Translations under genes and position numbers: made by a program
Notes under the pieces: generated by a model
Databases searched by the model: none
Seen by the model: only the letters and a program-made list of their open reading frames with translations
What the model was told of the DNA's origin: nothing
In this document: one piece after another, positions 1 through 64,000 of the stretch
Layout of the letters: each line of letters starts with the position of its first letter
How positions within the stretch are numbered: the first letter of the stretch is position 1
From: a virus
Direction: 5' to 3' (one strand)
Length of the DNA: 64,000 nucleotides
IMG/VR virus record: IMGVR_UViG_3300031951_000060
Span: 36,598 to 100,597 of that record

Positions 1-3000
1 CCATCCGATAGAGCAAAGAAATATCGTGGACTAATTACTGCTATATTCCAAGATAAAGTTCCAGGATTTATGGCTGGAAGGCTTCCGTGGGGAAATGCAC
101 ATCCAATAAAGCAATCTGGGGCTATAAATATTGGAATGCCAAAAAGTTTTAAAGATGTAACTCAATCAAGACAGATTGCAGATCAAATAGATAAAACGGT
201 CAAGTCTGGCAAATTTGGTTCCATGCCACCAACAGACTTTGGAACATTAATCCAGCCATTCTCTGGTAGAAGTTTCCCGATCCGTGGAGTTGGCGGGGTA
301 TATAGAAAGCCTAACGGAGAACTAGTAGTAGTAAAGCCTACAATGGATGAAAAGACTGCTTTAGCAGAATTAAGGGCTACCCAAATAGCAAGAGAGGCAC
401 ATGGATTAATTGCTCCAAAACAGTCAATAAAAACTATGATTGACCCAACAGATGCAACAGGAAAAAGAAAAATAATTGTTTTAGAATCTCCTTACGACCC
501 AAGAATTGCTGAAGCAACTGGCAAATTTACTAAAAAGGATATGATTTCTCAATTAGTTGCATCTACATTAAGAGCAGACAAAGACTTATCTCAGTCAAAC
601 GTGTCTGGCAAAGTGTTGGCAGATGTTGGTACTGCTGGTGTATTTGATAGAGCATCTGGATTTAGAGATTTTGCCAAAGCCCTACCATCTATGGAAGAGC
701 AGGCAATGATTAATCTCCTTGGCGTAAAAGGTGGGGCAAAGAAGTTTTTTGCACAACAGACATCTGGCATAGCAGCAAAAATGAGTCCTAAACAGTATAA
801 TGAAGAAATTATTAAGGAAATTGATAGAGTCCTTCCTAGACTAAAAAATACTATTGCAAAATTTGATTTAAATCCAGCAGAACAAATAGTTTATCAAAAT
901 ATGATAAAGAGGCTAGAGGATGGACGAAAGGTAGATTGGTCAAAACTACACTCAATTCATTCTAAGGCTGGAGAGTCAATTAAAAAACTTGAGGTCGGTC
1001 AAAATAAAAAAACATATCAAGATGTTATAGATGCTCAAACTAAAAAGTTTGCCTTGGGCAATTTTGAAGAATTAAAGTCAGATCCAACTTCTAAAAATCA
1101 AATAGATACAATTGTAAAAAGATTGGCAAAAGACTCAGTCGATGAATTAGAAAAATTAAAAACTTCTAATCCTAAACAGTATGACTTAATCACAGACTTA
1201 TTACGTAAAAAGAAAATAAATAATGTTACACAGCATGATTTGCTCAAATTTGTTAAAGATGAAATGGTATATAAAGATGGATTATATTATGATAAAAAGT
1301 CTATTGAGGCAGGAACTACTCCAGCATCTGCAGGAAAGACATACGAGCAAGTCAGGAAAAATGTTTTATACAGACTTGGGCTTTTAGAAAAAGATGGTCA
1401 ATTCTCTAATATTAAAAAAATGACTGTATCAAAACTTAGATTTGATATGAGTCCTACTGATAAAAAGAGTGGTGGATGGAAACAGTCTATACCAAAAGAT
1501 TCTTTATTGTATAAAGTTTTAAGTGCAGAAGAAAAAAGATTTAAAGAAGAAAATGCTGCACAAGGGAAAAAGACTGACCCACTAAGATCCGTTAAAGAAA
1601 CAATGAAGGCTCTTGGATACACAGATAAAGAGATTGCCTATCAGTTAAGACCAGAACTTTCTCATATATCAAAAACTGGTGAATCTGGAAGAGGTGCAGA
1701 AAAATGGCTTAAGGGTACTGCATTATTTGATGCCAGGTTATTAAATAACTACATGAATACTGAAAAACGAGCCACAAATATTTTAGATTGGAACGACCAA
1801 AATAAGAATCCGTTAGGATTAACAAGAGATCAAATTAAAACATTCAGAAGTGCTGCAGACTTTATGTCAACTCAAACTCATCCAACAACAGAAGCACAGG
1901 TTAGGCTTGTTCGTTCTGCAACACAACTTGATATGATTGCTGAAGATTATTTAAATAAGCAACCAAGAAAGCCAAAGAAGTTCCCAGACCTAGGACAGGT
2001 TAGACAGTCAAGAGCATTGGCACAATTAATTGATGATAGGCTTGGAACTAGATATTATGATAAATGGATACCTAAGTTTAATTTGCCAAGTGGTCCCGCA
2101 AAGTCTCAAAATGTTTTGGTTAATCCAAATAAAGAATATATGGTTGATACAAAAACTGGAGCAATTACTAAATTAAATATTTCAAACACAGGAAGTAGGC
2201 CTCTAGGCGCTGTTGCTGATACAGGTAATACAAATGATAGAAGAGTAGTTACAGAAACTGCTACAAGAAGAGTTGCTACTGCAGGACAGGCCCGTGCATT
2301 TGCAGGAAGAACTCCTTTTGTCATGCCTGGCAGGGAAGGTGGAGATCCTAGACTTAGTAAAAATGCTCAAGGTCGTGTACAGAAGGCTGTTCAGGATCAA
2401 CAAAGACTGTTGAGATCTCAAAATAAATTTACAGAGCAACAAATTAGAGATGCTCTAAAAAGATTTAGACAAGTAAAAATACAAGAAGAATTGGCTGCTG
2501 CTAATGCACGAAAGAAGGCTCAATTAGACAGGGAAGAAATACGTAATCGTCAAACAAAACAGATTAGCGAAAAGCAAAAAGCAAAACAAGAAAGAGCAGA
2601 GCGTAAAGCAATCAGGCAAGAAAAGGTAGGAAGGTTCTCTGGAGGGGCCTCAATGGCCCTAGGAACTGCTGGTATGGCTGCAATGATGTCTGGCAATGCT
2701 GGAATGGGTATGGGGCTTATGGGGGCTTCAGCAGTGGCTGGTATGGCTCCAATGCTTGCTGGCATGGGGCCAGTTGGATGGGCCGTCACTGGTGTAACTG
2801 CTGCTGCTGGAGCATTTTATTTAGCAGATAAGGCAGCACAAAAAGCAGCAGAGTCTCAATCTAAATATGTTGATTCTATAACCGCTACAACTGAAAAAAT
2901 GTCTCAGGTTGGACAACTTACAAATAAGGTCGGGGCCAGCGAAATATATTCTAGAAAGAGACAAACCTCTGCTGCGGATAGGTATACCACTGGTTTTGAA

Positions 3001-6000
3001 AGAGGAAAAGAGCAATTTGGCGAAACATTTATAGAAAGCGAAGTAGGAAAATCAGTTTTTGAAGGGTTTAAAAAGAATCTAACTTTGGGCGGTATAGATG
3101 CTGTTAAAGCAATATCGGTACAGTTAGCAGCATATGTGTCTGATGGAGTTATGACTGCAGAGCAAGCACATAGTGTTGCGTCACAAATTGGAATTGAACT
3201 AAATAATACAACACTAATTTCTCAAATTAGTGGCCAACTATTAGACCTTATTGGTCCAGAAGGGCAGAATTTAATTACAGATCCTTTAACAGTTAGAATG
3301 AACTTGGTTCAGGCACAAATGGATCTTGCACAATCTGGAAATAAGAATTTGATGGAAGAATTTGCTAAGAGTGGCATCAATGAAGATTCATGGGCGTGGA
3401 TTACAGATATGTTTGTTGAGACAGACTATGATAAAATGTCTTCTCAACTAGCAGCAATTAATACTCAAAATCTTGAATTAAATTTGGCTCAACAAGATTC
3501 ATTATCTAAGCAGTATGATACTGAACTTAAAAAGTTGCAGGCACAAAAGGCAGCAACTACAGATAAGGCAAAACAAAAGAAAATTGATGATGAAATAGAG
3601 AATGTAGAAAAAAGAAGGCAATCTGGGCTAGAGGCACTCAGGGCAAAAAATAAAGAAATTTTAGATGATCAACTTAAAACATATAATATTGCAAGTCAAA
3701 ATTCTTCTTTAAAGAATGCATTTTTTGATTCTCTAAATGCACAAGTAAAAACTAAATATGAGGGCAATCCTTTTCTTGATTCATTTTTAGATAAATCGGC
3801 AGGACTAAAGTCAGAAGAACTAGAAGTAAAGATTAAAACAATAGTTGCTGCAGGCGATCTTGGGGTAGAAAGTGGACAAAGAATAATTGAAATTTTTGGA
3901 GATGATGAAGAAGGTCTAGAAACAACTTTAGATCTTGCATTAACTAAACATGATCCAGGGTCGGTCACACAATTAATCAATGGTTTGGGTGGAGTTGAAA
4001 ATGAAGTAGCCAAAAAAGTTTTAGTTGATGTTATGAGTAAAGATCCTAAAGAATTTGACAAGACAGCATCAGCCATAGCATTGGTACAAAAAATGGCTGG
4101 AAAAGAAATAAACATTGACACATTTTTCTCTAATAAAGATGCAGATGGAAATGAGATTGATCCTCTTGCTAAACTTAATGATTTGACAAAATCTTTAGAG
4201 GCTGTTGAGCAAATTGAAACCCCTATTACAAAAACAGCCCTAATTCAAATGAAAGAGGTTGGTGGCGTATCTTTAGACGGAATTCTGCCATTATGGGATC
4301 AATGGGAAAATCTACCAGATGAAACTAAAAAGACTGTGCTACAAGAATATGTAACTGTATATAAGACTATTACAGAGGGTGACGTAGATGCTGAAATTAA
4401 AAAGAGGGTAGCAGCAGCAGGTGGCGGTGACACGGTTCAAAGATATTACTCAACTGAAGGAGCCAGAGAATCTGTAAGGCAGCAACTTGCTGGAGCAAGA
4501 ACTATGCAGCAGGTTAACCAAGATATTGCATCAGCAGAATCTAAAATAACAGACGATGACGGTGGTGGAGGCAAAAAAGAAGATCCATATGAATGGTTGC
4601 TTACAAGATTAAAGAATGTTAGAAATGCAGCAATAAATGCTGCTGGAGGACTTGGCGAATTAAATAAGGCATTAGCAAAATCAGGCTCTAAGTCAGTAAA
4701 AAATAAATTTATGGGTATAGAGCAGCAATTAATGGGTATGAATATGAATAGACAATTCATAGACTGGGTTACTGGCATGGATCCAAAAGAGCAGGCTAAG
4801 TATGTTAAAACTGCTACAAAGAAAAATGTTAATCCGTTTACTGGTAAAAAAGAAAAAGGCATTAAAGTTGGACAAACTGTTCTAAGTTCTCAGGCTAAGA
4901 AATATGAAAAAGGACTTGATGCTGCAATAGTTGGAGACTTTAATGTTGCACAACAAAGAACACTGGATAATATTAAATATCAAGAACAAGCATATAGAAA
5001 GTTAGTTGCTGCTGGATATGATAATTTAACAATTCAGAGAATTCTTGAAGATGAGTATATGACTCAGCAAATTGCAATAGGACAAATAACTAAGGAAGAA
5101 TTAACAACAAATGCAGAATTAACAAAGCAGGTTTCAATTAGACAAAGAATTAATGGGTTAATCTCAAACGGACGAGATGCTTTACAACAACAAGCAAACA
5201 TTAAACAAATACCAGATGTTGTAAAGTTTTTTGAAAAAATGTCTAAAGAAGGAATGACCCTTTCATCTGGAGCATTAACTAGTTTGATAGGAGATCCAGA
5301 GCAACTATCAGGAGCAATTGCTGCCATGGAAGATTATGAAAGTGGTGCAGAGGGGGCAAGAGATAGACTTAAAGAGATTGTAGATGGACTTAATGCTATT
5401 AAGGCAAATTCTGATATTAAGATAGTGATAGACTATGTGCAAAAAAATCTTGCAGAAAAGGCACAGGCTGGAAAAGAAGCAGCAGAAAGAGTTCTCTCTG
5501 CAAAACGCAGCATATACTCAAACTTAACAGTTGGAGAACTTGGTGCTCAAACTGTAAAAAATCCTCTAACTGGAAATATAACTCAGGTAGGCAAATTAGC
5601 GCAAGCAAAAGTTAATGCACGATTTGCTACTTCTGCTGGTGGCCCAGGAGTCCCAACTAATATTGCTGGTCAGACACTTTCTGGAGTTCAAAAGCAAAGA
5701 GAAGAACTCGCAAGAAGAATGCAGGCTGTTCAGTTAAAGACAAGAGATATTCAGTCAAGATATTCCTCAGCACAGGACGACTTATCAAAGGCTCAAGATA
5801 ATTTAGAAAAGGCATTAGATGCTGTCGATACCAAATATGATGGATTAATTGAAACTCAAAAAGATAAGATTGATTCTATAGAAGAGCAAATAAAAACTCA
5901 ATTTGATGATAAGATTACTGTACTAAATAAAGAAAGTGGTAAGTTAAGTAATGATCTTGCCATTATGGATAATTTAGCAGAAAAAATTAATACCAAATAT

Positions 6001-7239
6001 GACAAGCAAATTGAGGCTTTGCAAAAGGTTAGTGATATAAATCAAGATATTGCAAATAGCCAAAGACAGCAATTAGATTTAGCAGATGCCCTGTCTCAAG
6101 GCGATATTGCTGCTGCTGCCCGTGCAGCACAAGAAATGAGAGCAAGTTCATCGGAGTCTATGCTTAATGCTCAAATGTCTGGGCTTGATCAGGCTAGACA
6201 AAGAGAGTTAGGTGCACTTCGTGGCGCAGAATCTGGAATGACAAGAGAGCAAATATCTGAACGTCAATTCCAAATAACTCAAGAGATATATAGATTAGAA
6301 AATGATCCAGCACGTTTGTTATTAGAGCAACAACTACAGGCTGCTCAAGCAGAAATAACTAGACTAGAAAAAGAAAGAGTAGTAGAACTTGACAAAGCCA
6401 GAGTTTTAAATGAAAAAGCAATTGCTGATGCACAAGCATTAGTTGATAAGATTAAAATAGAATTAGAAGATCAAAATAAGATTTTGGCTACACTAGAAAA
6501 ACAAGACTTAGAGTTGGAGTCGCAAGAAACATACTTGCAATCAATAGTTGATGAGGCGATTGCATTAGATGATAGCACAGGAATGACTCTTGAAAAGTGG
6601 GAAGAGACGATAACTAAGTTAATTGACGTAGAGGCTTTGGCACAAGATTATGCAATTGCTTTGGCTGCAGCCGAAGATTCAGCAGCCGCAGCAGACGCAT
6701 CTTGGCAGAGTATTTTAACTACCATCAATTCTATACCAGAAAGTGTAACAACTACACATATCATTAATGAAATTAGAAACATTACTGAAAATATTACACA
6801 ATATGTTCATACTGTTTATACCAGCAGTGGGAATACTGGTGGCAATAACGGTGGCAATAACGGTGGTAATAATGGAAATAGCGGATCAACTGGAAACAAC
6901 TCTGGCGGAGGCGGAGGAGACTTTGGACTTACCTTCATGTCAACTGGTGGAATAGTTAAGGCAAAATACTTTGCAAATGGTGGAAGGCCATTAGGTAGTG
7001 ATATTGTTCCAGCAATGTTGACGCCAGGTGAATTCGTTATGAGCAGATATGCGGTTGAAAAGTATGGGCTAGACACTATGAAGGCAATAAATGGCGGAGA
7101 AATGTCAGGCGACTCAGTGTATAATTATAGTATTAACGTAAATGTTAAGTCTGATGCTAATCCTGATGAAATTGCTAGAGCAGTAATGACACAGATTAAA
7201 CAGGTAGATTCAAAGAAACTTAGGGGAGCACGTATATAA
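1..7239 (+). CDS. Tail tape measure protein (5' truncated by window), with inserted kinase-like and nuclease-like modules
   Basis: Frame is open from base 1 (PSDRAKKYRGLITAIFQDKVPGF precedes the tracked Met). Long helical/coiled-coil body, hydrophobic Gly/Ala segment (GMAAMMSG...WAVTGVTAAAG), C-terminal TMP motif FANGG..SDIVPAMLTPGEFVM; followed by tail genes. Confidence 0.85.
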   Translation, partial: PSDRAKKYRGLITAIFQDKVPGFMAGRLPWGNAHPIKQSGAINIGMPKSFKDVTQSRQIADQIDKTVKSGKFGSMPPTDFGTLIQPFSGRSFPIRGVGGVYRKPNGELVVVKPTMDEKTALAELRATQIAREAHGLIAPKQSIKTMIDPTDATGKRKIIVLESPYDPRIAEATGKFTKKDMISQLVASTLRADKDLSQSNVSGKVLADVGTAGVFDRASGFRDFAKALPSMEEQAMINLLGVKGGAKKFFAQQTSGIAAKMSPKQYNEEIIKEIDRVLPRLKNTIAKFDLNPAEQIVYQNMIKRLEDGRKVDWSKLHSIHSKAGESIKKLEVGQNKKTYQDVIDAQTKKFALGNFEELKSDPTSKNQIDTIVKRLAKDSVDELEKLKTSNPKQYDLITDLLRKKKINNVTQHDLLKFVKDEMVYKDGLYYDKKSIEAGTTPASAGKTYEQVRKNVLYRLGLLEKDGQFSNIKKMTVSKLRFDMSPTDKKSGGWKQSIPKDSLLYKVLSAEEKRFKEENAAQGKKTDPLRSVKETMKALGYTDKEIAYQLRPELSHISKTGESGRGAEKWLKGTALFDARLLNNYMNTEKRATNILDWNDQNKNPLGLTRDQIKTFRSAADFMSTQTHPTTEAQVRLVRSATQLDMIAEDYLNKQPRKPKKFPDLGQVRQSRALAQLIDDRLGTRYYDKWIPKFNLPSGPAKSQNVLVNPNKEYMVDTKTGAITKLNISNTGSRPLGAVADTGNTNDRRVVTETATRRVATAGQARAFAGRTPFVMPGREGGDPRLSKNAQGRVQKAVQDQQRLLRSQNKFTEQQIRDALKRFRQVKIQEELAAANARKKAQLDREEIRNRQTKQISEKQKAKQERAERKAIRQEKVGRFSGGASMALGTAGMAAMMSGNAGMGMGLMGASAVAGMAPMLAGMGPVGWAVTGVTAAAGAFYLADKAAQKAAESQSKYVDSITATTEKMSQVGQLTNKVGASEIYSRKRQTSAADRYTTGFERGKEQFGETFIESEVGKSVFEGFKKNLTLGGIDAVKAISVQLAAYVSDGVMTAEQAHSVASQIGIELNNTTLISQISGQLLDLIGPEGQNLITDPLTVRMNLVQAQMDLAQSGNKNLMEEFAKSGINEDSWAWITDMFVETDYDKMSSQLAAINTQNLELNLAQQDSLSKQYDTELKKLQAQKAATTDKAKQKKIDDEIENVEKRRQSGLEALRAKNKEILDDQLKTYNIASQNSSLKNAFFDSLNAQVKTKYEGNPFLDSFLDKSAGLKSEELEVKIKTIVAAGDLGVESGQRIIEIFGDDEEGLETTLDLALTKHDPGSVTQLINGLGGVENEVAKKVLVDVMSKDPKEFDKTASAIALVQKMAGKEINIDTFFSNKDADGNEIDPLAKLNDLTKSLEAVEQIETPITKTALIQMKEVGGVSLDGILPLWDQWENLPDETKKTVLQEYVTVYKTITEGDVDAEIKKRVAAAGGGDTVQRYYSTEGARESVRQQLAGARTMQQVNQDIASAESKITDDDGGGGKKEDPYEWLLTRLKNVRNAAINAAGGLGELNKALAKSGSKSVKNKFMGIEQQLMGMNMNRQFIDWVTGMDPKEQAKYVKTATKKNVNPFTGKKEKGIKVGQTVLSSQAKKYEKGLDAAIVGDFNVAQQRTLDNIKYQEQAYRKLVAAGYDNLTIQRILEDEYMTQQIAIGQITKEELTTNAELTKQVSIRQRINGLISNGRDALQQQANIKQIPDVVKFFEKMSKEGMTLSSGALTSLIGDPEQLSGAIAAMEDYESGAEGARDRLKEIVDGLNAIKANSDIKIVIDYVQKNLAEKAQAGKEAAERVLSAKRSIYSNLTVGELGAQTVKNPLTGNITQVGKLAQAKVNARFATSAGGPGVPTNIAGQTLSGVQKQREELARRMQAVQLKTRDIQSRYSSAQDDLSKAQDNLEKALDAVDTKYDGLIETQKDKIDSIEEQIKTQFDDKITVLNKESGKLSNDLAIMDNLAEKINTKYDKQIEALQKVSDINQDIANSQRQQLDLADALSQGDIAAAARAAQEMRASSSESMLNAQMSGLDQARQRELGALRGAESGMTREQISERQFQITQEIYRLENDPARLLLEQQLQAAQAEITRLEKERVVELDKARVLNEKAIADAQALVDKIKIELEDQNKILATLEKQDLELESQETYLQSIVDEAIALDDSTGMTLEKWEETITKLIDVEALAQDYAIALAAAEDSAAAADASWQSILTTINSIPESVTTTHIINEIRNITENITQYVHTVYTSSGNTGGNNGGNNGGNNGNSGSTGNNSGGGGGDFGLTFMSTGGIVKAKYFANGGRPLGSDIVPAMLTPGEFVMSRYAVEKYGLDTMKAINGGEMSGDSVYNYSINVNVKSDANPDEIARAVMTQIKQVDSKKLRGARI
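6838..6873 (+). repeat. 3x 12-bp tandem repeat encoding a GGNN linker
   Basis: ggtggcaataac ggtggcaataac ggtggtaataat. Confidence 0.8.
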
Positions 7240-7895
7240 TGGCAACATCTCAATACATGTCTGGTAGGAAAAAGTATCAAAGACCGCAGGCAATGCTTTG
7301 GTCTGAGAATTCTGGTACCCTAATTAACGGTGTTTATGTACCAAATGGGCTAGAGATAGGTCAAGATCCAGGTTCTGAATCTGATCAGTCTGTTTATGAT
7401 CAATTTTTAATATTATCAGATGATAACAGGAGTTCTATTGACTTTACCCCAACAAGAATAGAAACAAGAGAAAGAATGATTAATGGTCGTATGAGATCAT
7501 ATCATGTTGCAGATAAATTAACTATTAATACATCTTGGAATATGCTTCCTTCAAGATCATATTTTACATCTCCAGATTTCAATGCAACTACTGGAATTTC
7601 TCCACATAATGGATATGGTAGCCCAACGGGGGCTGATTTGCAATACACTACAGATGGTGGAGCAGGAGGAGTTGAGATATTAGATTGGTATGAAAATCAC
7701 CAAGGCCCTTTTTGGGTATATCTTGCATATGATAAATATTCTAATTTTAATAAAGACTCTAATCCATATGCACATTTACCACAATACAATCAATTAATAC
7801 AAATGTATTTTTCTGATTTTAATTATAGTGTTGTAAAGCGTGGCGGAACTAATTTTGATTTCTGGAATATAAGTGTAACACTGGAAGAGGTATAA
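7239..7895 (+). CDS. Minor tail protein (distal-tail-like position)
   Basis: 218 aa, TAATG-coupled directly after TMP. Confidence 0.6.
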   Translation: MATSQYMSGRKKYQRPQAMLWSENSGTLINGVYVPNGLEIGQDPGSESDQSVYDQFLILSDDNRSSIDFTPTRIETRERMINGRMRSYHVADKLTINTSWNMLPSRSYFTSPDFNATTGISPHNGYGSPTGADLQYTTDGGAGGVEILDWYENHQGPFWVYLAYDKYSNFNKDSNPYAHLPQYNQLIQMYFSDFNYSVVKRGGTNFDFWNISVTLEEV

Positions 7896-10800
7896 TGTTT
7901 CAGGCTGAAGAATTAAAATTACATTTAGAGAGTTCTTCAACAATAAGAACTCAAACCGCCATTATCGCTGAATGGAATATGAATATAGCAAACAACATAT
8001 TCAGAATTGGCAACTATAGATATAGGCCATCATCAGACTCATCTGATAAATATAAAATAATTCCAAATACTTTTGACGTTAATGATCTTGGCAATTTCTA
8101 TACTGGTGCAACAGATGCCGATATCATAATAGATGGCGGAGTTAGTCCAGAAGACAATGATCAGCCATGGTTTTTATTTCCACAAAATAAAAAAAATAAA
8201 ATGTTGTATTCGCTAGAAGATTGTTTTAAAAAATTTAGACCAAGATCTGGAATTAATAAGGCTGTTTATTTTCCAGGAAGAAAACTACACCATTCTAATC
8301 TAAACATGTCTAATCGCCCCAGATACTACATGGCAGACAAAAATGATAACTTTAAATATTGGACATCTTTTAGAACAGATAGTGGTACATTAAGGGGCAT
8401 AGCAAACAAGCCTTTGAACGGGCAGCAGTATATAGATGATGCCGCACCATTTGTTGTGTATGATAACCCAGTACCATCTAATAGGGTCATTATAAAAATG
8501 CAAACAAATGTTGGCTCAGTTGACCTGGGTCCCTTCTCAAACTCCTCTGGTTCATTTTCAGATCCCTTGTATGGAGAGCAAAATAAGACAACTCCAGTTA
8601 AGTGGAAAGTTCAATCTCTACAAAATAATAATTGGGTGGATATTATTAGTTTTAATTCTGGCAGTAGAAGAAGAAATGGTACACCGATTATTAAAAGTGA
8701 CGGATATGTAGAACTATCTTATGGGCTAAAGGTTCCTGAAAAGTATCGTGATTATTTTGTTCGTGCTGAAGAATATACACATGAAGATTTTCTGCCAGAA
8801 AAATCAATAAACGGATATGCATATTTAATTAAGGAAAATGAAGAAGATCTTGGCGTTTATCATATATGGTTTAATAGCGCATGGGAAACTTTTACGCCAG
8901 AATATGGGTGGCTTTTAGAAGAAGAAACAGTAGATAGACTAACAAATTTTGTTACAAATTTTGTAGACCCATTTAAATTTATATCTGATTCAGATGGAAG
9001 ATCTATATTCCGTGAATTTGAATATATAAAAGGGCTAAGAATTGTAGTCGATACAATGAACAAAGTAGACTCTACTTTCGATCTTATTGAACTTTCTCCA
9101 AGACTTTCTGCCGATATTACAGATACTGTGGTTGGTTTCGATGTATCAAAGACTGCCTCTGATTTAGGGGCAAGTGGCTTGCCAGTTGGACAATTACTGG
9201 CATCAACTGGTACTATTAATATATTTGATTATAATAATTCATTTAATGAAAATAATACTAATAGCATAATTAGTCCTTATACCTCTCAAAACATCCAGAT
9301 TAAGTTTTATGATGTTGTTGTTAATGTAGATGGTTATGATTACTTTGTACCCATCAAAACCATGTATTCAGAAGGATTTCCCTCATATTCTCATTCTGAC
9401 AGGAAAGTAGATTTAACCCTTAGAGATTTATACTTTTATTTTGAATCATTAAAGGCACCAGAAATGTTAGTGACCAATGTTTCTTTGAGTTATGCTATCT
9501 CTTTGTTGTTAGATTCTGTAGGCTTTTCTAATTATGTTTTTAAGCGGATCAATGGAGAAAAAGAGTTAATTATTCCTTTTTTCTATATACCACCAGACAA
9601 AACAGTTGCAGAAATACTAAATGATTTAGCAATTTCTAGTCAAACTGCTATGTTTTTTGATGAATATAATAATTTTGTTATGATGAGTAAAAATTATATG
9701 TTGCCAGATGTATCACAAAGAGATATAGACATAACTTTGCGTGGTTCTGACGACTTTATAGACTCTGGAGTTATTGAGAATAAAAATAAAAATATTTCTT
9801 TGACTAACATTGTAGACATTTCATCTGAGGATAGGAATGTATATAATGATGGGGTAATTAACTATAGCACAAGATATATCCAAAGATCATACGGAAGCAT
9901 TAAGCAAGCCTCAATGATAGATAATGAGGTCGCTGCAAAAAATTGGATATATAAACCAGCCCTTCTATGGGAAGTTTCTGGAGATCAGAATATAAGATCA
10001 ATCAATAATGAGGTAAGTGATCAATCATCATATAACTTAGCGGCGATTCCGCTAAACTCAAATTTAACCTCTGCAGTTCCAGAGGTAGTTGGAAATAGAC
10101 TAACTAACAATGTAATAGACTTGGGCGAAGCAGTATATTGGCTTGGAAGATATAACGGATATCTTTACGCAAATGGTGAAATAATTAAATTTGATGCCGT
10201 TCAGTATAATATACCTGGAGCAGAAAAAAATATTATTAAAGAAGAATTAAATGGTACCATATCCTACACAACGCAAACTGTTGGGGCGGTAGGGAATGTC
10301 TGGATTAGTAGTAACCAAGAGTACCAAGACTATATGTCAAAATTAGTGTTTAATGGAAAGATTTATCCAACAGGTCTTGTTCGTATATATGCGGAGCCAA
10401 AGTATGAAGACATTAACGGTATAACTGTAATGAAAAATGGACCAGTTACAACACATGGTCGTGGACAATTTGGCACAGAGATTGTTGAGCACAGCGCTGG
10501 CTTATCCAATGAATGGAAGAGCGACTCTTTTGTTCGTGGTGTTAATATGGAAAGTAAGCATTTATTTGGTTTGACTAATGGAGATATTTTAGATAATTCT
10601 GCTATTGCGTCAAAGTCTTTGACAACGGGGGTTGCTGGAGCAAATAACACAAAAGCAAAAGATAATACTAGAAGTAGTATTATTAAAAACTTTTTGTCAT
10701 ATTCATATTTAAATGAGTCACAAAATAATACAAATAAATCGACACAGGCTGGATCAGTTCAATCTTCAGCATTAGTTATGGCTGGACCATCATTTAGTAC

Positions 10801-12289
10801 TACAGAGGCACCATTAAACTTTGTTTCATATCAATATAAGCCACTTAACAATAAGTATAAGCATTTTGGAACAAGGATGAGAGTTATAGGCAAAATTGAG
10901 GTTAGTGAGACAAAAGAGCAGACCCCAATAAATGCTACCCCTTATTATGTATTACCAGGAACTCAGCCTAACCAACAATTAAATATTGCTGGAGGGTCTG
11001 GCGGTATTGCAGTGATGCTTAATCCGAGTACTAACGTAGGATATTATTTTGAAATTGTTGCACTAACTGAAAAAAATGTTAGTGAATATTCGGCAGACAT
11101 AGATAATTTGCACAATGTTATTTTTTATAAAGTTTATGCAAACTCAGAGGGCAAGGCAATCCCTATTAAACTGTGGGGAGGACTCAGCAACATAATTGTT
11201 GATGACGGCAAATTTACTGGTCAGGCAAGAATGATGGGGGAACAAAATCCAACTGTATATGATCTTGCCGTAGAGTATCAGGATATTGGAAGCACGAGAA
11301 GGTTTTATCTGTATATTAATAATAATCTTGTTAAGGTTATTGATGACTCTTCTCCTTTGCCTGTTTATAACAATGTTGCTCTTTTTGTTCGTGGTGGGTC
11401 AAGGTGTATGTTTGAAAATATTTACGCATTGGCAAATAACTATAGCCAAAATACTTCTTTTTCTTTAGAAACACCAGTATCAGCAGCCTTTGGCGATGAC
11501 CACATAACAGCAAATGAATCATTTAGAAAGTATGCAATGTCTGGCATGGTTCAGTCAACCTATCTATCAGGAATTAATCCAGGACAGCCACCATCTTTTA
11601 ATATTTATTTTGATGAATTTGGTACAATAATGAGAGAAGCGGCTTATTTAAAGGTTAAATATGATAAGGCATATCCAGCATTATATGCTCAATTATCTCC
11701 AACCTTCAATAGAATAAAAGGATACACAGTTTCTGGATTTAGGGCAGGCTCATATGGGGCAGAATTTTTAGTATTTAATGCTACCGATACATCTTTAAAT
11801 TTAGACGAAACTAGTGGAAATTATTTAAGAATTCAAGGAATTACCTTTACGCAAGAATCAACTAATCAGTTAACAGTTGATGCCTATTTTGCAAAAAATG
11901 CTAATTTTTCTGATCCAGAATTAAGCAAAAGCGGAACCATAATATCTCCGATTCGTGCTGCACTTGATTATGATAAAATAAAAACAAGCAGATTAACATA
12001 TGGTAAAAAAGAATTTTCATTAGAGACTCCATATGTTCAATCTAACGATGATGCTAATGATTTAATGGCTTGGATGACCAATAAGATATTAAGACCAAGG
12101 AAAAACGTGGGGGTTAGAATTTTTGCTAATCCAATGATTCAGTTGGGTGATGTTGTAAACATTAATTATAAGGACGACCTTGGTAATGATATAATTGCAT
12201 CAAGCGATAAAAGGTTTGTGGTCTATCATATAGACTATAATAAAAAATATCAGGGACCAGAGATGGTTCTCTATTTGAGTGAGGTATAG
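7895..12289 (+). CDS. Large minor tail / baseplate hub-like protein
   Basis: 1464 aa, beta-rich; C-terminal ANPMIQLGDVVNI motif typical of tail hub proteins; synteny. Confidence 0.65.
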   Translation: MFQAEELKLHLESSSTIRTQTAIIAEWNMNIANNIFRIGNYRYRPSSDSSDKYKIIPNTFDVNDLGNFYTGATDADIIIDGGVSPEDNDQPWFLFPQNKKNKMLYSLEDCFKKFRPRSGINKAVYFPGRKLHHSNLNMSNRPRYYMADKNDNFKYWTSFRTDSGTLRGIANKPLNGQQYIDDAAPFVVYDNPVPSNRVIIKMQTNVGSVDLGPFSNSSGSFSDPLYGEQNKTTPVKWKVQSLQNNNWVDIISFNSGSRRRNGTPIIKSDGYVELSYGLKVPEKYRDYFVRAEEYTHEDFLPEKSINGYAYLIKENEEDLGVYHIWFNSAWETFTPEYGWLLEEETVDRLTNFVTNFVDPFKFISDSDGRSIFREFEYIKGLRIVVDTMNKVDSTFDLIELSPRLSADITDTVVGFDVSKTASDLGASGLPVGQLLASTGTINIFDYNNSFNENNTNSIISPYTSQNIQIKFYDVVVNVDGYDYFVPIKTMYSEGFPSYSHSDRKVDLTLRDLYFYFESLKAPEMLVTNVSLSYAISLLLDSVGFSNYVFKRINGEKELIIPFFYIPPDKTVAEILNDLAISSQTAMFFDEYNNFVMMSKNYMLPDVSQRDIDITLRGSDDFIDSGVIENKNKNISLTNIVDISSEDRNVYNDGVINYSTRYIQRSYGSIKQASMIDNEVAAKNWIYKPALLWEVSGDQNIRSINNEVSDQSSYNLAAIPLNSNLTSAVPEVVGNRLTNNVIDLGEAVYWLGRYNGYLYANGEIIKFDAVQYNIPGAEKNIIKEELNGTISYTTQTVGAVGNVWISSNQEYQDYMSKLVFNGKIYPTGLVRIYAEPKYEDINGITVMKNGPVTTHGRGQFGTEIVEHSAGLSNEWKSDSFVRGVNMESKHLFGLTNGDILDNSAIASKSLTTGVAGANNTKAKDNTRSSIIKNFLSYSYLNESQNNTNKSTQAGSVQSSALVMAGPSFSTTEAPLNFVSYQYKPLNNKYKHFGTRMRVIGKIEVSETKEQTPINATPYYVLPGTQPNQQLNIAGGSGGIAVMLNPSTNVGYYFEIVALTEKNVSEYSADIDNLHNVIFYKVYANSEGKAIPIKLWGGLSNIIVDDGKFTGQARMMGEQNPTVYDLAVEYQDIGSTRRFYLYINNNLVKVIDDSSPLPVYNNVALFVRGGSRCMFENIYALANNYSQNTSFSLETPVSAAFGDDHITANESFRKYAMSGMVQSTYLSGINPGQPPSFNIYFDEFGTIMREAAYLKVKYDKAYPALYAQLSPTFNRIKGYTVSGFRAGSYGAEFLVFNATDTSLNLDETSGNYLRIQGITFTQESTNQLTVDAYFAKNANFSDPELSKSGTIISPIRAALDYDKIKTSRLTYGKKEFSLETPYVQSNDDANDLMAWMTNKILRPRKNVGVRIFANPMIQLGDVVNINYKDDLGNDIIASSDKRFVVYHIDYNKKYQGPEMVLYLSEV

Positions 12290-12291
12290 TA

Positions 12292-12795
12292 ATGTCAGTT
12301 AATAGTACTCCAAGTTTGCCACAAGGAACTGCATCACAGTCAGGATCTGCAACTTCTGCAATTAAGCCAGCAACTCCAGATATTATACTATTTGATGACG
12401 AATCCACTCCAATAGAAATAATGACAGACCTTATATTTGAAAATATAGGTGGTCAGGAGTTAGTTAACATATTAAGGTCTGATATTATAAATGGACAAAA
12501 TGTTGTGTATCAGCCAATTAAAAATCTAACAAACTTATACTTTCAATATAATCCCCAAAATATTTTAGCATTACAAGATGTAGATTATAATTATTTTAAA
12601 AAATTTCCAATTAATTTTTCTACCAAGGTACCAGAGTATGGGACTGGGCCAGAGGGGGCTATAGTTTATATTGACCCAGTCACTGGAGATTTAGTAATAA
12701 ATGTTGTTAATTTGGCAAGAGATGAGCAGGTAGAGGTATCAATAGTCGCAGATGGCTCGATACTTGATGATACAATATATGAGGTGAATCAATGA
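12292..12795 (+). CDS. Putative tail/baseplate protein
   Basis: 167 aa in tail module. Confidence 0.5.
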   Translation: MSVNSTPSLPQGTASQSGSATSAIKPATPDIILFDDESTPIEIMTDLIFENIGGQELVNILRSDIINGQNVVYQPIKNLTNLYFQYNPQNILALQDVDYNYFKKFPINFSTKVPEYGTGPEGAIVYIDPVTGDLVINVVNLARDEQVEVSIVADGSILDDTIYEVNQ

Positions 12796-13925
12796 TTACA
12801 AATATAGGCAAAGGTATATTGGCAAAGTATCTTATAGGGCAGGCGCCAGCATATGCGTCTTATCTTGCCATAGGCTGTGGAGCAAAGCCACTACCGTCTA
12901 ACCATAACTTTACAGAGGCCGAACTCGCTGCTTATTTTGCCAAACAGTCATTAGATTTTGAAATGTTTCGTGTTCCAATTACGTCAAGAGGGTATGTAAA
13001 TGAAAATGGAAGCAATAAGATAGTTTTAACGGCAGAATTGCCAACAGACGAAAGATACGAAATAACCGAGGTTGGAATTTACTCAGCAGGCGCAAATCCA
13101 TCTGCTGGTGCTTATGATAGTAGATCTCTTTTTGCATTTACAGTAAATGAAAACTGGGAATATCATAATGAGAGCACTGCAACAGAGTTACCAATTGTTT
13201 ATGAACCATTAGATGGCTCAAACAATGACAATATTATAAATCAAACATATAAGGCTTTTCAGACCAATTCAGACAATCGACTTTTTACTAACTCTGATAG
13301 AATTGCTAGATATGAAAGAGCAAGGTTTTATAATAACGTAGTAATGCTAAGAGGAGATCTTTCTAATCTGTCAGTGTCTGGCGATCATTTAGATTTTTCT
13401 ACAGGGTCAAACCACATTCATCTACTTGGAACTTCACTAGATTTTAATAAAAATGCACCAACAGATGAGGTTAAGTTAGCATTTTGTATCATCAATAAAG
13501 ATCCAGATCCATCAATTATTCCAGATGAGGTAAGAATACTTTTAGAATTTGCAGAAAGTGACTCACCAGGAAATGGTCAGTGGGCTAGATTTGAAATTGT
13601 GATGTCTGCTGACGATTATGATTTTTCAGAAAATCGATATTATGTAATTACAAAACAATTACAAGAACTTTATAAGAGTACTGGATTCACTTGGAATAAT
13701 GTCAGTATTATTAAATTTTACACTACAGTAATTAAAAATAATGTTGCATCATCTGATTTTTATATAGGTCTTGATGCCGTTAGGTTTGAAAATATATCAA
13801 CAACTAATCCAGTATATGGTTTGACTGGATATACTGTTTTAAAAAATACAAATGCTGAAACAGTAGTCAAGGCTGCGAACACAAGTAATTATGTTGAGTT
13901 TAGATTTGCAATGGATGTGCAATAA
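12792..13925 (+). CDS. Putative baseplate/minor tail protein
   Basis: MITNIGK start, YLAIGCG and ITEVGIY motifs typical of baseplate/tail-collar proteins. Confidence 0.55.
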   Translation: MITNIGKGILAKYLIGQAPAYASYLAIGCGAKPLPSNHNFTEAELAAYFAKQSLDFEMFRVPITSRGYVNENGSNKIVLTAELPTDERYEITEVGIYSAGANPSAGAYDSRSLFAFTVNENWEYHNESTATELPIVYEPLDGSNNDNIINQTYKAFQTNSDNRLFTNSDRIARYERARFYNNVVMLRGDLSNLSVSGDHLDFSTGSNHIHLLGTSLDFNKNAPTDEVKLAFCIINKDPDPSIIPDEVRILLEFAESDSPGNGQWARFEIVMSADDYDFSENRYYVITKQLQELYKSTGFTWNNVSIIKFYTTVIKNNVASSDFYIGLDAVRFENISTTNPVYGLTGYTVLKNTNAETVVKAANTSNYVEFRFAMDVQ

Positions 13926-14365
13926 TGCCAACACCAGATCAAGGCATTAAAAAAGTAATTATTCCTAAAGCCAAACTTCCTGGATTCTTTGGAGAAAACA
14001 GAAAATATATACTTAGATATAGACTTATATCAGAAGATAAAAATAGAACGTCTCATTGGTCCCCAGCATATAAAATAGTAACCGAAGATACTCCGTCAGA
14101 AATTTTAAATAGTATGGTTATAGATACTGCAAATAGGATAATTAACCTTACCTGGGAACCACAGAATAATATGGAAGAATATTTTATTTATGTTAAATGG
14201 AATAATGCTGGATGGCAATATTATGGTAAAACTTCACAAACAAACTACTCTATTGTATATAACTCAGAAAGAACATATGTTCATGTTGCTGTTCAAGCAA
14301 AAACTATCCCATTAGAAAGATTTGCAGATGCCATTTTATTTGAAAACGAAGGCGATCTGGTATAA
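13925..14365 (+). CDS. Putative virion protein, FN3/Ig-like
   Basis: INLTWEP...YFIY...YVHVAVQA beta-sandwich pattern. Confidence 0.45.
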   Translation: MPTPDQGIKKVIIPKAKLPGFFGENRKYILRYRLISEDKNRTSHWSPAYKIVTEDTPSEILNSMVIDTANRIINLTWEPQNNMEEYFIYVKWNNAGWQYYGKTSQTNYSIVYNSERTYVHVAVQAKTIPLERFADAILFENEGDLV

Positions 14366-14381
14366 TTAGATAGGAGAAATT

Positions 14382-14825
14382 ATGGCAAAAATACCATCAC
14401 CAGAACCAGGGCAACCAATAGACGTTGCGTATATAGATCAAATCGTTAGGTCAATTAATGATCTTTCTGTTCAAGTGTCTCCAGCAATCTATAAGTATGT
14501 TACAGTAGATGTTCCAAACTTCACATCTCAAAGTGCTAAGATTTCTGAAACAAGAGTTATTGCTGGATACGTTGATGTTGTAAAAAGTGGAAATCAAAGT
14601 GTAGGAAGTCAGCATCCATTTTCATATCCATTTAAACCAGAGTTTAAGTATCCTCCAATAGTTACAGCAACCCCAGTCAATATAGGTGGAACTGAGGCAG
14701 GACGAAATGTTCACGTTGTAATTAAATCTATCACTACTTCAAGAGTTGATGGTGTAGTTAATTTTAATTCTACTGGAGATGTTTCTATCGGCGTTAATTT
14801 AATTATCGTCGGCATACCTAATTAA
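14382..14825 (+). CDS. Putative minor tail/fibre protein
   Basis: RBS AGGAG; FKYPPIVTAT...VNLIIVG resembles tail-fibre C-terminal (H-lectin-like) domains. Confidence 0.45.
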   Translation: MAKIPSPEPGQPIDVAYIDQIVRSINDLSVQVSPAIYKYVTVDVPNFTSQSAKISETRVIAGYVDVVKSGNQSVGSQHPFSYPFKPEFKYPPIVTATPVNIGGTEAGRNVHVVIKSITTSRVDGVVNFNSTGDVSIGVNLIIVGIPN

Positions 14826-15016
14826 TGATAAAATGCAAAAAGTGTTTACGAAATATGATGATAGACAGAGTCTACAGTTCCATATCTCATTTAGAAATAT
14901 ATTGTTTTATATGTGGATCAAGACGTTTTTTTCATCCACCATCTGATTCGGAGGAAGGAAGATGGCTACTAAAAAAGGAAATAGAACGAGCGAAGACTAC
15001 AACAGCGCCCCTATAA
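14825..15016 (+). CDS. Small zinc-ribbon protein
   Basis: CKKC...CFICG. Confidence 0.55.
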   Translation: MIKCKKCLRNMMIDRVYSSISHLEIYCFICGSRRFFHPPSDSEEGRWLLKKEIERAKTTTAPL

Positions 15017-15504
15017 TTTCAGGTAATAAAAAGGTATGGTTTTTAAATAATGATCTCATAAGGGTGGTTCATTATAACAGATCAAATGGCATTATGTCAA
15101 TTTATAATATAACCAAAGATAGGGTAGAAAGTTGTCTAATCAGCGATTTTAAAAATAAAAGAGAAAGAGCGTATACTGTCGGAGAAACTGCTGATTTAGT
15201 TAATCGTCATAAAAAATATATGCCTTCATTAATGAAACGTGGAATTATTCCGTTTCCAACAGGCTCACAAAAAGGTGGCGCAAGAGGGTGGCAAGTAAGA
15301 AGTTATTATTCGGAGTCGCAAGTTAGAGAGATCCGTGATATACTGGCTACATACCATATTGGTAGACCGAGAAAAGATAATTTAATAACAAATGATATTA
15401 CGCCCACAAAGGCTGAGTTGACACGCAGAATGGGCGATGGTATACTTACATATACAAAGACTGAAGATGGACGATTTATTCCTATTTGGTCAGAATCAAT
15501 TTAA
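14962..15504 (+). CDS. HTH (MerR-like) DNA-binding protein
   Basis: YTVGETADLVNRH...RSYYSESQV pattern. Confidence 0.55.
   Translation: MATKKGNRTSEDYNSAPIISGNKKVWFLNNDLIRVVHYNRSNGIMSIYNITKDRVESCLISDFKNKRERAYTVGETADLVNRHKKYMPSLMKRGIIPFPTGSQKGGARGWQVRSYYSESQVREIRDILATYHIGRPRKDNLITNDITPTKAELTRRMGDGILTYTKTEDGRFIPIWSESI
15418..15446 (+). promoter_or_regulatory. Sigma70/HrdB-type promoter
   Basis: TTGACA-17-TATACT with TGn extension, upstream of replication genes. Confidence 0.7.
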
Positions 15505-15513
15505 CAGAAGGGT

Positions 15514-15726
15514 ATGAAAATGGAAGATACGAAAGTATCAGTAACGCTTGGATATACACTAAATCTTGGAAACTTTCAATCTTTAAGGCTTGACCTTGGG
15601 GTTGTAGACTCTAAGCGTGATGGCGAGAATACAGATCAAGCATTTGAGCGTGTTTATAAGTTTGTTGAAGATAAACTCGCAGCAAAAATCTCAGAAGCAA
15701 AGGCTGAACTAGAAGAAAGCAATTAG
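15514..15726 (+). CDS. Hypothetical phage protein
   Basis: LGYTLNLGNFQSLRLD motif, RBS. Confidence 0.6.
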   Translation: MKMEDTKVSVTLGYTLNLGNFQSLRLDLGVVDSKRDGENTDQAFERVYKFVEDKLAAKISEAKAELEESN

Positions 15727-15727
15727 T

Positions 15728-16036
15728 GTGACAGACAAACAGAAGCGATTGGCTCTGTTGAGTAGGTTTGATAAACACTATCAGTTTAAACTAGGACAGA
15801 AGCCACAATATAATAAGTGGATTGAACAGTGGTCTGCTGATGCACTCATCGAGTCTTACGGCATGGATCTTTGCTACGAACTTCTTGAATATTATTTTGA
15901 GGTTACGGAAAATCCAACATGGAATCATTTTGCATATGTGGCACATGATATACTGGAAGCAAAAGAGCAATATGCTAAAGACATAAAAGAACGATCAGAA
16001 CGCAGACAAAAGGCTAAGGAGTGGTTGAGTGAATAA
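15728..16036 (+). CDS. Hypothetical protein (possible helicase partner)
   Basis: Overlaps dnaB start. Confidence 0.5.
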   Translation: MTDKQKRLALLSRFDKHYQFKLGQKPQYNKWIEQWSADALIESYGMDLCYELLEYYFEVTENPTWNHFAYVAHDILEAKEQYAKDIKERSERRQKAKEWLSE

Positions 16037-17255
16037 TACAGAATCAAAATTAATCTCAGCCGTGCTAAAAGATAAGCAGGCTCATGTATTGCTTCAGGCC
16101 AATGTAGAAAATATTTTAACTACTCATGTCGATGTCTGGCAGTTTATTAGAAAATATTATGAGGCAAATGCTACTGTTCCACCAACAGAATTAGTTGTAG
16201 AGAAGTTTAGAGATTTTGAACCCATAGGCGGAGTTGGTGCAACTAAGCATCATCTTGAAGAATTACAGGCAGAATATTTAACCAATAGTCTAAAAGATAT
16301 TATTAGATCTGCAGCAACAGATGTTCAGGGTGGACAGGGTCTAGATGCTCTAGAGTCTCTAATTACTAAGACGGCAGAACTTAGAAAAAATACAGCAGCA
16401 ATTCGTGATATTGATGTGACAGATTTAGATTCTGCTGTTGCATATTTTGAAAACCTTAAAAAACAACAAGAGGCTGGAGCACTAGGAATCAAGACTGGCC
16501 TCCCAGGATTCGATAACTACCTACCCTCTGGGATCATGCCAGGGCAGTTAGGAGTCTTCCTTGCATATCCAGGCATAGGAAAGTCATGGCTGTCTCTCTA
16601 TTTTGCTGTACAGGCTTGGAAACAGGGTCGTAGCCCAATGATCATAAGCCTTGAAATGTCTGAGGTTGAAGTTCGTAACCGTGTATTTGCAATTATGGGA
16701 GAGGGAGTATGGTCCCATAGAAGGTTAAGCGCTGGCCAGGTTGAGATGGATATGCTAAAGTCTTGGCACACTAAACACGTTAGTGGTAAGCCAGAATTTC
16801 ATATTATCTCAAACGACACTGGTGGTGATATTACACCATTAGTATTGCGTGGAAAGATTGATCAATACAAGCCAGATTTTGTTATTGTTGACTATTTACA
16901 ATTGATGTCCCCTAATCAAAAGTCTGACAATGAAACTATTCGCATGAAGAACCTTTCTCGTGAATTAAAACTAATGGCAATTGCAGAAGAGGTGCCAATT
17001 ATTGCTATCTCATCTGCTACCCCTGATGATGTTACTAAACTTGAAACCGTGCCAACCCTTGGTCAAACTGCATGGTCTCGTCAGATTGCTTATGATGCGG
17101 ACTGGGTACTTGCGCTGGGTAGAGGAAATAATAGCGATATTATTGAATGTGTATTCCGCAAGAATCGTAACGGTTTTATGGGAGAATTCTTGGTTCAGGC
17201 TGATTTTGACAAGGGATACTATAGATATAAGGATTATGAAGATAAGTCAGTATAA
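16029..17255 (+). CDS. dnaB: Replicative DNA helicase, DnaB-like
   Basis: Walker A AYPGIGKS, SLEMS, VDYLQLM, YDAD, KNRNG. Confidence 0.93.
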   Translation: MNNTESKLISAVLKDKQAHVLLQANVENILTTHVDVWQFIRKYYEANATVPPTELVVEKFRDFEPIGGVGATKHHLEELQAEYLTNSLKDIIRSAATDVQGGQGLDALESLITKTAELRKNTAAIRDIDVTDLDSAVAYFENLKKQQEAGALGIKTGLPGFDNYLPSGIMPGQLGVFLAYPGIGKSWLSLYFAVQAWKQGRSPMIISLEMSEVEVRNRVFAIMGEGVWSHRRLSAGQVEMDMLKSWHTKHVSGKPEFHIISNDTGGDITPLVLRGKIDQYKPDFVIVDYLQLMSPNQKSDNETIRMKNLSRELKLMAIAEEVPIIAISSATPDDVTKLETVPTLGQTAWSRQIAYDADWVLALGRGNNSDIIECVFRKNRNGFMGEFLVQADFDKGYYRYKDYEDKSV

Positions 17256-17263
17256 TATGTCCC

Positions 17264-17590
17264 ATGGAGACATATCAGCACAAGCCAATAAAAAGGTTTG
17301 CCTTAGATGGAGTAATCAATGATGACTCTGCTATATACAGATTACAGCAGGAATATATCAGGTTACTCGTATCAGAGATGCGGTTATCAGGATATGCTCC
17401 ACGATTTGACATTGACCCACAATTTACATTATCATATAACGAAGCCAAAAACTATTTTGAATTTAAATTAAGCGTATACGGAATATATGTCGGGAGAAAA
17501 AAGAGCGAATGGATACTAGGAATAGACGGAGCCAAGCCAATATATACACAGCCAACCAAATTAAAAGAGTACTCGCAGGATCTGGCTTAA
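17264..17590 (+). CDS. Hypothetical protein
   Basis: 108 aa ORF 7 nt after TATAAT. Confidence 0.55.
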   Translation: METYQHKPIKRFALDGVINDDSAIYRLQQEYIRLLVSEMRLSGYAPRFDIDPQFTLSYNEAKNYFEFKLSVYGIYVGRKKSEWILGIDGAKPIYTQPTKLKEYSQDLA

Positions 17591-18453
17591 ATATAGAAAA
17601 AGAGGCTGAGTCTGAATATATTGTCTTTTGTCCTTTTCATGCTAACCATAGAACTCCAGCAGGAGAAATAAATAAATTTAGTGGGCTTTTCTTTTGTTTT
17701 TCTTGCAGCAAGGTTGCAGATTTAGTAGAGTTAGTTATGCATTGTTCAAATAGAACCTATTTCGAGTCTGTTAGATTTATTAAGAGTAAAGAAATAGAAA
17801 CAGATATTTTATCTGACGTTACTCAAAAATTAATAGATAAAGAAGAGTGGAAGGAGTTTGACCACTCTCTTATAGATAAACTTAATAGCCAGGCATTGTC
17901 GGATAATCGTGCTATTGAATATTTTAATAAAAGAAAATTAACCAAAGAGTCTATAGTAAAATTTAAATTGGGATATTCGTTGTCTCAAGATATGGTAACT
18001 ATTCCAGTTCACAATCATGAGAACCTCTGCGTTGGCTTTGTTGCTAGATCTATAGAGGGTAAAGATTTTAAAAATACCCCAGGTCTCCCAAAGTCAAAAC
18101 TACTATTTAATTTAAATAGAATAAAAACAGCAAGCCGTGTCTATGTTGTAGAATCATCTTTTGATGCCATTAGGCTTGATCAGGTCGGAATGCCAGCAGT
18201 CGCAACATTAGGGGCAAATATTTCCACAAAGCAGGTCGACTTATTGAAAAAATATTTTACTGATATAATGGTTATAGCAGATAACGATGATGCTGGAGAC
18301 AACATGAAAGATAAATTATTATCCAGATTTGGATCTAGCATTACATTTATTGCTTTAGATAAAAGATATAAGGACATAGGAGAAATGGAGGATGAAGAGA
18401 TAAAAATGCTTGATTACTCTTTTGATAAAAGCATAATGTCTCTTTTACAATAA
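17509..18453 (+). CDS. dnaG: DNA primase (zinc finger + TOPRIM)
   Basis: CPFH...CFSC zinc finger; VESSFD, DNDDAG, KDIGE. Confidence 0.9.
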   Translation: MDTRNRRSQANIYTANQIKRVLAGSGLNIEKEAESEYIVFCPFHANHRTPAGEINKFSGLFFCFSCSKVADLVELVMHCSNRTYFESVRFIKSKEIETDILSDVTQKLIDKEEWKEFDHSLIDKLNSQALSDNRAIEYFNKRKLTKESIVKFKLGYSLSQDMVTIPVHNHENLCVGFVARSIEGKDFKNTPGLPKSKLLFNLNRIKTASRVYVVESSFDAIRLDQVGMPAVATLGANISTKQVDLLKKYFTDIMVIADNDDAGDNMKDKLLSRFGSSITFIALDKRYKDIGEMEDEEIKMLDYSFDKSIMSLLQ

Positions 18454-18454
18454 T

Positions 18455-18979
18455 ATGTTATTAGAATCAGTTCCAAGTGGTCATACAATTATAAATGTTT
18501 TCATGCAAAATCCAAAAAGATTTATGCCGCTACTTTCATTTGCACAAAACATTTTAAGGGAAGACTCTTTTTTAAGTTCTACAGATAGAGAAATAATTGC
18601 TACGTTTACATCCAGTTTAAATAAATGTAAGTTCTGTACTGGATCACACCGAATTTTTGCTATTTCTGTAGGGGCAGATGAAAGTCAGATAGATAAGATA
18701 ATCAATCAAGACTATCAAGATTTAAAGTTGGCTCCAATATTAGACTATGTTAAAAAATTAACACTAGAGCCATCTGAACTTAGCCAAGAGGATGTTTCTC
18801 GTGTTTATAATGCTGGATATTCTGAAGATGAATTAAAAGATGCAATAACAGTTTGTGCAGCATTTAATCTTTTTAATAGAATTGTTGAGGGGCATGGAGT
18901 AGAAGAAAATTCAGAAACATGGCTACCTTCAGCAGAAGAAATTAATAAGTTTGGCTATGATAGGAGTAAGGCTAATTAG
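18455..18979 (+). CDS. AhpD/CMD-family peroxidase-related protein
   Basis: DREIIA...NKCKFCTGSH and FNLFNRIVEG motifs. Confidence 0.8.
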   Translation: MLLESVPSGHTIINVFMQNPKRFMPLLSFAQNILREDSFLSSTDREIIATFTSSLNKCKFCTGSHRIFAISVGADESQIDKIINQDYQDLKLAPILDYVKKLTLEPSELSQEDVSRVYNAGYSEDELKDAITVCAAFNLFNRIVEGHGVEENSETWLPSAEEINKFGYDRSKAN

Positions 18980-18994
18980 TTTAGCATATAAACT

Positions 18995-20440
18995 ATGAAT
19001 ATAATTATTGCAGGCGGAGGTACGGCTGGTTGGATTGCTGCTTATTTTATTAATAATGCTCAACCAAATATGCATAACATTACAGTCATTGAATCTTCTC
19101 AGATAGGCATTGTCGGTGCAGGAGAGGCTGCTGCTGGATCTTTGTTTGAATTATTGGATGGTGGATTTTTTAATAAAAAAATACCTATTCAGGATTTTAT
19201 TAATAGCACAGATGCAACTACAAAGATGGGGATTAGACATACAAATTGGGCTGGTAAAAATGAATCTTATTTTGCTCCTATTGACCTAAGTCCTACAACA
19301 CAAAAAAATATAGATTATATTTTTAACTATGTACTACATAAGTATGGTCCATCTAAAATTCATCTCGCCTCTAGACTTGGAATTCGTTATGAAAATAACC
19401 AATTCGATAGAGGCAATGGATTACATTTTGACGGCCACAAAGTTGGCAAGTTTTTTAAAGAACATACGATAGGAAAGAATGTTTCTGTCATAGATGCAAA
19501 AATATTAAAGGTTAATATAGGTGCAGATGGCAGGATTGAATCTTTATTCCTAGATAACGACCAAACCATTGAAGGCGATCTTTTTATAGATTGCACTGGT
19601 TTTAGGCGTGTATTAATTAGCGAAACAGATGCAAAGTGGAAATCAGTTTCAGATATTTTAACAGTTAATTCCGCAATGCCGTTTATTGAACCATATGCTG
19701 ATAATAATAATTTTATTCCAGAAACTGGGGCAACCGCTTTAAGTTCTGGCTGGATGTTTGATATTCCACTAAAAACACGCAGAGGTATGGGATATATATA
19801 TGATAATAACTTTATATCTGATGATGATGCTAAACTTGAATTAGAAGAGAAAATTGGACATGAGGTAGAGCCAATTAAAATTATTAGGTTCGACACTGGA
19901 TATTTCGAAAAATCATGGAATAAAAATGTTTTGTCTTTAGGACTTGCCTCTTCATTTTTAGAGCCATTAGAGGCTACATCAATTCATAATACTATTGCTC
20001 AGTTGCATGTTTTTGTCAATCACTTTTTTAATGGTCATCTTCAGTCAATTAACAATGAACTAAGTCAACAGATGTACAATAAGTTAATATCAAGACTAAA
20101 CGAAACAAGTATTGATTTTATTTCTTTGCACTATCAAGGCAAAAGAAATGATTCAGAATTTTGGCAAAATATATATCATAACAATCTTGCAACAGATACT
20201 GTAAAAGAGATAGTTAATGTTTGTCAGTATAGAATCCCCACTATAGCAATATATGATGGAGTTATAGGATCCTACGGAATACCTCTTGCAAAATGGAATA
20301 TGGTTGGTCTTGGGCTAATCAATGAAGAGCAGGCATTGACAGAATTAATGATGTCTGATACACTAGATATTGCTAAGACTGAATACGATATTTTTAGAAA
20401 TACAGTATTAAGTAAAATGCAAATTCTAAAGTCTACTTGA
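18995..20440 (+). CDS. Flavin-dependent (tryptophan-type) halogenase family protein
   Basis: GGGTAG, GAGEA, TTKMGI (catalytic Lys position), FIDCTG, GWMFDIP, FLEPLEATSI. Confidence 0.88.
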   Translation: MNIIIAGGGTAGWIAAYFINNAQPNMHNITVIESSQIGIVGAGEAAAGSLFELLDGGFFNKKIPIQDFINSTDATTKMGIRHTNWAGKNESYFAPIDLSPTTQKNIDYIFNYVLHKYGPSKIHLASRLGIRYENNQFDRGNGLHFDGHKVGKFFKEHTIGKNVSVIDAKILKVNIGADGRIESLFLDNDQTIEGDLFIDCTGFRRVLISETDAKWKSVSDILTVNSAMPFIEPYADNNNFIPETGATALSSGWMFDIPLKTRRGMGYIYDNNFISDDDAKLELEEKIGHEVEPIKIIRFDTGYFEKSWNKNVLSLGLASSFLEPLEATSIHNTIAQLHVFVNHFFNGHLQSINNELSQQMYNKLISRLNETSIDFISLHYQGKRNDSEFWQNIYHNNLATDTVKEIVNVCQYRIPTIAIYDGVIGSYGIPLAKWNMVGLGLINEEQALTELMMSDTLDIAKTEYDIFRNTVLSKMQILKST

Positions 20441-20465
20441 CAAACAAGTAATTCTTTAGTATACT
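20437..20465 (+). promoter_or_regulatory. Sigma70-type promoter for ssb-dnaE
   Basis: TTGACA-17-TATACT. Confidence 0.75.
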
Positions 20466-20493
20466 TAAGTATAAAATAGATAAGGAGAAAACT

Positions 20494-21153
20494 ATGAGCG
20501 TTATTAAGGGACTAAAAAATATCAATGCCCTGCTCGACAAACCAAAAGAAGACTCACCAAAGGTACGTTGGCTAAAATTGGCTGATGGACAGGCAGTAAA
20601 GGTTCGTTTCATTGAAGAGTTGGACGAAGATTCTGCACACTATGAAGAAAAGCGTGGCCTTGCACTAGTTGTCAAGGAACACACAAATCCAAAGGACTAT
20701 AAGCGTAAGGCAGTAGACACCATGGATACTGAAGGCCGTGACTGGGCTGAAGAGATGTATCGAAAAGATCCAAAGGGCAATAGCGGATGGCGTGGTCGTC
20801 TTCGTTTTTATTGTAATGTACTTGTAGATGATGGTATTGAGGACAAGCCTTATGTCGCCATTTGGTCTATGGGTGTAAGCAAGCAATCTGCCTTTAACAC
20901 AATTCGTGAGTATGCTCTTGAAACAGGTAGCATTTCAAATATCACATGGAAGTTAAAGCGTAATGGTCAGGGTACTGAAACATCTTATACTTTGATTCCT
21001 TCGGCTCCAGATAAGGAACCGTTTAACTGGGAAGGCGTTGAGCCGTACCCATTGGAGAAGGCACTACGACGTGTACCATATGCAGAGCAAGAGGCTTTCT
21101 ATCTTGGCTTTGATTCTCCATCTACAACATCAGCGACGAATATCGACTGGTAG
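20494..21153 (+). CDS. Single-stranded DNA-binding protein (gp32-like)
   Basis: WLKLADG..VRF, KLKRNGQGTETSY; strong RBS; next to dnaE. Confidence 0.65.
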   Translation: MSVIKGLKNINALLDKPKEDSPKVRWLKLADGQAVKVRFIEELDEDSAHYEEKRGLALVVKEHTNPKDYKRKAVDTMDTEGRDWAEEMYRKDPKGNSGWRGRLRFYCNVLVDDGIEDKPYVAIWSMGVSKQSAFNTIREYALETGSISNITWKLKRNGQGTETSYTLIPSAPDKEPFNWEGVEPYPLEKALRRVPYAEQEAFYLGFDSPSTTSATNIDW

Positions 21154-21156
21154 TAG

Positions 21157-24100
21157 ATGAATTACGTACCACTACACTTACATACCCACTTTTCACTATT
21201 CGACGGAATTGGGTTGCCGTCTGAATATGTAGATCGTGCTACAAAATTGGGAATGCCTGCAATTGCGATTACAGACCATGGCTCCCTTTCTGGCCACAGA
21301 GAAATGTATCGTGTTGCTAAAGCAAGTGGTATCAAGCCTATTCTTGGCATAGAAGGATATATGTGTGAGAACCGATTTGACCAAAGGGACAAAGAGGACA
21401 GAACAACTCCACTAGATATGGTGTATAACCATATTATCCTTCTAGCCAAGAATAAGGTAGGCTTAGAAAATCTAAACAAGTTAAATGAAATTGCATGGAC
21501 AGAGGGCTACTATAAAAAGCCACGAATTGACTTTGAAGTTTTGTCTAAATATAAAGAAGGAATTATAGTTTCATCTGCATGTCCAAGTGGTATTATTGCT
21601 AAGTCTATAGAACTTGGCGAACTGGGGATGGCAAAAAGATATATTAAGTGGTTTAAGGATGAGTTTAAGGATGACTACTATCTTGAAGTGATGCCACATA
21701 ATCCCGAATCAATAAATAATGTAATTCTTCAGTTAGCAGATGAGTTTGGAGTAAAGCCTATTGTCACTCCAGACTGCCATCATGTTGACTCATCACAAAA
21801 AGAAATTCAAGAACTAAAACTTATTCTTAATACATATTCAAATAAGATTCAGAAAGATGCTACATACGAGAAGTCCAAAAAGCAAGGGGACTTAATGAAG
21901 CGTCTTGATTACCTATATGGCGCAGATAGACAAATGTCATTTAATAAGTTTGATATACACCTTCTGTCATACGAAGAGATTCAGGCTGCTATGGAAAAGC
22001 AAGCAATCTATAGAACTGATATTTATGAAAATACAATCGAACTTGCAAATAAAGTTGAAGACTATGATATTAAGGATGGACTAAACCTCCTTCCAGTTCA
22101 ATATAAGGATCCAGACAAACAACTAAAAGAATTGGCAATATCTGGTTTGGTAGAAAAGGGTCTTGACAAAGATCAGGAATATCTTGATAGACTTGATGAA
22201 GAATTAAAAGTAATTCAAGATAAAAAGTTTGGACCTTACTTCCTTGTCGTGCAGAGTATGATTTCTTGGGCAAAGAAAGAAGGCATTATGGTTGGTCCAG
22301 GTCGTGGATCTTCTGCTGGCTCATTACTTTGCTATGCTCTTGGCATTACCGATATCGATCCCCTCAAGCATGGACTTTTGTTCTTCCGCTTTATTAATCC
22401 AGAACGTAATGACTTTCCAGATATTGATACAGATATTCAAGACTCTCGCCGTGATGAGGTCAAAGATTATCTTGTTAGACAATATAAACATGTTGCTTCG
22501 ATTGCAACATTCTTAGAGTTTAAAGATAAGGGTGTGGTACGAGATGTTGCTCGTGCATTAAATATTCCATTGGCAGATGTAAACAAAGTTTTGAAGTTGG
22601 TAGATACTTGGGATGAGTATTGCACTTCAAAAACTACTGCATGGTTTAGAGAGAAATATCCAGAGGTAGAGCAATATGGCGAACAACTTCGTGGTCGTAT
22701 TAGAGGTACTGGCATACACGCTGCTGGTGTTGTCACTAGTAAAAATCCTATTTTTAGGTACGCACCGATGGAGACACGTAATTCTCCTGGTTCCGATGAG
22801 CGTATTCCTGTTGTGGCAGTGGATATGGAAGAGGCTGAAAAAATCGGGCTTATCAAAATCGACGCACTTGGACTAAAAACCTTAAGTGTAATTAATGATA
22901 CAGTTAATATTATTAAAGAACGAGAAGGAACGGAAATAGATCTTTTAAATATTGACATGTCTGATTCAAAGGTATACCAGATGCTTTCTGAGGGATTCAC
23001 AAAGGGTGTATTTCAGTGTGAAGCAACCCCATATACCAATCTTCTAATAAAGATGGGTGTAAAAAATCTAGCAGAACTTGCTGCTTCAAACGCTCTTGTT
23101 CGTCCAGGTGCAATGAATACTATTGGAAAAGACTATATTGAGCGCAAGCACGGTAGGCAGTCAGTAAATTATTTACATCAAACGATGAAGCCTTTCACAG
23201 AAGAAACATATGGGTGTATCCTATACCAAGAGCAGGTCATGCAGGCCTGCGTTCAACTTGGAGGTATGTCTTGGTCTGAGGCTGATAAGGTTCGCAAGAT
23301 CATTGGTAAAAAGAAAGATGCTAGAGAGTTTGATGCGTTTCGTGATCGTTTCGTTGACGGTGCTTCTAAGTTTATTAGTCCTAATCAGGCTCGTGATTTA
23401 TGGCATGACTTTGAGGCGCATGCGGGTTATTCGTTCAACAAGTCTCATGCGGTTGCTTACTCTACGCTCTCGTATTGGACGGCATGGCTAAAGTATTACT
23501 ATCCACTAGAGTTTATGTACTCTTTACTTAAAAATGAAAAGGACAAAGATGCGAGAACTGAATATCTTATTGAAGCGAAAAGAATGGGTATCAGCGTTAA
23601 ATTACCTCATATTAACGATTCGGATATTGATTTTAAAATTGAGGGTAAGGGTATTCGGTTTGGATTGTCGGGGATCAAGTTTATCTCTGATAAGATTGCA
23701 GAACGATATATATCGGCACGACCTTTTAAGTCTTTCGAGGAAGTTAAAGCCTTTACATTTACGAAAGGTAATGGAGTCAACAGTAGAGCGTTAGAGGCAT
23801 TACGAATAATTGGCGCTGCAACATTTTTAGATAATCCTAGAAATGATAATGAGATTCGTGAAAACCTTTATGAATATTTAGGTTTGCCAGAGTTTACCCA
23901 AACAGTTCCCTCACACTTTCATGCGTTTATTAACCCTGTAGAAGATTTTGAGGAAAAGGGATCTTTTATTTTAATGGGAATGGTAAAGGGGATCAAGCGT
24001 GGCAAAGGTTGGAGTCGTGTAGAAATATTAGATAAGACTGGAAGTATCGGTATTTTTGATGAAGAACAGACCACAATTGAGGCTGGTAGAAGTTATATTC

Positions 24101-24432
24101 TTTTATGTAGTGATAATAGAATTGTTAGCGCTGTTCCAGTTGATGAAATTAAAAAGTCAGACTCGGCATTAGTTAAATTTTTAAATTATAGAATGCTACC
24201 ATACAAGGATGATGAGTTGTTTGTTGTTTCGTTTAGGCCAAGAGTGACGAAGGCAGGGAAAAAGATGGCATCATTAACTTTAGCAGATACATCGAGAGAA
24301 TTGCATCCAGTAACGGTTTTCCCAACGGCTTTTGCAAAGGCTTATATGAAAATTGAGGAAGGCAATGCTTATAAATTTGAATTAGGTAAAACTAAAGACG
24401 GGACAGTAATATTGGAGGACATAAATGTTTGA
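21157..24432 (+). CDS. dnaE: DNA polymerase III alpha subunit
   Basis: PHP HLHTHFS/TDHG, GRGSSAGS, PDIDTD, HAAG, GYSFNKSH. Confidence 0.96.
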   Translation: MNYVPLHLHTHFSLFDGIGLPSEYVDRATKLGMPAIAITDHGSLSGHREMYRVAKASGIKPILGIEGYMCENRFDQRDKEDRTTPLDMVYNHIILLAKNKVGLENLNKLNEIAWTEGYYKKPRIDFEVLSKYKEGIIVSSACPSGIIAKSIELGELGMAKRYIKWFKDEFKDDYYLEVMPHNPESINNVILQLADEFGVKPIVTPDCHHVDSSQKEIQELKLILNTYSNKIQKDATYEKSKKQGDLMKRLDYLYGADRQMSFNKFDIHLLSYEEIQAAMEKQAIYRTDIYENTIELANKVEDYDIKDGLNLLPVQYKDPDKQLKELAISGLVEKGLDKDQEYLDRLDEELKVIQDKKFGPYFLVVQSMISWAKKEGIMVGPGRGSSAGSLLCYALGITDIDPLKHGLLFFRFINPERNDFPDIDTDIQDSRRDEVKDYLVRQYKHVASIATFLEFKDKGVVRDVARALNIPLADVNKVLKLVDTWDEYCTSKTTAWFREKYPEVEQYGEQLRGRIRGTGIHAAGVVTSKNPIFRYAPMETRNSPGSDERIPVVAVDMEEAEKIGLIKIDALGLKTLSVINDTVNIIKEREGTEIDLLNIDMSDSKVYQMLSEGFTKGVFQCEATPYTNLLIKMGVKNLAELAASNALVRPGAMNTIGKDYIERKHGRQSVNYLHQTMKPFTEETYGCILYQEQVMQACVQLGGMSWSEADKVRKIIGKKKDAREFDAFRDRFVDGASKFISPNQARDLWHDFEAHAGYSFNKSHAVAYSTLSYWTAWLKYYYPLEFMYSLLKNEKDKDARTEYLIEAKRMGISVKLPHINDSDIDFKIEGKGIRFGLSGIKFISDKIAERYISARPFKSFEEVKAFTFTKGNGVNSRALEALRIIGAATFLDNPRNDNEIRENLYEYLGLPEFTQTVPSHFHAFINPVEDFEEKGSFILMGMVKGIKRGKGWSRVEILDKTGSIGIFDEEQTTIEAGRSYILLCSDNRIVSAVPVDEIKKSDSALVKFLNYRMLPYKDDELFVVSFRPRVTKAGKKMASLTLADTSRELHPVTVFPTAFAKAYMKIEEGNAYKFELGKTKDGTVILEDINV

Positions 24433-24742
24433 TGATTTAGCAGAACAAATACATAGTACAGCAGTAGAAAAAGGTTTTTGGGATAGAACAGTAGACCCGA
24501 TTTTTATAGCCAAACAAATGATGATGATTGTTTCAGAGGTATCAGAGGCTATGGAAGCCCTTCGTAAAGATATGGATCCCGATCAAATATCAGATGAGTT
24601 TGCAGATATTATTATTCGTACACTTGACTTGTATGCAGGAATTGCAGAGGCAGGGTATGTAAAGAAATCTCTTGATTATGCTATTAAAGAAAAGATGGAA
24701 CGCAATATACATAGACCAAAGAAGCATGGAGTAAGATTCTAA
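24425..24742 (+). CDS. MazG-like NTP pyrophosphohydrolase
   Basis: SEVSEAMEA...DEFADIIIR. Confidence 0.8.
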   Translation: MFDDLAEQIHSTAVEKGFWDRTVDPIFIAKQMMMIVSEVSEAMEALRKDMDPDQISDEFADIIIRTLDLYAGIAEAGYVKKSLDYAIKEKMERNIHRPKKHGVRF

Positions 24743-25755
24743 TGACAGTAACAGTTGAAGAAGTTTTAGCACAACTAAATCCCAAATTAAGAAAAAATAT
24801 ATTGGTTGGAGATGCAATACCAGAAACACAGTTTGCAAAAACTCCAAGTTATGGACTAAATCGTGCACTTGGTGGTGGCCTCCCATACGGAAGACAAGTT
24901 TTAATTTGGGGCAGTAAGTCATCAGCCAAATCCTCTATGTGTCTTCAAATGGTTTCACTTGCACAACAAGAGGGAAAAATCTGTGCATGGATTGATGCAG
25001 AGATGTCATATGATAAAACTTGGGCAGAGAAACTTGGAGTAGACACTTCTAAACTAATAGTGTCTCAAGTTAGAACAATCAATGAGATGGTAGATGTTGG
25101 AGTTCAACTAATGGAGGCTGGTGTAGATATTATTGTGGTTGATAGTATTACATCATTGCTTCCAGCAATTTATTTTGAAAAAGATTCGGATGAATTAAAA
25201 GCATTGGAAAATACAAAACAAATAGGTGCAGAATCTCGTGATTTTAGCAATGCTTGGAAGATGATTAACTATGCAAATAATAAAGTAAAGCCAACTCTAT
25301 TTGTGTTAATTAGCCAATCTCGTAATAATATAAATGCAATGTATACAAGTCAACAGCCAACTGGTGGACAGGCTACAAAATTTTATTCCTCAACAGTTAT
25401 AAAGTTATTCTCATCTGAATCAGATAATCAAGCCCTGAAAGGCAAGATCTACGTTGGAGATAAGGCAATAGAGGAAAAGGTTGGAAGAAAGGTTCGTTGG
25501 GAAGTTCAATTTTCCAAAACCTCTCCTGCTTTTCAATCTGGAGAGTATGATTTTTACTTTAGAGGAAATCATATTGGCGTAGACTTTATTGCTGATCTTG
25601 TAGATACGGCAGAATTAATGGGTATCGTAGAAAGAACTGGAGCCTGGTATCTTTTGCCAGATGGTTCAAAAGTTCAAGGAAGAGAGGGCTTTATCAATAG
25701 AGTACGAGAGGATCTTGATCTACAGGATATGATTAAGAATAAAATAAGTGGCTAA
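24742..25755 (+). CDS. recA: RecA-like recombinase
   Basis: GGGLPYG, IDAE, VVDS, TGG, GAWY, QGRE. Confidence 0.9.
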   Translation: MTVTVEEVLAQLNPKLRKNILVGDAIPETQFAKTPSYGLNRALGGGLPYGRQVLIWGSKSSAKSSMCLQMVSLAQQEGKICAWIDAEMSYDKTWAEKLGVDTSKLIVSQVRTINEMVDVGVQLMEAGVDIIVVDSITSLLPAIYFEKDSDELKALENTKQIGAESRDFSNAWKMINYANNKVKPTLFVLISQSRNNINAMYTSQQPTGGQATKFYSSTVIKLFSSESDNQALKGKIYVGDKAIEEKVGRKVRWEVQFSKTSPAFQSGEYDFYFRGNHIGVDFIADLVDTAELMGIVERTGAWYLLPDGSKVQGREGFINRVREDLDLQDMIKNKISG

Positions 25756-25933
25756 ATACTCTATCTATGAAGGCAAGTTCCCATGTAGAACTTGTCGTGA
25801 AGAAGTTAAAACTATGAGAGTGTATCCCGAAACGGGCAAAGCCTCATGGATGTGTTCTAAAAAACATTTGTCAGAATCACAACTTTATCAAGTAGGATAT
25901 AAAAAGAAAAAGGACTATGAGCGAGAAGAGTGA
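25748..25933 (+). CDS. Small zinc-binding protein
   Basis: CRTC...C..H. Confidence 0.5.
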   Translation: MAKYSIYEGKFPCRTCREEVKTMRVYPETGKASWMCSKKHLSESQLYQVGYKKKKDYEREE

Positions 25934-26207
25934 AAGTAAAAGAATAGGTGCCAAGCAGCATAAGAATTCTGGTAGAAATACTAAGAAAGGTGATGCCACA
26001 TGGAACAACTTCACTGTAGATTTCAAGGAAGTAGGAAAGTCCTTTACCTTGAATCAGGATGTATGGGCTAAGGCTACTACAGATGCAATTAGAAATGGCA
26101 GTGATCCAGCCATAGTTGTTGTAATTGGCGAGGGCAACAAGAAGGTCAGACTTGCTATAATAGAGTTAGAACTACTAGAACAGATGGTGAATAATGGAAC
26201 AAAATAA
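25917..26207 (+). CDS. PD-(D/E)XK nuclease, Holliday junction resolvase-like
   Basis: E...NSG....GD.....DFK. Confidence 0.6.
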   Translation: MSEKSESKRIGAKQHKNSGRNTKKGDATWNNFTVDFKEVGKSFTLNQDVWAKATTDAIRNGSDPAIVVVIGEGNKKVRLAIIELELLEQMVNNGTK

Positions 26208-26499
26208 TACAACGCTTGAGATGGTTAATGGTTTGTCAGAAATAGCAGAATATATGGAGGATGAGGAATTAACCACAGCCCTTACCTTTATTGCTAAAAT
26301 AATTATTAAGCCAGACATACCTATGAATGTTGCAACTGTAGAAATTGTTCGACTTCAGGCAATAGCAGCAAAGATGGCTCTCAAGGCTACCTGGATGGCT
26401 AATGTCGATAAGTCAAACAGAGGAAAGAAAAATCTATACTATACAGCAGCAGAGTCAATTAATAATCTTGTGTCTGCTCTCAAATATATCACTCGATGA
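26194..26499 (+). CDS. Hypothetical protein
   Basis: Helical 101 aa ORF in operon. Confidence 0.55.
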   Translation: MEQNNTTLEMVNGLSEIAEYMEDEELTTALTFIAKIIIKPDIPMNVATVEIVRLQAIAAKMALKATWMANVDKSNRGKKNLYYTAAESINNLVSALKYITR

Positions 26500-26533
26500 T
26501 ATCTGATATAATTGACTTAAACAAAGGATAATA

Positions 26534-27394
26534 ATGGCAAAAAATTTATTGCAACAAGTAATGTTAAAGGGTTCGGATAAAGTTAAGGGCGTCAAAGAAG
26601 ACGAAGGCAATTTTGTAGAAGGATTAATAGAAAAAATAGAATCTGGATACATGACAAAAACTAAACCTAAATTTACCAAGAAGACAAATTTCTCTGCTTC
26701 TGGATTGACATATGGTGCTGGAGAGTGCCCAAGATATTGGTATTTGGCTTTTGATGGTCAAGTTCACTACGACAACTCAGATGCGTATGGGGTAGCAAAT
26801 AGAACAAATGGAACTCTCGGTCATGAAAGAATTCAAGAGGCAATTCAAGCATCTGGAATTCTAGACGAATCGATGGAATTTGATTCTCTCCCAAGAAAAT
26901 ATAATAAGCAAACTCATCCAGCAATGGAATTTAGAGTTAAGTCAGAAGATCCTCCACTAGATGGCTACGGAGATGTAATGCTTAATTATAACGGAGAACG
27001 TCTTGTGGGTGAAATTAAGACTATGCCAAATGAAGGCTTTGAGTATAAAAAGAATAGCCGAAAGCCTAAAATGGCACACTTAATGCAAATTTTAATTTAC
27101 ATGAAGGTTTGGAAAGTTGGTAAAGGTGTAATAATTTATGAAAACAAAAATAATCATGAGTTACTAACTTTACCTGTAGTAGTAAACGATCATTACCGTC
27201 GGTGGGTAGACCAGGCATTTGATTGGATGAGGGCAGTTCATAAATCTTGGAAAAATAGAGAGTTACCGCAAAAGCCGTATCGATCAAACTCTAAGATTTG
27301 TAAGGTGTGTCCAATTCAAAAAGCATGTGCTGAAGCAGAGACAGGGGTAATTAAAATTAAACCTCTGGAGTTGCTAGAAGATGAAAAATTGTAG
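26534..27394 (+). CDS. Cas4-like exonuclease
   Basis: CPRYW, GT..H, D..EIK, QxxxY, C-terminal CKVCPIQKAC Fe-S cysteines. Confidence 0.85.
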   Translation: MAKNLLQQVMLKGSDKVKGVKEDEGNFVEGLIEKIESGYMTKTKPKFTKKTNFSASGLTYGAGECPRYWYLAFDGQVHYDNSDAYGVANRTNGTLGHERIQEAIQASGILDESMEFDSLPRKYNKQTHPAMEFRVKSEDPPLDGYGDVMLNYNGERLVGEIKTMPNEGFEYKKNSRKPKMAHLMQILIYMKVWKVGKGVIIYENKNNHELLTLPVVVNDHYRRWVDQAFDWMRAVHKSWKNRELPQKPYRSNSKICKVCPIQKACAEAETGVIKIKPLELLEDEKL

Positions 27395-27668
27395 ATGGTG
27401 TGATAAAACATTTGAAAGCAATATCTCTTATCAGATCTATTGTTCTGAAGAGTGTAGGGACGCTGCAACAAAAGAAAAAATTGCACAAAGATACATTCAG
27501 ACTAGAAGACAAAAAAGAAAAGGGAAAAAACGTGTTTGCAAGATGTGCGGAGAAAAGTTATCAATTTATAACGATGATGTCTTATGCATTAAATGCAACA
27601 TTAATCCAAATGATGTTAAAAAAGCGCTAAAGGATATAAAGGGTTTATCTAATGATAGAAAAAAGTGA
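27381..27668 (+). CDS. Zinc-finger protein
   Basis: CRWC..YCSEEC and CKMC..CIKC. Confidence 0.6.
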   Translation: MKNCRWCDKTFESNISYQIYCSEECRDAATKEKIAQRYIQTRRQKRKGKKRVCKMCGEKLSIYNDDVLCIKCNINPNDVKKALKDIKGLSNDRKK

Positions 27669-28221
27669 TATTCCAAAAGTTATTTGTTCTATTGATGCTA
27701 GTACAAATAATTTCGCTTTTGCTTTATTTGATACTGAAAAAAAATCTTTAAACGCAATTGGCAAAATTAATTTTGTAGGGTCAGATATTTATGATAAGGT
27801 CATGGATGCTGGGAAAAAATGTAAGGCCTTTTTTGATTTCTATCAAGGGTTTGAGGCAATAATTATTGAGCATACTGTTTTTATGAATAGTCCCAAAACT
27901 GCATCTGATCTTGCCCTGGTTCAGGGAGCAATTTTAGGTGCTGCTGGTCAGTCTGGAACTAAGTTTATAGGCAAAGTATCCCCAATAACATGGCAAAATT
28001 ATCTTGGCAATAAAAGGCTTACAAAAGAAGAGCAGATACAGATTAGGTCTGCCAACCCAGGAAGATCAGATTCTTGGTATAAATCATACGAACGAGAATT
28101 TAGAAAACAAAGAACAATAAGATTGTTGGATGTTATTTATGATAAAAAAATAATAGATAATGATGTTGCGGATGCTTGTGGTATAGGTCACTGGGCAATT
28201 AATAATTGGGAAAAAGCATGA
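27652..28221 (+). CDS. RuvC-like Holliday junction resolvase
   Basis: SIDAS, IIEH, P.TW, DVADA. Confidence 0.8.
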   Translation: MIEKSDIPKVICSIDASTNNFAFALFDTEKKSLNAIGKINFVGSDIYDKVMDAGKKCKAFFDFYQGFEAIIIEHTVFMNSPKTASDLALVQGAILGAAGQSGTKFIGKVSPITWQNYLGNKRLTKEEQIQIRSANPGRSDSWYKSYEREFRKQRTIRLLDVIYDKKIIDNDVADACGIGHWAINNWEKA

Positions 28222-28460
28222 TTGATAAAGAATCTTTGCAGGCAGAAATGATGATTGAGCATTTAATATTACAAAATGCTATAGAAATTGATGGGGTTGA
28301 CTCAGATACTGGAGAAATGATATACTCTATTACTGATAAACTGAAGGAGGTAAACCCACAATTATATAGTGGACTTAAGAAAGACTTTGAGCAACATATG
28401 TTTACTCTTATCGATCAAGGTCCAAAAGTAATGAAGTGGAAACTAAATAATGGCTTCTAA
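28218..28460 (+). CDS. Hypothetical protein (paralog of 45477..45800)
   Basis: IEHLIL...TGEMIY shared with the later ORF. Confidence 0.55.
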   Translation: MIDKESLQAEMMIEHLILQNAIEIDGVDSDTGEMIYSITDKLKEVNPQLYSGLKKDFEQHMFTLIDQGPKVMKWKLNNGF

Positions 28461-28605
28461 ATTTTACACTAACGAAGTATGGCTTAAAAAAAGATATCAT
28501 TTGGATAAAAAGACTCCAGAAGATATTGCAAAAGAATGTGGAGTTACTGTAGAAACTATATATGTTTATTTGGCTAAATTTGGATTAAGGAAATCAAAAA
28601 GATGA
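28450..28605 (+). CDS. Small HTH protein (51 aa, not in ORF track)
   Basis: MASKFYTNEVWLKKRYHLDKKTPEDIAKECGVTVETIYVYLAKFGLRKSKR; ATGA-coupled to next gene. Confidence 0.75.
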   Translation: MASKFYTNEVWLKKRYHLDKKTPEDIAKECGVTVETIYVYLAKFGLRKSKR

Positions 28606-28937
28606 GTTTGCAACCAGTATTTACAGATTCAAAAAATTTTAATTGTGAAGATCTATATCTACTAACAGTTGGCACAGAGGCAGGTAAAGAAATTTGGCAG
28701 ACCTGTCACGAAATTGCACACATGTTAGTCAAGAAGAATATTGCCTATGGGAATTCAGCCCTTGATCCTGTACGTATATTTTCGAAGGCGGGACCAAGAG
28801 AGCAACTACATGTACGCATTGATGATAAATTAAATAGATTAATGAAGGGTACAGAATATCCAGGGGATAATGATATTGATGATTTAATTGGATACTTAGT
28901 ATTATTAAAGATAGCAAAGGCCAAAGATGTCAACTGA
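28602..28937 (+). CDS. DUF1599-like / nucleotide-modification-associated helical protein
   Basis: KKNIAYGNS...RIDDKLNRL...DDLIGYL. Confidence 0.6.
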   Translation: MSLQPVFTDSKNFNCEDLYLLTVGTEAGKEIWQTCHEIAHMLVKKNIAYGNSALDPVRIFSKAGPREQLHVRIDDKLNRLMKGTEYPGDNDIDDLIGYLVLLKIAKAKDVN

Positions 28938-29463
28938 AGAAGATTTAATAAATCATTTAGATCAATTAAACACCGTTGTTGGTGAATACCTAAAGGGTAG
29001 CGATGCAACAAAAATATCTAAAGAGTTATCGATACCACGCAATCGTGTAGTTCAATTAATTAACGAGTGGAAGGTGATGGCCTCTGCTAATGATGCCATT
29101 CGTGCTCGTGCCAAAGAGGCGTTGGCAATTGCCGATACCCACTATAATAAACTTATTGCAAAATCTTACGAAGTTATTGACGAGGCATCTTTAACTAACA
29201 ATTTAGGTGCTAAAACCCAAGCAATCAAATTAGTAATGGATATTGAGTCTAAAAGAATTGACATGCTACAAAAAGCAGGACTATTAGAAAATAAAGAACT
29301 AGCAGAAGAAATGCTACAAATAGAAAAGAAACAAGAAATTCTAATGGGTATATTGCGTGATATAGCCTCAGAATATCCGCAGGTTCGTGATGAGATTATG
29401 CGTAGACTTTCAGAGGTTGCTAAGAAAGATGAAGTGATTACAATTGTCCACGATGTTCAATGA
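28927..29463 (+). CDS. Probable terminase small subunit
   Basis: N-terminal HTH + coiled coil, overlaps terL. Confidence 0.55.
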   Translation: MSTEEDLINHLDQLNTVVGEYLKGSDATKISKELSIPRNRVVQLINEWKVMASANDAIRARAKEALAIADTHYNKLIAKSYEVIDEASLTNNLGAKTQAIKLVMDIESKRIDMLQKAGLLENKELAEEMLQIEKKQEILMGILRDIASEYPQVRDEIMRRLSEVAKKDEVITIVHDVQ

Positions 29464-31225
29464 TTTTTTAGAGGCTCTTGCTGACAATCATTTTGAAGAA
29501 ACTCCAGTTGATGCAAAGACGTTCGTTGAATCTTCAGACTATCTAGGTCAGCCAGGGTTGTCTACAATTCAATATGACATTGTTGAGGCAATGAGTCAAA
29601 TATATCGTAAAGAAGATTTACAACAATTAATGGGAGAAGAGGATGGTGCAAAGTATTATGAAAAATACACAAAGAACGAAATTATTCTTCAACTTGGGAA
29701 GGGTAGTGGGAAGGACTTCACCTCTACTGTTGCTTGTGCTTATATTGTCTATAAGTTATTATGTCTTAAAGACCCTGCAAGATATTTCGGAAAACCAAGT
29801 GGAGATGCAATAGATCTAATCAATGTTGCTATTAACGCACAACAGGCTAAAAATGTTTTCTTTAAAGGCTTTAAGTCTAAGATTGAACGGTCTCCGTGGT
29901 TTGCTGGAAAGTATGAGGCAAAAGTAGACTCGATAAGTTTTGATAAATCAATCACAGTTTATTCTGGACACTCAGAGCGTGAGTCTCATGAGGGTTTGAA
30001 TCTTTTGCTTGCAGTTCTTGATGAGATTTCTGGATTTGCTACTGAAGTCGGAACTGGAAATGAGCAGGGAAAGACTGCAGACAACATCTATAAAGCATTC
30101 CGTGGATCAGTAGACTCTCGTTTCCCAGACCTTGGCAAGGTAGTTCTTCTATCGTTTCCCCGCTATAACGGTGACTTTATTTCTGAGCGGTATGAAGCAG
30201 TAATTGCTGATAAAGAAGTAGTTACAAAAACACATAGGTTTATTATTAACCCCTTGTTGCCAGAAGATGATAAGGATAATTGGTTTGAGATATCTTGGGA
30301 TGAAGACCATATTCAATCTTATAAATATCCTGGAGTTTTCGCACTTAAAAGGCCAACATGGGAAGTAAATCCTACTCGTAAGATTGATGATTTTAAAATT
30401 GCTTTTATGACAGATCTTGGCGATGCTATGATGCGTTTTGCCTGTGTTCCAACATTTGCGTCTGATGCATTCTTTAAACAAGCAGACAAAGTAAGAGCAT
30501 GTATGACATTAAGAAATCCATTAGATTTATTTAGAAGATTTGAAGAAAATTTTAAGCCAGATCCAGAAAAGGTTTATTATGTTCACGCTGACCTTGCACA
30601 AAAACACGACAAGTGTGCGATTGCAATTGCACATGTTGAAAAATGGGTAAATGTTCAAGTAATTAAAGATTATGAACAGATATCTCCAATAGTTGTTGTA
30701 GATGCCGTTGCGTGGTGGGAGCCTAAAGTAGAGGGTCCAGTTAACCTATCTGAAGTAAAACAATGGATACAAAATTTAAGAAGGGTTGGCTTTAATATAG
30801 GCCTAGTAACATTTGACCGATGGCAATCATTTGATATTCAAAACGAATTGCAGGCGGTGGGTATAAAAACAGAAACAGTATCAGTAGCCAAAAAACATTA
30901 TGAAGATATGGCGATGTTGGTATATGAACAAAGACTTGCAATGCCTGCAATTGAGTTATTGTTTGAAGAACTTACTGAATTAAAAATAATGAAAAATGAT
31001 AGGGTGGACCATCCTCGTAAAAAATCTAAGGACCTCGCAGACGCTGTATGTGGTTCTATTTTTGGTGCTATTTCTCATACACCCAGAGATCAAAACCTTG
31101 AAGTTGAGGTTCATACTTATCGTGGACAGCCCCGTAGAGTTGACACGCTCCCTGAGAACGTGATACAATATAAACCTATTCCGAAAGAAGTCGAAGACTA
31201 TTTGGGTAGATTTAATTTACTATAA
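29444..31225 (+). CDS. terL: Terminase large subunit
   Basis: GKGSGKD Walker A, VLDE Walker B, nuclease HADLA/FDRW/KDLADA. Confidence 0.9.
   Translation: MSTMFNDFLEALADNHFEETPVDAKTFVESSDYLGQPGLSTIQYDIVEAMSQIYRKEDLQQLMGEEDGAKYYEKYTKNEIILQLGKGSGKDFTSTVACAYIVYKLLCLKDPARYFGKPSGDAIDLINVAINAQQAKNVFFKGFKSKIERSPWFAGKYEAKVDSISFDKSITVYSGHSERESHEGLNLLLAVLDEISGFATEVGTGNEQGKTADNIYKAFRGSVDSRFPDLGKVVLLSFPRYNGDFISERYEAVIADKEVVTKTHRFIINPLLPEDDKDNWFEISWDEDHIQSYKYPGVFALKRPTWEVNPTRKIDDFKIAFMTDLGDAMMRFACVPTFASDAFFKQADKVRACMTLRNPLDLFRRFEENFKPDPEKVYYVHADLAQKHDKCAIAIAHVEKWVNVQVIKDYEQISPIVVVDAVAWWEPKVEGPVNLSEVKQWIQNLRRVGFNIGLVTFDRWQSFDIQNELQAVGIKTETVSVAKKHYEDMAMLVYEQRLAMPAIELLFEELTELKIMKNDRVDHPRKKSKDLADAVCGSIFGAISHTPRDQNLEVEVHTYRGQPRRVDTLPENVIQYKPIPKEVEDYLGRFNLL
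31140..31169 (+). promoter_or_regulatory. Promoter for surface protein gene
   Basis: TTGACA-18-TACAAT with TGn. Confidence 0.6.
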
Positions 31226-31254
31226 AAAACAAAATGAATAACAAAGGAGAAAAA

Positions 31255-32382
31255 ATGAATTCATTTAAGAAGATCGCTCTTGGCATGGTTGCAGCCATGA
31301 CACTGAGCACACTCGTAGTGACACCTGCAAGTGCCAATACCGTTTCTGTAGACGTAACAACAGAAATTTCTGGCGCAGGTACTGCAGCCTCACCATTCAC
31401 AGTTAAGGTTCCATCTGATAACGTAGTAAGCGTTGCAGATACCTCAACTGTTACAAACAACGAAGCACTTCTTATCACCGCTACAGTTGTTGCTGGAACA
31501 CCAGTAACATTTACTGCAGTTGGTGCTGGAACACGCCTCGTCTCTGCAATTGGTTCAACAGTTAATGCATCTGCTGGATCATCATCAATCACAGTCACAC
31601 CTGCTTCAACAACAGCGACTGTATATGCATATACAACAACTACTGCTGCATCTGCGGTTACAGTTTCTGTAACTGGTGCAAGCACAACAATTTATCTTAA
31701 GGGTGTTGCAGGTCCTGCATATGAACTTAAGATGTCAATCCCTGCTTCAGGAAATATTTCTGGCAAGGTAACTGCAACTCTTGATGTAGCAGATATTTTC
31801 GGCAACGCTGTTGCTGATACAGTAACTGTTACTACTCTTGGTGGCGCAACTGCTGGAACTGTAACTGCTGATGCTCTTGTAACAGGTCGTTACACATCAG
31901 AGATTTCGCTTCCTGCTGCTGCTGGAACTGTTGCTGTTGGAGCATCTATTGTTGCACCAACCTCTGTTCCAACAATTAAGTTGGCAACAACTTCTCAGAC
32001 TGCAATCGTAACAGTATCTGATCTTGCAACTGCACTTGCTGCAGAACGAGCAGGTCGTGCTGCTGATAAGGCTGCTGCTGATCAAGCACTCTCTGCTGCT
32101 CTAGCAAAGGCTGCTGCTGATGCTGCAACTGCTAAGGCTGCTGCTGATGCTGCTGCTATTACTGCTGCTGCTGAAATTGCTAAGTTGAAGGCTGATGCTG
32201 TAACTGCTAAGGTTGCTGCAGATAAGGCTCTCGCTGATGCACAGGCTGCTGCTAAGGCAGAACTTGATAAGGTCAAGGCAGATAATGCTAAGGCTCTTGC
32301 TGACTTGAAGAAGGCTTTCAATGCACTCGCTAAGAAGTGGAATGCAAAGAATCCAAAGGCAAAGGTTACACTTGTTAAGTAA
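31255..32382 (+). CDS. Secreted Ala/Thr/Val-rich Ig-like surface (S-layer-like) protein
   Basis: Signal peptide MNSFKKIALGMVAA..ASA, beta-rich body, Ala coiled coil, basic C-terminus; RBS AAGGAG. Confidence 0.65.
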   Translation: MNSFKKIALGMVAAMTLSTLVVTPASANTVSVDVTTEISGAGTAASPFTVKVPSDNVVSVADTSTVTNNEALLITATVVAGTPVTFTAVGAGTRLVSAIGSTVNASAGSSSITVTPASTTATVYAYTTTTAASAVTVSVTGASTTIYLKGVAGPAYELKMSIPASGNISGKVTATLDVADIFGNAVADTVTVTTLGGATAGTVTADALVTGRYTSEISLPAAAGTVAVGASIVAPTSVPTIKLATTSQTAIVTVSDLATALAAERAGRAADKAAADQALSAALAKAAADAATAKAAADAAAITAAAEIAKLKADAVTAKVAADKALADAQAAAKAELDKVKADNAKALADLKKAFNALAKKWNAKNPKAKVTLVK

Positions 32383-32403
32383 TTAACTTAAATAGTGTTA
32401 AGA

Positions 32404-32440
32404 TAGGGGGAGAGGGGAAACCTTCTCCCTCTAACTATTT
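32404..32440 (+). terminator. Intrinsic terminator
   Basis: TAGGGGGAGAGGG-GAAA-CCTTCTCCCTCTA hairpin. Confidence 0.75.
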
Positions 32441-32446
32441 AAGGAA

Positions 32447-32872
32447 GTGATTAAATTGGTTAACCCAGTTCCAGGTAAAAAAATTACCACAAAGTATCGT
32501 ATTCCAGGAAAGCATTGGTCTTGCGGATATCACACTGGAGTAGACTATGCAGCACCTGCAGGTACAGAGGTTGTTGCTTGCAAAGGAGGCAAAGTTTTAG
32601 AAGCCAAAGACGGAGTATCTTTTGGTGGCTCGTATGGTCTCTCAGTTATTATAGATCATGGCAAAGGTATGAAAGCAGTATATGCACATCTATCAAAAAT
32701 TTCTGTAAAGTCTGGAGATAAAATAAAGGCTGGACAAAAAATAGGTGAGATTGGTTCAACAGGAAATAGTACTGGACCACATTTACATCTTGAAGTAAGA
32801 ACTTCTCCGTGGAGATATGCTAATAAAGACATTGATCCTGAAGTTATAATTAATTTTGAACCTAATGTTTAA
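32447..32872 (+). CDS. M23 family peptidoglycan endopeptidase
   Basis: HTGVD, YAHL, STGPHLHLE. Confidence 0.92.
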   Translation: MIKLVNPVPGKKITTKYRIPGKHWSCGYHTGVDYAAPAGTEVVACKGGKVLEAKDGVSFGGSYGLSVIIDHGKGMKAVYAHLSKISVKSGDKIKAGQKIGEIGSTGNSTGPHLHLEVRTSPWRYANKDIDPEVIINFEPNV

Positions 32873-32921
32873 ATAAAATGTTATAATAAGCCTATCAAGC
32901 ATTGCTTGCGGAGGTCAGGAG

Positions 32922-34553
32922 ATTAAAAAATTAATAAGAATATTGTCAGCGTCACTACTGGCTCTTGGCTTCAACTTATGGATTCCAGAAAACGCTAACG
33001 CAACCTGTGTAAATTTTATACAATCACAAACCATATCAGCAGCATATAATGGTGATGCCGAACCTACAGTGCATCATATGGATACTTGCTCAGGTGACGA
33101 TGTATCTTATCAAATACCAATTGCAACTACCGTGACTTTTGACGGGGTACAATATGAAAACATTTACGCTACAACTAACTCAGTAATTACCTTTGGTCAA
33201 CCTGATCCCACATACTGGGCATATCCTAATACACCATCTATCTCCCTATACTCAATGGACTGGTTTCCAGGAGTAAGCAATACATCTGGTTTGGATATAT
33301 ATTATTCAGAGGGCGGATTTCAATTAAATCTAAATATGGTCCCTTTTGGTAACTATGGGGCACAACCAAGTACAGTAAATATATTAGTGGCTATTACTAA
33401 TACTGGCGGTTTAGCGGTGTCCTATAGTTATCAAGGTCCTGAATATCAAAATCTTAGAACAGGGGTAAGGCTTCACAATGGAGATATTGTTTCTCTTGAG
33501 GCCTGGGGTGCCACACAGGTTTCTCCTAATTCACCTGCCCCTATATTGCAGGCAGAGCCTATTCCAGAGCCTTCCCCTACACCTACTCAGCAGCCATCTC
33601 CAGAACCCTCTCCAACGCCCACAGAAGCCCCTATAACGCCCGAAGAACAGCAAGAGCAGGTAGCAGAGGCAGCGCAACTCGCTAATGAAATATCAGACTT
33701 AAATAATCTTATTGCTTCGATAAATGGTGATGAACCAGCAGAAGAAGTTACTCCAGAACCAGACCCTACACCAACACCTGACTCTACAGAAGAACCAGAT
33801 TTACCTGAACCTGATGTTGAAGTTGATCCAGAGATTATTACTCCAGAGGATCCAAGATTCCCTGATGATGAGCAAACTGAACCAGAAGATCCTACTCCTT
33901 CTCCAAGCCCTGATACCACAGATGGTGGCAGCGAAGAGACTGATCCAACTCCAGAGCCTTCAGAAGAGCCAACATCTCAGCCAGAGGAAACAGATCAAGG
34001 TCAAGAGCCTGAACCTGAGCAACCTGTTGAGGAAGAGCCTATAGTGCCAGCACCAGATAATAATGACACAGATGATAGTAATCCAATTTCAGCAGATGAA
34101 CTTAATAAGTTAAATAAACTAATTGGACAAAACGATGCTAAGTTGGCTGCCGAATTATCAAACATGCTAACCGAATTATCTCCAAAAGAGGAAGAAGCAG
34201 TAGCAGAAAGTCTTGGAATTAAGGCAGAAGAAATAGCAATAATTGCAGAAGCAATTAAAGACAACCCAGCAATAGCAGTAGCATTTGTAGAGTTTGCGGG
34301 TAGAGCAGAAGAAAACGCAGATTTCCTAATGCCTTACACATTAGCGGATGCTATTACTGAAGTACAAACAGAAGCATTTTTAGCAGACCCACTTGGGGTA
34401 TTAACAGATATAGATTTTGAAACATTGCTAAGTCCTACAGAATGGGGTAAAGATATGACAGATGACCAAAGAGAAAAGGTTCAAGAGGTAGTTATTCCTG
34501 TCATTTTGGTAGGAAATATTGTTAGTTCGGTTATGTCACTAAGGAGGTTATAA
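32922..34553 (+). CDS. Exported Pro/Glu/Thr-rich protein with C-terminal membrane anchor
   Basis: Signal-like N-terminus, PEPSPTPT stalk, hydrophobic C-terminus; start uncertain (ATT 32922 vs TTG 32943). Confidence 0.65.
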   Translation: MKKLIRILSASLLALGFNLWIPENANATCVNFIQSQTISAAYNGDAEPTVHHMDTCSGDDVSYQIPIATTVTFDGVQYENIYATTNSVITFGQPDPTYWAYPNTPSISLYSMDWFPGVSNTSGLDIYYSEGGFQLNLNMVPFGNYGAQPSTVNILVAITNTGGLAVSYSYQGPEYQNLRTGVRLHNGDIVSLEAWGATQVSPNSPAPILQAEPIPEPSPTPTQQPSPEPSPTPTEAPITPEEQQEQVAEAAQLANEISDLNNLIASINGDEPAEEVTPEPDPTPTPDSTEEPDLPEPDVEVDPEIITPEDPRFPDDEQTEPEDPTPSPSPDTTDGGSEETDPTPEPSEEPTSQPEETDQGQEPEPEQPVEEEPIVPAPDNNDTDDSNPISADELNKLNKLIGQNDAKLAAELSNMLTELSPKEEEAVAESLGIKAEEIAIIAEAIKDNPAIAVAFVEFAGRAEENADFLMPYTLADAITEVQTEAFLADPLGVLTDIDFETLLSPTEWGKDMTDDQREKVQEVVIPVILVGNIVSSVMSLRRL

Positions 34554-34554
34554 T

Positions 34555-34764
34555 ATGAACATGATTAAGAAGGTACTTAAAGGACTCTTAAAGTGGTTTA
34601 AGGCTGCTATTATTGAGAGCATAGCCCAAGTATTTACTATCCTTGGCTTCTTTATTGCTTGGCTTACTCTTACAGGTACCGCCCAGCAGGTAGTGGGAAT
34701 AGCCACATTAATATCAATAGTCCTATGGCTTGTTACTATCCCGCTTCGTGAAGAGAAAGAATAA
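34555..34764 (+). CDS. Small two-TM membrane protein
   Basis: Two hydrophobic helices. Confidence 0.6.
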   Translation: MNMIKKVLKGLLKWFKAAIIESIAQVFTILGFFIAWLTLTGTAQQVVGIATLISIVLWLVTIPLREEKE

Positions 34765-34781
34765 CTTGGTATAATATAGAT

Positions 34782-34967
34782 ATGAAGATTCGTCATACTT
34801 TACTATCGTGTATACTTGTATTAGGCCTTGGTGGCTGTGGGTATGACGGTCATTATCGCTATCCATGCCAAGACCCAGCCAACTGGGAAAAGGCAGAATG
34901 TAACCCACCTATATGTGAGGCTACAGGAACTTGTACAAAAGACTTGATAGGAAAACAGGATGAGTAA
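34782..34967 (+). CDS. Small Cys-rich lipoprotein
   Basis: Lipobox LGGC; RYPCQDP..CNPPIC...C. Confidence 0.65.
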   Translation: MKIRHTLLSCILVLGLGGCGYDGHYRYPCQDPANWEKAECNPPICEATGTCTKDLIGKQDE

Positions 34968-35370
34968 AAAAGAAAGATTAACACCGCAGGATCTTGACGC
35001 ACGACTTAAGTTTATTCTTGGCATAACGCTTGGAACAATTTTATTAGCGACATCATTAGGAATTTTGTACGCTCTTATATTTGTAACCCAACCAATTGGA
35101 GCACAGTCAGAAAATGATAAGATGTTCTTCAATGTGTTGGGATCAGTAGCGACATTTATCACAGGAACACTTGCTGGTTTATTGATTGGACAAAGCGGTG
35201 CTAAAGATATTATGCAGGCACAGGTAGATAACAAAAAAGTAGATTCAGAAATTAGAATGGCAGAAGAAAAATTAGATGTAGAACTTGACGAAGTTAGAGC
35301 AAGACTTTCTGCCAAGCCAGATGGCGCAATGCCAGCAGAACAACCAGTAGATGAGGAATGGGATAAATAA
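34960..35370 (+). CDS. Two-TM membrane protein (holin-like position)
   Basis: Two TM helices + charged coiled coil; precedes endolysin. Confidence 0.55.
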   Translation: MSKKERLTPQDLDARLKFILGITLGTILLATSLGILYALIFVTQPIGAQSENDKMFFNVLGSVATFITGTLAGLLIGQSGAKDIMQAQVDNKKVDSEIRMAEEKLDVELDEVRARLSAKPDGAMPAEQPVDEEWDK

Positions 35371-35372
35371 TT

Positions 35373-36047
35373 ATGAAGGATGAATTTCCAGTACCACCAG
35401 AAACAGATAAGGCGCCAGCAGGAACGGCTGCTCGTTTAATACAAGTTGCAAAGTCTCAGGTAGGATATATTGAAGGCCCAAAGGATAATGAAACAAAGTA
35501 TGGGGCCTATACAAAGGCTAACTTTCAGCCATGGTGTGGATCTTTCGTAAATTGGTGTGCTAATGAGGCAGGCGTAAAAGTACCCAATACCGTTTACACC
35601 CCTGGGGGTGCTGCTGCATTTAAGAAAGCAGGGTCGTGGATTGATGGAGATTTAGCAGATCCAGAGCCAGGAGATATCGCCTATTTTGATTTCCCATCGG
35701 ACGGTGTCGATAGGATTAGTCACGTAGGAATTGTTATTGAGGACAACGAAGATGGAACAGTTTGGTGCATTGAAGGTAATACAACTGGAGATGGCAAAAA
35801 GGGAAGCCAAAGAAATGGCGGAGAAGCCTGTAAGAAACTCCGTGCATTTAAGAAAAACAAAAAAGGCGTACAAATATCAATAGTAGGATTTGGTCGTCCT
35901 AAATTTAAGGGATCTGGAGCAGTAAAATCTCAGGAGCCTGAAAAATCAAATAAAACTACTAAAAAGGTAAAACTATGTCCAACATGTGGACAAAATATGC
36001 CTAAAGGTTTGACAGGCGGAGGCGGTTCTGGTACACTTATTCAATAG
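35373..36047 (+). CDS. CHAP-domain endolysin
   Basis: QPWCGSFV, SHVGIV, IEGN. Confidence 0.85.
   Translation: MKDEFPVPPETDKAPAGTAARLIQVAKSQVGYIEGPKDNETKYGAYTKANFQPWCGSFVNWCANEAGVKVPNTVYTPGGAAAFKKAGSWIDGDLADPEPGDIAYFDFPSDGVDRISHVGIVIEDNEDGTVWCIEGNTTGDGKKGSQRNGGEACKKLRAFKKNKKGVQISIVGFGRPKFKGSGAVKSQEPEKSNKTTKKVKLCPTCGQNMPKGLTGGGGSGTLIQ
36009..36037 (+). promoter_or_regulatory. Sigma70-type promoter
   Basis: TTGACA-17-TACACT with TGn. Confidence 0.6.
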
Positions 36048-36064
36048 CACAGAAAGGCTATTCG

Positions 36065-36598
36065 ATGACCTGTATTGCAGTAGTTCGTGATAAAGTAAAT
36101 AATAAAATTTGGATGGCTGGCGATAGAGGCGTATCCGATGATAATACTATTAATGTATGCTCAAGTTCCAAGATATGGAAAAAAGACGGGTATTTATTTG
36201 GGTATGCTGGCTCTATGGATGGCGATAGGTTAAAGCATCTATTTGTTCCCCCAACATTTGATGGCAGGGGCAGCATAGACAAATTTATGTATAGTAAATT
36301 CCTTAAAGCACTTAGAAAATTTTATGAGGAGTGGTGGGTTGATACCTCATCGTCATCAGATTTTGGCATGCTGATTTGTGTCAGAGGTAAAATATATGAA
36401 CATAATGCAGGAGATATGTCTTTAACACAATATGATCAAGACTATTTAGCAATGGGTTCTGGTGGGGATTTAGCATTAGGCTCTTTATATTCAACACAAA
36501 AGCAAAAGGATGCAAGAAAAAGAGCAGTATTAGCAGTTAACGCTGCCCTTGCACATTCTATGTCTTGCAAAGGCCCTATTGACATTCTAAGCATTTAG
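36065..36598 (+). CDS. Ntn-hydrolase, proteasome beta/HslV-like protease
   Basis: N-terminal Thr (MTCIAV), AGDR, KI, GYAG, AMGSG. Confidence 0.8.
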   Translation: MTCIAVVRDKVNNKIWMAGDRGVSDDNTINVCSSSKIWKKDGYLFGYAGSMDGDRLKHLFVPPTFDGRGSIDKFMYSKFLKALRKFYEEWWVDTSSSSDFGMLICVRGKIYEHNAGDMSLTQYDQDYLAMGSGGDLALGSLYSTQKQKDARKRAVLAVNAALAHSMSCKGPIDILSI

Positions 36599-36607
36599 GG
36601 GTATACT
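36579..36607 (+). promoter_or_regulatory. Sigma70-type promoter, likely leaderless transcript
   Basis: TTGACA-17-TATACT, ATG 6 nt downstream. Confidence 0.7.
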
Positions 36608-36613
36608 AAATAT

Positions 36614-36817
36614 ATGAATCATATGGGTATGGAAGACTTGTCTCCAGACGAGCAAGAGTTTGGTATTTGGCTGCAAAGCGGTATTGAAAGAGGATGGATA
36701 AGCAATCCTTATTGTCACACGCACGACGGTGGCTATGAATACATGAGTGAAGAAGAATTGTCAGAGTGGGAAGATGGCGGAGACCCATGTGAGCATGTAG
36801 TTAGGATTTTTATATAA
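36614..36817 (+). CDS. Hypothetical protein
   Basis: C.THDG...GGDPC.HV motif. Confidence 0.6.
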   Translation: MNHMGMEDLSPDEQEFGIWLQSGIERGWISNPYCHTHDGGYEYMSEEELSEWEDGGDPCEHVVRIFI

Positions 36818-37815
36818 TGAAAAAACTTTTTGTTTTAGCAATTGCATTATTACTATTTCCTGTAAATGCTCATGCCACTGGAAATATAGTTGATGCTACT
36901 GGAAATATTTTTCTTGCTCCATTAAGATATCAAGAATTAAATACAAAATATGAAGATTGGGAAAATCCCCCATGTGGAGCATCGCTTATTACCCCACAAA
37001 TTGCAGTAACTGCTGCACACTGTGTTCTTTATGTTGGACAGGGTACTGGCTTTAAGAGCGGGGAAGTTTGGATTCAAGAGCCTGGCAAGAATAAGTCTAA
37101 TCAATCTGCAAATAGGGCTAAAGTTACTAAAATTATTTATCCAAAAGATCTGTCTGCAAATCAGTGGAAGGTCCCATACCACGATATTGCATTTTTAATT
37201 TTGTCTAAGCCATTAGTTGATAAAGTTCAGTTTGAAGTGGCAACTCTTGAAGAGGTTAGGTCATTAATTGATAACTCCTCAACATTATATGGATATGGTC
37301 ATTTTTTTGGAGATCTTTCAGCATTAGAGTCATGGAGAACAAGTTCTAATAAGTTTCCTCATGCTGATCCAAGAAGAGGTACTGTGACTGCTGTTAAAAA
37401 TGGTCCACACAATAAAGATATTTGGATAGGATTTCCATATACAATATATTATAAGGTACCACCATGCCGTGGTAATCATGGTTCTGGGACACCAATTACT
37501 GCAATAATTGATGGTAAGGAAAAATTAGTTGGTATTGAGGGGTCGTCTTCTGGATGGTCTTGCGATAATAATCCTTACTCTAACATTGTACGTGCTATGG
37601 TTGTGGCTAATTATTTAGAATTAATTAAAGATATTGTTGATAATACAAAGACAAATAGTGTTGAATCAGAAATTAAAAAAGAGAGTACAAATATAAAAAC
37701 AAATAAAGAAAAAATTGTTTTTGTTTGTCAAAATAAAAAAGGCAATAAGATAACATCATACAGGTATAGTGCAAACAATATTAAATGTCCTAGAGGTTAT
37801 TCTTTAATTAAATAA
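36817..37815 (+). CDS. Secreted trypsin-like serine protease
   Basis: Signal peptide; CGASLI, TAAHC, HDIA, HGSGTP. Confidence 0.8.
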   Translation: MKKLFVLAIALLLFPVNAHATGNIVDATGNIFLAPLRYQELNTKYEDWENPPCGASLITPQIAVTAAHCVLYVGQGTGFKSGEVWIQEPGKNKSNQSANRAKVTKIIYPKDLSANQWKVPYHDIAFLILSKPLVDKVQFEVATLEEVRSLIDNSSTLYGYGHFFGDLSALESWRTSSNKFPHADPRRGTVTAVKNGPHNKDIWIGFPYTIYYKVPPCRGNHGSGTPITAIIDGKEKLVGIEGSSSGWSCDNNPYSNIVRAMVVANYLELIKDIVDNTKTNSVESEIKKESTNIKTNKEKIVFVCQNKKGNKITSYRYSANNIKCPRGYSLIK

Positions 37816-37818
37816 CTA

Positions 37819-37890
37819 TGGTCTGTGGCGCAATGGCAGCGCAATCGGCTGTTAACCGATGGGTTGTAGGTTCGAATCCTACCAGACCAG
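37819..37890 (+). tRNA. tRNA-Asn (GTT)
   Basis: Acceptor TGGTCTG/CAGACCA, anticodon arm ATCGG-CTGTTAA-CCGAT, T-loop TTCGAAT. Confidence 0.93.
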
Positions 37891-37893
37891 CAA

Positions 37894-37967
37894 GGTCCGT
37901 TAGTTCAGTTGGTTAGAACGCTACCCTGTCACGGTAGAGGTCACGAGTTCAAGTCTCGTACGGATCG
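37894..37967 (+). tRNA. tRNA-Asp (GTC)
   Basis: GGTCCGT/ACGGATC, CTACC-CTGTCAC-GGTAG, TTCAAGT. Confidence 0.93.
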
Positions 37968-37971
37968 CTTT

Positions 37972-38043
37972 GGCACTATCGTCTATCGGTTAGGACATCG
38001 CCCTTTCACGGCGGAAAGACGGGTTCGATTCCCGTTAGTGCTA
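37972..38043 (+). tRNA. tRNA-Glu (TTC)
   Basis: GGCACTA/TAGTGCT, TCGCC-CTTTCAC-GGCGG, TTCGATT. Confidence 0.93.
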
Positions 38044-38044
38044 C

Positions 38045-38116
38045 GCCTTCGTAACTCAGTGGTAGAGTATCCGCCTTGTAAGCGGAAAGTCGTCAGTTCA
38101 ATCCTGACCGAAGGCT
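38045..38116 (+). tRNA. tRNA-Thr (TGT)
   Basis: GCCTTCG/CGAAGGC, TCCGC-CTTGTAA-GCGGA, TTCAATC. Confidence 0.93.
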
Positions 38117-38135
38117 CTGGTATAATGGAAAACAT

Positions 38136-39587
38136 ATGCGTATATTAGGTATTAATGAAACAACACATGATGCATCTATAACATTAATTGATGATGCAAA
38201 GATAATTTTTGCTGGGCATGCTGAAAGATTTAGTAAACAAAAAAATGATTGGTTTACTAATGATGAGTTAATAGATTATGCGTTGTCATTTGGAAAACCA
38301 GACACAATAGCATATTATGAAAATAGATGGTTAAAAAAGGCCAGAATCTTGACTCGTGGAGGTTTCGGTGGCAATAAGCCATACTATCTAGAACGAAAAG
38401 ATCTTAGGTGGATTCCTCGTGAATCTTTTAGCCATCATTATTCTCATGCTTCAGCAGGTTACTATACAAGTAAATTTAATGATGCAGTTATAGTAGTTCT
38501 TGATGCCATTGGAGAATATAACACTTCTACTATTTGGGTTGGCGAAGGCACAAAAATTAGACAGGTATATAAAAAGAATTATCCGTATAGTTTTGGATTA
38601 TTCTATTCTGCTTTTACGCAGTTGGTTGGACTAAAGCCAAACGAAGAAGAATACATATTCATGGGAATGGCTGCTTATGGAGACTGGACAAGATATTATT
38701 CAAAAATTAAAGAATATTTTCCACATGTAGATATTCAAAAATATAATTTTCATAAAGGAATATATGATTGGGATGAGATAATAGATGATCAAGCAAAATT
38801 TGATATTGCTGCTGCTGTACAAAAGGTATATGAAGATAGGCTTGTAAACTTTATGGCAAAAGCACAACAACTAACTGGAAAAAGGAATTTGGTTTTTATG
38901 GGCGGATGCGCCTTAAACTGTGCAGCGAACACAATGCTTTGGAGAATGTTTGATGATGTTTGGATTATGCCAAACCCAGGCGATGCAGGATCTTCTCTTG
39001 GCGCTGCAGCCGCAGCCTATGGAAAACATTTAGATTGGAATCATCCATATCTAGGATATGATTTAGGTGGAAAATATCCAGTAACAGAAATAATTACTGG
39101 CTTGGTTAGGGATAAAATTGTAGCAGTGGCAACTGGAAAAGCAGAATATGGCCCAAGAGCATTGGGAAATAGAAGTATACTAGCAGACCCCAGGGATCCA
39201 AGCATTAAGGATAAAGTAAACCTAATTAAGAAGAGAGAACTTTTTAGACCATTTGCTCCAGTAGTTATGGAGGAATATGCACACAAATGGTTTAAAATGA
39301 ATTTTACAAGCCCTTATATGCAATATGCTGTTGAGTGTTTGCAACCAGACAAGATACCTGCCGTTATACATAAAGATGGAACTTCAAGGGTACAGACAGT
39401 AAATAAAGATCAGCATCCAGGTCTGTATGAAGTTTTGTCAAATTGGTATGCTATGACTGGAGTTCCTATATTACTTAACACTAGTTTAAATATAAAGGGG
39501 CAGCCATTAATTAATGATGAACAAGATATAATTAATTGGGAAAATCAGTATAATTTTAAAATTATTGGTGGTGGTAATAATGTTTAA
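38136..39587 (+). CDS. Carbamoyltransferase (NodU/CmcH/TobZ family)
   Basis: HDAS, ERF, HHYSHA, GGCALN, GDAG, EYGPRALG.RS, RPFAP, NTSLN. Confidence 0.92.
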   Translation: MRILGINETTHDASITLIDDAKIIFAGHAERFSKQKNDWFTNDELIDYALSFGKPDTIAYYENRWLKKARILTRGGFGGNKPYYLERKDLRWIPRESFSHHYSHASAGYYTSKFNDAVIVVLDAIGEYNTSTIWVGEGTKIRQVYKKNYPYSFGLFYSAFTQLVGLKPNEEEYIFMGMAAYGDWTRYYSKIKEYFPHVDIQKYNFHKGIYDWDEIIDDQAKFDIAAAVQKVYEDRLVNFMAKAQQLTGKRNLVFMGGCALNCAANTMLWRMFDDVWIMPNPGDAGSSLGAAAAAYGKHLDWNHPYLGYDLGGKYPVTEIITGLVRDKIVAVATGKAEYGPRALGNRSILADPRDPSIKDKVNLIKKRELFRPFAPVVMEEYAHKWFKMNFTSPYMQYAVECLQPDKIPAVIHKDGTSRVQTVNKDQHPGLYEVLSNWYAMTGVPILLNTSLNIKGQPLINDEQDIINWENQYNFKIIGGGNNV

Positions 39588-39669
39588 AAAAATAAAAACA
39601 TGGATATTGAGGTATAGAGCAAAAAAGGCAATAAAAAAAATAAATAATGACAGAAATTGGATATATTGA
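39580..39669 (+). CDS. Small basic peptide (29 aa)
   Basis: MFKKIKTWILRYRAKKAIKKINNDRNWIY; overlaps both neighbours. Confidence 0.45.
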   Translation: MFKKIKTWILRYRAKKAIKKINNDRNWIY

Positions 39670-40592
39670 TGAACGATAAAGAAGAATACTTTAAAAAACA
39701 AAAAAAGTCATTATTAAAAACAAATCAGGTAAAACGATTTTGGACTATAGATGAGTATGGTCATGGATTTTTTTTACCAATGACAAGAACAAGAGACTTC
39801 GAGCCTATTTATAATGGTAAGTTAGACAGCCTAAAGCCTAACGAAACCTACACCTCTATGTGGGCAGAATTTGATACAAATCCAAATATGGTAGATGATT
39901 ATTCAATATCATATAAAATGAACAAAGATGGTTTTAGGTCTGATAACTTTATTAAAAAACATGAAGGGCTTCACATCTTGTTTGCGGGGTGCTCAGAAAC
40001 TTTTGGCTCTGCTGCAAATCTAAATGATGTTTGGGCAAAGATGTGCTATGATAAAATTAGTTCTTATAAGAGGGTTTCTGGATATTTTAATATAGGTCAT
40101 CCTGGCGCCAGTATGTTCACTATATTAAACCAAATATTAGTTTATATAGAAAATTATGGCAGTCCAGACTTGCTTTTATTAAATGTACCTAATTTTGAAA
40201 GAACATACGGATGGAGTTTTGATCATAATCAAATAATGCAAGAAACAGATCAAGGCATTCACTCTAATAAGAAAAAATATTTTGATCGAATATTTCAAAA
40301 CGCATACTTGTATTGGACGTTAGAAAGAATGTGCAAGATCATGAATATAAAACTAATCTGGTCATGTTGGCAGCAGGTAGATGCCTTTAATATTGAATTT
40401 CTTGATATTTTTAATAATTATATTTCTATTACCAATGCAGAGGACTTTGGCAAGTATCATATGGAAAATTGGGATAAATATAAAGACATACCTTATTCCT
40501 TAGTTAGAAGAGATGCCCAGCACCACGGTACATTTATTCATAGATATTGGGCAGACAAATTTATTGAAGCAGTGAACAATTATGAAATTTGA
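39669..40592 (+). CDS. SGNH/GDSL-like protein
   Basis: LFAGCSETFG, FNIGHPG, C-terminal RRDAQHHG (DxxH). Confidence 0.6.
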   Translation: MNDKEEYFKKQKKSLLKTNQVKRFWTIDEYGHGFFLPMTRTRDFEPIYNGKLDSLKPNETYTSMWAEFDTNPNMVDDYSISYKMNKDGFRSDNFIKKHEGLHILFAGCSETFGSAANLNDVWAKMCYDKISSYKRVSGYFNIGHPGASMFTILNQILVYIENYGSPDLLLLNVPNFERTYGWSFDHNQIMQETDQGIHSNKKKYFDRIFQNAYLYWTLERMCKIMNIKLIWSCWQQVDAFNIEFLDIFNNYISITNAEDFGKYHMENWDKYKDIPYSLVRRDAQHHGTFIHRYWADKFIEAVNNYEI

Positions 40593-41547
40593 TTTGTATA
40601 CAGAATACTTATCTAAACTTAAGGCTAATGATGACTTTGTTAGTATAATGGAGGCAAGGGTTGAGTCAATCCTAAAAAATTTTCAACAGTCTGCAATGAA
40701 TCACCCGTTTGCTAGTAAGGGAAAAAATTTTTTACCTATATACGATATAGATAGGATTTTGGAAAGTAATCAAAAATATTATTCACTAAATTCTGAAAGG
40801 CTGGACAGTTCTTATTTAAACAACAAAGACATTGAATACAGTTTAAACAATGAAGGATTTCGTGGAGATGATTTTAAAAGCAATCATGAAGGCTTGCATG
40901 TTTTATTTGCAGGATGTTCAGAAACTTTCGGAAACTCATCAAGAATAGAAGATAACTGGTCTCATATTGTTTATGAATATTTAAAAGAAAAAAATAAAAT
41001 GTCTGGATATTTTAATGTAGGATTTCCAGGTGGAAACATAGAGATAATAATTCATCAAATTATGAACTATATCTTGAGATATGGGGCACCCGATATTTTA
41101 TTAATTATTTTTCCCAATATAGAAAGAAAAATTTGTTGGGTAGACAATAAGTTTAAATTAAAAAATAAAAAAACTGAAATAGAATTAAATACAAATTTGT
41201 CAGACGATCAAAAACAATATTTTGAGGATTTATATAGTGCATGTTTGACCTATATGCAACTATCCTTGTTTTGTAAAATATTAAAAATTAAACTTCTATT
41301 TTCTACTTATGATAGCGTAGACTCTCTTGGAATTAAAACTTTGTTTAATTTCCCCGAATTTATCTCTATCAATAATAGTAATGATTTTATGAAATATGCA
41401 CAAACCTTAACCGAATATGAAAAAAGAGAAGATTTATTCATACGCAGAGATAATAGTCATAGAGGAGTTGCCTTTCATAAATTTTGGGCAAAAAGGTTTA
41501 TTGACAAATTAGAGGATGATGGTATAATATATAAGGAGGAGAAATAA
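40582..41547 (+). CDS. SGNH/GDSL-like protein (tandem paralog)
   Basis: LFAGCSETFG, FNVGFPG, RRDNSHRG. Confidence 0.6.
   Translation: MKFDLYTEYLSKLKANDDFVSIMEARVESILKNFQQSAMNHPFASKGKNFLPIYDIDRILESNQKYYSLNSERLDSSYLNNKDIEYSLNNEGFRGDDFKSNHEGLHVLFAGCSETFGNSSRIEDNWSHIVYEYLKEKNKMSGYFNVGFPGGNIEIIIHQIMNYILRYGAPDILLIIFPNIERKICWVDNKFKLKNKKTEIELNTNLSDDQKQYFEDLYSACLTYMQLSLFCKILKIKLLFSTYDSVDSLGIKTLFNFPEFISINNSNDFMKYAQTLTEYEKREDLFIRRDNSHRGVAFHKFWAKRFIDKLEDDGIIYKEEK
41501..41528 (+). promoter_or_regulatory. Sigma70-type promoter
   Basis: TTGACA-16-TATAAT with TGn. Confidence 0.65.
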
Positions 41548-42434
41548 TGGAACTTATTGGACACCCGCTTTTAAGAAACTACCCTGGAAATATTGACACA
41601 GATATTGAGTGGCACTATATATCTAAAGAAGATTATATGGAGATGGAGTCAATACTTACTGAAGGTGTTACCTTTTTTGATCCATTTATTATTGATAATT
41701 TTTATCCTCAAGACATGTTTGATGAATTAGTGTCAATTTGTAATTCTTTTGATCTTTCCAAAATAGATTATTCTAATCAAATGAATAAATGGGAACAGGT
41801 TGTTAATATACCTCAAAAATTTATCGATTATGCAGTAAATAAAATAAGAGATGCTTTAGGCACATCAGATATTCACTATGCCTATCATATGTATGCACAT
41901 CATCAAATAACTTCAGAGGGCAGAGTTCCAAAACTTCCATTACATATAGACTGGGCACCAGGCGCATATATGGTAGATCTTCATATTGGAGGCAATCGTG
42001 ATTGGGGCTTTGTTGCAAGATATGAAAACTTTATCACTAAGCCAAATCAGGCTGTCATTTGTCAACCACAGTTTGACTTTCACTATAGACCCAAGTGGAA
42101 CTCTCAAGATACAAATGAATATTATCAGGCACTATTTTTTCATCTTGTTAATAGAAATAACTGGTCTATTCCAAATGAGTCTATTAAGCAGAACAGATCA
42201 GACTATCTAAATTCTAAATATAATTTTGGAATAGACTTTAGAGAAACTGAAATTTTTAAAAATTTTCAAGAGCAAAGAAATTTAATTTTTAACAGATTGT
42301 ATACAAGATCTATGATGGCAAAAGGATTGCCCCTGCCTCCGTGGGACGAAATTCCTTCTGAGCAAGACACCAATATACATCAAAGAAAGGGAGTAATCCC
42401 TGCAAACAATATAAATCAGAATGAGGAGAAGTGA
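41547..42434 (+). CDS. 2OG-Fe(II) oxygenase-like protein
   Basis: LPLHID (HxD) ... FHYR ... ALFFH. Confidence 0.6.
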   Translation: MELIGHPLLRNYPGNIDTDIEWHYISKEDYMEMESILTEGVTFFDPFIIDNFYPQDMFDELVSICNSFDLSKIDYSNQMNKWEQVVNIPQKFIDYAVNKIRDALGTSDIHYAYHMYAHHQITSEGRVPKLPLHIDWAPGAYMVDLHIGGNRDWGFVARYENFITKPNQAVICQPQFDFHYRPKWNSQDTNEYYQALFFHLVNRNNWSIPNESIKQNRSDYLNSKYNFGIDFRETEIFKNFQEQRNLIFNRLYTRSMMAKGLPLPPWDEIPSEQDTNIHQRKGVIPANNINQNEEK

Positions 42435-42437
42435 TTG

Positions 42438-42638
42438 ATGGAATCAAGTAAAAAAAGTTTAATAAAAACTATAAGTTGGGAATCTTTCCATTTAATAGGA
42501 GTTGCTGGAGTAATTTATTTATTTACAGGTGAATGGGAATATGCAAGCCTAGGAGCACTAATATATATAGGATGGGAAGCAATTGGTTACTATATTCATG
42601 AAAGAGTATGGGCAAAGTTTGGGAATAGGGTAAAATAA
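42438..42638 (+). CDS. DUF2061 membrane protein
   Basis: KSLIKTISW...YYIHERVW. Confidence 0.75.
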   Translation: MESSKKSLIKTISWESFHLIGVAGVIYLFTGEWEYASLGALIYIGWEAIGYYIHERVWAKFGNRVK

Positions 42639-42748
42639 TGAGAATTAAAATTATTAAATTTGTTGTAAAACTATTGGGATACGAATGGTCTGGTGATAAT
42701 CTTAATTTGCCAGTTTGGCAGGTAAAGGCTAAGAAGAAGGGCAAGTAA
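42638..42748 (+). CDS. Small hypothetical protein (36 aa)
   Basis: TAATG-coupled on both sides. Confidence 0.55.
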   Translation: MRIKIIKFVVKLLGYEWSGDNLNLPVWQVKAKKKGK

Positions 42749-43053
42749 TGCCCTACGTTATTTCTAGCGCATGCATAGATATAAAGGATAAGTCCTGTAT
42801 CGAAGAGTGTCCTGTTGATTGCATTTATGAGGGTAACAGGATGATGTATATAAATCAGGATGAGTGTATTGATTGTGGGGCATGTATGCCAGTGTGCCCA
42901 ACAGAAGCAATATATTGGGAAGACGACCTTCCTGAATCTGAAAAAAAATTCAAACGAATTAATACTGAATTTTTTATACCAATAGGAAATTTGCAGGGAG
43001 CAAGAAATCAAATTGACAAAGATATGGATCATCCAGAAGTAAAGGATACATAA
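42748..43053 (+). CDS. fdxA: Ferredoxin, actinobacterial FdxA-like
   Basis: CID.KDKSCIEECPVDCIYEG...CIDCGAC.PVCP.EAI. Confidence 0.88.
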   Translation: MPYVISSACIDIKDKSCIEECPVDCIYEGNRMMYINQDECIDCGACMPVCPTEAIYWEDDLPESEKKFKRINTEFFIPIGNLQGARNQIDKDMDHPEVKDT

Positions 43054-43054
43054 A

Positions 43055-43237
43055 GTGCCGAAGTATGAGTATTGCTGTAATAGATGTGAAAAATTTTATA
43101 TCATAGAACGATCAATCAATGAAGACGACCCTGGATATAAGTGTACACTGTGTCAAGAAAATTTAATAAGGGTTTATAGTTCTGTGGGGGTGATTTTTAA
43201 TGGTTCTGGATTTTACAAAACAGATAACAAAAAATAA
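43055..43237 (+). CDS. FmdB-family zinc ribbon protein
   Basis: MPKYEY.C..C...C..C...FNGSGFYKTD. Confidence 0.85.
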   Translation: MPKYEYCCNRCEKFYIIERSINEDDPGYKCTLCQENLIRVYSSVGVIFNGSGFYKTDNKK

Positions 43238-44264
43238 AGAAAAAAGAATATACGTTATGATTCCAACACTTTTTGATGACTCTATTTATGGAACTGTGCT
43301 TGACGCAATAGACAAGGCTACTTATCCAGAAAGATTGACTTTTGGCCTATCTATTCAAGGGGTAAGCAATATAGATTTTTCAACTATAAAAAATGAAAAA
43401 CGTATTCTATTTCTTGATAAAAATATTGCCTATGGAGTTGGAAAAACAAGATATCATTTGCAGCAACTACATAATGATGAGGACTATATTCTAAGTATTG
43501 ACTGCCATACAGGATTTCAGGATGGATGGGACGTTTCTTTAATAGAAGAGCATTCTAAGTTGGGCAGCGACAAGGCAGTAATAACACAATTTTTGTATGA
43601 TACCTTTGCAGATAAAAAATATGCAAAATCTAAATATGTATACTCTGAAACAGATAATTGGTGTGTTATGTATTTGCCACATGCTGATCTTAAAAATGTT
43701 TCTTTTGTTACTGGAAGTAATAAAACACAACGGGCAGCGCCACACTTTTTATTTGCCACAAAAGAATTCGCAAAAATACCATATCCATATATGTATTTTT
43801 GGGGGGACGAAGACTCTATGCTTTCTATAAAATTATATTGCAATGGTTTTGATATGTATGAATTAGAAAGCACTTTTTTAACTACAGTTTCTAAGGATAA
43901 GTGGTCTTGCATTAGAAGAACTCAGTGGTTTTGGACTGCAGCCTCAAAATATACAACACAATATAATATTAAAAATTTACCAAATCATATACATGATGAA
44001 GCATTAGGGGAAAAGGCGCTATTTGAATATGATTATCATGACTTAGAGTATTCCTATCATTTACTAAATTCTGAAAAAAATGATGGGGTAAACCTTTCAT
44101 TTGAATTTGCTAATTTGCTTGAAAACGGCTATAATGATATACTAAAGGAAGACTGGAGGGGTCCAGTCCGTTCCCTGTGGGACTATTTAAAATTTCATAA
44201 CATAACAACAGAACAATTAAATAATACAATTAGTCTATTGAGAAAAAGGTCGGGTAAAATATGA
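43200..44264 (+). CDS. GT-A glycosyltransferase, GlcNAc-transferase (Gnt1-like)
   Basis: PERLTFG, G.G..R, LSIDCH, WD, F.GDED.LSIKL..G. Confidence 0.7.
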   Translation: MVLDFTKQITKNKEKRIYVMIPTLFDDSIYGTVLDAIDKATYPERLTFGLSIQGVSNIDFSTIKNEKRILFLDKNIAYGVGKTRYHLQQLHNDEDYILSIDCHTGFQDGWDVSLIEEHSKLGSDKAVITQFLYDTFADKKYAKSKYVYSETDNWCVMYLPHADLKNVSFVTGSNKTQRAAPHFLFATKEFAKIPYPYMYFWGDEDSMLSIKLYCNGFDMYELESTFLTTVSKDKWSCIRRTQWFWTAASKYTTQYNIKNLPNHIHDEALGEKALFEYDYHDLEYSYHLLNSEKNDGVNLSFEFANLLENGYNDILKEDWRGPVRSLWDYLKFHNITTEQLNNTISLLRKRSGKI

Positions 44265-44515
44265 TAAGAATGAAGACAAAAGAGCAAGAGCCACAGTGGA
44301 TTCTACAGGTGGCGGACAGATGCGATAGTTGTGGGGCACAGGCTTTGGTGAAAGTTACTGGCGTAACTGGAGAATTATATTTTTGTGGTCATCATTATAA
44401 TAAAATTATGGATAATGCCGTTGGGTATGACAAGATGATGAAGTTTGCCTATGAGATTGTAGATGAAAGACACAAACTTGACGAGAATAGACAACAAGGA
44501 GAGTCTTATTCGTGA
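44261..44515 (+). CDS. Small Zn-binding protein of a family common in Actinobacteria
   Basis: DRCDSCGAQA...LYFCGHH. Confidence 0.65.
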   Translation: MIRMKTKEQEPQWILQVADRCDSCGAQALVKVTGVTGELYFCGHHYNKIMDNAVGYDKMMKFAYEIVDERHKLDENRQQGESYS

Positions 44516-45081
44516 GCAAAGACTCTGAAAACTTTAAGTTTATATTTCATGGGAATTATGACGTATTGCCGATAAAAAAATATTTAGACAAGTATCACTC
44601 TGAATGGCTTACGGACACAAGTAGACAAGATACATATTCGGCACATAGACATACTAACTCTATCTTTATCTATGATATAGACGCTTCTTGGAATCCAGGG
44701 GATATGTATAAGATAGAGACTAAGACCAATGATCAAGATTTAATAGAATTATCATTGCCAATAATTAATAACTTAGAGAAAATTCATAAAGGAAAAGTCG
44801 GAAAGGCTGTATTTATTAAATTACCCCCATTTAAAAATGTAGACAAGCACAAAGATGTTGGTGGATACTTGGAGTCAGTTAGAAGGCATCACATTCCAAT
44901 AATTACCAATGAGAATGTATCGTTTGTTATAGATGGTGAAAAAAAATTTATGGATGTTGGTGAAATTTGGGAAGTAAACAACAACAAAATGCATCAGGTA
45001 TGGAACGAAGGAGATACGGATAGGATTCACCTTTTAATAGACATAATACCTAATGATATAATAGGAGATCATCATGTATGA
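44512..45081 (+). CDS. Aspartyl/asparaginyl beta-hydroxylase family 2OG oxygenase
   Basis: HKD, RHHIPIITN, GEIWEVNN..HQVWN..RIHLLID. Confidence 0.85.
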   Translation: MSKDSENFKFIFHGNYDVLPIKKYLDKYHSEWLTDTSRQDTYSAHRHTNSIFIYDIDASWNPGDMYKIETKTNDQDLIELSLPIINNLEKIHKGKVGKAVFIKLPPFKNVDKHKDVGGYLESVRRHHIPIITNENVSFVIDGEKKFMDVGEIWEVNNNKMHQVWNEGDTDRIHLLIDIIPNDIIGDHHV

Positions 45082-45487
45082 ATATAGAGTAAAAAAAATA
45101 ACGGGAGTTGTGGATGGAGACACTGTTGATGTTGACATTGACCTTGGCTTCAATGTGTCCTACTCCCAGCGAGTACGCCTTGCTGGTATTGACACTCCAG
45201 AATCACGGACCAAAGACAAGTTTGAAAAAACTCTCGGACTTGAGGCAAAAGAGTATTTGAAATCTAAACTGAAAGATGCTACACTTATAGTTATTAAGAC
45301 AGAAAAGCCAGACTCGTCTGAGAAGTATGGACGTATTCTGGGATGGCTTTATGTTGATGGTGATACCGTCTCAATCAATGATCATATGATTGAGGACGGC
45401 TATGCCTGGGGCTACCTTGGAGATACCAAGGTTAAAGATTTTAGCGCTTTGGCAAAGCAGCGAGAGAAAGCAAAAAATGCAAAATAA
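45074..45487 (+). CDS. Thermonuclease (SNase-like)
   Basis: VVDGDT, RVRLAGIDTPE, KYGRIL. Confidence 0.9.
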   Translation: MYEYRVKKITGVVDGDTVDVDIDLGFNVSYSQRVRLAGIDTPESRTKDKFEKTLGLEAKEYLKSKLKDATLIVIKTEKPDSSEKYGRILGWLYVDGDTVSINDHMIEDGYAWGYLGDTKVKDFSALAKQREKAKNAK

Positions 45488-45800
45488 TATTGATATCGAC
45501 CATCTAATTTTAAATGGTGTGCTCGAACCAGTGGGGCTAGATCAGGAAACTGGTGAAATGTTGTATAACTTTACTAGTAAACTAGAAAAGATTTATCCAG
45601 AGTTGCATAGAGAAGCAATGAATATGGTAAATCAAAAAGTAATGCGACTTTGGGAGCAAGGTTTTGTAGAAATAGACCTTACTTCAGAAAATCCACTTGT
45701 TAAATTAACATTAAAATCTTTTGATGATGCTGAAGTAAGTCGCTTAGATAGCGACGATCAATATAGTCTAAAAGAGATAAAAAGAATATGCTCTAATTAG
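45477..45800 (+). CDS. Hypothetical protein (paralog of 28218..28460)
   Basis: IDHLIL...TGEMLY. Confidence 0.55.
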   Translation: MQNNIDIDHLILNGVLEPVGLDQETGEMLYNFTSKLEKIYPELHREAMNMVNQKVMRLWEQGFVEIDLTSENPLVKLTLKSFDDAEVSRLDSDDQYSLKEIKRICSN

Positions 45801-45818
45801 TAGTATAATGGTTGCATT

Positions 45819-46259
45819 ATGGAGTATCTCGTAGGCTTCTTTAGTTCTTTTATTTTAATATATTTTGTTGCTAAAGTAAGCAAAATAATGGGGCATCTAA
45901 ATAATCAGCCAATAAGAACTATTAAAAAACGTCAAAGTGATATTCATGCAATTGTATACCCTTTACTTCAGGTATATCATGCCTCTGTGGGTAGTAATAG
46001 GCCAAGAAAAAAAACACAATCTATGGTTCATGAAGAAAAAAATAGCATTAAGGTAATAATAATGGACAACAATGCCTATTGGATCAAGGATAATGTTTTT
46101 TATACAGCAGAAATATCAATTGATGGAAATGTTAATAAAGATACGACCAGGGTGGTTGACATCATGACCATGAATAGGGTACAATTGGATAAGATGCTGT
46201 TTATTGTAGATAAATTACGAGAAGGGATTGCAAATGATAGTGGGGGTAAAGGGAACTAG
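45819..46259 (+). CDS. Membrane-anchored hypothetical protein
   Basis: N-terminal TM; AYWIKDNVFY. Confidence 0.55.
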   Translation: MEYLVGFFSSFILIYFVAKVSKIMGHLNNQPIRTIKKRQSDIHAIVYPLLQVYHASVGSNRPRKKTQSMVHEEKNSIKVIIMDNNAYWIKDNVFYTAEISIDGNVNKDTTRVVDIMTMNRVQLDKMLFIVDKLREGIANDSGGKGN

Positions 46260-46584
46260 TAGTTTTGACGACTACCACGTTTTCCTTCGTGCTATTGGGG
46301 TTGCGCTTTCTAGTTTACCAGAAAACGATTCGCACTTTTATATTTATTCTGCTGGCCCAGCGCCAGTAAATAAAATGGTTATGGAATTTGTAAATATATC
46401 AGAACGTGGGATGAAGTCTAGAAATAAAAAAATAAAGATGTACAAGGTCGCTCCATCTTGGATAGAAGAAAATATGAAAGACGTGGATTATTTTATATTT
46501 TTATCCAAAGAAAACGAGCCAGTGTCACGCCTTGTTCGTGAAGCAGAACTTAATAATGTCGAAGTAGGAGTATTTAGATACTAA
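46234..46584 (+). CDS. SLOG/YspA-like protein
   Basis: VGVKGTSSFDDY start and overall Rossmann-like pattern. Confidence 0.45.
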   Translation: MIVGVKGTSSFDDYHVFLRAIGVALSSLPENDSHFYIYSAGPAPVNKMVMEFVNISERGMKSRNKKIKMYKVAPSWIEENMKDVDYFIFLSKENEPVSRLVREAELNNVEVGVFRY

Positions 46585-46592
46585 GGGAATAT

Positions 46593-46811
46593 ATGAATAT
46601 ACAATCATTAGAACAAATGGAACAAATTGTAAAAAATAGCAAATCACTTTCATGGGATGGGTGGGATGTTATAAATAGATATAAGTCTGAAAAGGCCAGG
46701 ACGTCGAAGTATGGACAATATATTAATGGTAGATGGTATATGGTAAAAAGATTTAAGCCTACACGTAATGGCTGGGATATACCAGAAAGTTTAATAAATG
46801 CACAAACTTAA
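46593..46811 (+). CDS. Hypothetical protein
   Basis: LSWDGWDV motif, RBS. Confidence 0.55.
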   Translation: MNIQSLEQMEQIVKNSKSLSWDGWDVINRYKSEKARTSKYGQYINGRWYMVKRFKPTRNGWDIPESLINAQT

Positions 46812-47088
46812 ATGGAAAGATAGTGCAGCCTGCATAGATTATGACACTAACATATTTTTTGATAAATATGAAGAAGAAGAGCCACTGAGATTAGCGGTTG
46901 ATAAGTTATGCATGAAATGTCCTGTTGTAAAAACTTGTTTTGCTGTTGGTGTTTCCACAAAAGAGTGGGGAGTTTGGGGCGGGATTTATTTAGAAAGTGG
47001 AACAATATCTAAAGAGTTTAATAATCATAAAACCGCACAAGATTGGGCAGATATATGGCAAAACCTAACAATGGGAAAAGATGAATAA
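46798..47088 (+). CDS. whiB: WhiB-family Fe-S transcription factor
   Basis: W...AAC, CMKCPVVKTC, GVWGG. Confidence 0.9.
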   Translation: MHKLKWKDSAACIDYDTNIFFDKYEEEEPLRLAVDKLCMKCPVVKTCFAVGVSTKEWGVWGGIYLESGTISKEFNNHKTAQDWADIWQNLTMGKDE

Positions 47089-47257
47089 TAAAGAGTATTT
47101 AGAATTTTTAAGAAAAAAAAATAAAGATATTTTATCAAAATGCTATTACTGCGATGGTTTTGCATTAACAATAATTGCTGATGGATATGCAATAAAACCA
47201 GTATGCAAAGATCATGATATTAGATCGCTTGAAGAAATTGAGGAGGAAATAGAATGA
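47081..47257 (+). CDS. Small Zn-binding hypothetical protein (58 aa)
   Basis: CYYC...VCKDH; overlaps both neighbours. Confidence 0.5.
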   Translation: MNNKEYLEFLRKKNKDILSKCYYCDGFALTIIADGYAIKPVCKDHDIRSLEEIEEEIE

Positions 47258-48012
47258 TAATTCAGATAATCGGTTTACCTGGATCTGGTAAGACTGCATT
47301 AGCGGTAGCACTTAGGGAAAGAATAAATGCAATTCACCTTAATGCCGATGAGGTGAGGTCTACAGTTAATTCTGATCTTGGGTTTACCTCAGAAGATAGG
47401 GTTGAGCAGGCTCGGCGCATGGGAGAGATGGCGAGACTAATTGGAAGCCAGGGCGTTGCTCCTGTCATTGTTGATTTTGTTTGTCCTACCACAGAAACAA
47501 GAGAAGCCTTTGGCCCAGCAGATGTTGTTATTTGGGTAGACAGGATTAAGCAAGGCAGATTCGAAGATACAAACAAAATGTGGCAAGATCCAGAAAGATT
47601 TGATATTAGAATTTTGGATGGATACACCCTAGAAGAAGAGGTAAACACAGTCATACAGGTAGGTGGATTGTTTGATTGGTCTGCCCCAACCACTTTACAG
47701 TTAGGTAGATACCAGCCTTGGCATGAGGGTCATCAGGCTCTTAAAAAAGAGGCTCACAAAAGAACTAAGCAGGTATTGGTTGGTGTTCGCAACACATACA
47801 AGACATCAGAGAAAGATCCACTAAAGTATAATGAAGTCGCAACATATATCAAACAAGATAATCCATTTAAAGATACATTAGTCTTACGACTACCAAACAT
47901 TACTAATATTGTTTATGGTCGTGATGTTGGTTATAAGATTGAACAAGTAGATTTGGGGGCAGATATTCATGCTATTAGCGCTACTGAAAAGCGTAAGCAA
48001 ATGGGCATTTAG
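47254..48012 (+). CDS. Adenylyl-sulfate kinase-like + HxGH nucleotidyltransferase fusion
   Basis: GLPGSGKT, ADEVR, DLGF..EDR; then GRYQPWHEGH, YGRDVGY, ISAT. Confidence 0.8.
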   Translation: MIIQIIGLPGSGKTALAVALRERINAIHLNADEVRSTVNSDLGFTSEDRVEQARRMGEMARLIGSQGVAPVIVDFVCPTTETREAFGPADVVIWVDRIKQGRFEDTNKMWQDPERFDIRILDGYTLEEEVNTVIQVGGLFDWSAPTTLQLGRYQPWHEGHQALKKEAHKRTKQVLVGVRNTYKTSEKDPLKYNEVATYIKQDNPFKDTLVLRLPNITNIVYGRDVGYKIEQVDLGADIHAISATEKRKQMGI

Positions 48013-48080
48013 TATTATAGAAAATGCTGGTAAAGCAATAAATGATGCAGACGAAAGAATATACTTTGGGGAAAAGATAG

Positions 48081-48284
48081 ATGAGAGTAACGAAGAGTAG
48101 ATCTTTTGCAAAGGCTTGGAGTTACAGAGTTTTTGGTACCTTGACTTCTTTTATAGTTGTGTATATAATTACTGGTGAGGCTGTTTTGGCTACTGCAATT
48201 GCATTATGGGAAACCGTGCTAAAAATAGGAGTTTATTATTGGCATGAAAGAATTTGGGACAGGATACAGTGGGGTAGAAAATAA
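48081..48284 (+). CDS. DUF2061 membrane protein
   Basis: RSFAKAWSYR...YYWHERIW. Confidence 0.8.
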   Translation: MRVTKSRSFAKAWSYRVFGTLTSFIVVYIITGEAVLATAIALWETVLKIGVYYWHERIWDRIQWGRK

Positions 48285-48523
48285 TGTATACAGATGCTAT
48301 GCGTAGGGCTTTTAGATCTCTTGATCATTTTGCACCTAAAGGGTTTCAGTTAGAGTTAGTCGATAATGATAGTTTTATTACTGTTCGTGCCTCAGAAAAA
48401 TCTTTTATGTCCCTACTTGACGAAGATAAGCGTCGTGCTGTAGAATATATGGTGAGAGTCAAAAAGGCTCTTGAGGATAATGGAGCAATTGTCCTTTTAG
48501 TTCGTGAAGGCGGTAAAGAGTAA
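48284..48523 (+). CDS. Hypothetical protein
   Basis: TAATG-coupled ORF. Confidence 0.6.
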   Translation: MYTDAMRRAFRSLDHFAPKGFQLELVDNDSFITVRASEKSFMSLLDEDKRRAVEYMVRVKKALEDNGAIVLLVREGGKE

Positions 48524-49008
48524 TGCAAACATTTCTACCATCCCCAAACCCAATGTCTTCTGCAAGATTTTTAGATAGCAAACGACTTAATAAGCAAATA
48601 CTTGAGTGCTATCAAATTCTTAATGTGCTATCTGGCAAGTCTCCAACAGGTGGATGGCGCAATCATCCTGCCGTTCTAATGTGGAAAGGTTATGAGCGAG
48701 GTTTATGGCAATATGTACAAGCAATGATCTTTGAAGCACGTAAGCGTGGTATTCGTACAGAAAACAACGAGGCTAACCTTAACCGACTTAAGGATCAATG
48801 CTGGAACGAATGGGGAAATAATGTTCCTCAATTTTGGAATGATAGTACAAAACTTATGCGTGTAGTTACAACTCACCGTGCTAATTTATTTGACAAGGAT
48901 CCACTATATTATGCACGTTTTGGTTATGCAAAACATAGTTTATACAATCAGCCATGCTGCTCTGGATGCAAATACTATTGGGTAACACATGAGGGTAGAA
49001 ATGCTTGA
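48523..49008 (+). CDS. Pyrimidine dimer DNA glycosylase (endonuclease V-like)
   Basis: MQTFLP, LDSKRLNKQ..E..QI, GW.NHPAV.MW, HR.NL..K. Confidence 0.8.
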   Translation: MQTFLPSPNPMSSARFLDSKRLNKQILECYQILNVLSGKSPTGGWRNHPAVLMWKGYERGLWQYVQAMIFEARKRGIRTENNEANLNRLKDQCWNEWGNNVPQFWNDSTKLMRVVTTHRANLFDKDPLYYARFGYAKHSLYNQPCCSGCKYYWVTHEGRNA

Positions 49009-49399
49009 TCTATTGATTTTTATTTTAGTAGTTATTTCTATTGGCTTCCTTTCAATAGAAAATATTAGATTAAAAAATAAAGTTAACGAGTTAAATTTTT
49101 CTCTTATTCAATCGTATCTTGACATTGAAGCAATTAAAAAAATAAATAATAAAAAAGAACAAATTGAAAAAGATCACCTAATAGCCTTTTTAGATGATAG
49201 TAGAGACTCTGCCTATTCTTACATATCAGAAGCCCAAGAAAAAATTAATATTTTTATTAATGAACTTGAATCTGATGTAAATTATTTTAATAGTTTTGAA
49301 AATATTGCAAAACAAGATATGCACTATGAGTTAATTAAAAAATTTATCAAGCATTATAATTCACTTAAAGATTTGTTGCCAAAAGATGATAAACGCTAG
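49001..49399 (+). CDS. Membrane-anchored coiled-coil protein
   Basis: N-terminal TM. Confidence 0.5.
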   Translation: MLDLLIFILVVISIGFLSIENIRLKNKVNELNFSLIQSYLDIEAIKKINNKKEQIEKDHLIAFLDDSRDSAYSYISEAQEKINIFINELESDVNYFNSFENIAKQDMHYELIKKFIKHYNSLKDLLPKDDKR

Positions 49400-49583
49400 A
49401 GGTATTCCAACGAGCACGTGTCCGAGTTGTAGTTCGGACTTGTTTAAAGTAGTGGTTAAGTTTGATCCTGTAGATTACGAGATAGGGTTATACTATCTCG
49501 ATGGAGAGTGTGCAAAGTGTGGCACATTAGTGACAGTACCAACACCATTAGATCATCCAGAGAACCATAGGAGAGCGGAATGA
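49386..49583 (+). CDS. Small Zn-ribbon protein
   Basis: CPSC...CAKCG..PTP. Confidence 0.6.
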   Translation: MINARGIPTSTCPSCSSDLFKVVVKFDPVDYEIGLYYLDGECAKCGTLVTVPTPLDHPENHRRAE

Positions 49584-49738
49584 AGGAAATATTATTATCT
49601 ACATTAACAGGATTTGGATGCGGAGTTATATTTGCTGCATTCAAACTACCAGTACCTGCACCACCAGTATTTGCTGGGGTTGCTGGTATAATTGGTTTAT
49701 GGCTAGGCTACGATGCCATAACCAAGTTCATATCCTAG
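49580..49738 (+). CDS. XapX-domain (DUF1427) membrane protein, 52 aa, not in ORF track
   Basis: G.IF..FKLPVPAPPVFAGVAGIIGLWLG. Confidence 0.75.
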   Translation: MKEILLSTLTGFGCGVIFAAFKLPVPAPPVFAGVAGIIGLWLGYDAITKFIS

Positions 49739-49747
49739 GAGGAAATA

Positions 49748-50050
49748 ATGAATGAACAAATGAAAGCAATGCTTGCATCATATGGAAGATCTGTTCTCGG
49801 TGCTGCTCTTGCTCTTTATATGTCTGGCGTAACAGATCCTAAGACGCTTGCATACTCACTATTGGCTGCAATCGCACCAGTGGCATTGAGAGCAATCAAT
49901 CCTAATGACAAGGCTTTTGGAAGAATGCCTGCTGTTGAGGAAATTGCAGAAGTTTTAAGTGCCGTAAAGGTAAAGAAGGCTCCTGTAAAGAAAACTGAAA
50001 AGAAGCCCGTAAAGGGTGGCGGTGGCGGAAAGCCACATCAAGTTAAGTAA
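49748..50050 (+). CDS. Putative holin
   Basis: Two TMs, LRAINPND..FG, basic tail, RBS AGGAGG. Confidence 0.55.
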   Translation: MNEQMKAMLASYGRSVLGAALALYMSGVTDPKTLAYSLLAAIAPVALRAINPNDKAFGRMPAVEEIAEVLSAVKVKKAPVKKTEKKPVKGGGGGKPHQVK

Positions 50051-50059
50051 TTAACTTTT

Positions 50060-50087
50060 GGGCGGGGAGATAATTTTCTTCCCGCCC
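50060..50087. terminator. Bidirectional terminator between convergent genes
   Basis: GGGCGGGGAGA-TAATTT-TCTTCCCGCCC. Confidence 0.75.
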
Positions 50088-50093
50088 TTAAAC

Positions 50094-51155
50094 TTACTGT
50101 CTTTCTTTGATTTGATTCTCTAAATATTCTTCAGAATATATATCATGTCCAGGCTTGTCTGTGTATTTATTATAGTCAATAGGATCGCTAAATCCTTCTG
50201 GCAAATTCCAAATTCTTCTTTTTTCAGCAATTAAATGAAAATCAAAAAAGTCTTTGACTGTTCTTTCTTTATTGGTTAAATCAATAAAATGGTTTTTCCC
50301 ATATCTAAATAAATTTTCAACTTCTTTGTATGGATTATATTTAGAGTAATCTAAAACATATTTTTCTTTTTTAATATTTACTATTTCGTGATATTGCGTA
50401 TGATGAAATGATCTTGTGTTATCATGAATAATAATTGCTCTATCATAATAATTATATATATTATATCCATCACAAAATAGTCTCAACGAAAACTCTGGCT
50501 CCTCTCCAAAAAATGTTATATAGGTAGACATTTGAAAATGATCAATAAAATGCTTTCCAGAAAAAACAAAATGTGCTGATAAAAAGTTTGTACAAAGTAA
50601 ATGATCTACTTTGTTTTTATCAAAATCAGACTTTAGGGTATGATAGTAGGGCGCTATATCTACAACTGGAATGCCATTGGACCAGTTTAGGTTATGAAAC
50701 CAAACTGGAATATCTTTGTCATCGTAATAATGATAGGTTATCTCCTTACCATAAACATCATATTTCATCATGTGTTTAGAAGACAAGATTACTTTTTTAT
50801 TATTTGTTTTTTCAACAACTGTTTCATAATCTTTAATTACATAAAAATCCCAGTCTTTGATGGCATCACTATGAGAATCTATTTGCAAAAAATAATCTTC
50901 TTCAACGCACATACTTTTAAGTATACTTCTTGCTCTGGTTACTCCAAACACTTGATCTAAGTCTACACAAACTATGTCTATAGTCGTATTTGGAAATTTT
51001 GACTTCAATTCTGGGTATGTGTCATTTTGCATGCAAACCCCAAATCTCAATCTTTCAGGATGTCTTGCTTTTGATATTAGATTATTTATAGTTTCTTCTA
51101 CTGAAAAAACATCTCCACGATAAGCAGCAATTGATACAAATATTTTTTTATGCAT
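50094..51155 (-). CDS. GT-A glycosyltransferase, GlcNAc-transferase (Gnt1-like)
   Basis: IFVSIAAYR, PERLRFG, GVTRAR, LQIDSH, FFGEE...SLRL..G. Confidence 0.8.
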   Translation of the reverse strand: MHKKIFVSIAAYRGDVFSVEETINNLISKARHPERLRFGVCMQNDTYPELKSKFPNTTIDIVCVDLDQVFGVTRARSILKSMCVEEDYFLQIDSHSDAIKDWDFYVIKDYETVVEKTNNKKVILSSKHMMKYDVYGKEITYHYYDDKDIPVWFHNLNWSNGIPVVDIAPYYHTLKSDFDKNKVDHLLCTNFLSAHFVFSGKHFIDHFQMSTYITFFGEEPEFSLRLFCDGYNIYNYYDRAIIIHDNTRSFHHTQYHEIVNIKKEKYVLDYSKYNPYKEVENLFRYGKNHFIDLTNKERTVKDFFDFHLIAEKRRIWNLPEGFSDPIDYNKYTDKPGHDIYSEEYLENQIKERQ

Positions 51156-51183
51156 AACTTTAATTGTACCACAAGACAACTTA

Positions 51184-51253
51184 TGATATAATTAATGTGT
51201 ACCTGCCCAAAGGGGGGTATAAACTGAACTCGCTTAACAAGGAGGAAATAATG
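51184..51253 (+). promoter_or_regulatory. hsp20 promoter and ROSE-like RNA thermometer leader
   Basis: TGaTATAAT; 5' hairpin GTACC..GGTAT; CTCGCTT-AAC-AAGGAG pairs the SD with a bulged G (UCGCU motif). Confidence 0.55.
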
Positions 51254-51670
51254 GTAAGTTCATTTGCATTGGATCTATTTAAGGATCCATTTTTTATTGG
51301 TTTCAACCGTGAGTTGGACCGTCTTTCAAATATCCATCGTGAGGCAACTCGTCAATCTTATCCACCATATGATGTGGTAAAACTTGATGAGGACACTTAC
51401 AAACTATCTTTAGCCCTTGCTGGTTTTAGCAAGGACGAGGTAGAGGTTTCTGTGGATAATGGAAGTTTAGTTATCAAGGGTGAGAAAACCGAAGAGGACT
51501 CCACAAATGTCCTACATAAGGGTATCGCAACCAGAAAATTCACACGCACCTTTGCTCTTGGAGAGTATATGGAGGTTGATCGTGCTGAAATGGCAGACGG
51601 TATTCTTAGCGTCTTTGTGGAAAGAAACATTCCCGAAGAAAAGAAACCAAAAACTATCAAAATCAAGTAA
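51251..51670 (+). CDS. hsp20: Small heat shock protein (IbpA/Hsp20)
   Basis: YPPYD, LAGF, HKGIA.RKF.RTF.L, DGIL; RBS AAGGAGG. Confidence 0.93.
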   Translation: MVSSFALDLFKDPFFIGFNRELDRLSNIHREATRQSYPPYDVVKLDEDTYKLSLALAGFSKDEVEVSVDNGSLVIKGEKTEEDSTNVLHKGIATRKFTRTFALGEYMEVDRAEMADGILSVFVERNIPEEKKPKTIKIK

Positions 51671-51690
51671 ATAGTGATATGATATAGTCA

Positions 51691-51769
51691 GTCCCTCACA
51701 GGACCTTGGGATGGAATAGTTACCATTTCCTTTATATTCGGCCTTCGTGCTTGAATTCCTGTGAGGGAT
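51691..51769 (+). ncRNA. Candidate three-way-junction small RNA
   Basis: 13-bp closing stem GTCCCTCACAGGA/TCCTGTGAGGGAT enclosing two hairpins; preceded by TGaTATAGT, followed by T-run. Confidence 0.45.
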
Positions 51770-51798
51770 TTTAATTGGTAGGTATAATAATCCTATCT

Positions 51799-52071
51799 AT
51801 GACTGACAAAGAACTTCATAGGCAAAAGCAGGCTTATAAAAAAAGGCTGACAGAAATAAAACAGTCTAATGGGTGTGCAGACTGCGGAGAGAACAATCCA
51901 ATAGTTTTAGACTTTGATCACTTAAAAGATAAAAAATACAATATATCAAGAATGATACATGATGGGTTTTCCTGGAGATCTATCAAAAAAGAGATAGAAA
52001 AATGTCAGGTAGTATGTGCTAACTGCCATAGAATAAGGACGTATAATAGACTTATAGAAAAGGCCTGCTAA
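51799..52071 (+). CDS. HNH endonuclease
   Basis: CADCG, LDFDH, VVCANCH. Confidence 0.8.
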   Translation: MTDKELHRQKQAYKKRLTEIKQSNGCADCGENNPIVLDFDHLKDKKYNISRMIHDGFSWRSIKKEIEKCQVVCANCHRIRTYNRLIEKAC

Positions 52072-52105
52072 GGTCTACAAGCAGAAGGTATGGTATACTT
52101 TAACT

Positions 52106-52666
52106 ATGATTATTTTTGATGACCTGTCTATCAATAAAGAAGACTTGCTGAGAATTAAGGCTTACATCTCAAATCTACAAAATTGGATATCCGATGAAAA
52201 CGATCCTTTAATAGAAAAGGTAGAAATTCTCGGATCTGGTGTTCCAACTTATGATATTTCTGATCAGATAGTTTCTTGGCTAAAGTCTTTTGCACAACGC
52301 AACAGATTAGATGTAAATAATGTTGTTAATATTTATGCTATTAAACTAAACAAAAAAGACAACAAAGAAGATATTGACTATGAACAACCAAAATATTTCA
52401 ACAATGAGTTATTGTCTGTAATATTCTTTTTAGATGACTCTGATGCCCACATGTTTATTTTTAATGAAGGCGAAGAGTCAAAAGAGGAAGATCTAACTGT
52501 TTATACAATGTTTTCTCCAGTATCTGGAAGAGGCTTTGTATTAGACACCACCAAGTGGCATGCCTATTCTTTGCCATCTGGAATTGATGCTCAATATTTA
52601 ATTAAAGTTGATTTTGAAGGAAAGATTGTAAGCAATCAGGCTTCTACAGTCTACGACTTGGAGTAA
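52106..52666 (+). CDS. Degenerate 2OG-Fe(II)/DSBH-fold protein
   Basis: SVIFFLDDSD..., P..GR, WHA; no clear HxD. Confidence 0.4.
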   Translation: MIIFDDLSINKEDLLRIKAYISNLQNWISDENDPLIEKVEILGSGVPTYDISDQIVSWLKSFAQRNRLDVNNVVNIYAIKLNKKDNKEDIDYEQPKYFNNELLSVIFFLDDSDAHMFIFNEGEESKEEDLTVYTMFSPVSGRGFVLDTTKWHAYSLPSGIDAQYLIKVDFEGKIVSNQASTVYDLE

Positions 52667-52669
52667 TTT

Positions 52670-53824
52670 ATGCCGTACAAGATTGGTGCTAAAGGGTCAT
52701 ATGGTTGTGATGGATATCCAGCCCTAAAAGAAGGCACCAACGAGGTTATGGGATGTCATAAGACTCGTTCTGAGGCTGCAGCACAGATTTACGCTATAAA
52801 CCGCTCTGAGGGCAATATAGGCAAAGCAATGGTCAAAGAGGGCGACATGGTTATGGCCCCACATGAAGAAGAAATGTATGTTGGTCGTGTTGTTCATGTT
52901 ATGACAGAAGGAATGTTAGGAACTCCAGGATCAGAATATTCCATTGAGGCAAGCCCCACTGAGCCAGCAATATTAATACAATTATTTGAAATGGAAGAAG
53001 GCGGTCTTGAAGAGACTGAGTATTTTGTTGGAGCAAAAGCATCAGAAGTAATGGTTATGCCTTCATTAGAATCAAACATAGGAATGGATAAATCTGTATC
53101 TGGCAGTCCTTCTGATGATGAAGAGGATGACGAAGACGAAGAGGATGATGTTGAAAAAGCATATGAAGGATGTGGTTGTCCAATGTGTAAAGAATTAGAT
53201 GTAACCTGTGACCAATGTCCTCAATGTCAATCTGGTGAAATGAAGTCAGACTGCTGCGCCAATGTAAACAAAAAGGCCCCATGCTGGGATGGGTACGTGC
53301 AAAGAGGGATGAAGCCTGGTGATGGCGGACGCATGGTTCCCAATTGTGTTCCCGCAGAAAAAGCAGACGATCTTTGGGAAGATGATGACACGGTAGTTTA
53401 TGAAACAGATTCAGTATCCAAGGCTGAGGGGTATTCTCCACCAGCAGGTGCTCGTGCAGCAGCACGTAAAGCAATTAAATTCAAAGAGCAGGGTAAAGCA
53501 AAAGGCGCAGGTACATCAGTAGGGTGGACTCGTGCAGGACAACTTGCAAGAGGTGAAACACTTTCACTAAGCACAGTTAAAAGAATGTATTCTTATTTTT
53601 CTCGTCATGAGGTAGATAAAAAGGGGAAGGATTGGGCGAATCAATCTAATCCGTCTAATGGGTACATTATGTGGTTAGCATGGGGTGGGGATGCTGGCTT
53701 TGCATGGTCACGTCGTATCGTGAATGCAGAAAAGGATAAGGCTTTATTTGCTGATACCTTTAATTCAATAGAAAAACAAAGCAAGAAAGTCCGTGGTAGC
53801 GGTAATGTCGTCTGGGAAATTTAA
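52670..53824 (+). CDS. Modular head-associated protein
   Basis: CH.TR..A..Q..A, CWDGY...VPNCVP and RM.SYFSRH...W.AWGG modules typical of phage head proteins. Confidence 0.55.
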   Translation: MPYKIGAKGSYGCDGYPALKEGTNEVMGCHKTRSEAAAQIYAINRSEGNIGKAMVKEGDMVMAPHEEEMYVGRVVHVMTEGMLGTPGSEYSIEASPTEPAILIQLFEMEEGGLEETEYFVGAKASEVMVMPSLESNIGMDKSVSGSPSDDEEDDEDEEDDVEKAYEGCGCPMCKELDVTCDQCPQCQSGEMKSDCCANVNKKAPCWDGYVQRGMKPGDGGRMVPNCVPAEKADDLWEDDDTVVYETDSVSKAEGYSPPAGARAAARKAIKFKEQGKAKGAGTSVGWTRAGQLARGETLSLSTVKRMYSYFSRHEVDKKGKDWANQSNPSNGYIMWLAWGGDAGFAWSRRIVNAEKDKALFADTFNSIEKQSKKVRGSGNVVWEI

Positions 53825-53945
53825 AAGACACGACAAGTTTAATCCTATTCAAATTAAAGATGGGATGATTGTTCGTCTTAGAAAAGATGGGACAATAAAA
53901 GCAGTCCTCGGCAAATTCGGTGAATATAAGAAGGATAAAAAATAA
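53805..53945 (+). CDS. Small basic hypothetical protein (46 aa)
   Basis: MSSGKFKRHD...; TAATG-coupled to next gene. Confidence 0.5.
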   Translation: MSSGKFKRHDKFNPIQIKDGMIVRLRKDGTIKAVLGKFGEYKKDKK

Positions 53946-54337
53946 TGGCACTACATAATCAATTATTAGTAAATGGATACTCAATCAATCCAATCAAAAT
54001 AGAAAAAGATGCTATAGATTGGATGACAGATCTTGTTAATAGTATAGATATGAAAATCATCCAAGGTCCATATGCCTCATACGTTAGCAAAGAGGGAAAC
54101 AGAGGTTTAACATGTGTAGTTATGATAGAGACTTCACATATAGCATTACACATATGGGATGAGCCATCTCCTGGAGAAATTCAGTTCGATCTTTATACCT
54201 GTGGTGAACTTAATATCGATTTAGTTCTTAAAAAATTAGAAAATGGATTAGGATTATTTGATTATAAGTATATCGTGTTAGAAAGAGAAACTGGCTTTAA
54301 TGTTTTAAATATAAATGGCAAGGACCAAACAAAATAA
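53945..54337 (+). CDS. speD: S-adenosylmethionine decarboxylase proenzyme (pyruvoyl-dependent)
   Basis: G.T...IETSHIALHIW...DLYTCG. Confidence 0.85.
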   Translation: MALHNQLLVNGYSINPIKIEKDAIDWMTDLVNSIDMKIIQGPYASYVSKEGNRGLTCVVMIETSHIALHIWDEPSPGEIQFDLYTCGELNIDLVLKKLENGLGLFDYKYIVLERETGFNVLNINGKDQTK

Positions 54338-54338
54338 A

Positions 54339-54434
54339 ATGGGGTCCGTTGTCAAGAAGCGTCGCAAGCGCATGGCCAAGAAGAAGCACAGAAAGAGATT
54401 AAAAAGACAACGATGGGCAAGACGGAACAAGTAA
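54339..54434 (+). CDS. 30S ribosomal protein bS22 (31 aa, not in ORF track)
   Basis: MGSVVKKRRKRMAKKKHRKRLKRQRWARRNK matches actinobacterial bS22 [21 protein letters not shown]. Confidence 0.88.
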   Translation: MGSVVKKRRKRMAKKKHRKRLKRQRWARRNK

Positions 54435-54694
54435 AAGAACTAATTCATTTCACAGCAGACTGGTGTGTTCCATGCAAAAAAATGGAACCAATAATAAATC
54501 AGTTTATTTTAGATAATCCTGAAATAAAATATTCTAAAATAAATATAGAAAAGGATAAGGCTGATTTTGATTTTTTTAATAAAAAGTATAACATTATGTC
54601 TGTTCCAACCTTTATGGGGTTTGTTGATCAAAAACTAATAGATACTCATTCTGGAGTTGCATCTGCCTTTACATTAAAATCTTTATTCGGATAA
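54413..54694 (+). CDS. trxA: Thioredoxin
   Basis: FTADWCVPCK, SVPT. Confidence 0.88.
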   Translation: MGKTEQVKELIHFTADWCVPCKKMEPIINQFILDNPEIKYSKINIEKDKADFDFFNKKYNIMSVPTFMGFVDQKLIDTHSGVASAFTLKSLFG

Positions 54695-54838
54695 AAAGTT
54701 TTTAAATAACTCCATAATCTCTGCAGTATATTTATCATAATCTATATCCAAAATTAAATGGCCATCTGGCAATTTATGAACTTTAATTTCTTGTCCTATT
54801 TTGAACAAAATGTCTTTTAACTGATGTTGTAGTTCCAT
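54683..54838 (-). CDS. Small hypothetical protein (51 aa)
   Basis: MELQHQLKDILFKIGQ... intact ORF. Confidence 0.45.
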   Translation of the reverse strand: MELQHQLKDILFKIGQEIKVHKLPDGHLILDIDYDKYTAEIMELFKNFLSE

Positions 54839-54851
54839 GATCCTATTTTAG

Positions 54852-54924
54852 CACCCCTGGTTGGATTCGAACCAACGACAAACGGATTAGAAGTCCGCTA
54901 CTCTATCCACTGAGTTACAGGGGT
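54852..54924 (-). tRNA. tRNA-Arg (TCT)
   Basis: ACCCCTG/CAGGGGT, GCGGA-CTTCTAA-TCCGT, TTCGAAT. Confidence 0.93.
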
Positions 54925-54930
54925 ATATTG

Positions 54931-55308
54931 TTATGTATATACTATCTTACTGATGCCAGACTTAACAATTACATCATAACAAAATTCACAAGGTCTTGAT
55001 AGTCTTGTTTGGCCAGATCTATTAACTCTTGCAATGTATATTTTTGCACCCTTTAGCCCAGAAACCTTTTTAATAGCATCAACTTCGGCATGAATATGAG
55101 CATCTGCAATGATATCTTCTTTATTATTATTCAATACTTGAGGATGGTTCCTTACCTTATTTATACCAGTAGATATAATTCTTCCGCCACGAACAATGAT
55201 TGCTCCGTGCTTGTATCTTCTAACCTGTGATGATCTTGCCAGATTAGCAGCAATAGCCAGATATCTTTCTTCTGACTTAGAGAAATTACTTACAACTTCC
55301 TTCGGCAT
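54931..55308 (-). CDS. Zn-dependent cytidine/dCMP-type deaminase
   Basis: HGAII, G.N, HAE, SRPCEFC. Confidence 0.85.
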   Translation of the reverse strand: MPKEVVSNFSKSEERYLAIAANLARSSQVRRYKHGAIIVRGGRIISTGINKVRNHPQVLNNNKEDIIADAHIHAEVDAIKKVSGLKGAKIYIARVNRSGQTRLSRPCEFCYDVIVKSGISKIVYT

Positions 55309-55343
55309 TTACAACACTTACCTTATCTTTTAAATAACTTACG

Positions 55344-55416
55344 TACCCCTGGTTGGATTCGAACCAACGCTTGCACAATTTTAAGTCGTGTGCCTCTACC
55401 ACTGGGCTACAAGGGC
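55344..55416 (-). tRNA. tRNA-Leu (TAA), short variable loop
   Basis: GCCCTTG/CAGGGGT, CACGA-CTTAAAA-TTGTG, TTCGAAT. Confidence 0.88.
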
Positions 55417-55583
55417 TTGGGTGCCAGTCACGAAGTCCGTTTCTACGGAAGAATCAACTACTGGCTCTGCTCCTTAGATGCTGTCTGCTTGGGCCTGTTC
55501 GACACAGGTTATTCAACGACTACCACCAGCGTAATTTTCAGGGCAGTTGTACTCATCGAGAGGTCGAATTCCTGATGAGCCTT
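55417..55583 (-). ncRNA. Candidate structured ncRNA between tRNA-Met and tRNA-Leu
   Basis: GC-richer non-coding 167 nt with four hairpins: GCTCATC/GATGAGT, CTGCC/GGTAG, CCTGT/ACAGG, GCCAGT/ACTGGC enclosing TCCGT/ACGGA. Confidence 0.5.
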
Positions 55584-55584
55584 G

Positions 55585-55658
55585 TAGAGCAGGTAGGACT
55601 TGAACCTACGATAACCGAATTATGAGTTCGGGGCCTTGACCAACTTGGCTACTGCTCC
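55585..55658 (-). tRNA. tRNA with CAT anticodon (elongator Met or Ile2)
   Basis: GGAGCAG/CTGCTCT, CCGAA-CTCATAA-TTCGG, TTCAAGT; lacks initiator GGG/CCC. Confidence 0.9.
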
Positions 55659-55667
55659 TTAAACCTA

Positions 55668-55829
55668 CTATTCGTAATCTTCTTCTATACCGTCTTCGTT
55701 CCAATCATCATGAAAACGAGGGGAGTCTTGAAACATCCCCCAGGTAGGCTGATCTTCTACCATATCTTGTCCAAACATAGATGAATATGTGTCGTTATAC
55801 ATAACTGCTTCTGCAAATGATCTGCTCAT
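55668..55829 (-). CDS. Small acidic hypothetical protein
   Basis: RBS GAAAGG, downstream of promoter. Confidence 0.5.
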   Translation of the reverse strand: MSRSFAEAVMYNDTYSSMFGQDMVEDQPTWGMFQDSPRFHDDWNEDGIEEDYE

Positions 55830-55860
55830 TTTACTGCCTTTCTGTTTAGGTTGTATACTA

Positions 55861-55890
55861 ATTATAGAACAAGGCAAGGTAGATTGTCAA
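55861..55890 (-). promoter_or_regulatory. Sigma70-type promoter driving the minus-strand tRNA cluster
   Basis: TTGACA-18-TATAAT on minus strand. Confidence 0.7.
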
Positions 55891-56189
55891 ATACCGTCGT
55901 CTTCAAGCCTTCGCAATATTTCTGCGGTATTTGGATCAGCAAGCATTTCATCAAGAGCCTGTTTAACTGCAGGCCTCATTTCTGGCAGGGTATATAAATC
56001 ATTCTTCGTAATATTATATAATAACTGCCTTATTCTTTCACAATCATCATGTCTATACCATGTAGAACAGTATAGTTTTTCATCATACTCAACAATATTC
56101 GGACAAGACTTATAGTCTTCAACGATCTGGTCTATAATGACTTTTTGAGCCTTTTTACAGCCATTACAGGGACAGGCCCAATTAGACAC
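55887..56189 (-). CDS. Cys-rich hypothetical protein
   Basis: CPCNGC...C..C...H..C. Confidence 0.55.
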   Translation of the reverse strand: MSNWACPCNGCKKAQKVIIDQIVEDYKSCPNIVEYDEKLYCSTWYRHDDCERIRQLLYNITKNDLYTLPEMRPAVKQALDEMLADPNTAEILRRLEDDGI

Positions 56190-56367
56190 CCTTGACCTTC
56201 TTAACAGCCTCTATCGCAAGCATCTTCATTCCAAGGGCATTTGAATGGCTAACCTCTATATCAATAGCCTCAATTTCTGCAATAATCTTATCTTTTACAG
56301 CCTTAACAACTTTATGTGTACCGTTGCACTCAGGATATTCAGTTGAAAATCCACATCCACAGGGCAT
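56182..56367 (-). CDS. CDGSH-type iron-sulfur domain protein
   Basis: CGCGFSTEYPECNGTH fits C-x-C-x2-S-x3-P-x-C-[DN]-G-[ST]-H. Confidence 0.7.
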   Translation of the reverse strand: MPCGCGFSTEYPECNGTHKVVKAVKDKIIAEIEAIDIEVSHSNALGMKMLAIEAVKKVKGV

Positions 56368-56642
56368 TATACTAACTCCTCTTTGTTGTAAATTGTATCG
56401 AATATATCTCCAAAAGATTTTTCTGGAAAATCATTAAAATGATATGTTCCATCATCCTTTATATGCCAACCACGCCAGCCATCTGGTTCGCACCACATAG
56501 CAGAAGCAACCTTCATACTCTCAGGATCGTCAAGTGTTCGTGAGATAGAGTTATAAAAATCAACCTCTGCAAAGATAGCAAGGCGAAGTTTTTCCCACGA
56601 GAAAATTAATCTTATTAATCTATCCATGCCTATGTGGTCCAC
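56367..56642 (-). CDS. Hypothetical protein
   Basis: Coupled ORF. Confidence 0.5.
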   Translation of the reverse strand: MDHIGMDRLIRLIFSWEKLRLAIFAEVDFYNSISRTLDDPESMKVASAMWCEPDGWRGWHIKDDGTYHFNDFPEKSFGDIFDTIYNKEELV

Positions 56643-56793
56643 CCCTTACTAACTCCCACTCACCTGTTTCTTTAGCAACAAAAACATCCCCTGTTTGTCT
56701 ATCAACAAGCATATACTTTTCGGGGCATTTAGTCTTAAGTGTAACTATGACAGACTTCTCTAACTCCGCAAACTCAATTGCTGATCTACTCAT
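56620..56793 (-). CDS. Hypothetical protein
   Basis: TKCPEKYMLVDRQTG motif. Confidence 0.55.
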   Translation of the reverse strand: MSRSAIEFAELEKSVIVTLKTKCPEKYMLVDRQTGDVFVAKETGEWELVRGGPHRHG

Positions 56794-56954
56794 GCTATTA
56801 CTCCTAACAAAAATCCTATAATTATACATAGCAATCCAACAGACCAGTAATAAGTTCCCTGTATATAGTCTCGTGTTATCTCTTTAATGATATGAGATGG
56901 CACTTCAATTAGTTCATCTTCATTATTAACATCTTCAAAATAATATTTTTTCAT
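56790..56954 (-). CDS. Small membrane protein (54 aa)
   Basis: RBS AAAGGA, C-terminal TM, ATGA coupling. Confidence 0.45.
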   Translation of the reverse strand: MKKYYFEDVNNEDELIEVPSHIIKEITRDYIQGTYYWSVGLLCIIIGFLLGVIA

Positions 56955-57092
56955 GAATGTTCCTTTTTAATATGTCTAGAAAGTGTATCATGTGCAAATA
57001 TGCCCCATCGTAACTCTATTTCTTTTTTACACAAATCACATATCACAAGTCTTTGGCTCATGTATCAATTGTACCCTATTGCCAACAATATG

Positions 57093-57623
57093 TCAATTAT
57101 CGAAAGAAATACTGATATTAAGAATTTCTTTATATATTTTTTCTTCTTCTGTTAAATCAACATCTTTCATAATTTCCTTGCACATATTATAATGTTTTGA
57201 GGTTTTTGATGTTTTTAAAAATCTTGTGCCTGGTCTATCATGAATATTATCAACAAAAGAATCTGATATTTTTTCTATATTTAATTTATTGCAAAGATAA
57301 TTTATGATATTGTCTACATTATCTAAATCTTCATATTTAAAAATAAGATCTACATGTTTTTTAGCATAATTAAAAAAAGAAATATATTCTTTTTTACATA
57401 TTAAAATTAAATTATATATAGATTTTGGGTTTGGCTCATACTCCAGTTCCATAGCAAGCCTTGATACTATACAATCTCTTGGATTTCGTACTATTGTCAA
57501 AACCAAATCATAATTACCCACCAATTCAACGTGAGTCTTATTCAAAACAATTCCAGTTTTTTGAAGAAAATGTTCAACTAAGAAATGTGTTCCAGATCTT
57601 GGATATGAGGGCAAGAGAATCAT
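57093..57623 (-). CDS. Sulfotransferase-like protein
   Basis: SYPRSGT (5'-PSB), IVRNPRD..VS (3'-PB), KYEDL. Confidence 0.7.
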   Translation of the reverse strand: MILLPSYPRSGTHFLVEHFLQKTGIVLNKTHVELVGNYDLVLTIVRNPRDCIVSRLAMELEYEPNPKSIYNLILICKKEYISFFNYAKKHVDLIFKYEDLDNVDNIINYLCNKLNIEKISDSFVDNIHDRPGTRFLKTSKTSKHYNMCKEIMKDVDLTEEEKIYKEILNISISFDN

Positions 57624-58180
57624 ATTTTAACCGATAGGGCTTCTGCTTCTTTGTAAAGTTCTATACAATCTGTCAAATCGAAATCTTTGTAATATTTAAA
57701 TACTTCATCGTATAATGGATTATCAACAAAACTTTTTCTAAAATAGTCTTTTTTCATAGACGTTTCAATTACTTTTAATTGGTGGTTCACTATTTCTAAA
57801 TTTACAGAACCATAGAAATGATCCCCAGTCTTGTCGCACATGAATTTAACAATTTTATTAATATTTTTAAAATCTTCAAGTTTAAAAATAATGTTGTTAT
57901 TTTTTAATATTGAGGCGTAATTATTTTTATATGCTTCTATAGGATATAGCAAATCTTTAAAATCAGCAATTGTCTTATTATTTTCATTATAGTTATACGC
58001 AATTGAAAAAGAAACAATGCTATCAAGTGGATTTCTTATTGGAGAAAATACATTGCCATAACTATTTCCAGAAAATAACTCTAAGTCATGAACATTGTGA
58101 ACTTTGCCATTGGACCCATTGTTATATGACAAAGTTAAAAAATTAGTGCCACTTCTTGGATATCCAAATACACAATTCAC
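57620..58180 (-). CDS. Sulfotransferase-like protein (tandem paralog)
   Basis: GYPRSGT, IRNPLDSIVS, KLEDF. Confidence 0.7.
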   Translation of the reverse strand: MNCVFGYPRSGTNFLTLSYNNGSNGKVHNVHDLELFSGNSYGNVFSPIRNPLDSIVSFSIAYNYNENNKTIADFKDLLYPIEAYKNNYASILKNNNIIFKLEDFKNINKIVKFMCDKTGDHFYGSVNLEIVNHQLKVIETSMKKDYFRKSFVDNPLYDEVFKYYKDFDLTDCIELYKEAEALSVKI

Positions 58181-58183
58181 AAT

Positions 58184-58309
58184 CTACCCCATATACATAA
58201 ATAAAAAGTGTTTTTTACACACGTCAATAATTATGCCCGTACCCTTCTCTGGCTGGGTAAATTCTGCTTCATTTTCGCAGTAATGGCATTTCGATTTTTC
58301 TCTGGGCAT
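58184..58309 (-). CDS. Small Zn-binding protein (41 aa)
   Basis: CHYC...VCKKH; TGaTATAAT 7 nt upstream. Confidence 0.5.
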   Translation of the reverse strand: MPREKSKCHYCENEAEFTQPEKGTGIIIDVCKKHFLFMYMG

Positions 58310-58661
58310 ATTTTTCATTATATCACCTTGGTTTAAAGTTCGGCGGTAAATAGAAATATCAAACCCCCTCTGACCTATACGGTCAATATGGTTTAGTATT
58401 CTAAATACTGCCTATTTATTATAGCACCTTGGACATTGTTCTAGTAGGTTTGGTGTATTTGTAGAGACATAAAACATTACCCCACATTTATGACACAATA
58501 TACTTAACTCTATCTTTTTAATCTGCATATTCGGAAAGTTCCTCTACGATCTGTGTGGCAAGATCTATGGACAACTTGTCCTTATGCTTGCCTTTTAAAT
58601 GATCGTGTATTATTTCTGCAATAATATCAATCTGGCTTTGTTTAGATAACATTATTCCTCA

Positions 58662-58823
58662 TTATAGGGGGTCTTTTGAAAAAGCCTCTGAGATTATTCG
58701 TAATCTTTCTCGTAACTCCCATTTTTCCTGTTTAGAAAGATGTGGCTTATCCAGAATTCGATCCTTATTTTTCTGGTATCTCTTCTGTTTATACTGAGAA
58801 ATATCATCATTGGCTTTTTTCAT
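58662..58823 (-). CDS. Small basic hypothetical protein
   Basis: ATG 6 nt after TGcTATACT. Confidence 0.5.
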   Translation of the reverse strand: MKKANDDISQYKQKRYQKNKDRILDKPHLSKQEKWELRERLRIISEAFSKDPL

Positions 58824-58854
58824 ACTACCAGTATAGCAGGGGTATAATTGTGAC

Positions 58855-59169
58855 GTGGACCACACTATTTTATATATTCTTTATCACCCAGAATACGATG
58901 CTATAAAGGTAGGGATAGGGGATATAACTGGAAGAAGGTTTAAAGCCCATAGGACCAAGGGGTGGGGCTTGGTTTGTTATTGGTATTTCCAAAATCGGGC
59001 GGGAGCCAGAAGAGTAGAATCTATAGTACTACAAACCCTAAGAGAGAGATATGGACATTATCTGGATAAGGGTGATATGCCATATGGGGGATATACGGAG
59101 ACATTTAATGCCAAGAAGATAACCAAGAGAAGGTTGATTGGTTTGGTCAATAGGGCTATAAAGGGTTGA
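58855..59169 (+). CDS. GIY-YIG (T5orf172-like) endonuclease-like protein
   Basis: LYIL...IKVGI....RRF..H...VE...GYTETF. Confidence 0.65.
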   Translation: MDHTILYILYHPEYDAIKVGIGDITGRRFKAHRTKGWGLVCYWYFQNRAGARRVESIVLQTLRERYGHYLDKGDMPYGGYTETFNAKKITKRRLIGLVNRAIKG

Positions 59170-59347
59170 CTTCTTTATACCGTCGCTCTACAGGAAAATC
59201 ATATTTGGTTTGGTTTGTAGGTGCTGCAGAAACTCTTCTACCGCCTACCCTCATAACAGGTTTGGACTTACGAGGTTTTCTATAACCCTTAATCTTACCT
59301 TTAGTCTCTCGTCTTGGTTTAAAGTCATGTACGAAAATGTTGATCAT
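59156..59347 (-). CDS. Small basic hypothetical protein
   Basis: RBS GGGGAG; Lys/Arg-rich. Confidence 0.4.
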   Translation of the reverse strand: MINIFVHDFKPRRETKGKIKGYRKPRKSKPVMRVGGRRVSAAPTNQTKYDFPVERRYKEVNPL

Positions 59348-59348
59348 G

Positions 59349-59759
59349 CTACTCCCCAAAAGATACCTGAGAAGACCATAAAATATCATTGGTCAAATCT
59401 ACTGGATCGATAGATTTAATACCATATGATTCATAGATAGCCCTTACATCTGGGTTGTCGTCTATGGCAAGATCTATTTTGCCTTGGAGATTGTTGGCAA
59501 TACCGTCCTTGAAATCGTTAGCCTTTTCGTAATGTTCTGGATTCATCAATAGGGCATCGTATTTAATGCCAAGAGACTCCAGAAGAGTTACTGTGACATC
59601 TCTCATAGTATCTTGTCTACCCGTTACAATGATGACATTTTCAATGTTATTTTTTACAAAATCTACTACCGCCAGGTTAGGGGTCATAGCCTCATCATGC
59701 CAAAAACCAGATACAAGGGTGTCGTCGATATCTACAATTGCTGTGTTATATTTTTTCAT
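59349..59759 (-). CDS. HAD-family phosphatase (polynucleotide 3'-phosphatase-like)
   Basis: DIDDTL, IVTGR, K, IDDNP. Confidence 0.8.
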   Translation of the reverse strand: MKKYNTAIVDIDDTLVSGFWHDEAMTPNLAVVDFVKNNIENVIIVTGRQDTMRDVTVTLLESLGIKYDALLMNPEHYEKANDFKDGIANNLQGKIDLAIDDNPDVRAIYESYGIKSIDPVDLTNDILWSSQVSFGE

Positions 59760-59796
59760 ATAATCTATTGTACAGTATAGTGGTTTGATATGCAAG

Positions 59797-59871
59797 TTAT
59801 CCACAGACTTGTGTGTAAAAGTATACATGTGATGGATGGTTTTGGCATAGTTATCCACAAGGTTATCCACA
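59797..59871 (+). promoter_or_regulatory. Cluster of three perfect DnaA boxes
   Basis: TTATCCACA at 59797, 59851, 59863. Confidence 0.75.
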
Positions 59872-60089
59872 GATAAATCTTACTGATATTTTCATGTATA
59901 GGGTTAAAGTGGAGTGAAGTGGAGGATAGTGGGGATTGGAACGTTTTTAACGATGGCGCCGTAATCTTTGGCGGGAAAAAGAGATCCCTATCAAACCCTA
60001 TATCCCAAACCATCATATCTAACAAACCATCATATCCGCTTATACCATATATCCGCATATCTGTCAAACCATCATATCAAGGTTTGGGC

Positions 60090-60118
60090 ATTATACATCC
60101 AAAACCATGGTTTGTCAA
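60090..60118 (-). promoter_or_regulatory. Consensus promoter with palindromic spacer
   Basis: TTGACA-17-TATAAT overlapping AAACCATGGTTT. Confidence 0.7.
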
Positions 60119-60333
60119 TAGGGTTCGTAATCTATTTTGGATGAAAATTGCCAAATATTCTGGGATATTTGAGATTATTTCGTAATATGTTTTAAAACCA
60201 GGAAATATGGTTTGATATGCTTTAAAAACCAGAAAACAATGGTTTGTTATTGATTATAGGGGGGGGATATGGTGTATGATCGTAATCTTTTTTAAATTCC
60301 CCGCCTTCGGCGGCGCCCTAGGATCGGGCGGTA

Positions 60334-60579
60334 TTACATAAGGGGTTCGTAATACTCTTTCTCTACATTGCTGAAGTTAAGGGTGATGTCCTTGATGCCA
60401 CGTTTAAAAAAGCGGCGGGTATAAAAGAGTTTCAAACCACTATAGGTATATACAAACCTACCTATATAAGATACTCCATTACCAAATGCAATGGCTAATT
60501 GGTTTTGACCAGTATGATATGAACTTGGTGAATGTATATTCGATCCATTAAATCTAGCATGGTTATGTGGAGACATCAT
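60334..60579 (-). CDS. Hypothetical protein
   Basis: 81 aa ORF after TGtTATAAT. Confidence 0.4.
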   Translation of the reverse strand: MMSPHNHARFNGSNIHSPSSYHTGQNQLAIAFGNGVSYIGRFVYTYSGLKLFYTRRFFKRGIKDITLNFSNVEKEYYEPLM

Positions 60580-60738
60580 TACTATTATAACATGGTTTGA
60601 TGGTTTGGGAAAAATATGGTTTGGATCGTAATAACTTTCTGGGAATTTTTTGATATCGTTCGTAATACCGTAAAATTATGGTTTTGTGGTTTGTCTATAT
60701 ACAGTGCCTAGGCGCCCCAGTAGGGGGTTATGAGATTT

Positions 60739-61029
60739 TTAGTCTTCCTTAGCGATTTTCATTTCTACATAGGCGAGGAGAGTTTCTAAACTATCAAACT
60801 CCTCAACCTCTTCTTCGGTTACTTCAAGAGCAGCGAGAAATAGATTAAATGTTTCGTTAATGTAGTCTTCTGCCATTGGTAGGGGCTGAACCACACCTGT
60901 AGCAATAAACCATGCCAAAGGTAAGCCTACATCATTGTACTCAATAAAATCTTCGAGTTTTTCGTCTTGTCTGAATTCAAACCAGAACTGACCTAAAATA
61001 CCACACTTATCCGAAAAGGCTACTGACAT
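60739..61029 (-). CDS. Hypothetical protein
   Basis: RBS AGGAG; YNDVGLPLA. Confidence 0.6.
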   Translation of the reverse strand: MSVAFSDKCGILGQFWFEFRQDEKLEDFIEYNDVGLPLAWFIATGVVQPLPMAEDYINETFNLFLAALEVTEEEVEEFDSLETLLAYVEMKIAKED

Positions 61030-61252
61030 GTTGTTCTCCTAAATAGTCTACCATAAGTTTATCATACTCTTCCCCTGCTGTCAAGGCAAGAACCTCAAGG
61101 CGGTGCCACACAATAGGTGGGTGATTACGAACAAGGTGATATCCTACTGCCTCCAGATTTATGCCCATATCCTCATTGATAATCTTAGCAATCCGTGCAG
61201 CAGCCTGTATCTCCTTGGTGTTTTGCGGTTGTCGTCGTACGCTGTAAGCCAT
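61007..61252 (-). CDS. Hypothetical protein
   Basis: RBS AAGGAG; TTGCAC-17-TACAAT upstream. Confidence 0.55.
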   Translation of the reverse strand: MAYSVRRQPQNTKEIQAAARIAKIINEDMGINLEAVGYHLVRNHPPIVWHRLEVLALTAGEEYDKLMVDYLGEQHVSSLFG

Positions 61253-61287
61253 AGTTCTCCTTATATCGATTGTACCAAAAAAGTAGA

Positions 61288-61352
61288 GGGGGTGCAAGAG
61301 GCAAGAAAGGGGACCTCTCACACCCCATGAAGGGGGGACCCAACCCCCTTTT
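61288..61352 (-). terminator. GC-rich double hairpin / terminator
   Basis: AAGGGGG..CCCCCTT and GGGGTG..CACCCC stems after a stop codon. Confidence 0.45.
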
Positions 61353-61713
61353 AGGAAGTGGCAGACGCCACAAGACCGTGATATCTAATAAAATCTACAA
61401 TTGAGTGCCAGTTCTCTCCATTGCCAACCATACCGTCTGTAAAGTCGATTGTAATAGGATTATCCATAAATGCTTGGTCCGACGGGTCGCAGGCATAGAT
61501 ACCAAAGCCAGTCTCTGACAGGGCCTCATCCTGAATTAAATAACTGATAGCCATACGAGTCGCATATGGAGCGTCATTCATCTGGATACGTGGCAGCGCA
61601 TGCTGCAGGGCAGCAGCAAGGTCTTCATGCATTGTATACTCACCGAAGTGGCTGTACAAGGCCACAGCGTGGTCCTCTGATTGTTTAAATACGAATGTGC
61701 AACGTGCTCCCAT
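61351..61713 (-). CDS. Hypothetical phage protein
   Basis: MGAR...LYSHFG motif; RBS GAAAGG. Confidence 0.6.
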   Translation of the reverse strand: MGARCTFVFKQSEDHAVALYSHFGEYTMHEDLAAALQHALPRIQMNDAPYATRMAISYLIQDEALSETGFGIYACDPSDQAFMDNPITIDFTDGMVGNGENWHSIVDFIRYHGLVASATS

Positions 61714-61745
61714 GTTAGGGCCTTTCTGTAGTAGGGTTTTTATTA

Positions 61746-61774
61746 ATTGTATCAAATTCCAAGGGCAGCGTCAA
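61746..61774 (-). promoter_or_regulatory. Sigma70-type promoter
   Basis: TTGACG-17-TACAAT with TGn. Confidence 0.6.
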
Positions 61775-61784
61775 CTGGATCCAA

Positions 61785-62147
61785 TCATTCATCATCTTCA
61801 ACACCCTCCAGGTAATCACCAGTAAAGTCTACAACAATCATTCCTACTCTCCCGTCCTCATTGATATGAGCAAATACAGGGTATAGGCCATCGCCATAGC
61901 CAGTTGAAAAAACAACAGAACTTGCAAGTCCGAGTTGACCAAAGCCCTTTTCGATAGTTGCATTACAGGCACCGAGATATCCGTATTCGCCACTTCTATT
62001 TTTGCGTTCGTCAAATGGGACATCAGAATCTGAATCCCAAGGCTTCCATTCATCTAAATAACATGGGTCGCCAATCATTGCCTGACCACTGTCAACAGCG
62101 AACTGGCCGATTAGAGTTAGTTTATCTGTCTTATCGATATTTATCAT
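61785..62147 (-). CDS. DUF4241-like protein
   Basis: VDSGQ..IGDPCY, STGYGDGLYPV. Confidence 0.65.
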   Translation of the reverse strand: MINIDKTDKLTLIGQFAVDSGQAMIGDPCYLDEWKPWDSDSDVPFDERKNRSGEYGYLGACNATIEKGFGQLGLASSVVFSTGYGDGLYPVFAHINEDGRVGMIVVDFTGDYLEGVEDDE

Positions 62148-62422
62148 TCTTTCTCCTTTGCTGATATTGCGAAAGATATATCATACGTCAAACCATAGCA
62201 AAGTGCAAGTGCGTCGGTATATCCCTCCCAATATTTACGTTCCATAGATTCCATGGCGTCTGAGTAATCATTTTCCTCCTCAATACGCTGTGCTTCTGCA
62301 AACTCTGCTTCAGCCTCAAGCATTTTGATTTTGAGTTCGCCATGCATAATATCAATACCGTCAACACCAAGATTGACAAGTTTTTGTAGACGTGCGTCTA
62401 AGGTTGTAGGGGTCACTTCCAT
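62144..62422 (-). CDS. Hypothetical protein
   Basis: DAMESMERKYWEG motif. Confidence 0.55.
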   Translation of the reverse strand: MEVTPTTLDARLQKLVNLGVDGIDIMHGELKIKMLEAEAEFAEAQRIEEENDYSDAMESMERKYWEGYTDALALCYGLTYDISFAISAKEKE

Positions 62423-62424
62423 TA

Positions 62425-63153
62425 TTATTCCTTTCTATAAGTGGGTACGTGGGCGTCATCTAAGTATACCTTATGGACATCACATTCTGCAACATAGTCA
62501 AGGTCCGCTTCACCAAGATAGTTACATTCACTGCAGATTTCTCCACAATCATTATCGCAGTATTCCATAGTATTATTAGCATCACAGTCACGACACTTGC
62601 TTTCATATGATTCTATTTCATTTATGTTGCCTGCCTCAAATTGGACAAGACCGCCCCATCCTGTTTCTTCTTCATAAGATAGTTCAAAGTCAAGGTCAGG
62701 ATACTGTTCAGATAGTTTAGTTATAGCCTCAGTAGGTGGAGACCACGCAGTGTTGAAGCGGTATGCAAGAGAAGTCTTAGTCTCTTCCATTAGTTCTGTA
62801 TCAGGATACTTATCCTCATCATGAATAGCAACATCCCACTTAGTACCCCAGTTACGAACATTCCAATCGTACCAGTGATTACCCTTGAACATAAAGGCTT
62901 CTTCCAGAGGTTGCTTATGGTCTGGTTGCTTTAGATATTCTTCATCAGATACGCCGTCTTGAATATGATTCCAAATATTATGGAATGCAAAGATAGGATT
63001 AGAATATGCGGTTTGTGATAGTTCCATATTTCCAGTTGTAGCATTCCATGAGTCATGGGTTTGAACAAATGGCTTGTTGAGTTGTCGCTTGACATCTGCA
63101 ATGAGAGCAGAGTCACCCTCTATAGTTAGAGAGTTATAGCACCAATTTGGCAT
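62425..63153 (-). CDS. DUF1281/Api92-like ferredoxin-fold protein
   Basis: MPNWCYN, WYDW...WGTKW, FNTAWSPP. Confidence 0.75.
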   Translation of the reverse strand: MPNWCYNSLTIEGDSALIADVKRQLNKPFVQTHDSWNATTGNMELSQTAYSNPIFAFHNIWNHIQDGVSDEEYLKQPDHKQPLEEAFMFKGNHWYDWNVRNWGTKWDVAIHDEDKYPDTELMEETKTSLAYRFNTAWSPPTEAITKLSEQYPDLDFELSYEEETGWGGLVQFEAGNINEIESYESKCRDCDANNTMEYCDNDCGEICSECNYLGEADLDYVAECDVHKVYLDDAHVPTYRKE

Positions 63154-63184
63154 TGGGCGGTCCTTTCTGTTGGGTCGTAATACA

Positions 63185-63213
63185 ATTTTAGCAAAATCTC
63201 AGGGGGATGTCAA
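63185..63213 (-). promoter_or_regulatory. Sigma70-type promoter
   Basis: TTGACA-17-TAAAAT with TGn. Confidence 0.7.
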
Positions 63214-63214
63214 G

Positions 63215-63364
63215 TCACTCCCAATACCTTATAATGGTATGCATAGTATTATGTAATGCACAGTCACAATCCCCACCGTTCATATTTTCCATGAATTCAA
63301 AGTGGGATAGATTATCCTCATAGATCTCAGTAACCAGTTCATCTATTGTGTACAATTTGCTCAT
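63215..63364 (-). CDS. Small hypothetical protein (49 aa)
   Basis: ATGA-coupled; GDCDC..H. Confidence 0.5.
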   Translation of the reverse strand: MSKLYTIDELVTEIYEDNLSHFEFMENMNGGDCDCALHNTMHTIIRYWE

Positions 63365-63558
63365 TGTAAGCCTATCTTAGTTAATACATAATTGAATGCC
63401 GCTACCTGGCCATTGATAAAGTTATACTCAAAGTCTAATTCCTTACATGCTTTAGATTCGGGGTCAAGTGTTTCCATTTCATCAGCAAGATTGCGTAGGT
63501 CTTCATTCAAACCATTACGCATGTTAAATATATGGGTTGTTAGTTCATCTATTGTCAT
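63361..63558 (-). CDS. Hypothetical protein
   Basis: ATGA-coupled helical ORF. Confidence 0.55.
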   Translation of the reverse strand: MTIDELTTHIFNMRNGLNEDLRNLADEMETLDPESKACKELDFEYNFINGQVAAFNYVLTKIGLQ

Positions 63559-63755
63559 TTTAATTCCTTAGTTAGTTTATTATGATGTGCCGTGCTAAAA
63601 ATACCAACATTCAGCCTCTCAGCAGGGTATACAGACAACAAATGATTAATAGCATCACCTGCAGTCTTATAGTTAGAATAGTTAATGCTTTTCCCAATAC
63701 TTGGAAATACGTCTGCTTCCCAAATACCGTTTTCTTCAAATAGGTCTACTCTCAT
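63555..63755 (-). CDS. Hypothetical protein
   Basis: YKTAGDA; likely start MRVDL. Confidence 0.45.
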   Translation of the reverse strand: MRVDLFEENGIWEADVFPSIGKSINYSNYKTAGDAINHLLSVYPAERLNVGIFSTAHHNKLTKELK

Positions 63756-63885
63756 GTATTTATTGTCCCACAATCCAGCAAAAAAATCAAGTGCTACGTA
63801 ATAAAAAAAATACAAAAATACAATGTCCGTTTTGTCCGTTTGCCTAGGCATTTTTTTTTGCAACTAATGATCTGCAATTGCAAAA

Positions 63886-63944
63886 TAAAAAGTGAGCAGT
63901 TTATACTCATGCTCAGGAGTTGCGATTACTTTTTACGCAATCGC
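63886..63944 (-). other. 3' UTR hairpin + H-type pseudoknot + U-tract
   Basis: ACTC-C-TGAGCA-T-GAGT-ATAAAC-TGCTCA-CTTTTT on minus strand. Confidence 0.5.
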
Positions 63945-64000
63945 TAAGACATTGCGAACAACGCCAAGCAGACGATTCTTTTCTGCTGTAATCATCGGGT
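63933..64000 (-). CDS. C-terminal fragment of a gene (possibly DUF932 family) cut by window end
   Basis: ...PMITAEKNRLLGVVRNVLAIA-stop; family assignment from recollection only. Confidence 0.35.
   Translation of the reverse strand, partial: PMITAEKNRLLGVVRNVLAIA

Follow-up and report, generated by a model that had tools for sequence, protein, structure and literature searches.

A 31-codon gene of a freshwater actinophage encodes a homolog of the actinobacterial ribosomal protein bS22

The DNA analyzed here, referred to as the window, is a stretch of 64,000 nucleotides that makes up the last 64 kb of a 100.6-kb IMG/VR virus record, with an estimated completeness of 93% and a GC content of 36.7%. 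Phage hallmark genes in the window encode a DnaB helicase, a DnaE-like polymerase, a terminase, and a tail protein. The gene of interest is a short open reading frame (ORF) at the start of a thioredoxin gene, and it is listed below with the features discussed alongside it, by window position.

46798 to 47088, plus strand: WhiB-family gene (PF02467, 45.2 bits, over the cutoff), a marker of an actinobacterial host
52670 to 53824, plus strand: gene for a 384-amino-acid protein, termed the anchor gene, with relatives in 271 viral contigs
53793 to 53945, plus strand: small conserved gene (50 amino acids) between the anchor gene and an accessory slot, following the anchor gene in most relatives
53945 to 54337, plus strand: speD, S-adenosylmethionine decarboxylase (Pfam AdoMet_dc, E=3.7e-12)
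54339 to 54434, plus strand: bS22 gene, 31 codons plus TAA, with NF047430 and PF08213 matches
54339 to 54389, plus strand: cellular-like segment of the bS22 gene, codons 1 to 17, GC3 of 0.88, a putative gene-conversion tract
54390 to 54431, plus strand: phage-type half of the bS22 gene, codons 18 to 31, with Arg20, Gln24, Trp26, and an Arg-Arg-Asn-Lys end
54413 to 54694, plus strand: thioredoxin gene (Pfam Thioredoxin, E=6.6e-12)
54851 to 54924, minus strand: tRNA-Arg(TCT), found by ARAGORN and Rfam
54931 to 55308, minus strand: small cytidine/dCMP deaminase-family gene (Pfam dCMP_cyt_deam_1, E=1.9e-13)
55343 to 55416, minus strand: tRNA-Leu(TAA), found by ARAGORN and Rfam
55584 to 55658, minus strand: tRNA-Met(CAT), found by ARAGORN and Rfam

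A check of the sequence placed the ATG of the ORF at 54339 and its TAA at 54432 to 54434, 31 codons in all, with a gap of 1 nt after the speD stop codon (TAA, 54335 to 54337) and with the thioredoxin ATG at 54413 lying inside its 3' end, an overlap of 22 nt. A first-pass annotation had described this ORF, its position directly behind speD, and its overlap with the thioredoxin start, and its coordinates and peptide were exactly reproduced. The same annotation had proposed that the ORF is a bS22 homolog overlooked by ORF callers and had suggested a search with the COX24 domain, and both the profile matches and the matches to structure chains bear this out. Against the NCBIfam equivalog model NF047430 (ribo_bS22; curated cutoff, 34 bits), the peptide scored 51.7 bits (E=6.7e-14) over model positions 1 to 31 of 31, and against Pfam PF08213 (COX24_C; cutoff, 23 bits), it scored 33.1 bits. 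The six-frame profile search of the phage's own genome recovered the gene at 49.3 bits. A match of this kind to both profiles lies far beyond what chance would be expected to produce.

The phage peptide could furthermore be aligned end to end with the bS22 chains of the solved ribosomes of M. smegmatis, M. tuberculosis, and Cutibacterium acnes (PDB chains matched, 8crx_X and 5o5j). Seventeen proteins with 80 to 87% identity were recovered when 1.84 billion representatives were searched exhaustively with phmmer. All of them are actinobacterial-type bS22, and most had been miscalled with false N-terminal extensions; identity to the best cellular representatives is 81 to 87%. GTG or TTG is the start codon of many cellular bS22 genes, which protein databases list with such miscalled long N-terminal extensions. 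Of the 31 residues of the phage peptide, 18 (~58%) are Lys or Arg; cellular bS22 proteins have 31 to 33 residues. We also considered a 39-codon reading from an ATG at 54315 and rejected it because the extension is not conserved across homologs: all 16 phage copies known to us (see below) begin at Met/Val-Gly-Ser, and in the relatives, this position is often closely preceded by a stop codon. Judged by homology, the sequence from 54339 to 54434 is a phage-encoded homolog of the actinobacterial small-subunit ribosomal protein bS22.

The host can be assigned at the level of the phylum. The WhiB-family gene and a DnaE-like polymerase with 55% identity to the polymerases of ~127-kb Streptomyces phages argue for an actinobacterial host, and the sequences nearest to the phage bS22 are all actinobacterial. 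As read from these genes, the host is an actinobacterium, and ribosomes of that phylum carry bS22 of the matching type. bS22 is used by the ribosomes of Actinomycetota or Bacteroidota, and the host evidence places the phage within that range. Fourteen DNA runs, which come from at least 11 studies and are for the most part labeled freshwater, contain the stretch nearly unchanged. Two further genes of the window are unusual auxiliary genes for an actinophage, namely, a tryptophan-halogenase-like gene at 18995 to 20440 (PHROG 2928, E=5e-97) and a Nol-type carbamoyltransferase gene at 38136 to 39587 (PHROG 1601, E=5e-107).

By means of degenerate (IUPAC) DNA patterns, combined with blastn, we identified 15 further copies (2 on viral contigs and 13 on metagenome contigs), for a total of 16. 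The scan of 2.9 million IMG/VR contigs with patterns for the bS22 motif yielded only two other contigs, L002 and L030/L143, whose copies exceed the curated NF047430 cutoff (45.1 and 42.4 bits for L002 and L030, respectively), and the pattern for the phage-type C-terminal motif yielded the 13 metagenome contigs. A tblastn search of the peptide against the phage collection gave no match, the low-complexity filter probably masking the peptide. Homologs of the window phage's genes adjoin the ORF in 15/15 further contigs, all of which belong to one phage family. The 16 copies fall into 13 nucleotide sequences, which encode 7 different proteins; every copy is 31 codons long, and 3 copies have a GTG start.

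These copies carry a clear signal of selection at the protein level. A single protein is encoded by seven nucleotide sequences that differ by 1 to 11 synonymous and approximately zero nonsynonymous differences (one pair with an Nd of 1.0), and between more distant phage copies, the synonymous sites are saturated while amino acid changes remain few, which argues for purifying selection. Since the metagenome matches had been picked by a pattern over codons 14 to 26, pN/pS was recalculated on the pattern-free codons only (2 to 13 and 27 to 31), where pS is 0.74, pN is 0.13, and pN/pS is 0.17. No frameshift or stop codon was found within the 16 phage copies. The first-pass annotation had called for a dN/dS comparison and had named lack of conservation as grounds for giving up the claim; the comparison favors a conserved ORF, and the 16 undisrupted copies contradict the latter concern. 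On this pattern of substitutions, we regard the phage bS22 gene as a translated gene under purifying selection.

Within the family, the gene is not universal. Across ~140 related loci, an HMM search detected no bS22 outside L002, L030, and the record to which the window belongs, and the genomes of four relatives with 90 to 100% completeness lack it altogether. Given this absence from most relatives, bS22 is an accessory gene carried by a minority of a family of ~100-kb freshwater actinophages. A crude scan of the phage genome for other small Lys/Arg-rich ORFs, such as a bL37-like one, found none. The sole full bS22 gene in a collection of 50,697 phage records, that of MT836077.1 (L307; "UNVERIFIED: Bacteriophage sp.," human feces), was set aside. 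This gene has 92.9% nucleotide identity to a high-GC cellular gene and lies beside histone-deacetylase-family and NAD-dependent epimerase genes, with no phage gene in the 8.5 kb examined, and on account of these bacterial-looking neighbors, we judge the record to be a probable bacterial fragment rather than an instance of phage bS22.

We consider it probable, from sequence comparison, that the ORF encodes a functional phage bS22 that would most likely be loaded at the pocket of the host 30S subunit used by cellular bS22, supplementing or replacing the host protein. The residue signature bears on this reading. Seven distinct phage proteins were compared with 50 distinct cellular proteins, the cellular sample being biased toward Trp26 forms by the method of collection. 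Ser3, Lys6, Arg8, Met12, Lys14 to Lys16, His17, Lys19, and Leu21 are identical in 7/7 phage and 50/50 cellular proteins, and the phage proteins retain all cellular-invariant positions save Thr24 and Arg28. The rRNA-contacting core is intact in the phage copies, including Lys16, which in M. smegmatis bS22 forms a salt bridge to the h44 backbone at the aminoglycoside pocket (PMC10081302). Two positions set the phage version apart: Arg20 occurs in 7/7 phage and 0/50 cellular proteins, where Leu or Met (in one case His) is found instead, and position 24 is Ser or Gln in six of the seven phage proteins and Thr in every cellular sequence sampled. The window copy combines Arg20, Gln24, and Trp26 with the Arg-Arg-Asn-Lys end.

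Trp26 itself was considered as a phage-specific mark and rejected, as it is present in more than 120 cellular genomes. Together with the 31-residue length and the Arg-Arg-Asn-Lys end, it also occurs in Acidimicrobiia, other deep Actinomycetota, and small low-GC genomes; none of the cellular sequences sampled combines Ala13 with Trp26. The first-pass remark that the C-terminal half diverges is therefore correct insofar as this half differs, but the features that it shares with many cellular Actinomycetota mark it as an old phage allele or subtype with few phage-specific changes and not as a product of decay. A BLAST search of the peptide against 401 Actinomycetota genomes gave matches in 208, with identities of 61 to 81% and a best match of 81%; this tally includes 12 genomes flagged as unpublished, on which no sequence-level statement rests. 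Among the cellular genes (L157 to L306), two subtypes can be discerned. One has Ala13, Val, Ile, or His at position 26, and 32 to 33 residues and is Streptomyces- and Mycobacterium-like; the other has Arg13 together with Trp26 and 31 to 33 residues and is found in Acidimicrobiia, Humimicrobiia, and small low-GC genomes.

A peptide this basic might also act away from its normal ribosomal site, as a free polycation that inhibits translation in the host or in competitors, resembles an antimicrobial peptide, or neutralizes nucleic acid charge. Free C. acnes bS22 inhibits the growth of several bacteria and, when present at 80 uM, lowers the output of an E. coli cell-free translation system by 80% (PMC10085706), ~58% of the residues of the phage peptide are Lys or Arg, and the polyamine gene speD adjoins bS22 in the window phage. 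In a generic polycation, however, the nonbasic residues would be expendable, yet Gly2, Ser3, Met12, His17, Leu21, Trp26, and Asn30 are invariant across the phage copies, each of which has exactly 31 residues. In addition, among bS22-bearing relatives, a speD homolog was found only in L153, where it does not adjoin bS22. We accordingly hold this explanation to be unlikely.

The surroundings of the gene are stable on one side and variable on the other. bS22 always adjoins a homolog of the 384-amino-acid anchor gene, and across relatives, the site past the anchor and 50-amino-acid genes is a variable accessory slot: most relatives proceed directly to the next conserved gene, some carry a thioredoxin gene, and a few carry bS22 plus thioredoxin. 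The arrangement with speD directly upstream of bS22 plus thioredoxin is confined to the window phage. The anchor gene contains an Asp/Glu-rich acidic tract (53089 to 53156) whose length differs between strains, contigs from other runs skipping 66 nt there or having extra GAC/GAT repeats, and the C-terminal ~110 residues of its product match Vibrio, Roseobacter, Limnohabitans, and haloarchaeal virus proteins with varied annotations. At L002:727-760 and L153:398-430, bS22 lies divergent beside the anchor homolog with no same-direction gene upstream, and a TATACT hexamer ends ~7 nt before the ATG, so that a leaderless transcript may be produced there.

This variability bears on the proposal, made in the first-pass annotation, that bS22 belongs to a translation-takeover locus together with the nearby tRNAs and deaminase. 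The neighbors vary between relatives, as expected of an accessory slot, and the deaminase has its best NCBIfam match to ComEB, with TadA far weaker and all matches below the cutoff, which places it nearest to ComEB-type dCMP deaminases; the proposal finds no backing in these results. AGA makes up 51% of the Arg codons of the phage, and two of the three minus-strand tRNAs read phage-preferred AT-rich codons, a property common among phage tRNAs. Near the ORF, Rfam at a relaxed threshold detected the three tRNAs only. The 167-nt spacer between tRNA-Leu and tRNA-Met (55417 to 55583, minus strand; ~50% GC) has no Rfam match at that threshold. A scan for promoters and terminators found nothing next to the ORF, its totals being close overall to those for shuffled sequence (promoters, 13 versus 14.3; terminators, 6 versus 2.9).

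The junction with the thioredoxin gene raises the question of whether the ORF might mainly be a coupling device that feeds ribosomes to the thioredoxin start, its bS22 ancestry being incidental. The thioredoxin start overlaps the bS22 end in 13/16 copies, by 22 nt in 5 and through an ATGA (4 nt) in 8, even though the coupled thioredoxins are themselves merely 33 to 76% identical. Nevertheless, L002, L153, and L154, in which thioredoxin is absent downstream of bS22, have kept the same protein, and a coupling device requires neither amino acid conservation at a pN/pS of 0.17 nor an above-cutoff ribosomal-protein score. These points make a mere coupling role improbable.

The 5' half of the window copy has a history of its own. 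GC3 is 0.88 over codons 1 to 17 and 0.36 over codons 18 to 31, compared with 0.25 for the phage genome and 0.29 to 0.59 over codons 1 to 17 of the other 15 phage copies. The GC-rich codons TCC, GTC, CGC, and GCC pointed out in the first-pass annotation are thus present and are specific to the window copy among the 16. The 5' 51 nt have 92% identity to high-GC cellular bS22 genes and 63 to 86% identity to the other phage copies, whereas the 3' 42 nt have 60 to 74% identity to the phage copies and 40 to 52% identity to the cellular genes. In contigs of four public runs, depth rises 10- to 40-fold exactly over 54339 to 54388. The extra contigs match 54339/40 to 54385/88 only (at least 90%), are unlike the phage upstream, and continue downstream as cellular bS22 (...His-Lys-Lys-Leu-Leu-Lys-Lys-Thr-Arg-Ile-Gln); the cellular bS22 contigs sharing the first ~50 nt are 10- to 100-fold deeper. 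These high-depth, segment-only contigs indicate that abundant actinobacteria of the same waters bear an allele near phage codons 1 to 17. The 50-nt 5' segment, searched with up to 3 mismatches, had no match in the 401 Actinomycetota genomes. At the third-codon positions 54365 and 54377, most of the freshwater-run depth has T rather than C, which stems from the abundant cellular alleles and not from variation of the phage.

The simplest explanation of this mosaic is that the 5' half of a resident phage-type gene was replaced through recombination with a cellular, probably host, allele. We rate this as about an even call, given that, with so conserved a peptide, the signal in this 51-nt tract comes from ~15 synonymous sites and that selection for G/C-ending codons is an alternative. 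The first-pass suggestion of capture from the host holds to the extent that the 5' tract is best read as coming from a cellular allele, but the gene as a whole was not simply captured recently, as the saturated synonymous sites imply that phage-type bS22 has long resided in the phage family. For the same reason, it is very improbable that the gene is a neutral passenger, that is, recently acquired host DNA still to be lost. The cellular appearance of codons 1 to 17 and the absence of bS22 from most relatives would fit such a passenger, but the phage-type allele, with its saturated synonymous sites and zero frameshifts or stops, is present in 16 contigs; the derived Arg20 is common to all copies; and the window-type C-terminal motif matched no cellular genome, while 13/13 metagenome contigs with the phage-type motif belong to the phage family.

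The shared segment is also the type of repeat that can mislead assemblers, the first ~50 nt of the gene being common to cellular contigs of 10- to 100-fold greater depth. It is nevertheless hardly credible that assembly fused phage DNA with an abundant bS22 gene of cellular origin or that cellular DNA contaminates the viral record, since separately assembled DNA contigs from two other studies span speD, bS22, and thioredoxin with zero differences (53726 to 54898 and 53593 to 54413), the start codon is precisely where the cellular contigs part from the phage sequence and leave no shared 5' k-mer path, and 88 to 93% of the 31-mers of the stretch are present in each of 14 runs, drawn from at least 11 studies. 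The bS22 junctions are not an assembly artifact; the first-pass annotation had raised a chimeric assembly as a concern, and the exact reproduction of the junctions in independent freshwater runs speaks against it. These reproduced junctions, the hallmark genes, and flanking phage genes conserved in more than 80 related viral contigs identify the record as a genuine phage, with cellular contamination not being the source. As judged from sequence, the conservation pattern disfavors all four rival explanations.

With respect to expression, a metatranscriptome contig covers 54333 to 54419, reaching into the phage-specific half, although it may derive from DNA carryover or a related strain, and RNA-library contigs, which say nothing of strand or level, cover speD and part of the ORF. 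These contigs give a weak hint that the phage bS22 gene is transcribed.

Taking the ORF as a functional bS22, we propose the following model. First, bS22 would be made during infection from a long rightward transcript, with translation probably coupled to the speD stop codon upstream and, onward, to the thioredoxin gene that bS22 overlaps. The 31-residue basic helix would then bind the pocket of the host 30S subunit used by cellular bS22, which lies between helices h27, h44, and h45 of the 16S rRNA, at the subunit interface and beside the decoding center. In solved ribosomes, bS22 is located deep between these helices, and its contact with the 23S rRNA makes an additional bridge (PMC10085706), and other phage ribosomal proteins (bS21 and bL12) enter host ribosomes (PMC6375957); we infer the filling of the pocket by the phage peptide from this site and this precedent. 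The phage variant, with Arg20 and Ser/Gln24, would top up or replace the host bS22 and could maintain or adjust ribosome function in a cell under phage control. Historically, bS22 would be an old accessory gene of one family, and in the window phage, a cellular (host) allele probably replaced its codons 1 to 17 through recombination.

Several points weigh on this model. Deletion of bS22 in M. smegmatis leaves growth, global translation, and leaderless-mRNA translation unchanged and raises aminoglycoside sensitivity 2-fold (PMC10081302). By analogy, this near-absent phenotype makes the benefit of bS22 to the phage unclear, and the lack of an effect on leaderless mRNA runs against the first-pass idea of a differential effect on leaderless and Shine-Dalgarno translation. 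The pocket is deep, and the peptide may be able to exchange only into free 30S subunits or during the assembly of new ones; the Arg20 and Gln24 substitutions could, judging by the residues involved, change or weaken pocket binding. The absence of bS22 from most relatives likewise weighs against the model. A bolder version, which we consider doubtful, is that the Arg20, Ser/Gln24 variant at h27/h44/h45 alters the behavior of the decoding center in infection and that the N terminus is repeatedly rehomogenized with the host allele. Such an alteration might bias translation toward phage messages or shield h44/h45 from host defenses that target ribosomes or from aminoglycoside-like compounds. If this were true, the 5' half of bS22 would record the identity of the current host.

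Phage ribosomal proteins are already known as a class, and the actinobacterial-type phage bS22 family is new to it. The literature that we searched contains no report of a phage-borne bS22, in agreement with the first-pass annotation, which named mainly bS21, bL12, bL33, and bL9-like proteins as phage ribosomal proteins and not bS22. A large freshwater phage survey lists only S21 and L12. A counterpart of the phage protein is the cellular bS22 of Actinomycetota (NF047430 and PF08213; PDB 5O5J/5ZEB, 5V93, and 8CRX for M. smegmatis, M. tuberculosis, and C. acnes, respectively), to which it is linked by a full-length, above-cutoff match and a shared invariant core. Apart from Arg20 in place of Leu/Met and Gln/Ser24 in place of an otherwise invariant Thr, the phage version differs in that its gene lies among phage accessory genes and is coupled to thioredoxin. 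Among cellular proteins, C. acnes and F. johnsoniae bS22 have 37% identity (PMC10085706). A survey of viral ribosomal proteins (Mizuno et al. 2019) reports 14 proteins and mentions bS22 0 times (PMC6375957). The other counterparts are phage-encoded ribosomal proteins, among them bS21, bL12, bL9, bL31, and bL33 (PMC6375957; for bS21 phages, PMC9723584), whose genes are likewise small basic accessory genes of aquatic phages. Like the bS21/bL12 class, phage bS22 is clade conserved and host-like in sequence, and by analogy, its expected action would be incorporation into the host ribosome. In contrast to these proteins, which are located at the solvent-exposed platform or stalk, bS22 has its site in the subunit-interface pocket by h44, and its range is confined to hosts with bS22-containing ribosomes.

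The position beside h44, at the decoding center and the aminoglycoside site, thus distinguishes bS22 from the phage ribosomal proteins reported so far. bS22 is without a clear physiological role, and that phages keep a variant of it under strong selection argues for its importance under some condition; with its Arg20 and Ser/Gln24, the phage protein is a natural bS22 variant that lends itself to study in the existing M. smegmatis deletion strain. The gene is furthermore an example of the 31-codon genes that are systematically missed in viral annotation. Finally, the mosaic 5' half suggests ongoing recombination of ribosomal genes between phages and their hosts, and it could mark the hosts of uncultured freshwater actinophages.

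Follow-up and report, generated by a model that had tools for sequence, protein, structure and literature searches.

Extra stable RNAs have been known in phage tRNA clusters for fifty years, as species 1 and 2 of T4; ROOL and GOLLD are more recent, and to our knowledge none of these RNAs has a known function. The T4 RNAs, encoded by rnaC and rnaD, are small (139 and 119 nt), lie head to tail after tRNA-Arg within the tRNA cluster, and are matured together with the tRNAs. Loop-loop contacts recur among structured RNAs of several other kinds. In the pRNA of phage phi29, a phage with a protein-primed genome and a small packaging ATPase, the loops pair between molecules on the portal, and the molecule is closed by a helix of its 5' and 3' ends. 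In the lysine riboswitch aptamer, an internal-loop motif turns one helix back so that its loop kisses that of a neighboring helix over 6 bp. ROOL and GOLLD are structured RNAs of phages and prophages, often found beside tRNA islands (one GOLLD lies downstream of a Met-tRNA), and covariation-supported kissing loops are central to them; a covarying kissing loop of ROOL was first read as a tertiary contact, until cryo-EM proved it to be quaternary (PMC12286853).

Here we describe an RNA that shares this setting. The window that we analyzed is a 64,000-nt stretch of a 100.6-kb IMG/VR phage record estimated to be 93% complete. The phage encodes a DnaE-type polymerase, DnaB, a primase, a UvsX-like recombinase, a large terminase and many auxiliary genes. 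The cultured phages nearest to it are the Streptomyces phages BillNye and Sham, which belong to the Stanwilliamsviridae; polymerase identity to them is about 55%. Because the phages that carry the RNA are distantly related to these DnaE-polymerase Streptomyces phages, their host is probably an actinobacterium. The runs that contain DNA near-identical to the window are for the most part freshwater metagenomes, and three carry the label fungus metagenome.

On the minus strand, ARAGORN and Infernal place a tRNA-Met(CAT) gene at 55584/5-55658 and a tRNA-Leu(TAA) gene at 55343/4-55416. The RNA occupies exactly the gap between them, at 55417-55583 on the same strand, and its 167 nt agree well with the RNA of about 165 nt that a model had proposed from the letters of the window alone (hereafter, the sequence-only reading). 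As that reading also stated, the G+C content of the spacer (about 0.49-0.51) is higher than that of the flanking genes (0.28-0.40). We number the RNA such that nt i corresponds to window position 55584-i. The tRNA/RNA block and a 53-codon ORF before it are preceded by a sigma-70-type promoter, TTGACA-18-TATAAT (55861-55890, minus strand), which matches the consensus at 12/12 positions. We saw no terminator-like site on the minus strand from this promoter (55890-55861) down to 54600; the promoter and the lack of such a site before the RNA point to co-transcription.

The spacer matches no described family. Rfam 15 returned nothing for it at the gathering score and nothing at E<=10, and four diverse homologues gave no match at E<=1. 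ARAGORN and RF00005 detected the flanking tRNAs only, with no cloverleaf in the spacer; no tmRNA was found in the window by ARAGORN or in the spacer by Rfam; and neither SRP RNA nor the small self-cleaving ribozymes (hammerhead, twister, pistol, hatchet and HDV-like) gave a model match to E<=10 in the spacer. YrlA did not match the element either. The sequence-only reading, too, had been unable to place the element among tRNAs, tmRNA, SRP RNA or known ribozymes.

We then asked whether the spacer folds. The minimum free energy of the single sequence is -49.5 kcal/mol (z = -1.78), and 9/200 shuffled sequences fold equally well, so that the fold of this one sequence is not significant; the proof therefore had to be comparative. 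Exact 21-24-mers searched across IMG/VR returned a single near-identical relative (L004), and degenerate anchored patterns were required for the rest. Homologues were gathered by scanning polymerase-related records with BLAST and covariance models and by searching IMG/VR and JGI metagenomes with such patterns; one more copy came from a second model, R2, built from a divergent subtype. In total there are 16 distinct family sequences, including that of the window, all from uncultured freshwater phage contigs. They form two subtypes: type A, with 12 variants including the window, and type B, the divergent subtype behind R2, with four (L107/L166, L161, L163 and L250). RNA length is 162-179 nt in all variants, and each genome has one copy.

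The comparison gave a clear answer. RNAalifold, run on four and then seven sequences, returned 42-43 pairs, of which 15 showed compensatory double changes. In the alignment of type A (12 sequences), standard pairs fill 96.3% of the pair cells; sliding the partners by 1-3 columns lowers this to 27-43%. Of the 48 pairs, 20 have changed on both sides, and 0/500 shuffles reached the observed paired fraction or covariation score. Individual folds reproduce the main domains in every variant, with single helices missing from the minimum free energy structure in a few. Type B keeps the architecture, with nearly every helix rewritten in other letters. The two subtypes have little primary sequence in common, yet the models cross-detect: R1, built from type A, scores type B at 22.4 bits (E ~4e-5), and R2 finds a type A copy with an E value of 4e-6. 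The window sequence itself scores 194 bits with R1. The strand is that of the tRNAs, because two invariant G.U pairs (nt 4-33 and 58-106) would read C.A on the opposite strand.

A protein-coding origin of the conservation was rejected. A close relative, L004, has about 94% identity to the window over the spacer, which matches the conservation of both tRNAs, and a 1-nt indel separates the two copies; outside the block, the sequences diverge immediately. Plus-strand ORFs of 61-90 aa that cross the spacer were dismissed as well, since they traverse the tRNAs in antisense and the same indel breaks them. Judged by sequence comparison, these data confirm that the spacer is a real, conserved and intricately folded non-coding RNA gene. 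The RNA family is previously undescribed, in that it matches no Rfam 15 family. A 2023 catalogue of IMG/VR candidate RNAs, described in PMC10690425 as holding 8,495 candidates with lengths of 29-151 nt, might include a fragment of it.

The predicted fold consists of three side-by-side domains with open ends: the P1 hairpin, a middle arm that forms one long irregular hairpin, and the P4 hairpin. P1 (nt 4-33; 55551-55580, minus strand, like all features below) has an outer stem of 7-8 bp, a 3' bulge, inner AG/CU pairs and the loop (A)AUUCGA. It shows double compensatory changes in 4/10 pairs, with eight different stem sequences among type A, and in type B it reads GUAUAGAU/AUCUAUAC. The linker J1/2 that follows, ACAA (nt 34-37; 55547-55550), is invariant in type A and AAAGAUA-like in type B. 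The middle arm begins with P2, whose 5' strand CUGCCCU (nt 38-44; 55540-55546) pairs with nt 110-117. The consensus in type A is CUGCCCY/RGG-A-GCAG, with U-A/C-G and C-G/U-A exchanges; in type B, the whole helix is remade as GUUAUACC/GGUAUAAC.

Beyond P2 lies an asymmetric internal loop. Its 5' side, GAAAAUUACGCU (nt 45-56; 55528-55539), is 11-12 nt long in all variants; its GAAA is invariant in 16/16 variants and the rest varies. On the 3' side, an invariant UA is followed by the P2 3' strand AGG-A-GCAG (nt 108-117; 55467-55476), and the motif CUA.G is invariant in 15/15 aligned variants. The distal arm (nt 57-107; 55477-55527) contains the helices GGUG/CAUC, GUC/GAC and UUGA/CCAA and the P3 hairpin, and all four of these sub-helices covary. 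P3 itself, CCUGU-GUCGA-ACAGG (nt 76-90; 55494-55508), has double changes in 3/4 counted pairs. The last domain, P4 (nt 119-161; 55423-55465), rests on a GCCA/UGGC base that is invariant, as are the A residues on either side of it; above this base come a variable interior with at least three alleles and an inner CCGU-NRAA-ACGG hairpin. Its stem occurs as GCCAGU/ACUGGC, GCCAAC/GUUGGC, GCCAGC/GCUGGC and GCCAAU/AUUGGC; the GCCAAC/GUUGGC version of type B is also found in one type A variant (L086). The 3' tail, ACCCAA (nt 162-167; 55417-55422), keeps the A after P4 and is otherwise pyrimidine-rich and variable. Type B retains GAAA, CUAGG, AGCCA and UGGCA. A further pairing, between the internal loop and the P4 interior, was considered and rejected: the correlation between loop sequence and P4 allele is broken by one variant (L096).

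All features common to the family are thus found in the window RNA: P1; P2 with its asymmetric GAAA(N8)/UA loop; P4 on an A-GCCA/UGGC-A base; an apical 6-mer of the arm that is complementary to the P1 loop; and a total length within 160-180 nt. Five of the six local helices drawn by the sequence-only reading agree with this structure. GCUCAUC/GAUGAGU, CCUGU/ACAGG, GCCAGU/ACUGGC and (U)CCGU/ACGG(A) are each supported by covariation or conservation, and the inner AGG/CCU pairs are conserved as AG/CU. The sixth, CUGCC/GGUAG, has to be replaced: CUGCCCU pairs instead with AGG-A-GCAG, as the U-A to C-G and C-G to U-A exchanges indicate. A 7-bp alternative, CAACUGC/GUAGUUG, had also been suggested as a pseudoknot or switch, and it did not survive the comparison either: its G-U end is part of the covarying P4, and type B does not conserve J1/2.

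The long-range contact that the comparison predicts instead, and which had been overlooked, joins the tip of the middle arm to the P1 loop by 6 bp. The P1 loop 6-mer, K1 (UUCGAC; nt 16-21; 55563-55568), and the apical 6-mer of P3, K3 (GUCGAA; nt 81-86; 55498-55503), are complementary, as are their counterparts in all 16 variants. The 12 type A variants combine UUCGAC with GUCGAA, or with GUCGAG, which leaves one U.G pair; the four type B variants combine CUGAAC with GUUCAG. Between the two subtypes, 3/6 loop-loop pairs differ in both bases, and three stay the same. In the sequences compared there are only two covariation states, which is effectively one evolutionary switch.

The geometry around this contact is nearly fixed. 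K1 lies 22-24 nt from the internal loop, K3 lies 33-36 nt from the start of that loop, and P4 spans 42-44 nt. Subtraction of the 12-nt loop leaves about 21-24 nt for the arm strand between the loop and K3. From these strand counts, we infer that the asymmetric loop folds the long arm back along the P2-P1 stack. Because the strand lengths on either side of the asymmetric loop match, K1 and K3 could kiss within one molecule, locking the RNA into a rigid, nuclease-resistant fold. The same pairing could be intermolecular instead.

The RNA comes and goes as a unit at tRNA borders. In the complete genome that is closest to the window by polymerase (G002, 95% identity), tRNA-Met and tRNA-Leu are separated by 3 nt, and two metatranscriptome contigs have the same empty Met-AAA-Leu joint. 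Likewise, one relative has tRNA-Met, 3 nt and tRNA-Arg (G022), where another has Met-RNA-Arg (G040). The tRNA gene that precedes the element varies within the family (Met, Asn, Gly, Glu or Asp), and what comes after the element is either an ORF or a tRNA gene for Leu, Arg, Asp, Trp or Gly. An ORF replaces the downstream tRNA at three loci of two variants (L160/L162 and L164), with a Shine-Dalgarno sequence 13 nt after the RNA. In L094, there is no tRNA on the 8.6-kb locus and the RNA stands alone, with a TAGGAT box (TANNNT-like, -10-like) a few bases upstream and a run of 16 T residues 8 nt after P4. The element is a discrete, independent gene. The proposal of the sequence-only reading that it represents an undescribed non-coding RNA of a tRNA operon therefore gains support from the lack of an Rfam match, the non-coding indel, conservation at the level of the tRNAs, heavy covariation, and exact presence or absence at tRNA borders.

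Its distribution is patchy. Besides the window's own record, 1/8 of the related records searched that are estimated to be at least 90% complete carries the RNA; with 7/8 complete related genomes lacking it, the RNA is dispensable. Two narrow family patterns gave 0 matches in 185,579 representative bacterial and archaeal genomes (GTDB), and thus no bacterial or prophage copy there. Blastn with type A and type B found no match among GenBank phages, and a scan of the Streptomyces phages BillNye and Sham with R1 found none. The neighboring deaminase, used as search bait, yielded distant, irrelevant loci only. Two long tRNA spacers of relatives were rejected as members: one (L113:1738-1914) gave no model match and has a fold z of -0.21, and the other (L115:1226-1414) holds a small ORF with a Shine-Dalgarno sequence. 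Metatranscriptome contigs from two studies (X16 and X20) contain family members over P4 and the 3' half. Their coverage of the element is partial and comes mostly from relatives, and the uncovered parts and the depths are uninformative. These RNA-library contigs are a weak hint of expression, as contaminating DNA could be their source, and contigs of this kind cannot show ends.

How might such an RNA be made, and what might it do? Our preferred reading, to which we give somewhat better than even chances, is that it is a stable, compact non-coding RNA of about 160-170 nt, released by tRNA-processing enzymes and acting in trans. Transcription would start from the consensus promoter at 55890-55861 and yield a transcript with the order small ORF, tRNA-Met, RNA, tRNA-Leu, deaminase and tRNA-Arg. 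Endonucleolytic 3' processing of tRNA-Met would free the 5' end; RNase Z or an equivalent is proposed for this step because CCA is not encoded by the tRNA genes here. The 3' end would be set by RNase P, which would cut where tRNA-Leu begins and so liberate an RNA of about 167 nt. This route rests on established tRNA processing and on the T4 precedent. Release by tRNA processing, which the sequence-only reading had also envisaged, would be one route and cannot be the sole one, because one copy (L094) has no flanking tRNA and others (L160/L162 and L164) are followed by an ORF.

Once released, the RNA should be protected by its P1 and P4 hairpins and its locked loops. It would then act in trans, most likely with an RNA-binding factor of the host or the phage recognizing its invariant surfaces, the GAAA/UA loop and the A-GCCA/UGGC-A base. 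It could, for example, act on an enzyme of tRNA or RNA metabolism, or of defence, as its decoy or sponge. A search for candidate partners found no TROVE/Ro gene in the 100.6-kb genome (control genomes were detected) and neither an RtcB nor a CCA-adding enzyme gene in the phage genome. All long type A carriers encode a 382-aa protein (window 31234-32382) and a 536-aa protein after the terminase, and two complete non-carriers lack them. The 382-aa protein was nevertheless rejected as a partner, as four complete genomes have it without the RNA; this co-occurrence of protein and RNA is lineage or module noise.

Three other explanations have to be weighed against this one. The complementarity of the two loops could mean that P1 and P3 pair head to tail between molecules. 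Assemblies of RNA alone would result, from dimers and rings to larger forms, much as phi29 pRNA assembles through its two hand loops and ROOL and GOLLD through quaternary kissing loops. Complementary, covarying loops within a single molecule are what the quaternary contact of ROOL looked like when it was first read as tertiary, and, with about 10 bp in P1 against about 23 bp plus loops in the middle arm, an intramolecular contact needs a sharp bend. The matched strand lengths (22-24 versus about 21-24 nt) in both subtypes speak the other way, since they are needed for folding back and not for open assembly. Moreover, the RNA is far smaller than ROOL and GOLLD and matches neither them nor pRNA in Rfam, and a classical large terminase is present, so that a pRNA-type role in packaging is not needed. 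We regard self-assembly as unlikely. Taken more broadly, that the RNA forms a closed RNA-only oligomer in the manner of ROOL/GOLLD or pRNA, or else that its rigid kissing-loop fold is a dedicated decoy or inhibitor of a host tRNA-processing or tRNA-cleaving defence enzyme, seems improbable. A cis-acting role in the tRNA operon, as an insulator of processing or folding or as a riboswitch- or attenuator-like sensor for maturation of the neighboring tRNAs or for downstream expression, is quite unlikely. It would account for the position of the RNA, which nearly always adjoins tRNAs within 0-20 nt, for the Shine-Dalgarno sequence and ORF 13 nt after it in L160/L162/L164, and for the terminator-like P4 and T-run ahead of an ORF in L094; the compact fold, with its kissing loop and conserved asymmetric internal loop, also recalls riboswitch aptamers such as that of the lysine riboswitch. 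A cis element is hard to reconcile, however, with a downstream neighbor that is nearly always different (five tRNAs, an ORF or a terminator) and an upstream tRNA that varies too. In close relatives, the same Met and Leu tRNAs mature across a spacer of 3 nt, and there is no conserved alternative pairing that could serve as an expression platform, the switch suggested earlier not being conserved.

The precise presence or absence at tRNA borders, the patchiness among close relatives and the differing neighbors would also fit a selfish or decaying insert, either a small mobile RNA element (for example, one bearing a ribozyme) or the remnant of a tRNA gene, and the UUCGA of the P1 loop resembles a T-loop. 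However, no target-site duplication or terminal repeats were found at the borders of the element, there is no ribozyme family match, no cloverleaf and no more than a single copy per genome, and the tRNA genes in these arrays are shuffled likewise, so that patchiness is not specific to the element. Compensatory change across two deeply diverged subtypes implies that selection acts on the fold. We think it very unlikely that the RNA is such an insert.

With the T4 RNAs, the window RNA shares its genomic logic; what is common is context, not ancestry. T4 rnaC ends in a tRNA-like T arm (CCGGGUUCGAAUCCCGG) and is closed by its 5' and 3' ends, whereas the window RNA ends open and has three hairpins side by side with a predicted loop-loop contact. 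Sequence and structure are dissimilar, and R1 run with filters off on the T4 tRNA cluster gave a best score of 7.2 bits (E 0.063) on the opposite strand, outside annotated rnaC and rnaD. ROOL and GOLLD resemble it in their neighborhood and in the importance of kissing loops, but they are 500-800+ nt long and form 8- and 14-mer cages, compared with about 165 nt here, and neither family was matched. The phi29 pRNA (RF00044) is close in size, at 117-174 nt, and its two loops are likewise complementary within one molecule and covary among phages; in contrast, the window RNA is open-ended, its phage has a large terminase, and there is no Rfam match. Y RNAs (YrlA, RF02553) lie near tRNAs in some phages and have tRNA-like loop-loop contacts, but their 5' and 3' ends form a long closing stem, to which Ro binds; the window RNA has no such stem, matches no YrlA model, and comes from a phage with no TROVE gene. 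The likeness to the lysine riboswitch is one of architecture only, as the window RNA has no multi-way junction closed by P1, no Rfam match and no consistent downstream gene.

Overall, this is a new RNA family that falls within a system of a known kind, that of extra stable RNAs in phage tRNA clusters. To that system it adds a small, well-defined member, with a 165-nt fold of covariation-supported helices and a predicted 6-bp loop-loop contact. Its two natural loop alleles are a ready-made compensatory experiment, and nature also supplies near-isogenic genomes with and without the gene and one free-standing copy with a promoter-like box and a T-run. The family therefore offers a practical system for asking what the RNAs of tRNA arrays do, how far they depend on tRNA-processing enzymes, and whether their loop contacts form within or between molecules. 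Adding it to RNA libraries would stop such spacers from being taken as empty. And if the self-assembly or decoy reading were true, this RNA would provide a small, tractable model for the ornate RNAs that lie beside phage tRNAs.

The 3' hairpin of the RNA, P4 (window 55423-55465, minus strand), has an invariant GCCA/UGGC base and a variable interior. Across the window (55429-55459, minus strand) and three related phage loci, L004, L096 and L250, this interior takes three or more forms unrelated to one another: GAUUCUUCCGU..ACGGACUUCG; AUAUUCGCCGU..ACGGGUAGCG; and, in L250, CCUU-AACCAA-AAGG. The P4 interior alleles are recombined relative to the remainder of the RNA: in L096, the L004 loop occurs together with the window's version of P4.

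The tRNA arrays are themselves reshuffled gene by gene, with protein genes inserted between tRNAs. In the window, within 54851-55416 (minus strand), a gene of the dCMP/cytidine deaminase family sits between tRNA-Leu and tRNA-Arg; about 1 kb (1742-2799) occupies the matching position in the related locus L085, and in L004 tRNA-Leu is followed directly by tRNA-Ile. On the other side, a sigma-70 promoter, TTGACA-18 nt-TATAAT, lies on the minus strand at 55861-55890 and matches the consensus at all 12 positions. This perfect promoter is placed upstream of a 53-codon ORF (55668-55829) without a family match, after which comes the block of tRNA-Met, the RNA and tRNA-Leu.

Related arrays contain other long spacers. 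In record G022, a complete relative, tRNA-Trp and tRNA-Leu(TAG) lie 177 nt apart (L113:1738-1914, minus strand). This gap gave no match to covariance model R1, which scores the window RNA at 194 bits, and it folds no better than shuffled sequences do (z = -0.21). A 189-nt gap that follows tRNA-Met in a distant phage, record G054 (L115:1226-1414, plus strand), was considered as a member of the RNA family and rejected; it contains a small ORF of about 47 codons along with a Shine-Dalgarno sequence. In record G014, whose array includes the type B RNA, a second spacer in that array separates tRNA-Trp from tRNA-Glu by about 114 nt (L107:1318-1431, minus strand).

Elsewhere in the window, the region that separates the large terminase gene from the lysis genes encodes proteins of 382 and 536 aa (31234-32382 and 32943-34553, plus strand), with an M23 peptidase gene (32447-32872) between these two. 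Neither has a significant Pfam match (best E 0.1-0.6) or a PHROG match. IMG/VR contains at least 400 matches to the 382-aa protein. One phage shares it at 95% identity although the polymerases are just 78% identical, while the closest complete relative lacks it. This pattern looks like that of an accessory or host-range module exchanged horizontally.

Two known RNA families gave sub-threshold matches at tRNAs. The weak YrlA (RF02553) match at L085:2811-2943 (plus strand; 32 bits versus a gathering score of 69) covers tRNA-Arg and tRNA-Asn and is almost certainly an artefact of these two neighbouring tRNAs. Similarly, the plus, antisense strands of both window tRNAs (55343-55416 and 55584-55658) match Plastid-ycf2 (RF04354) at 37-38 bits versus 65.7; evidently, this model detects reverse-complemented tRNAs.
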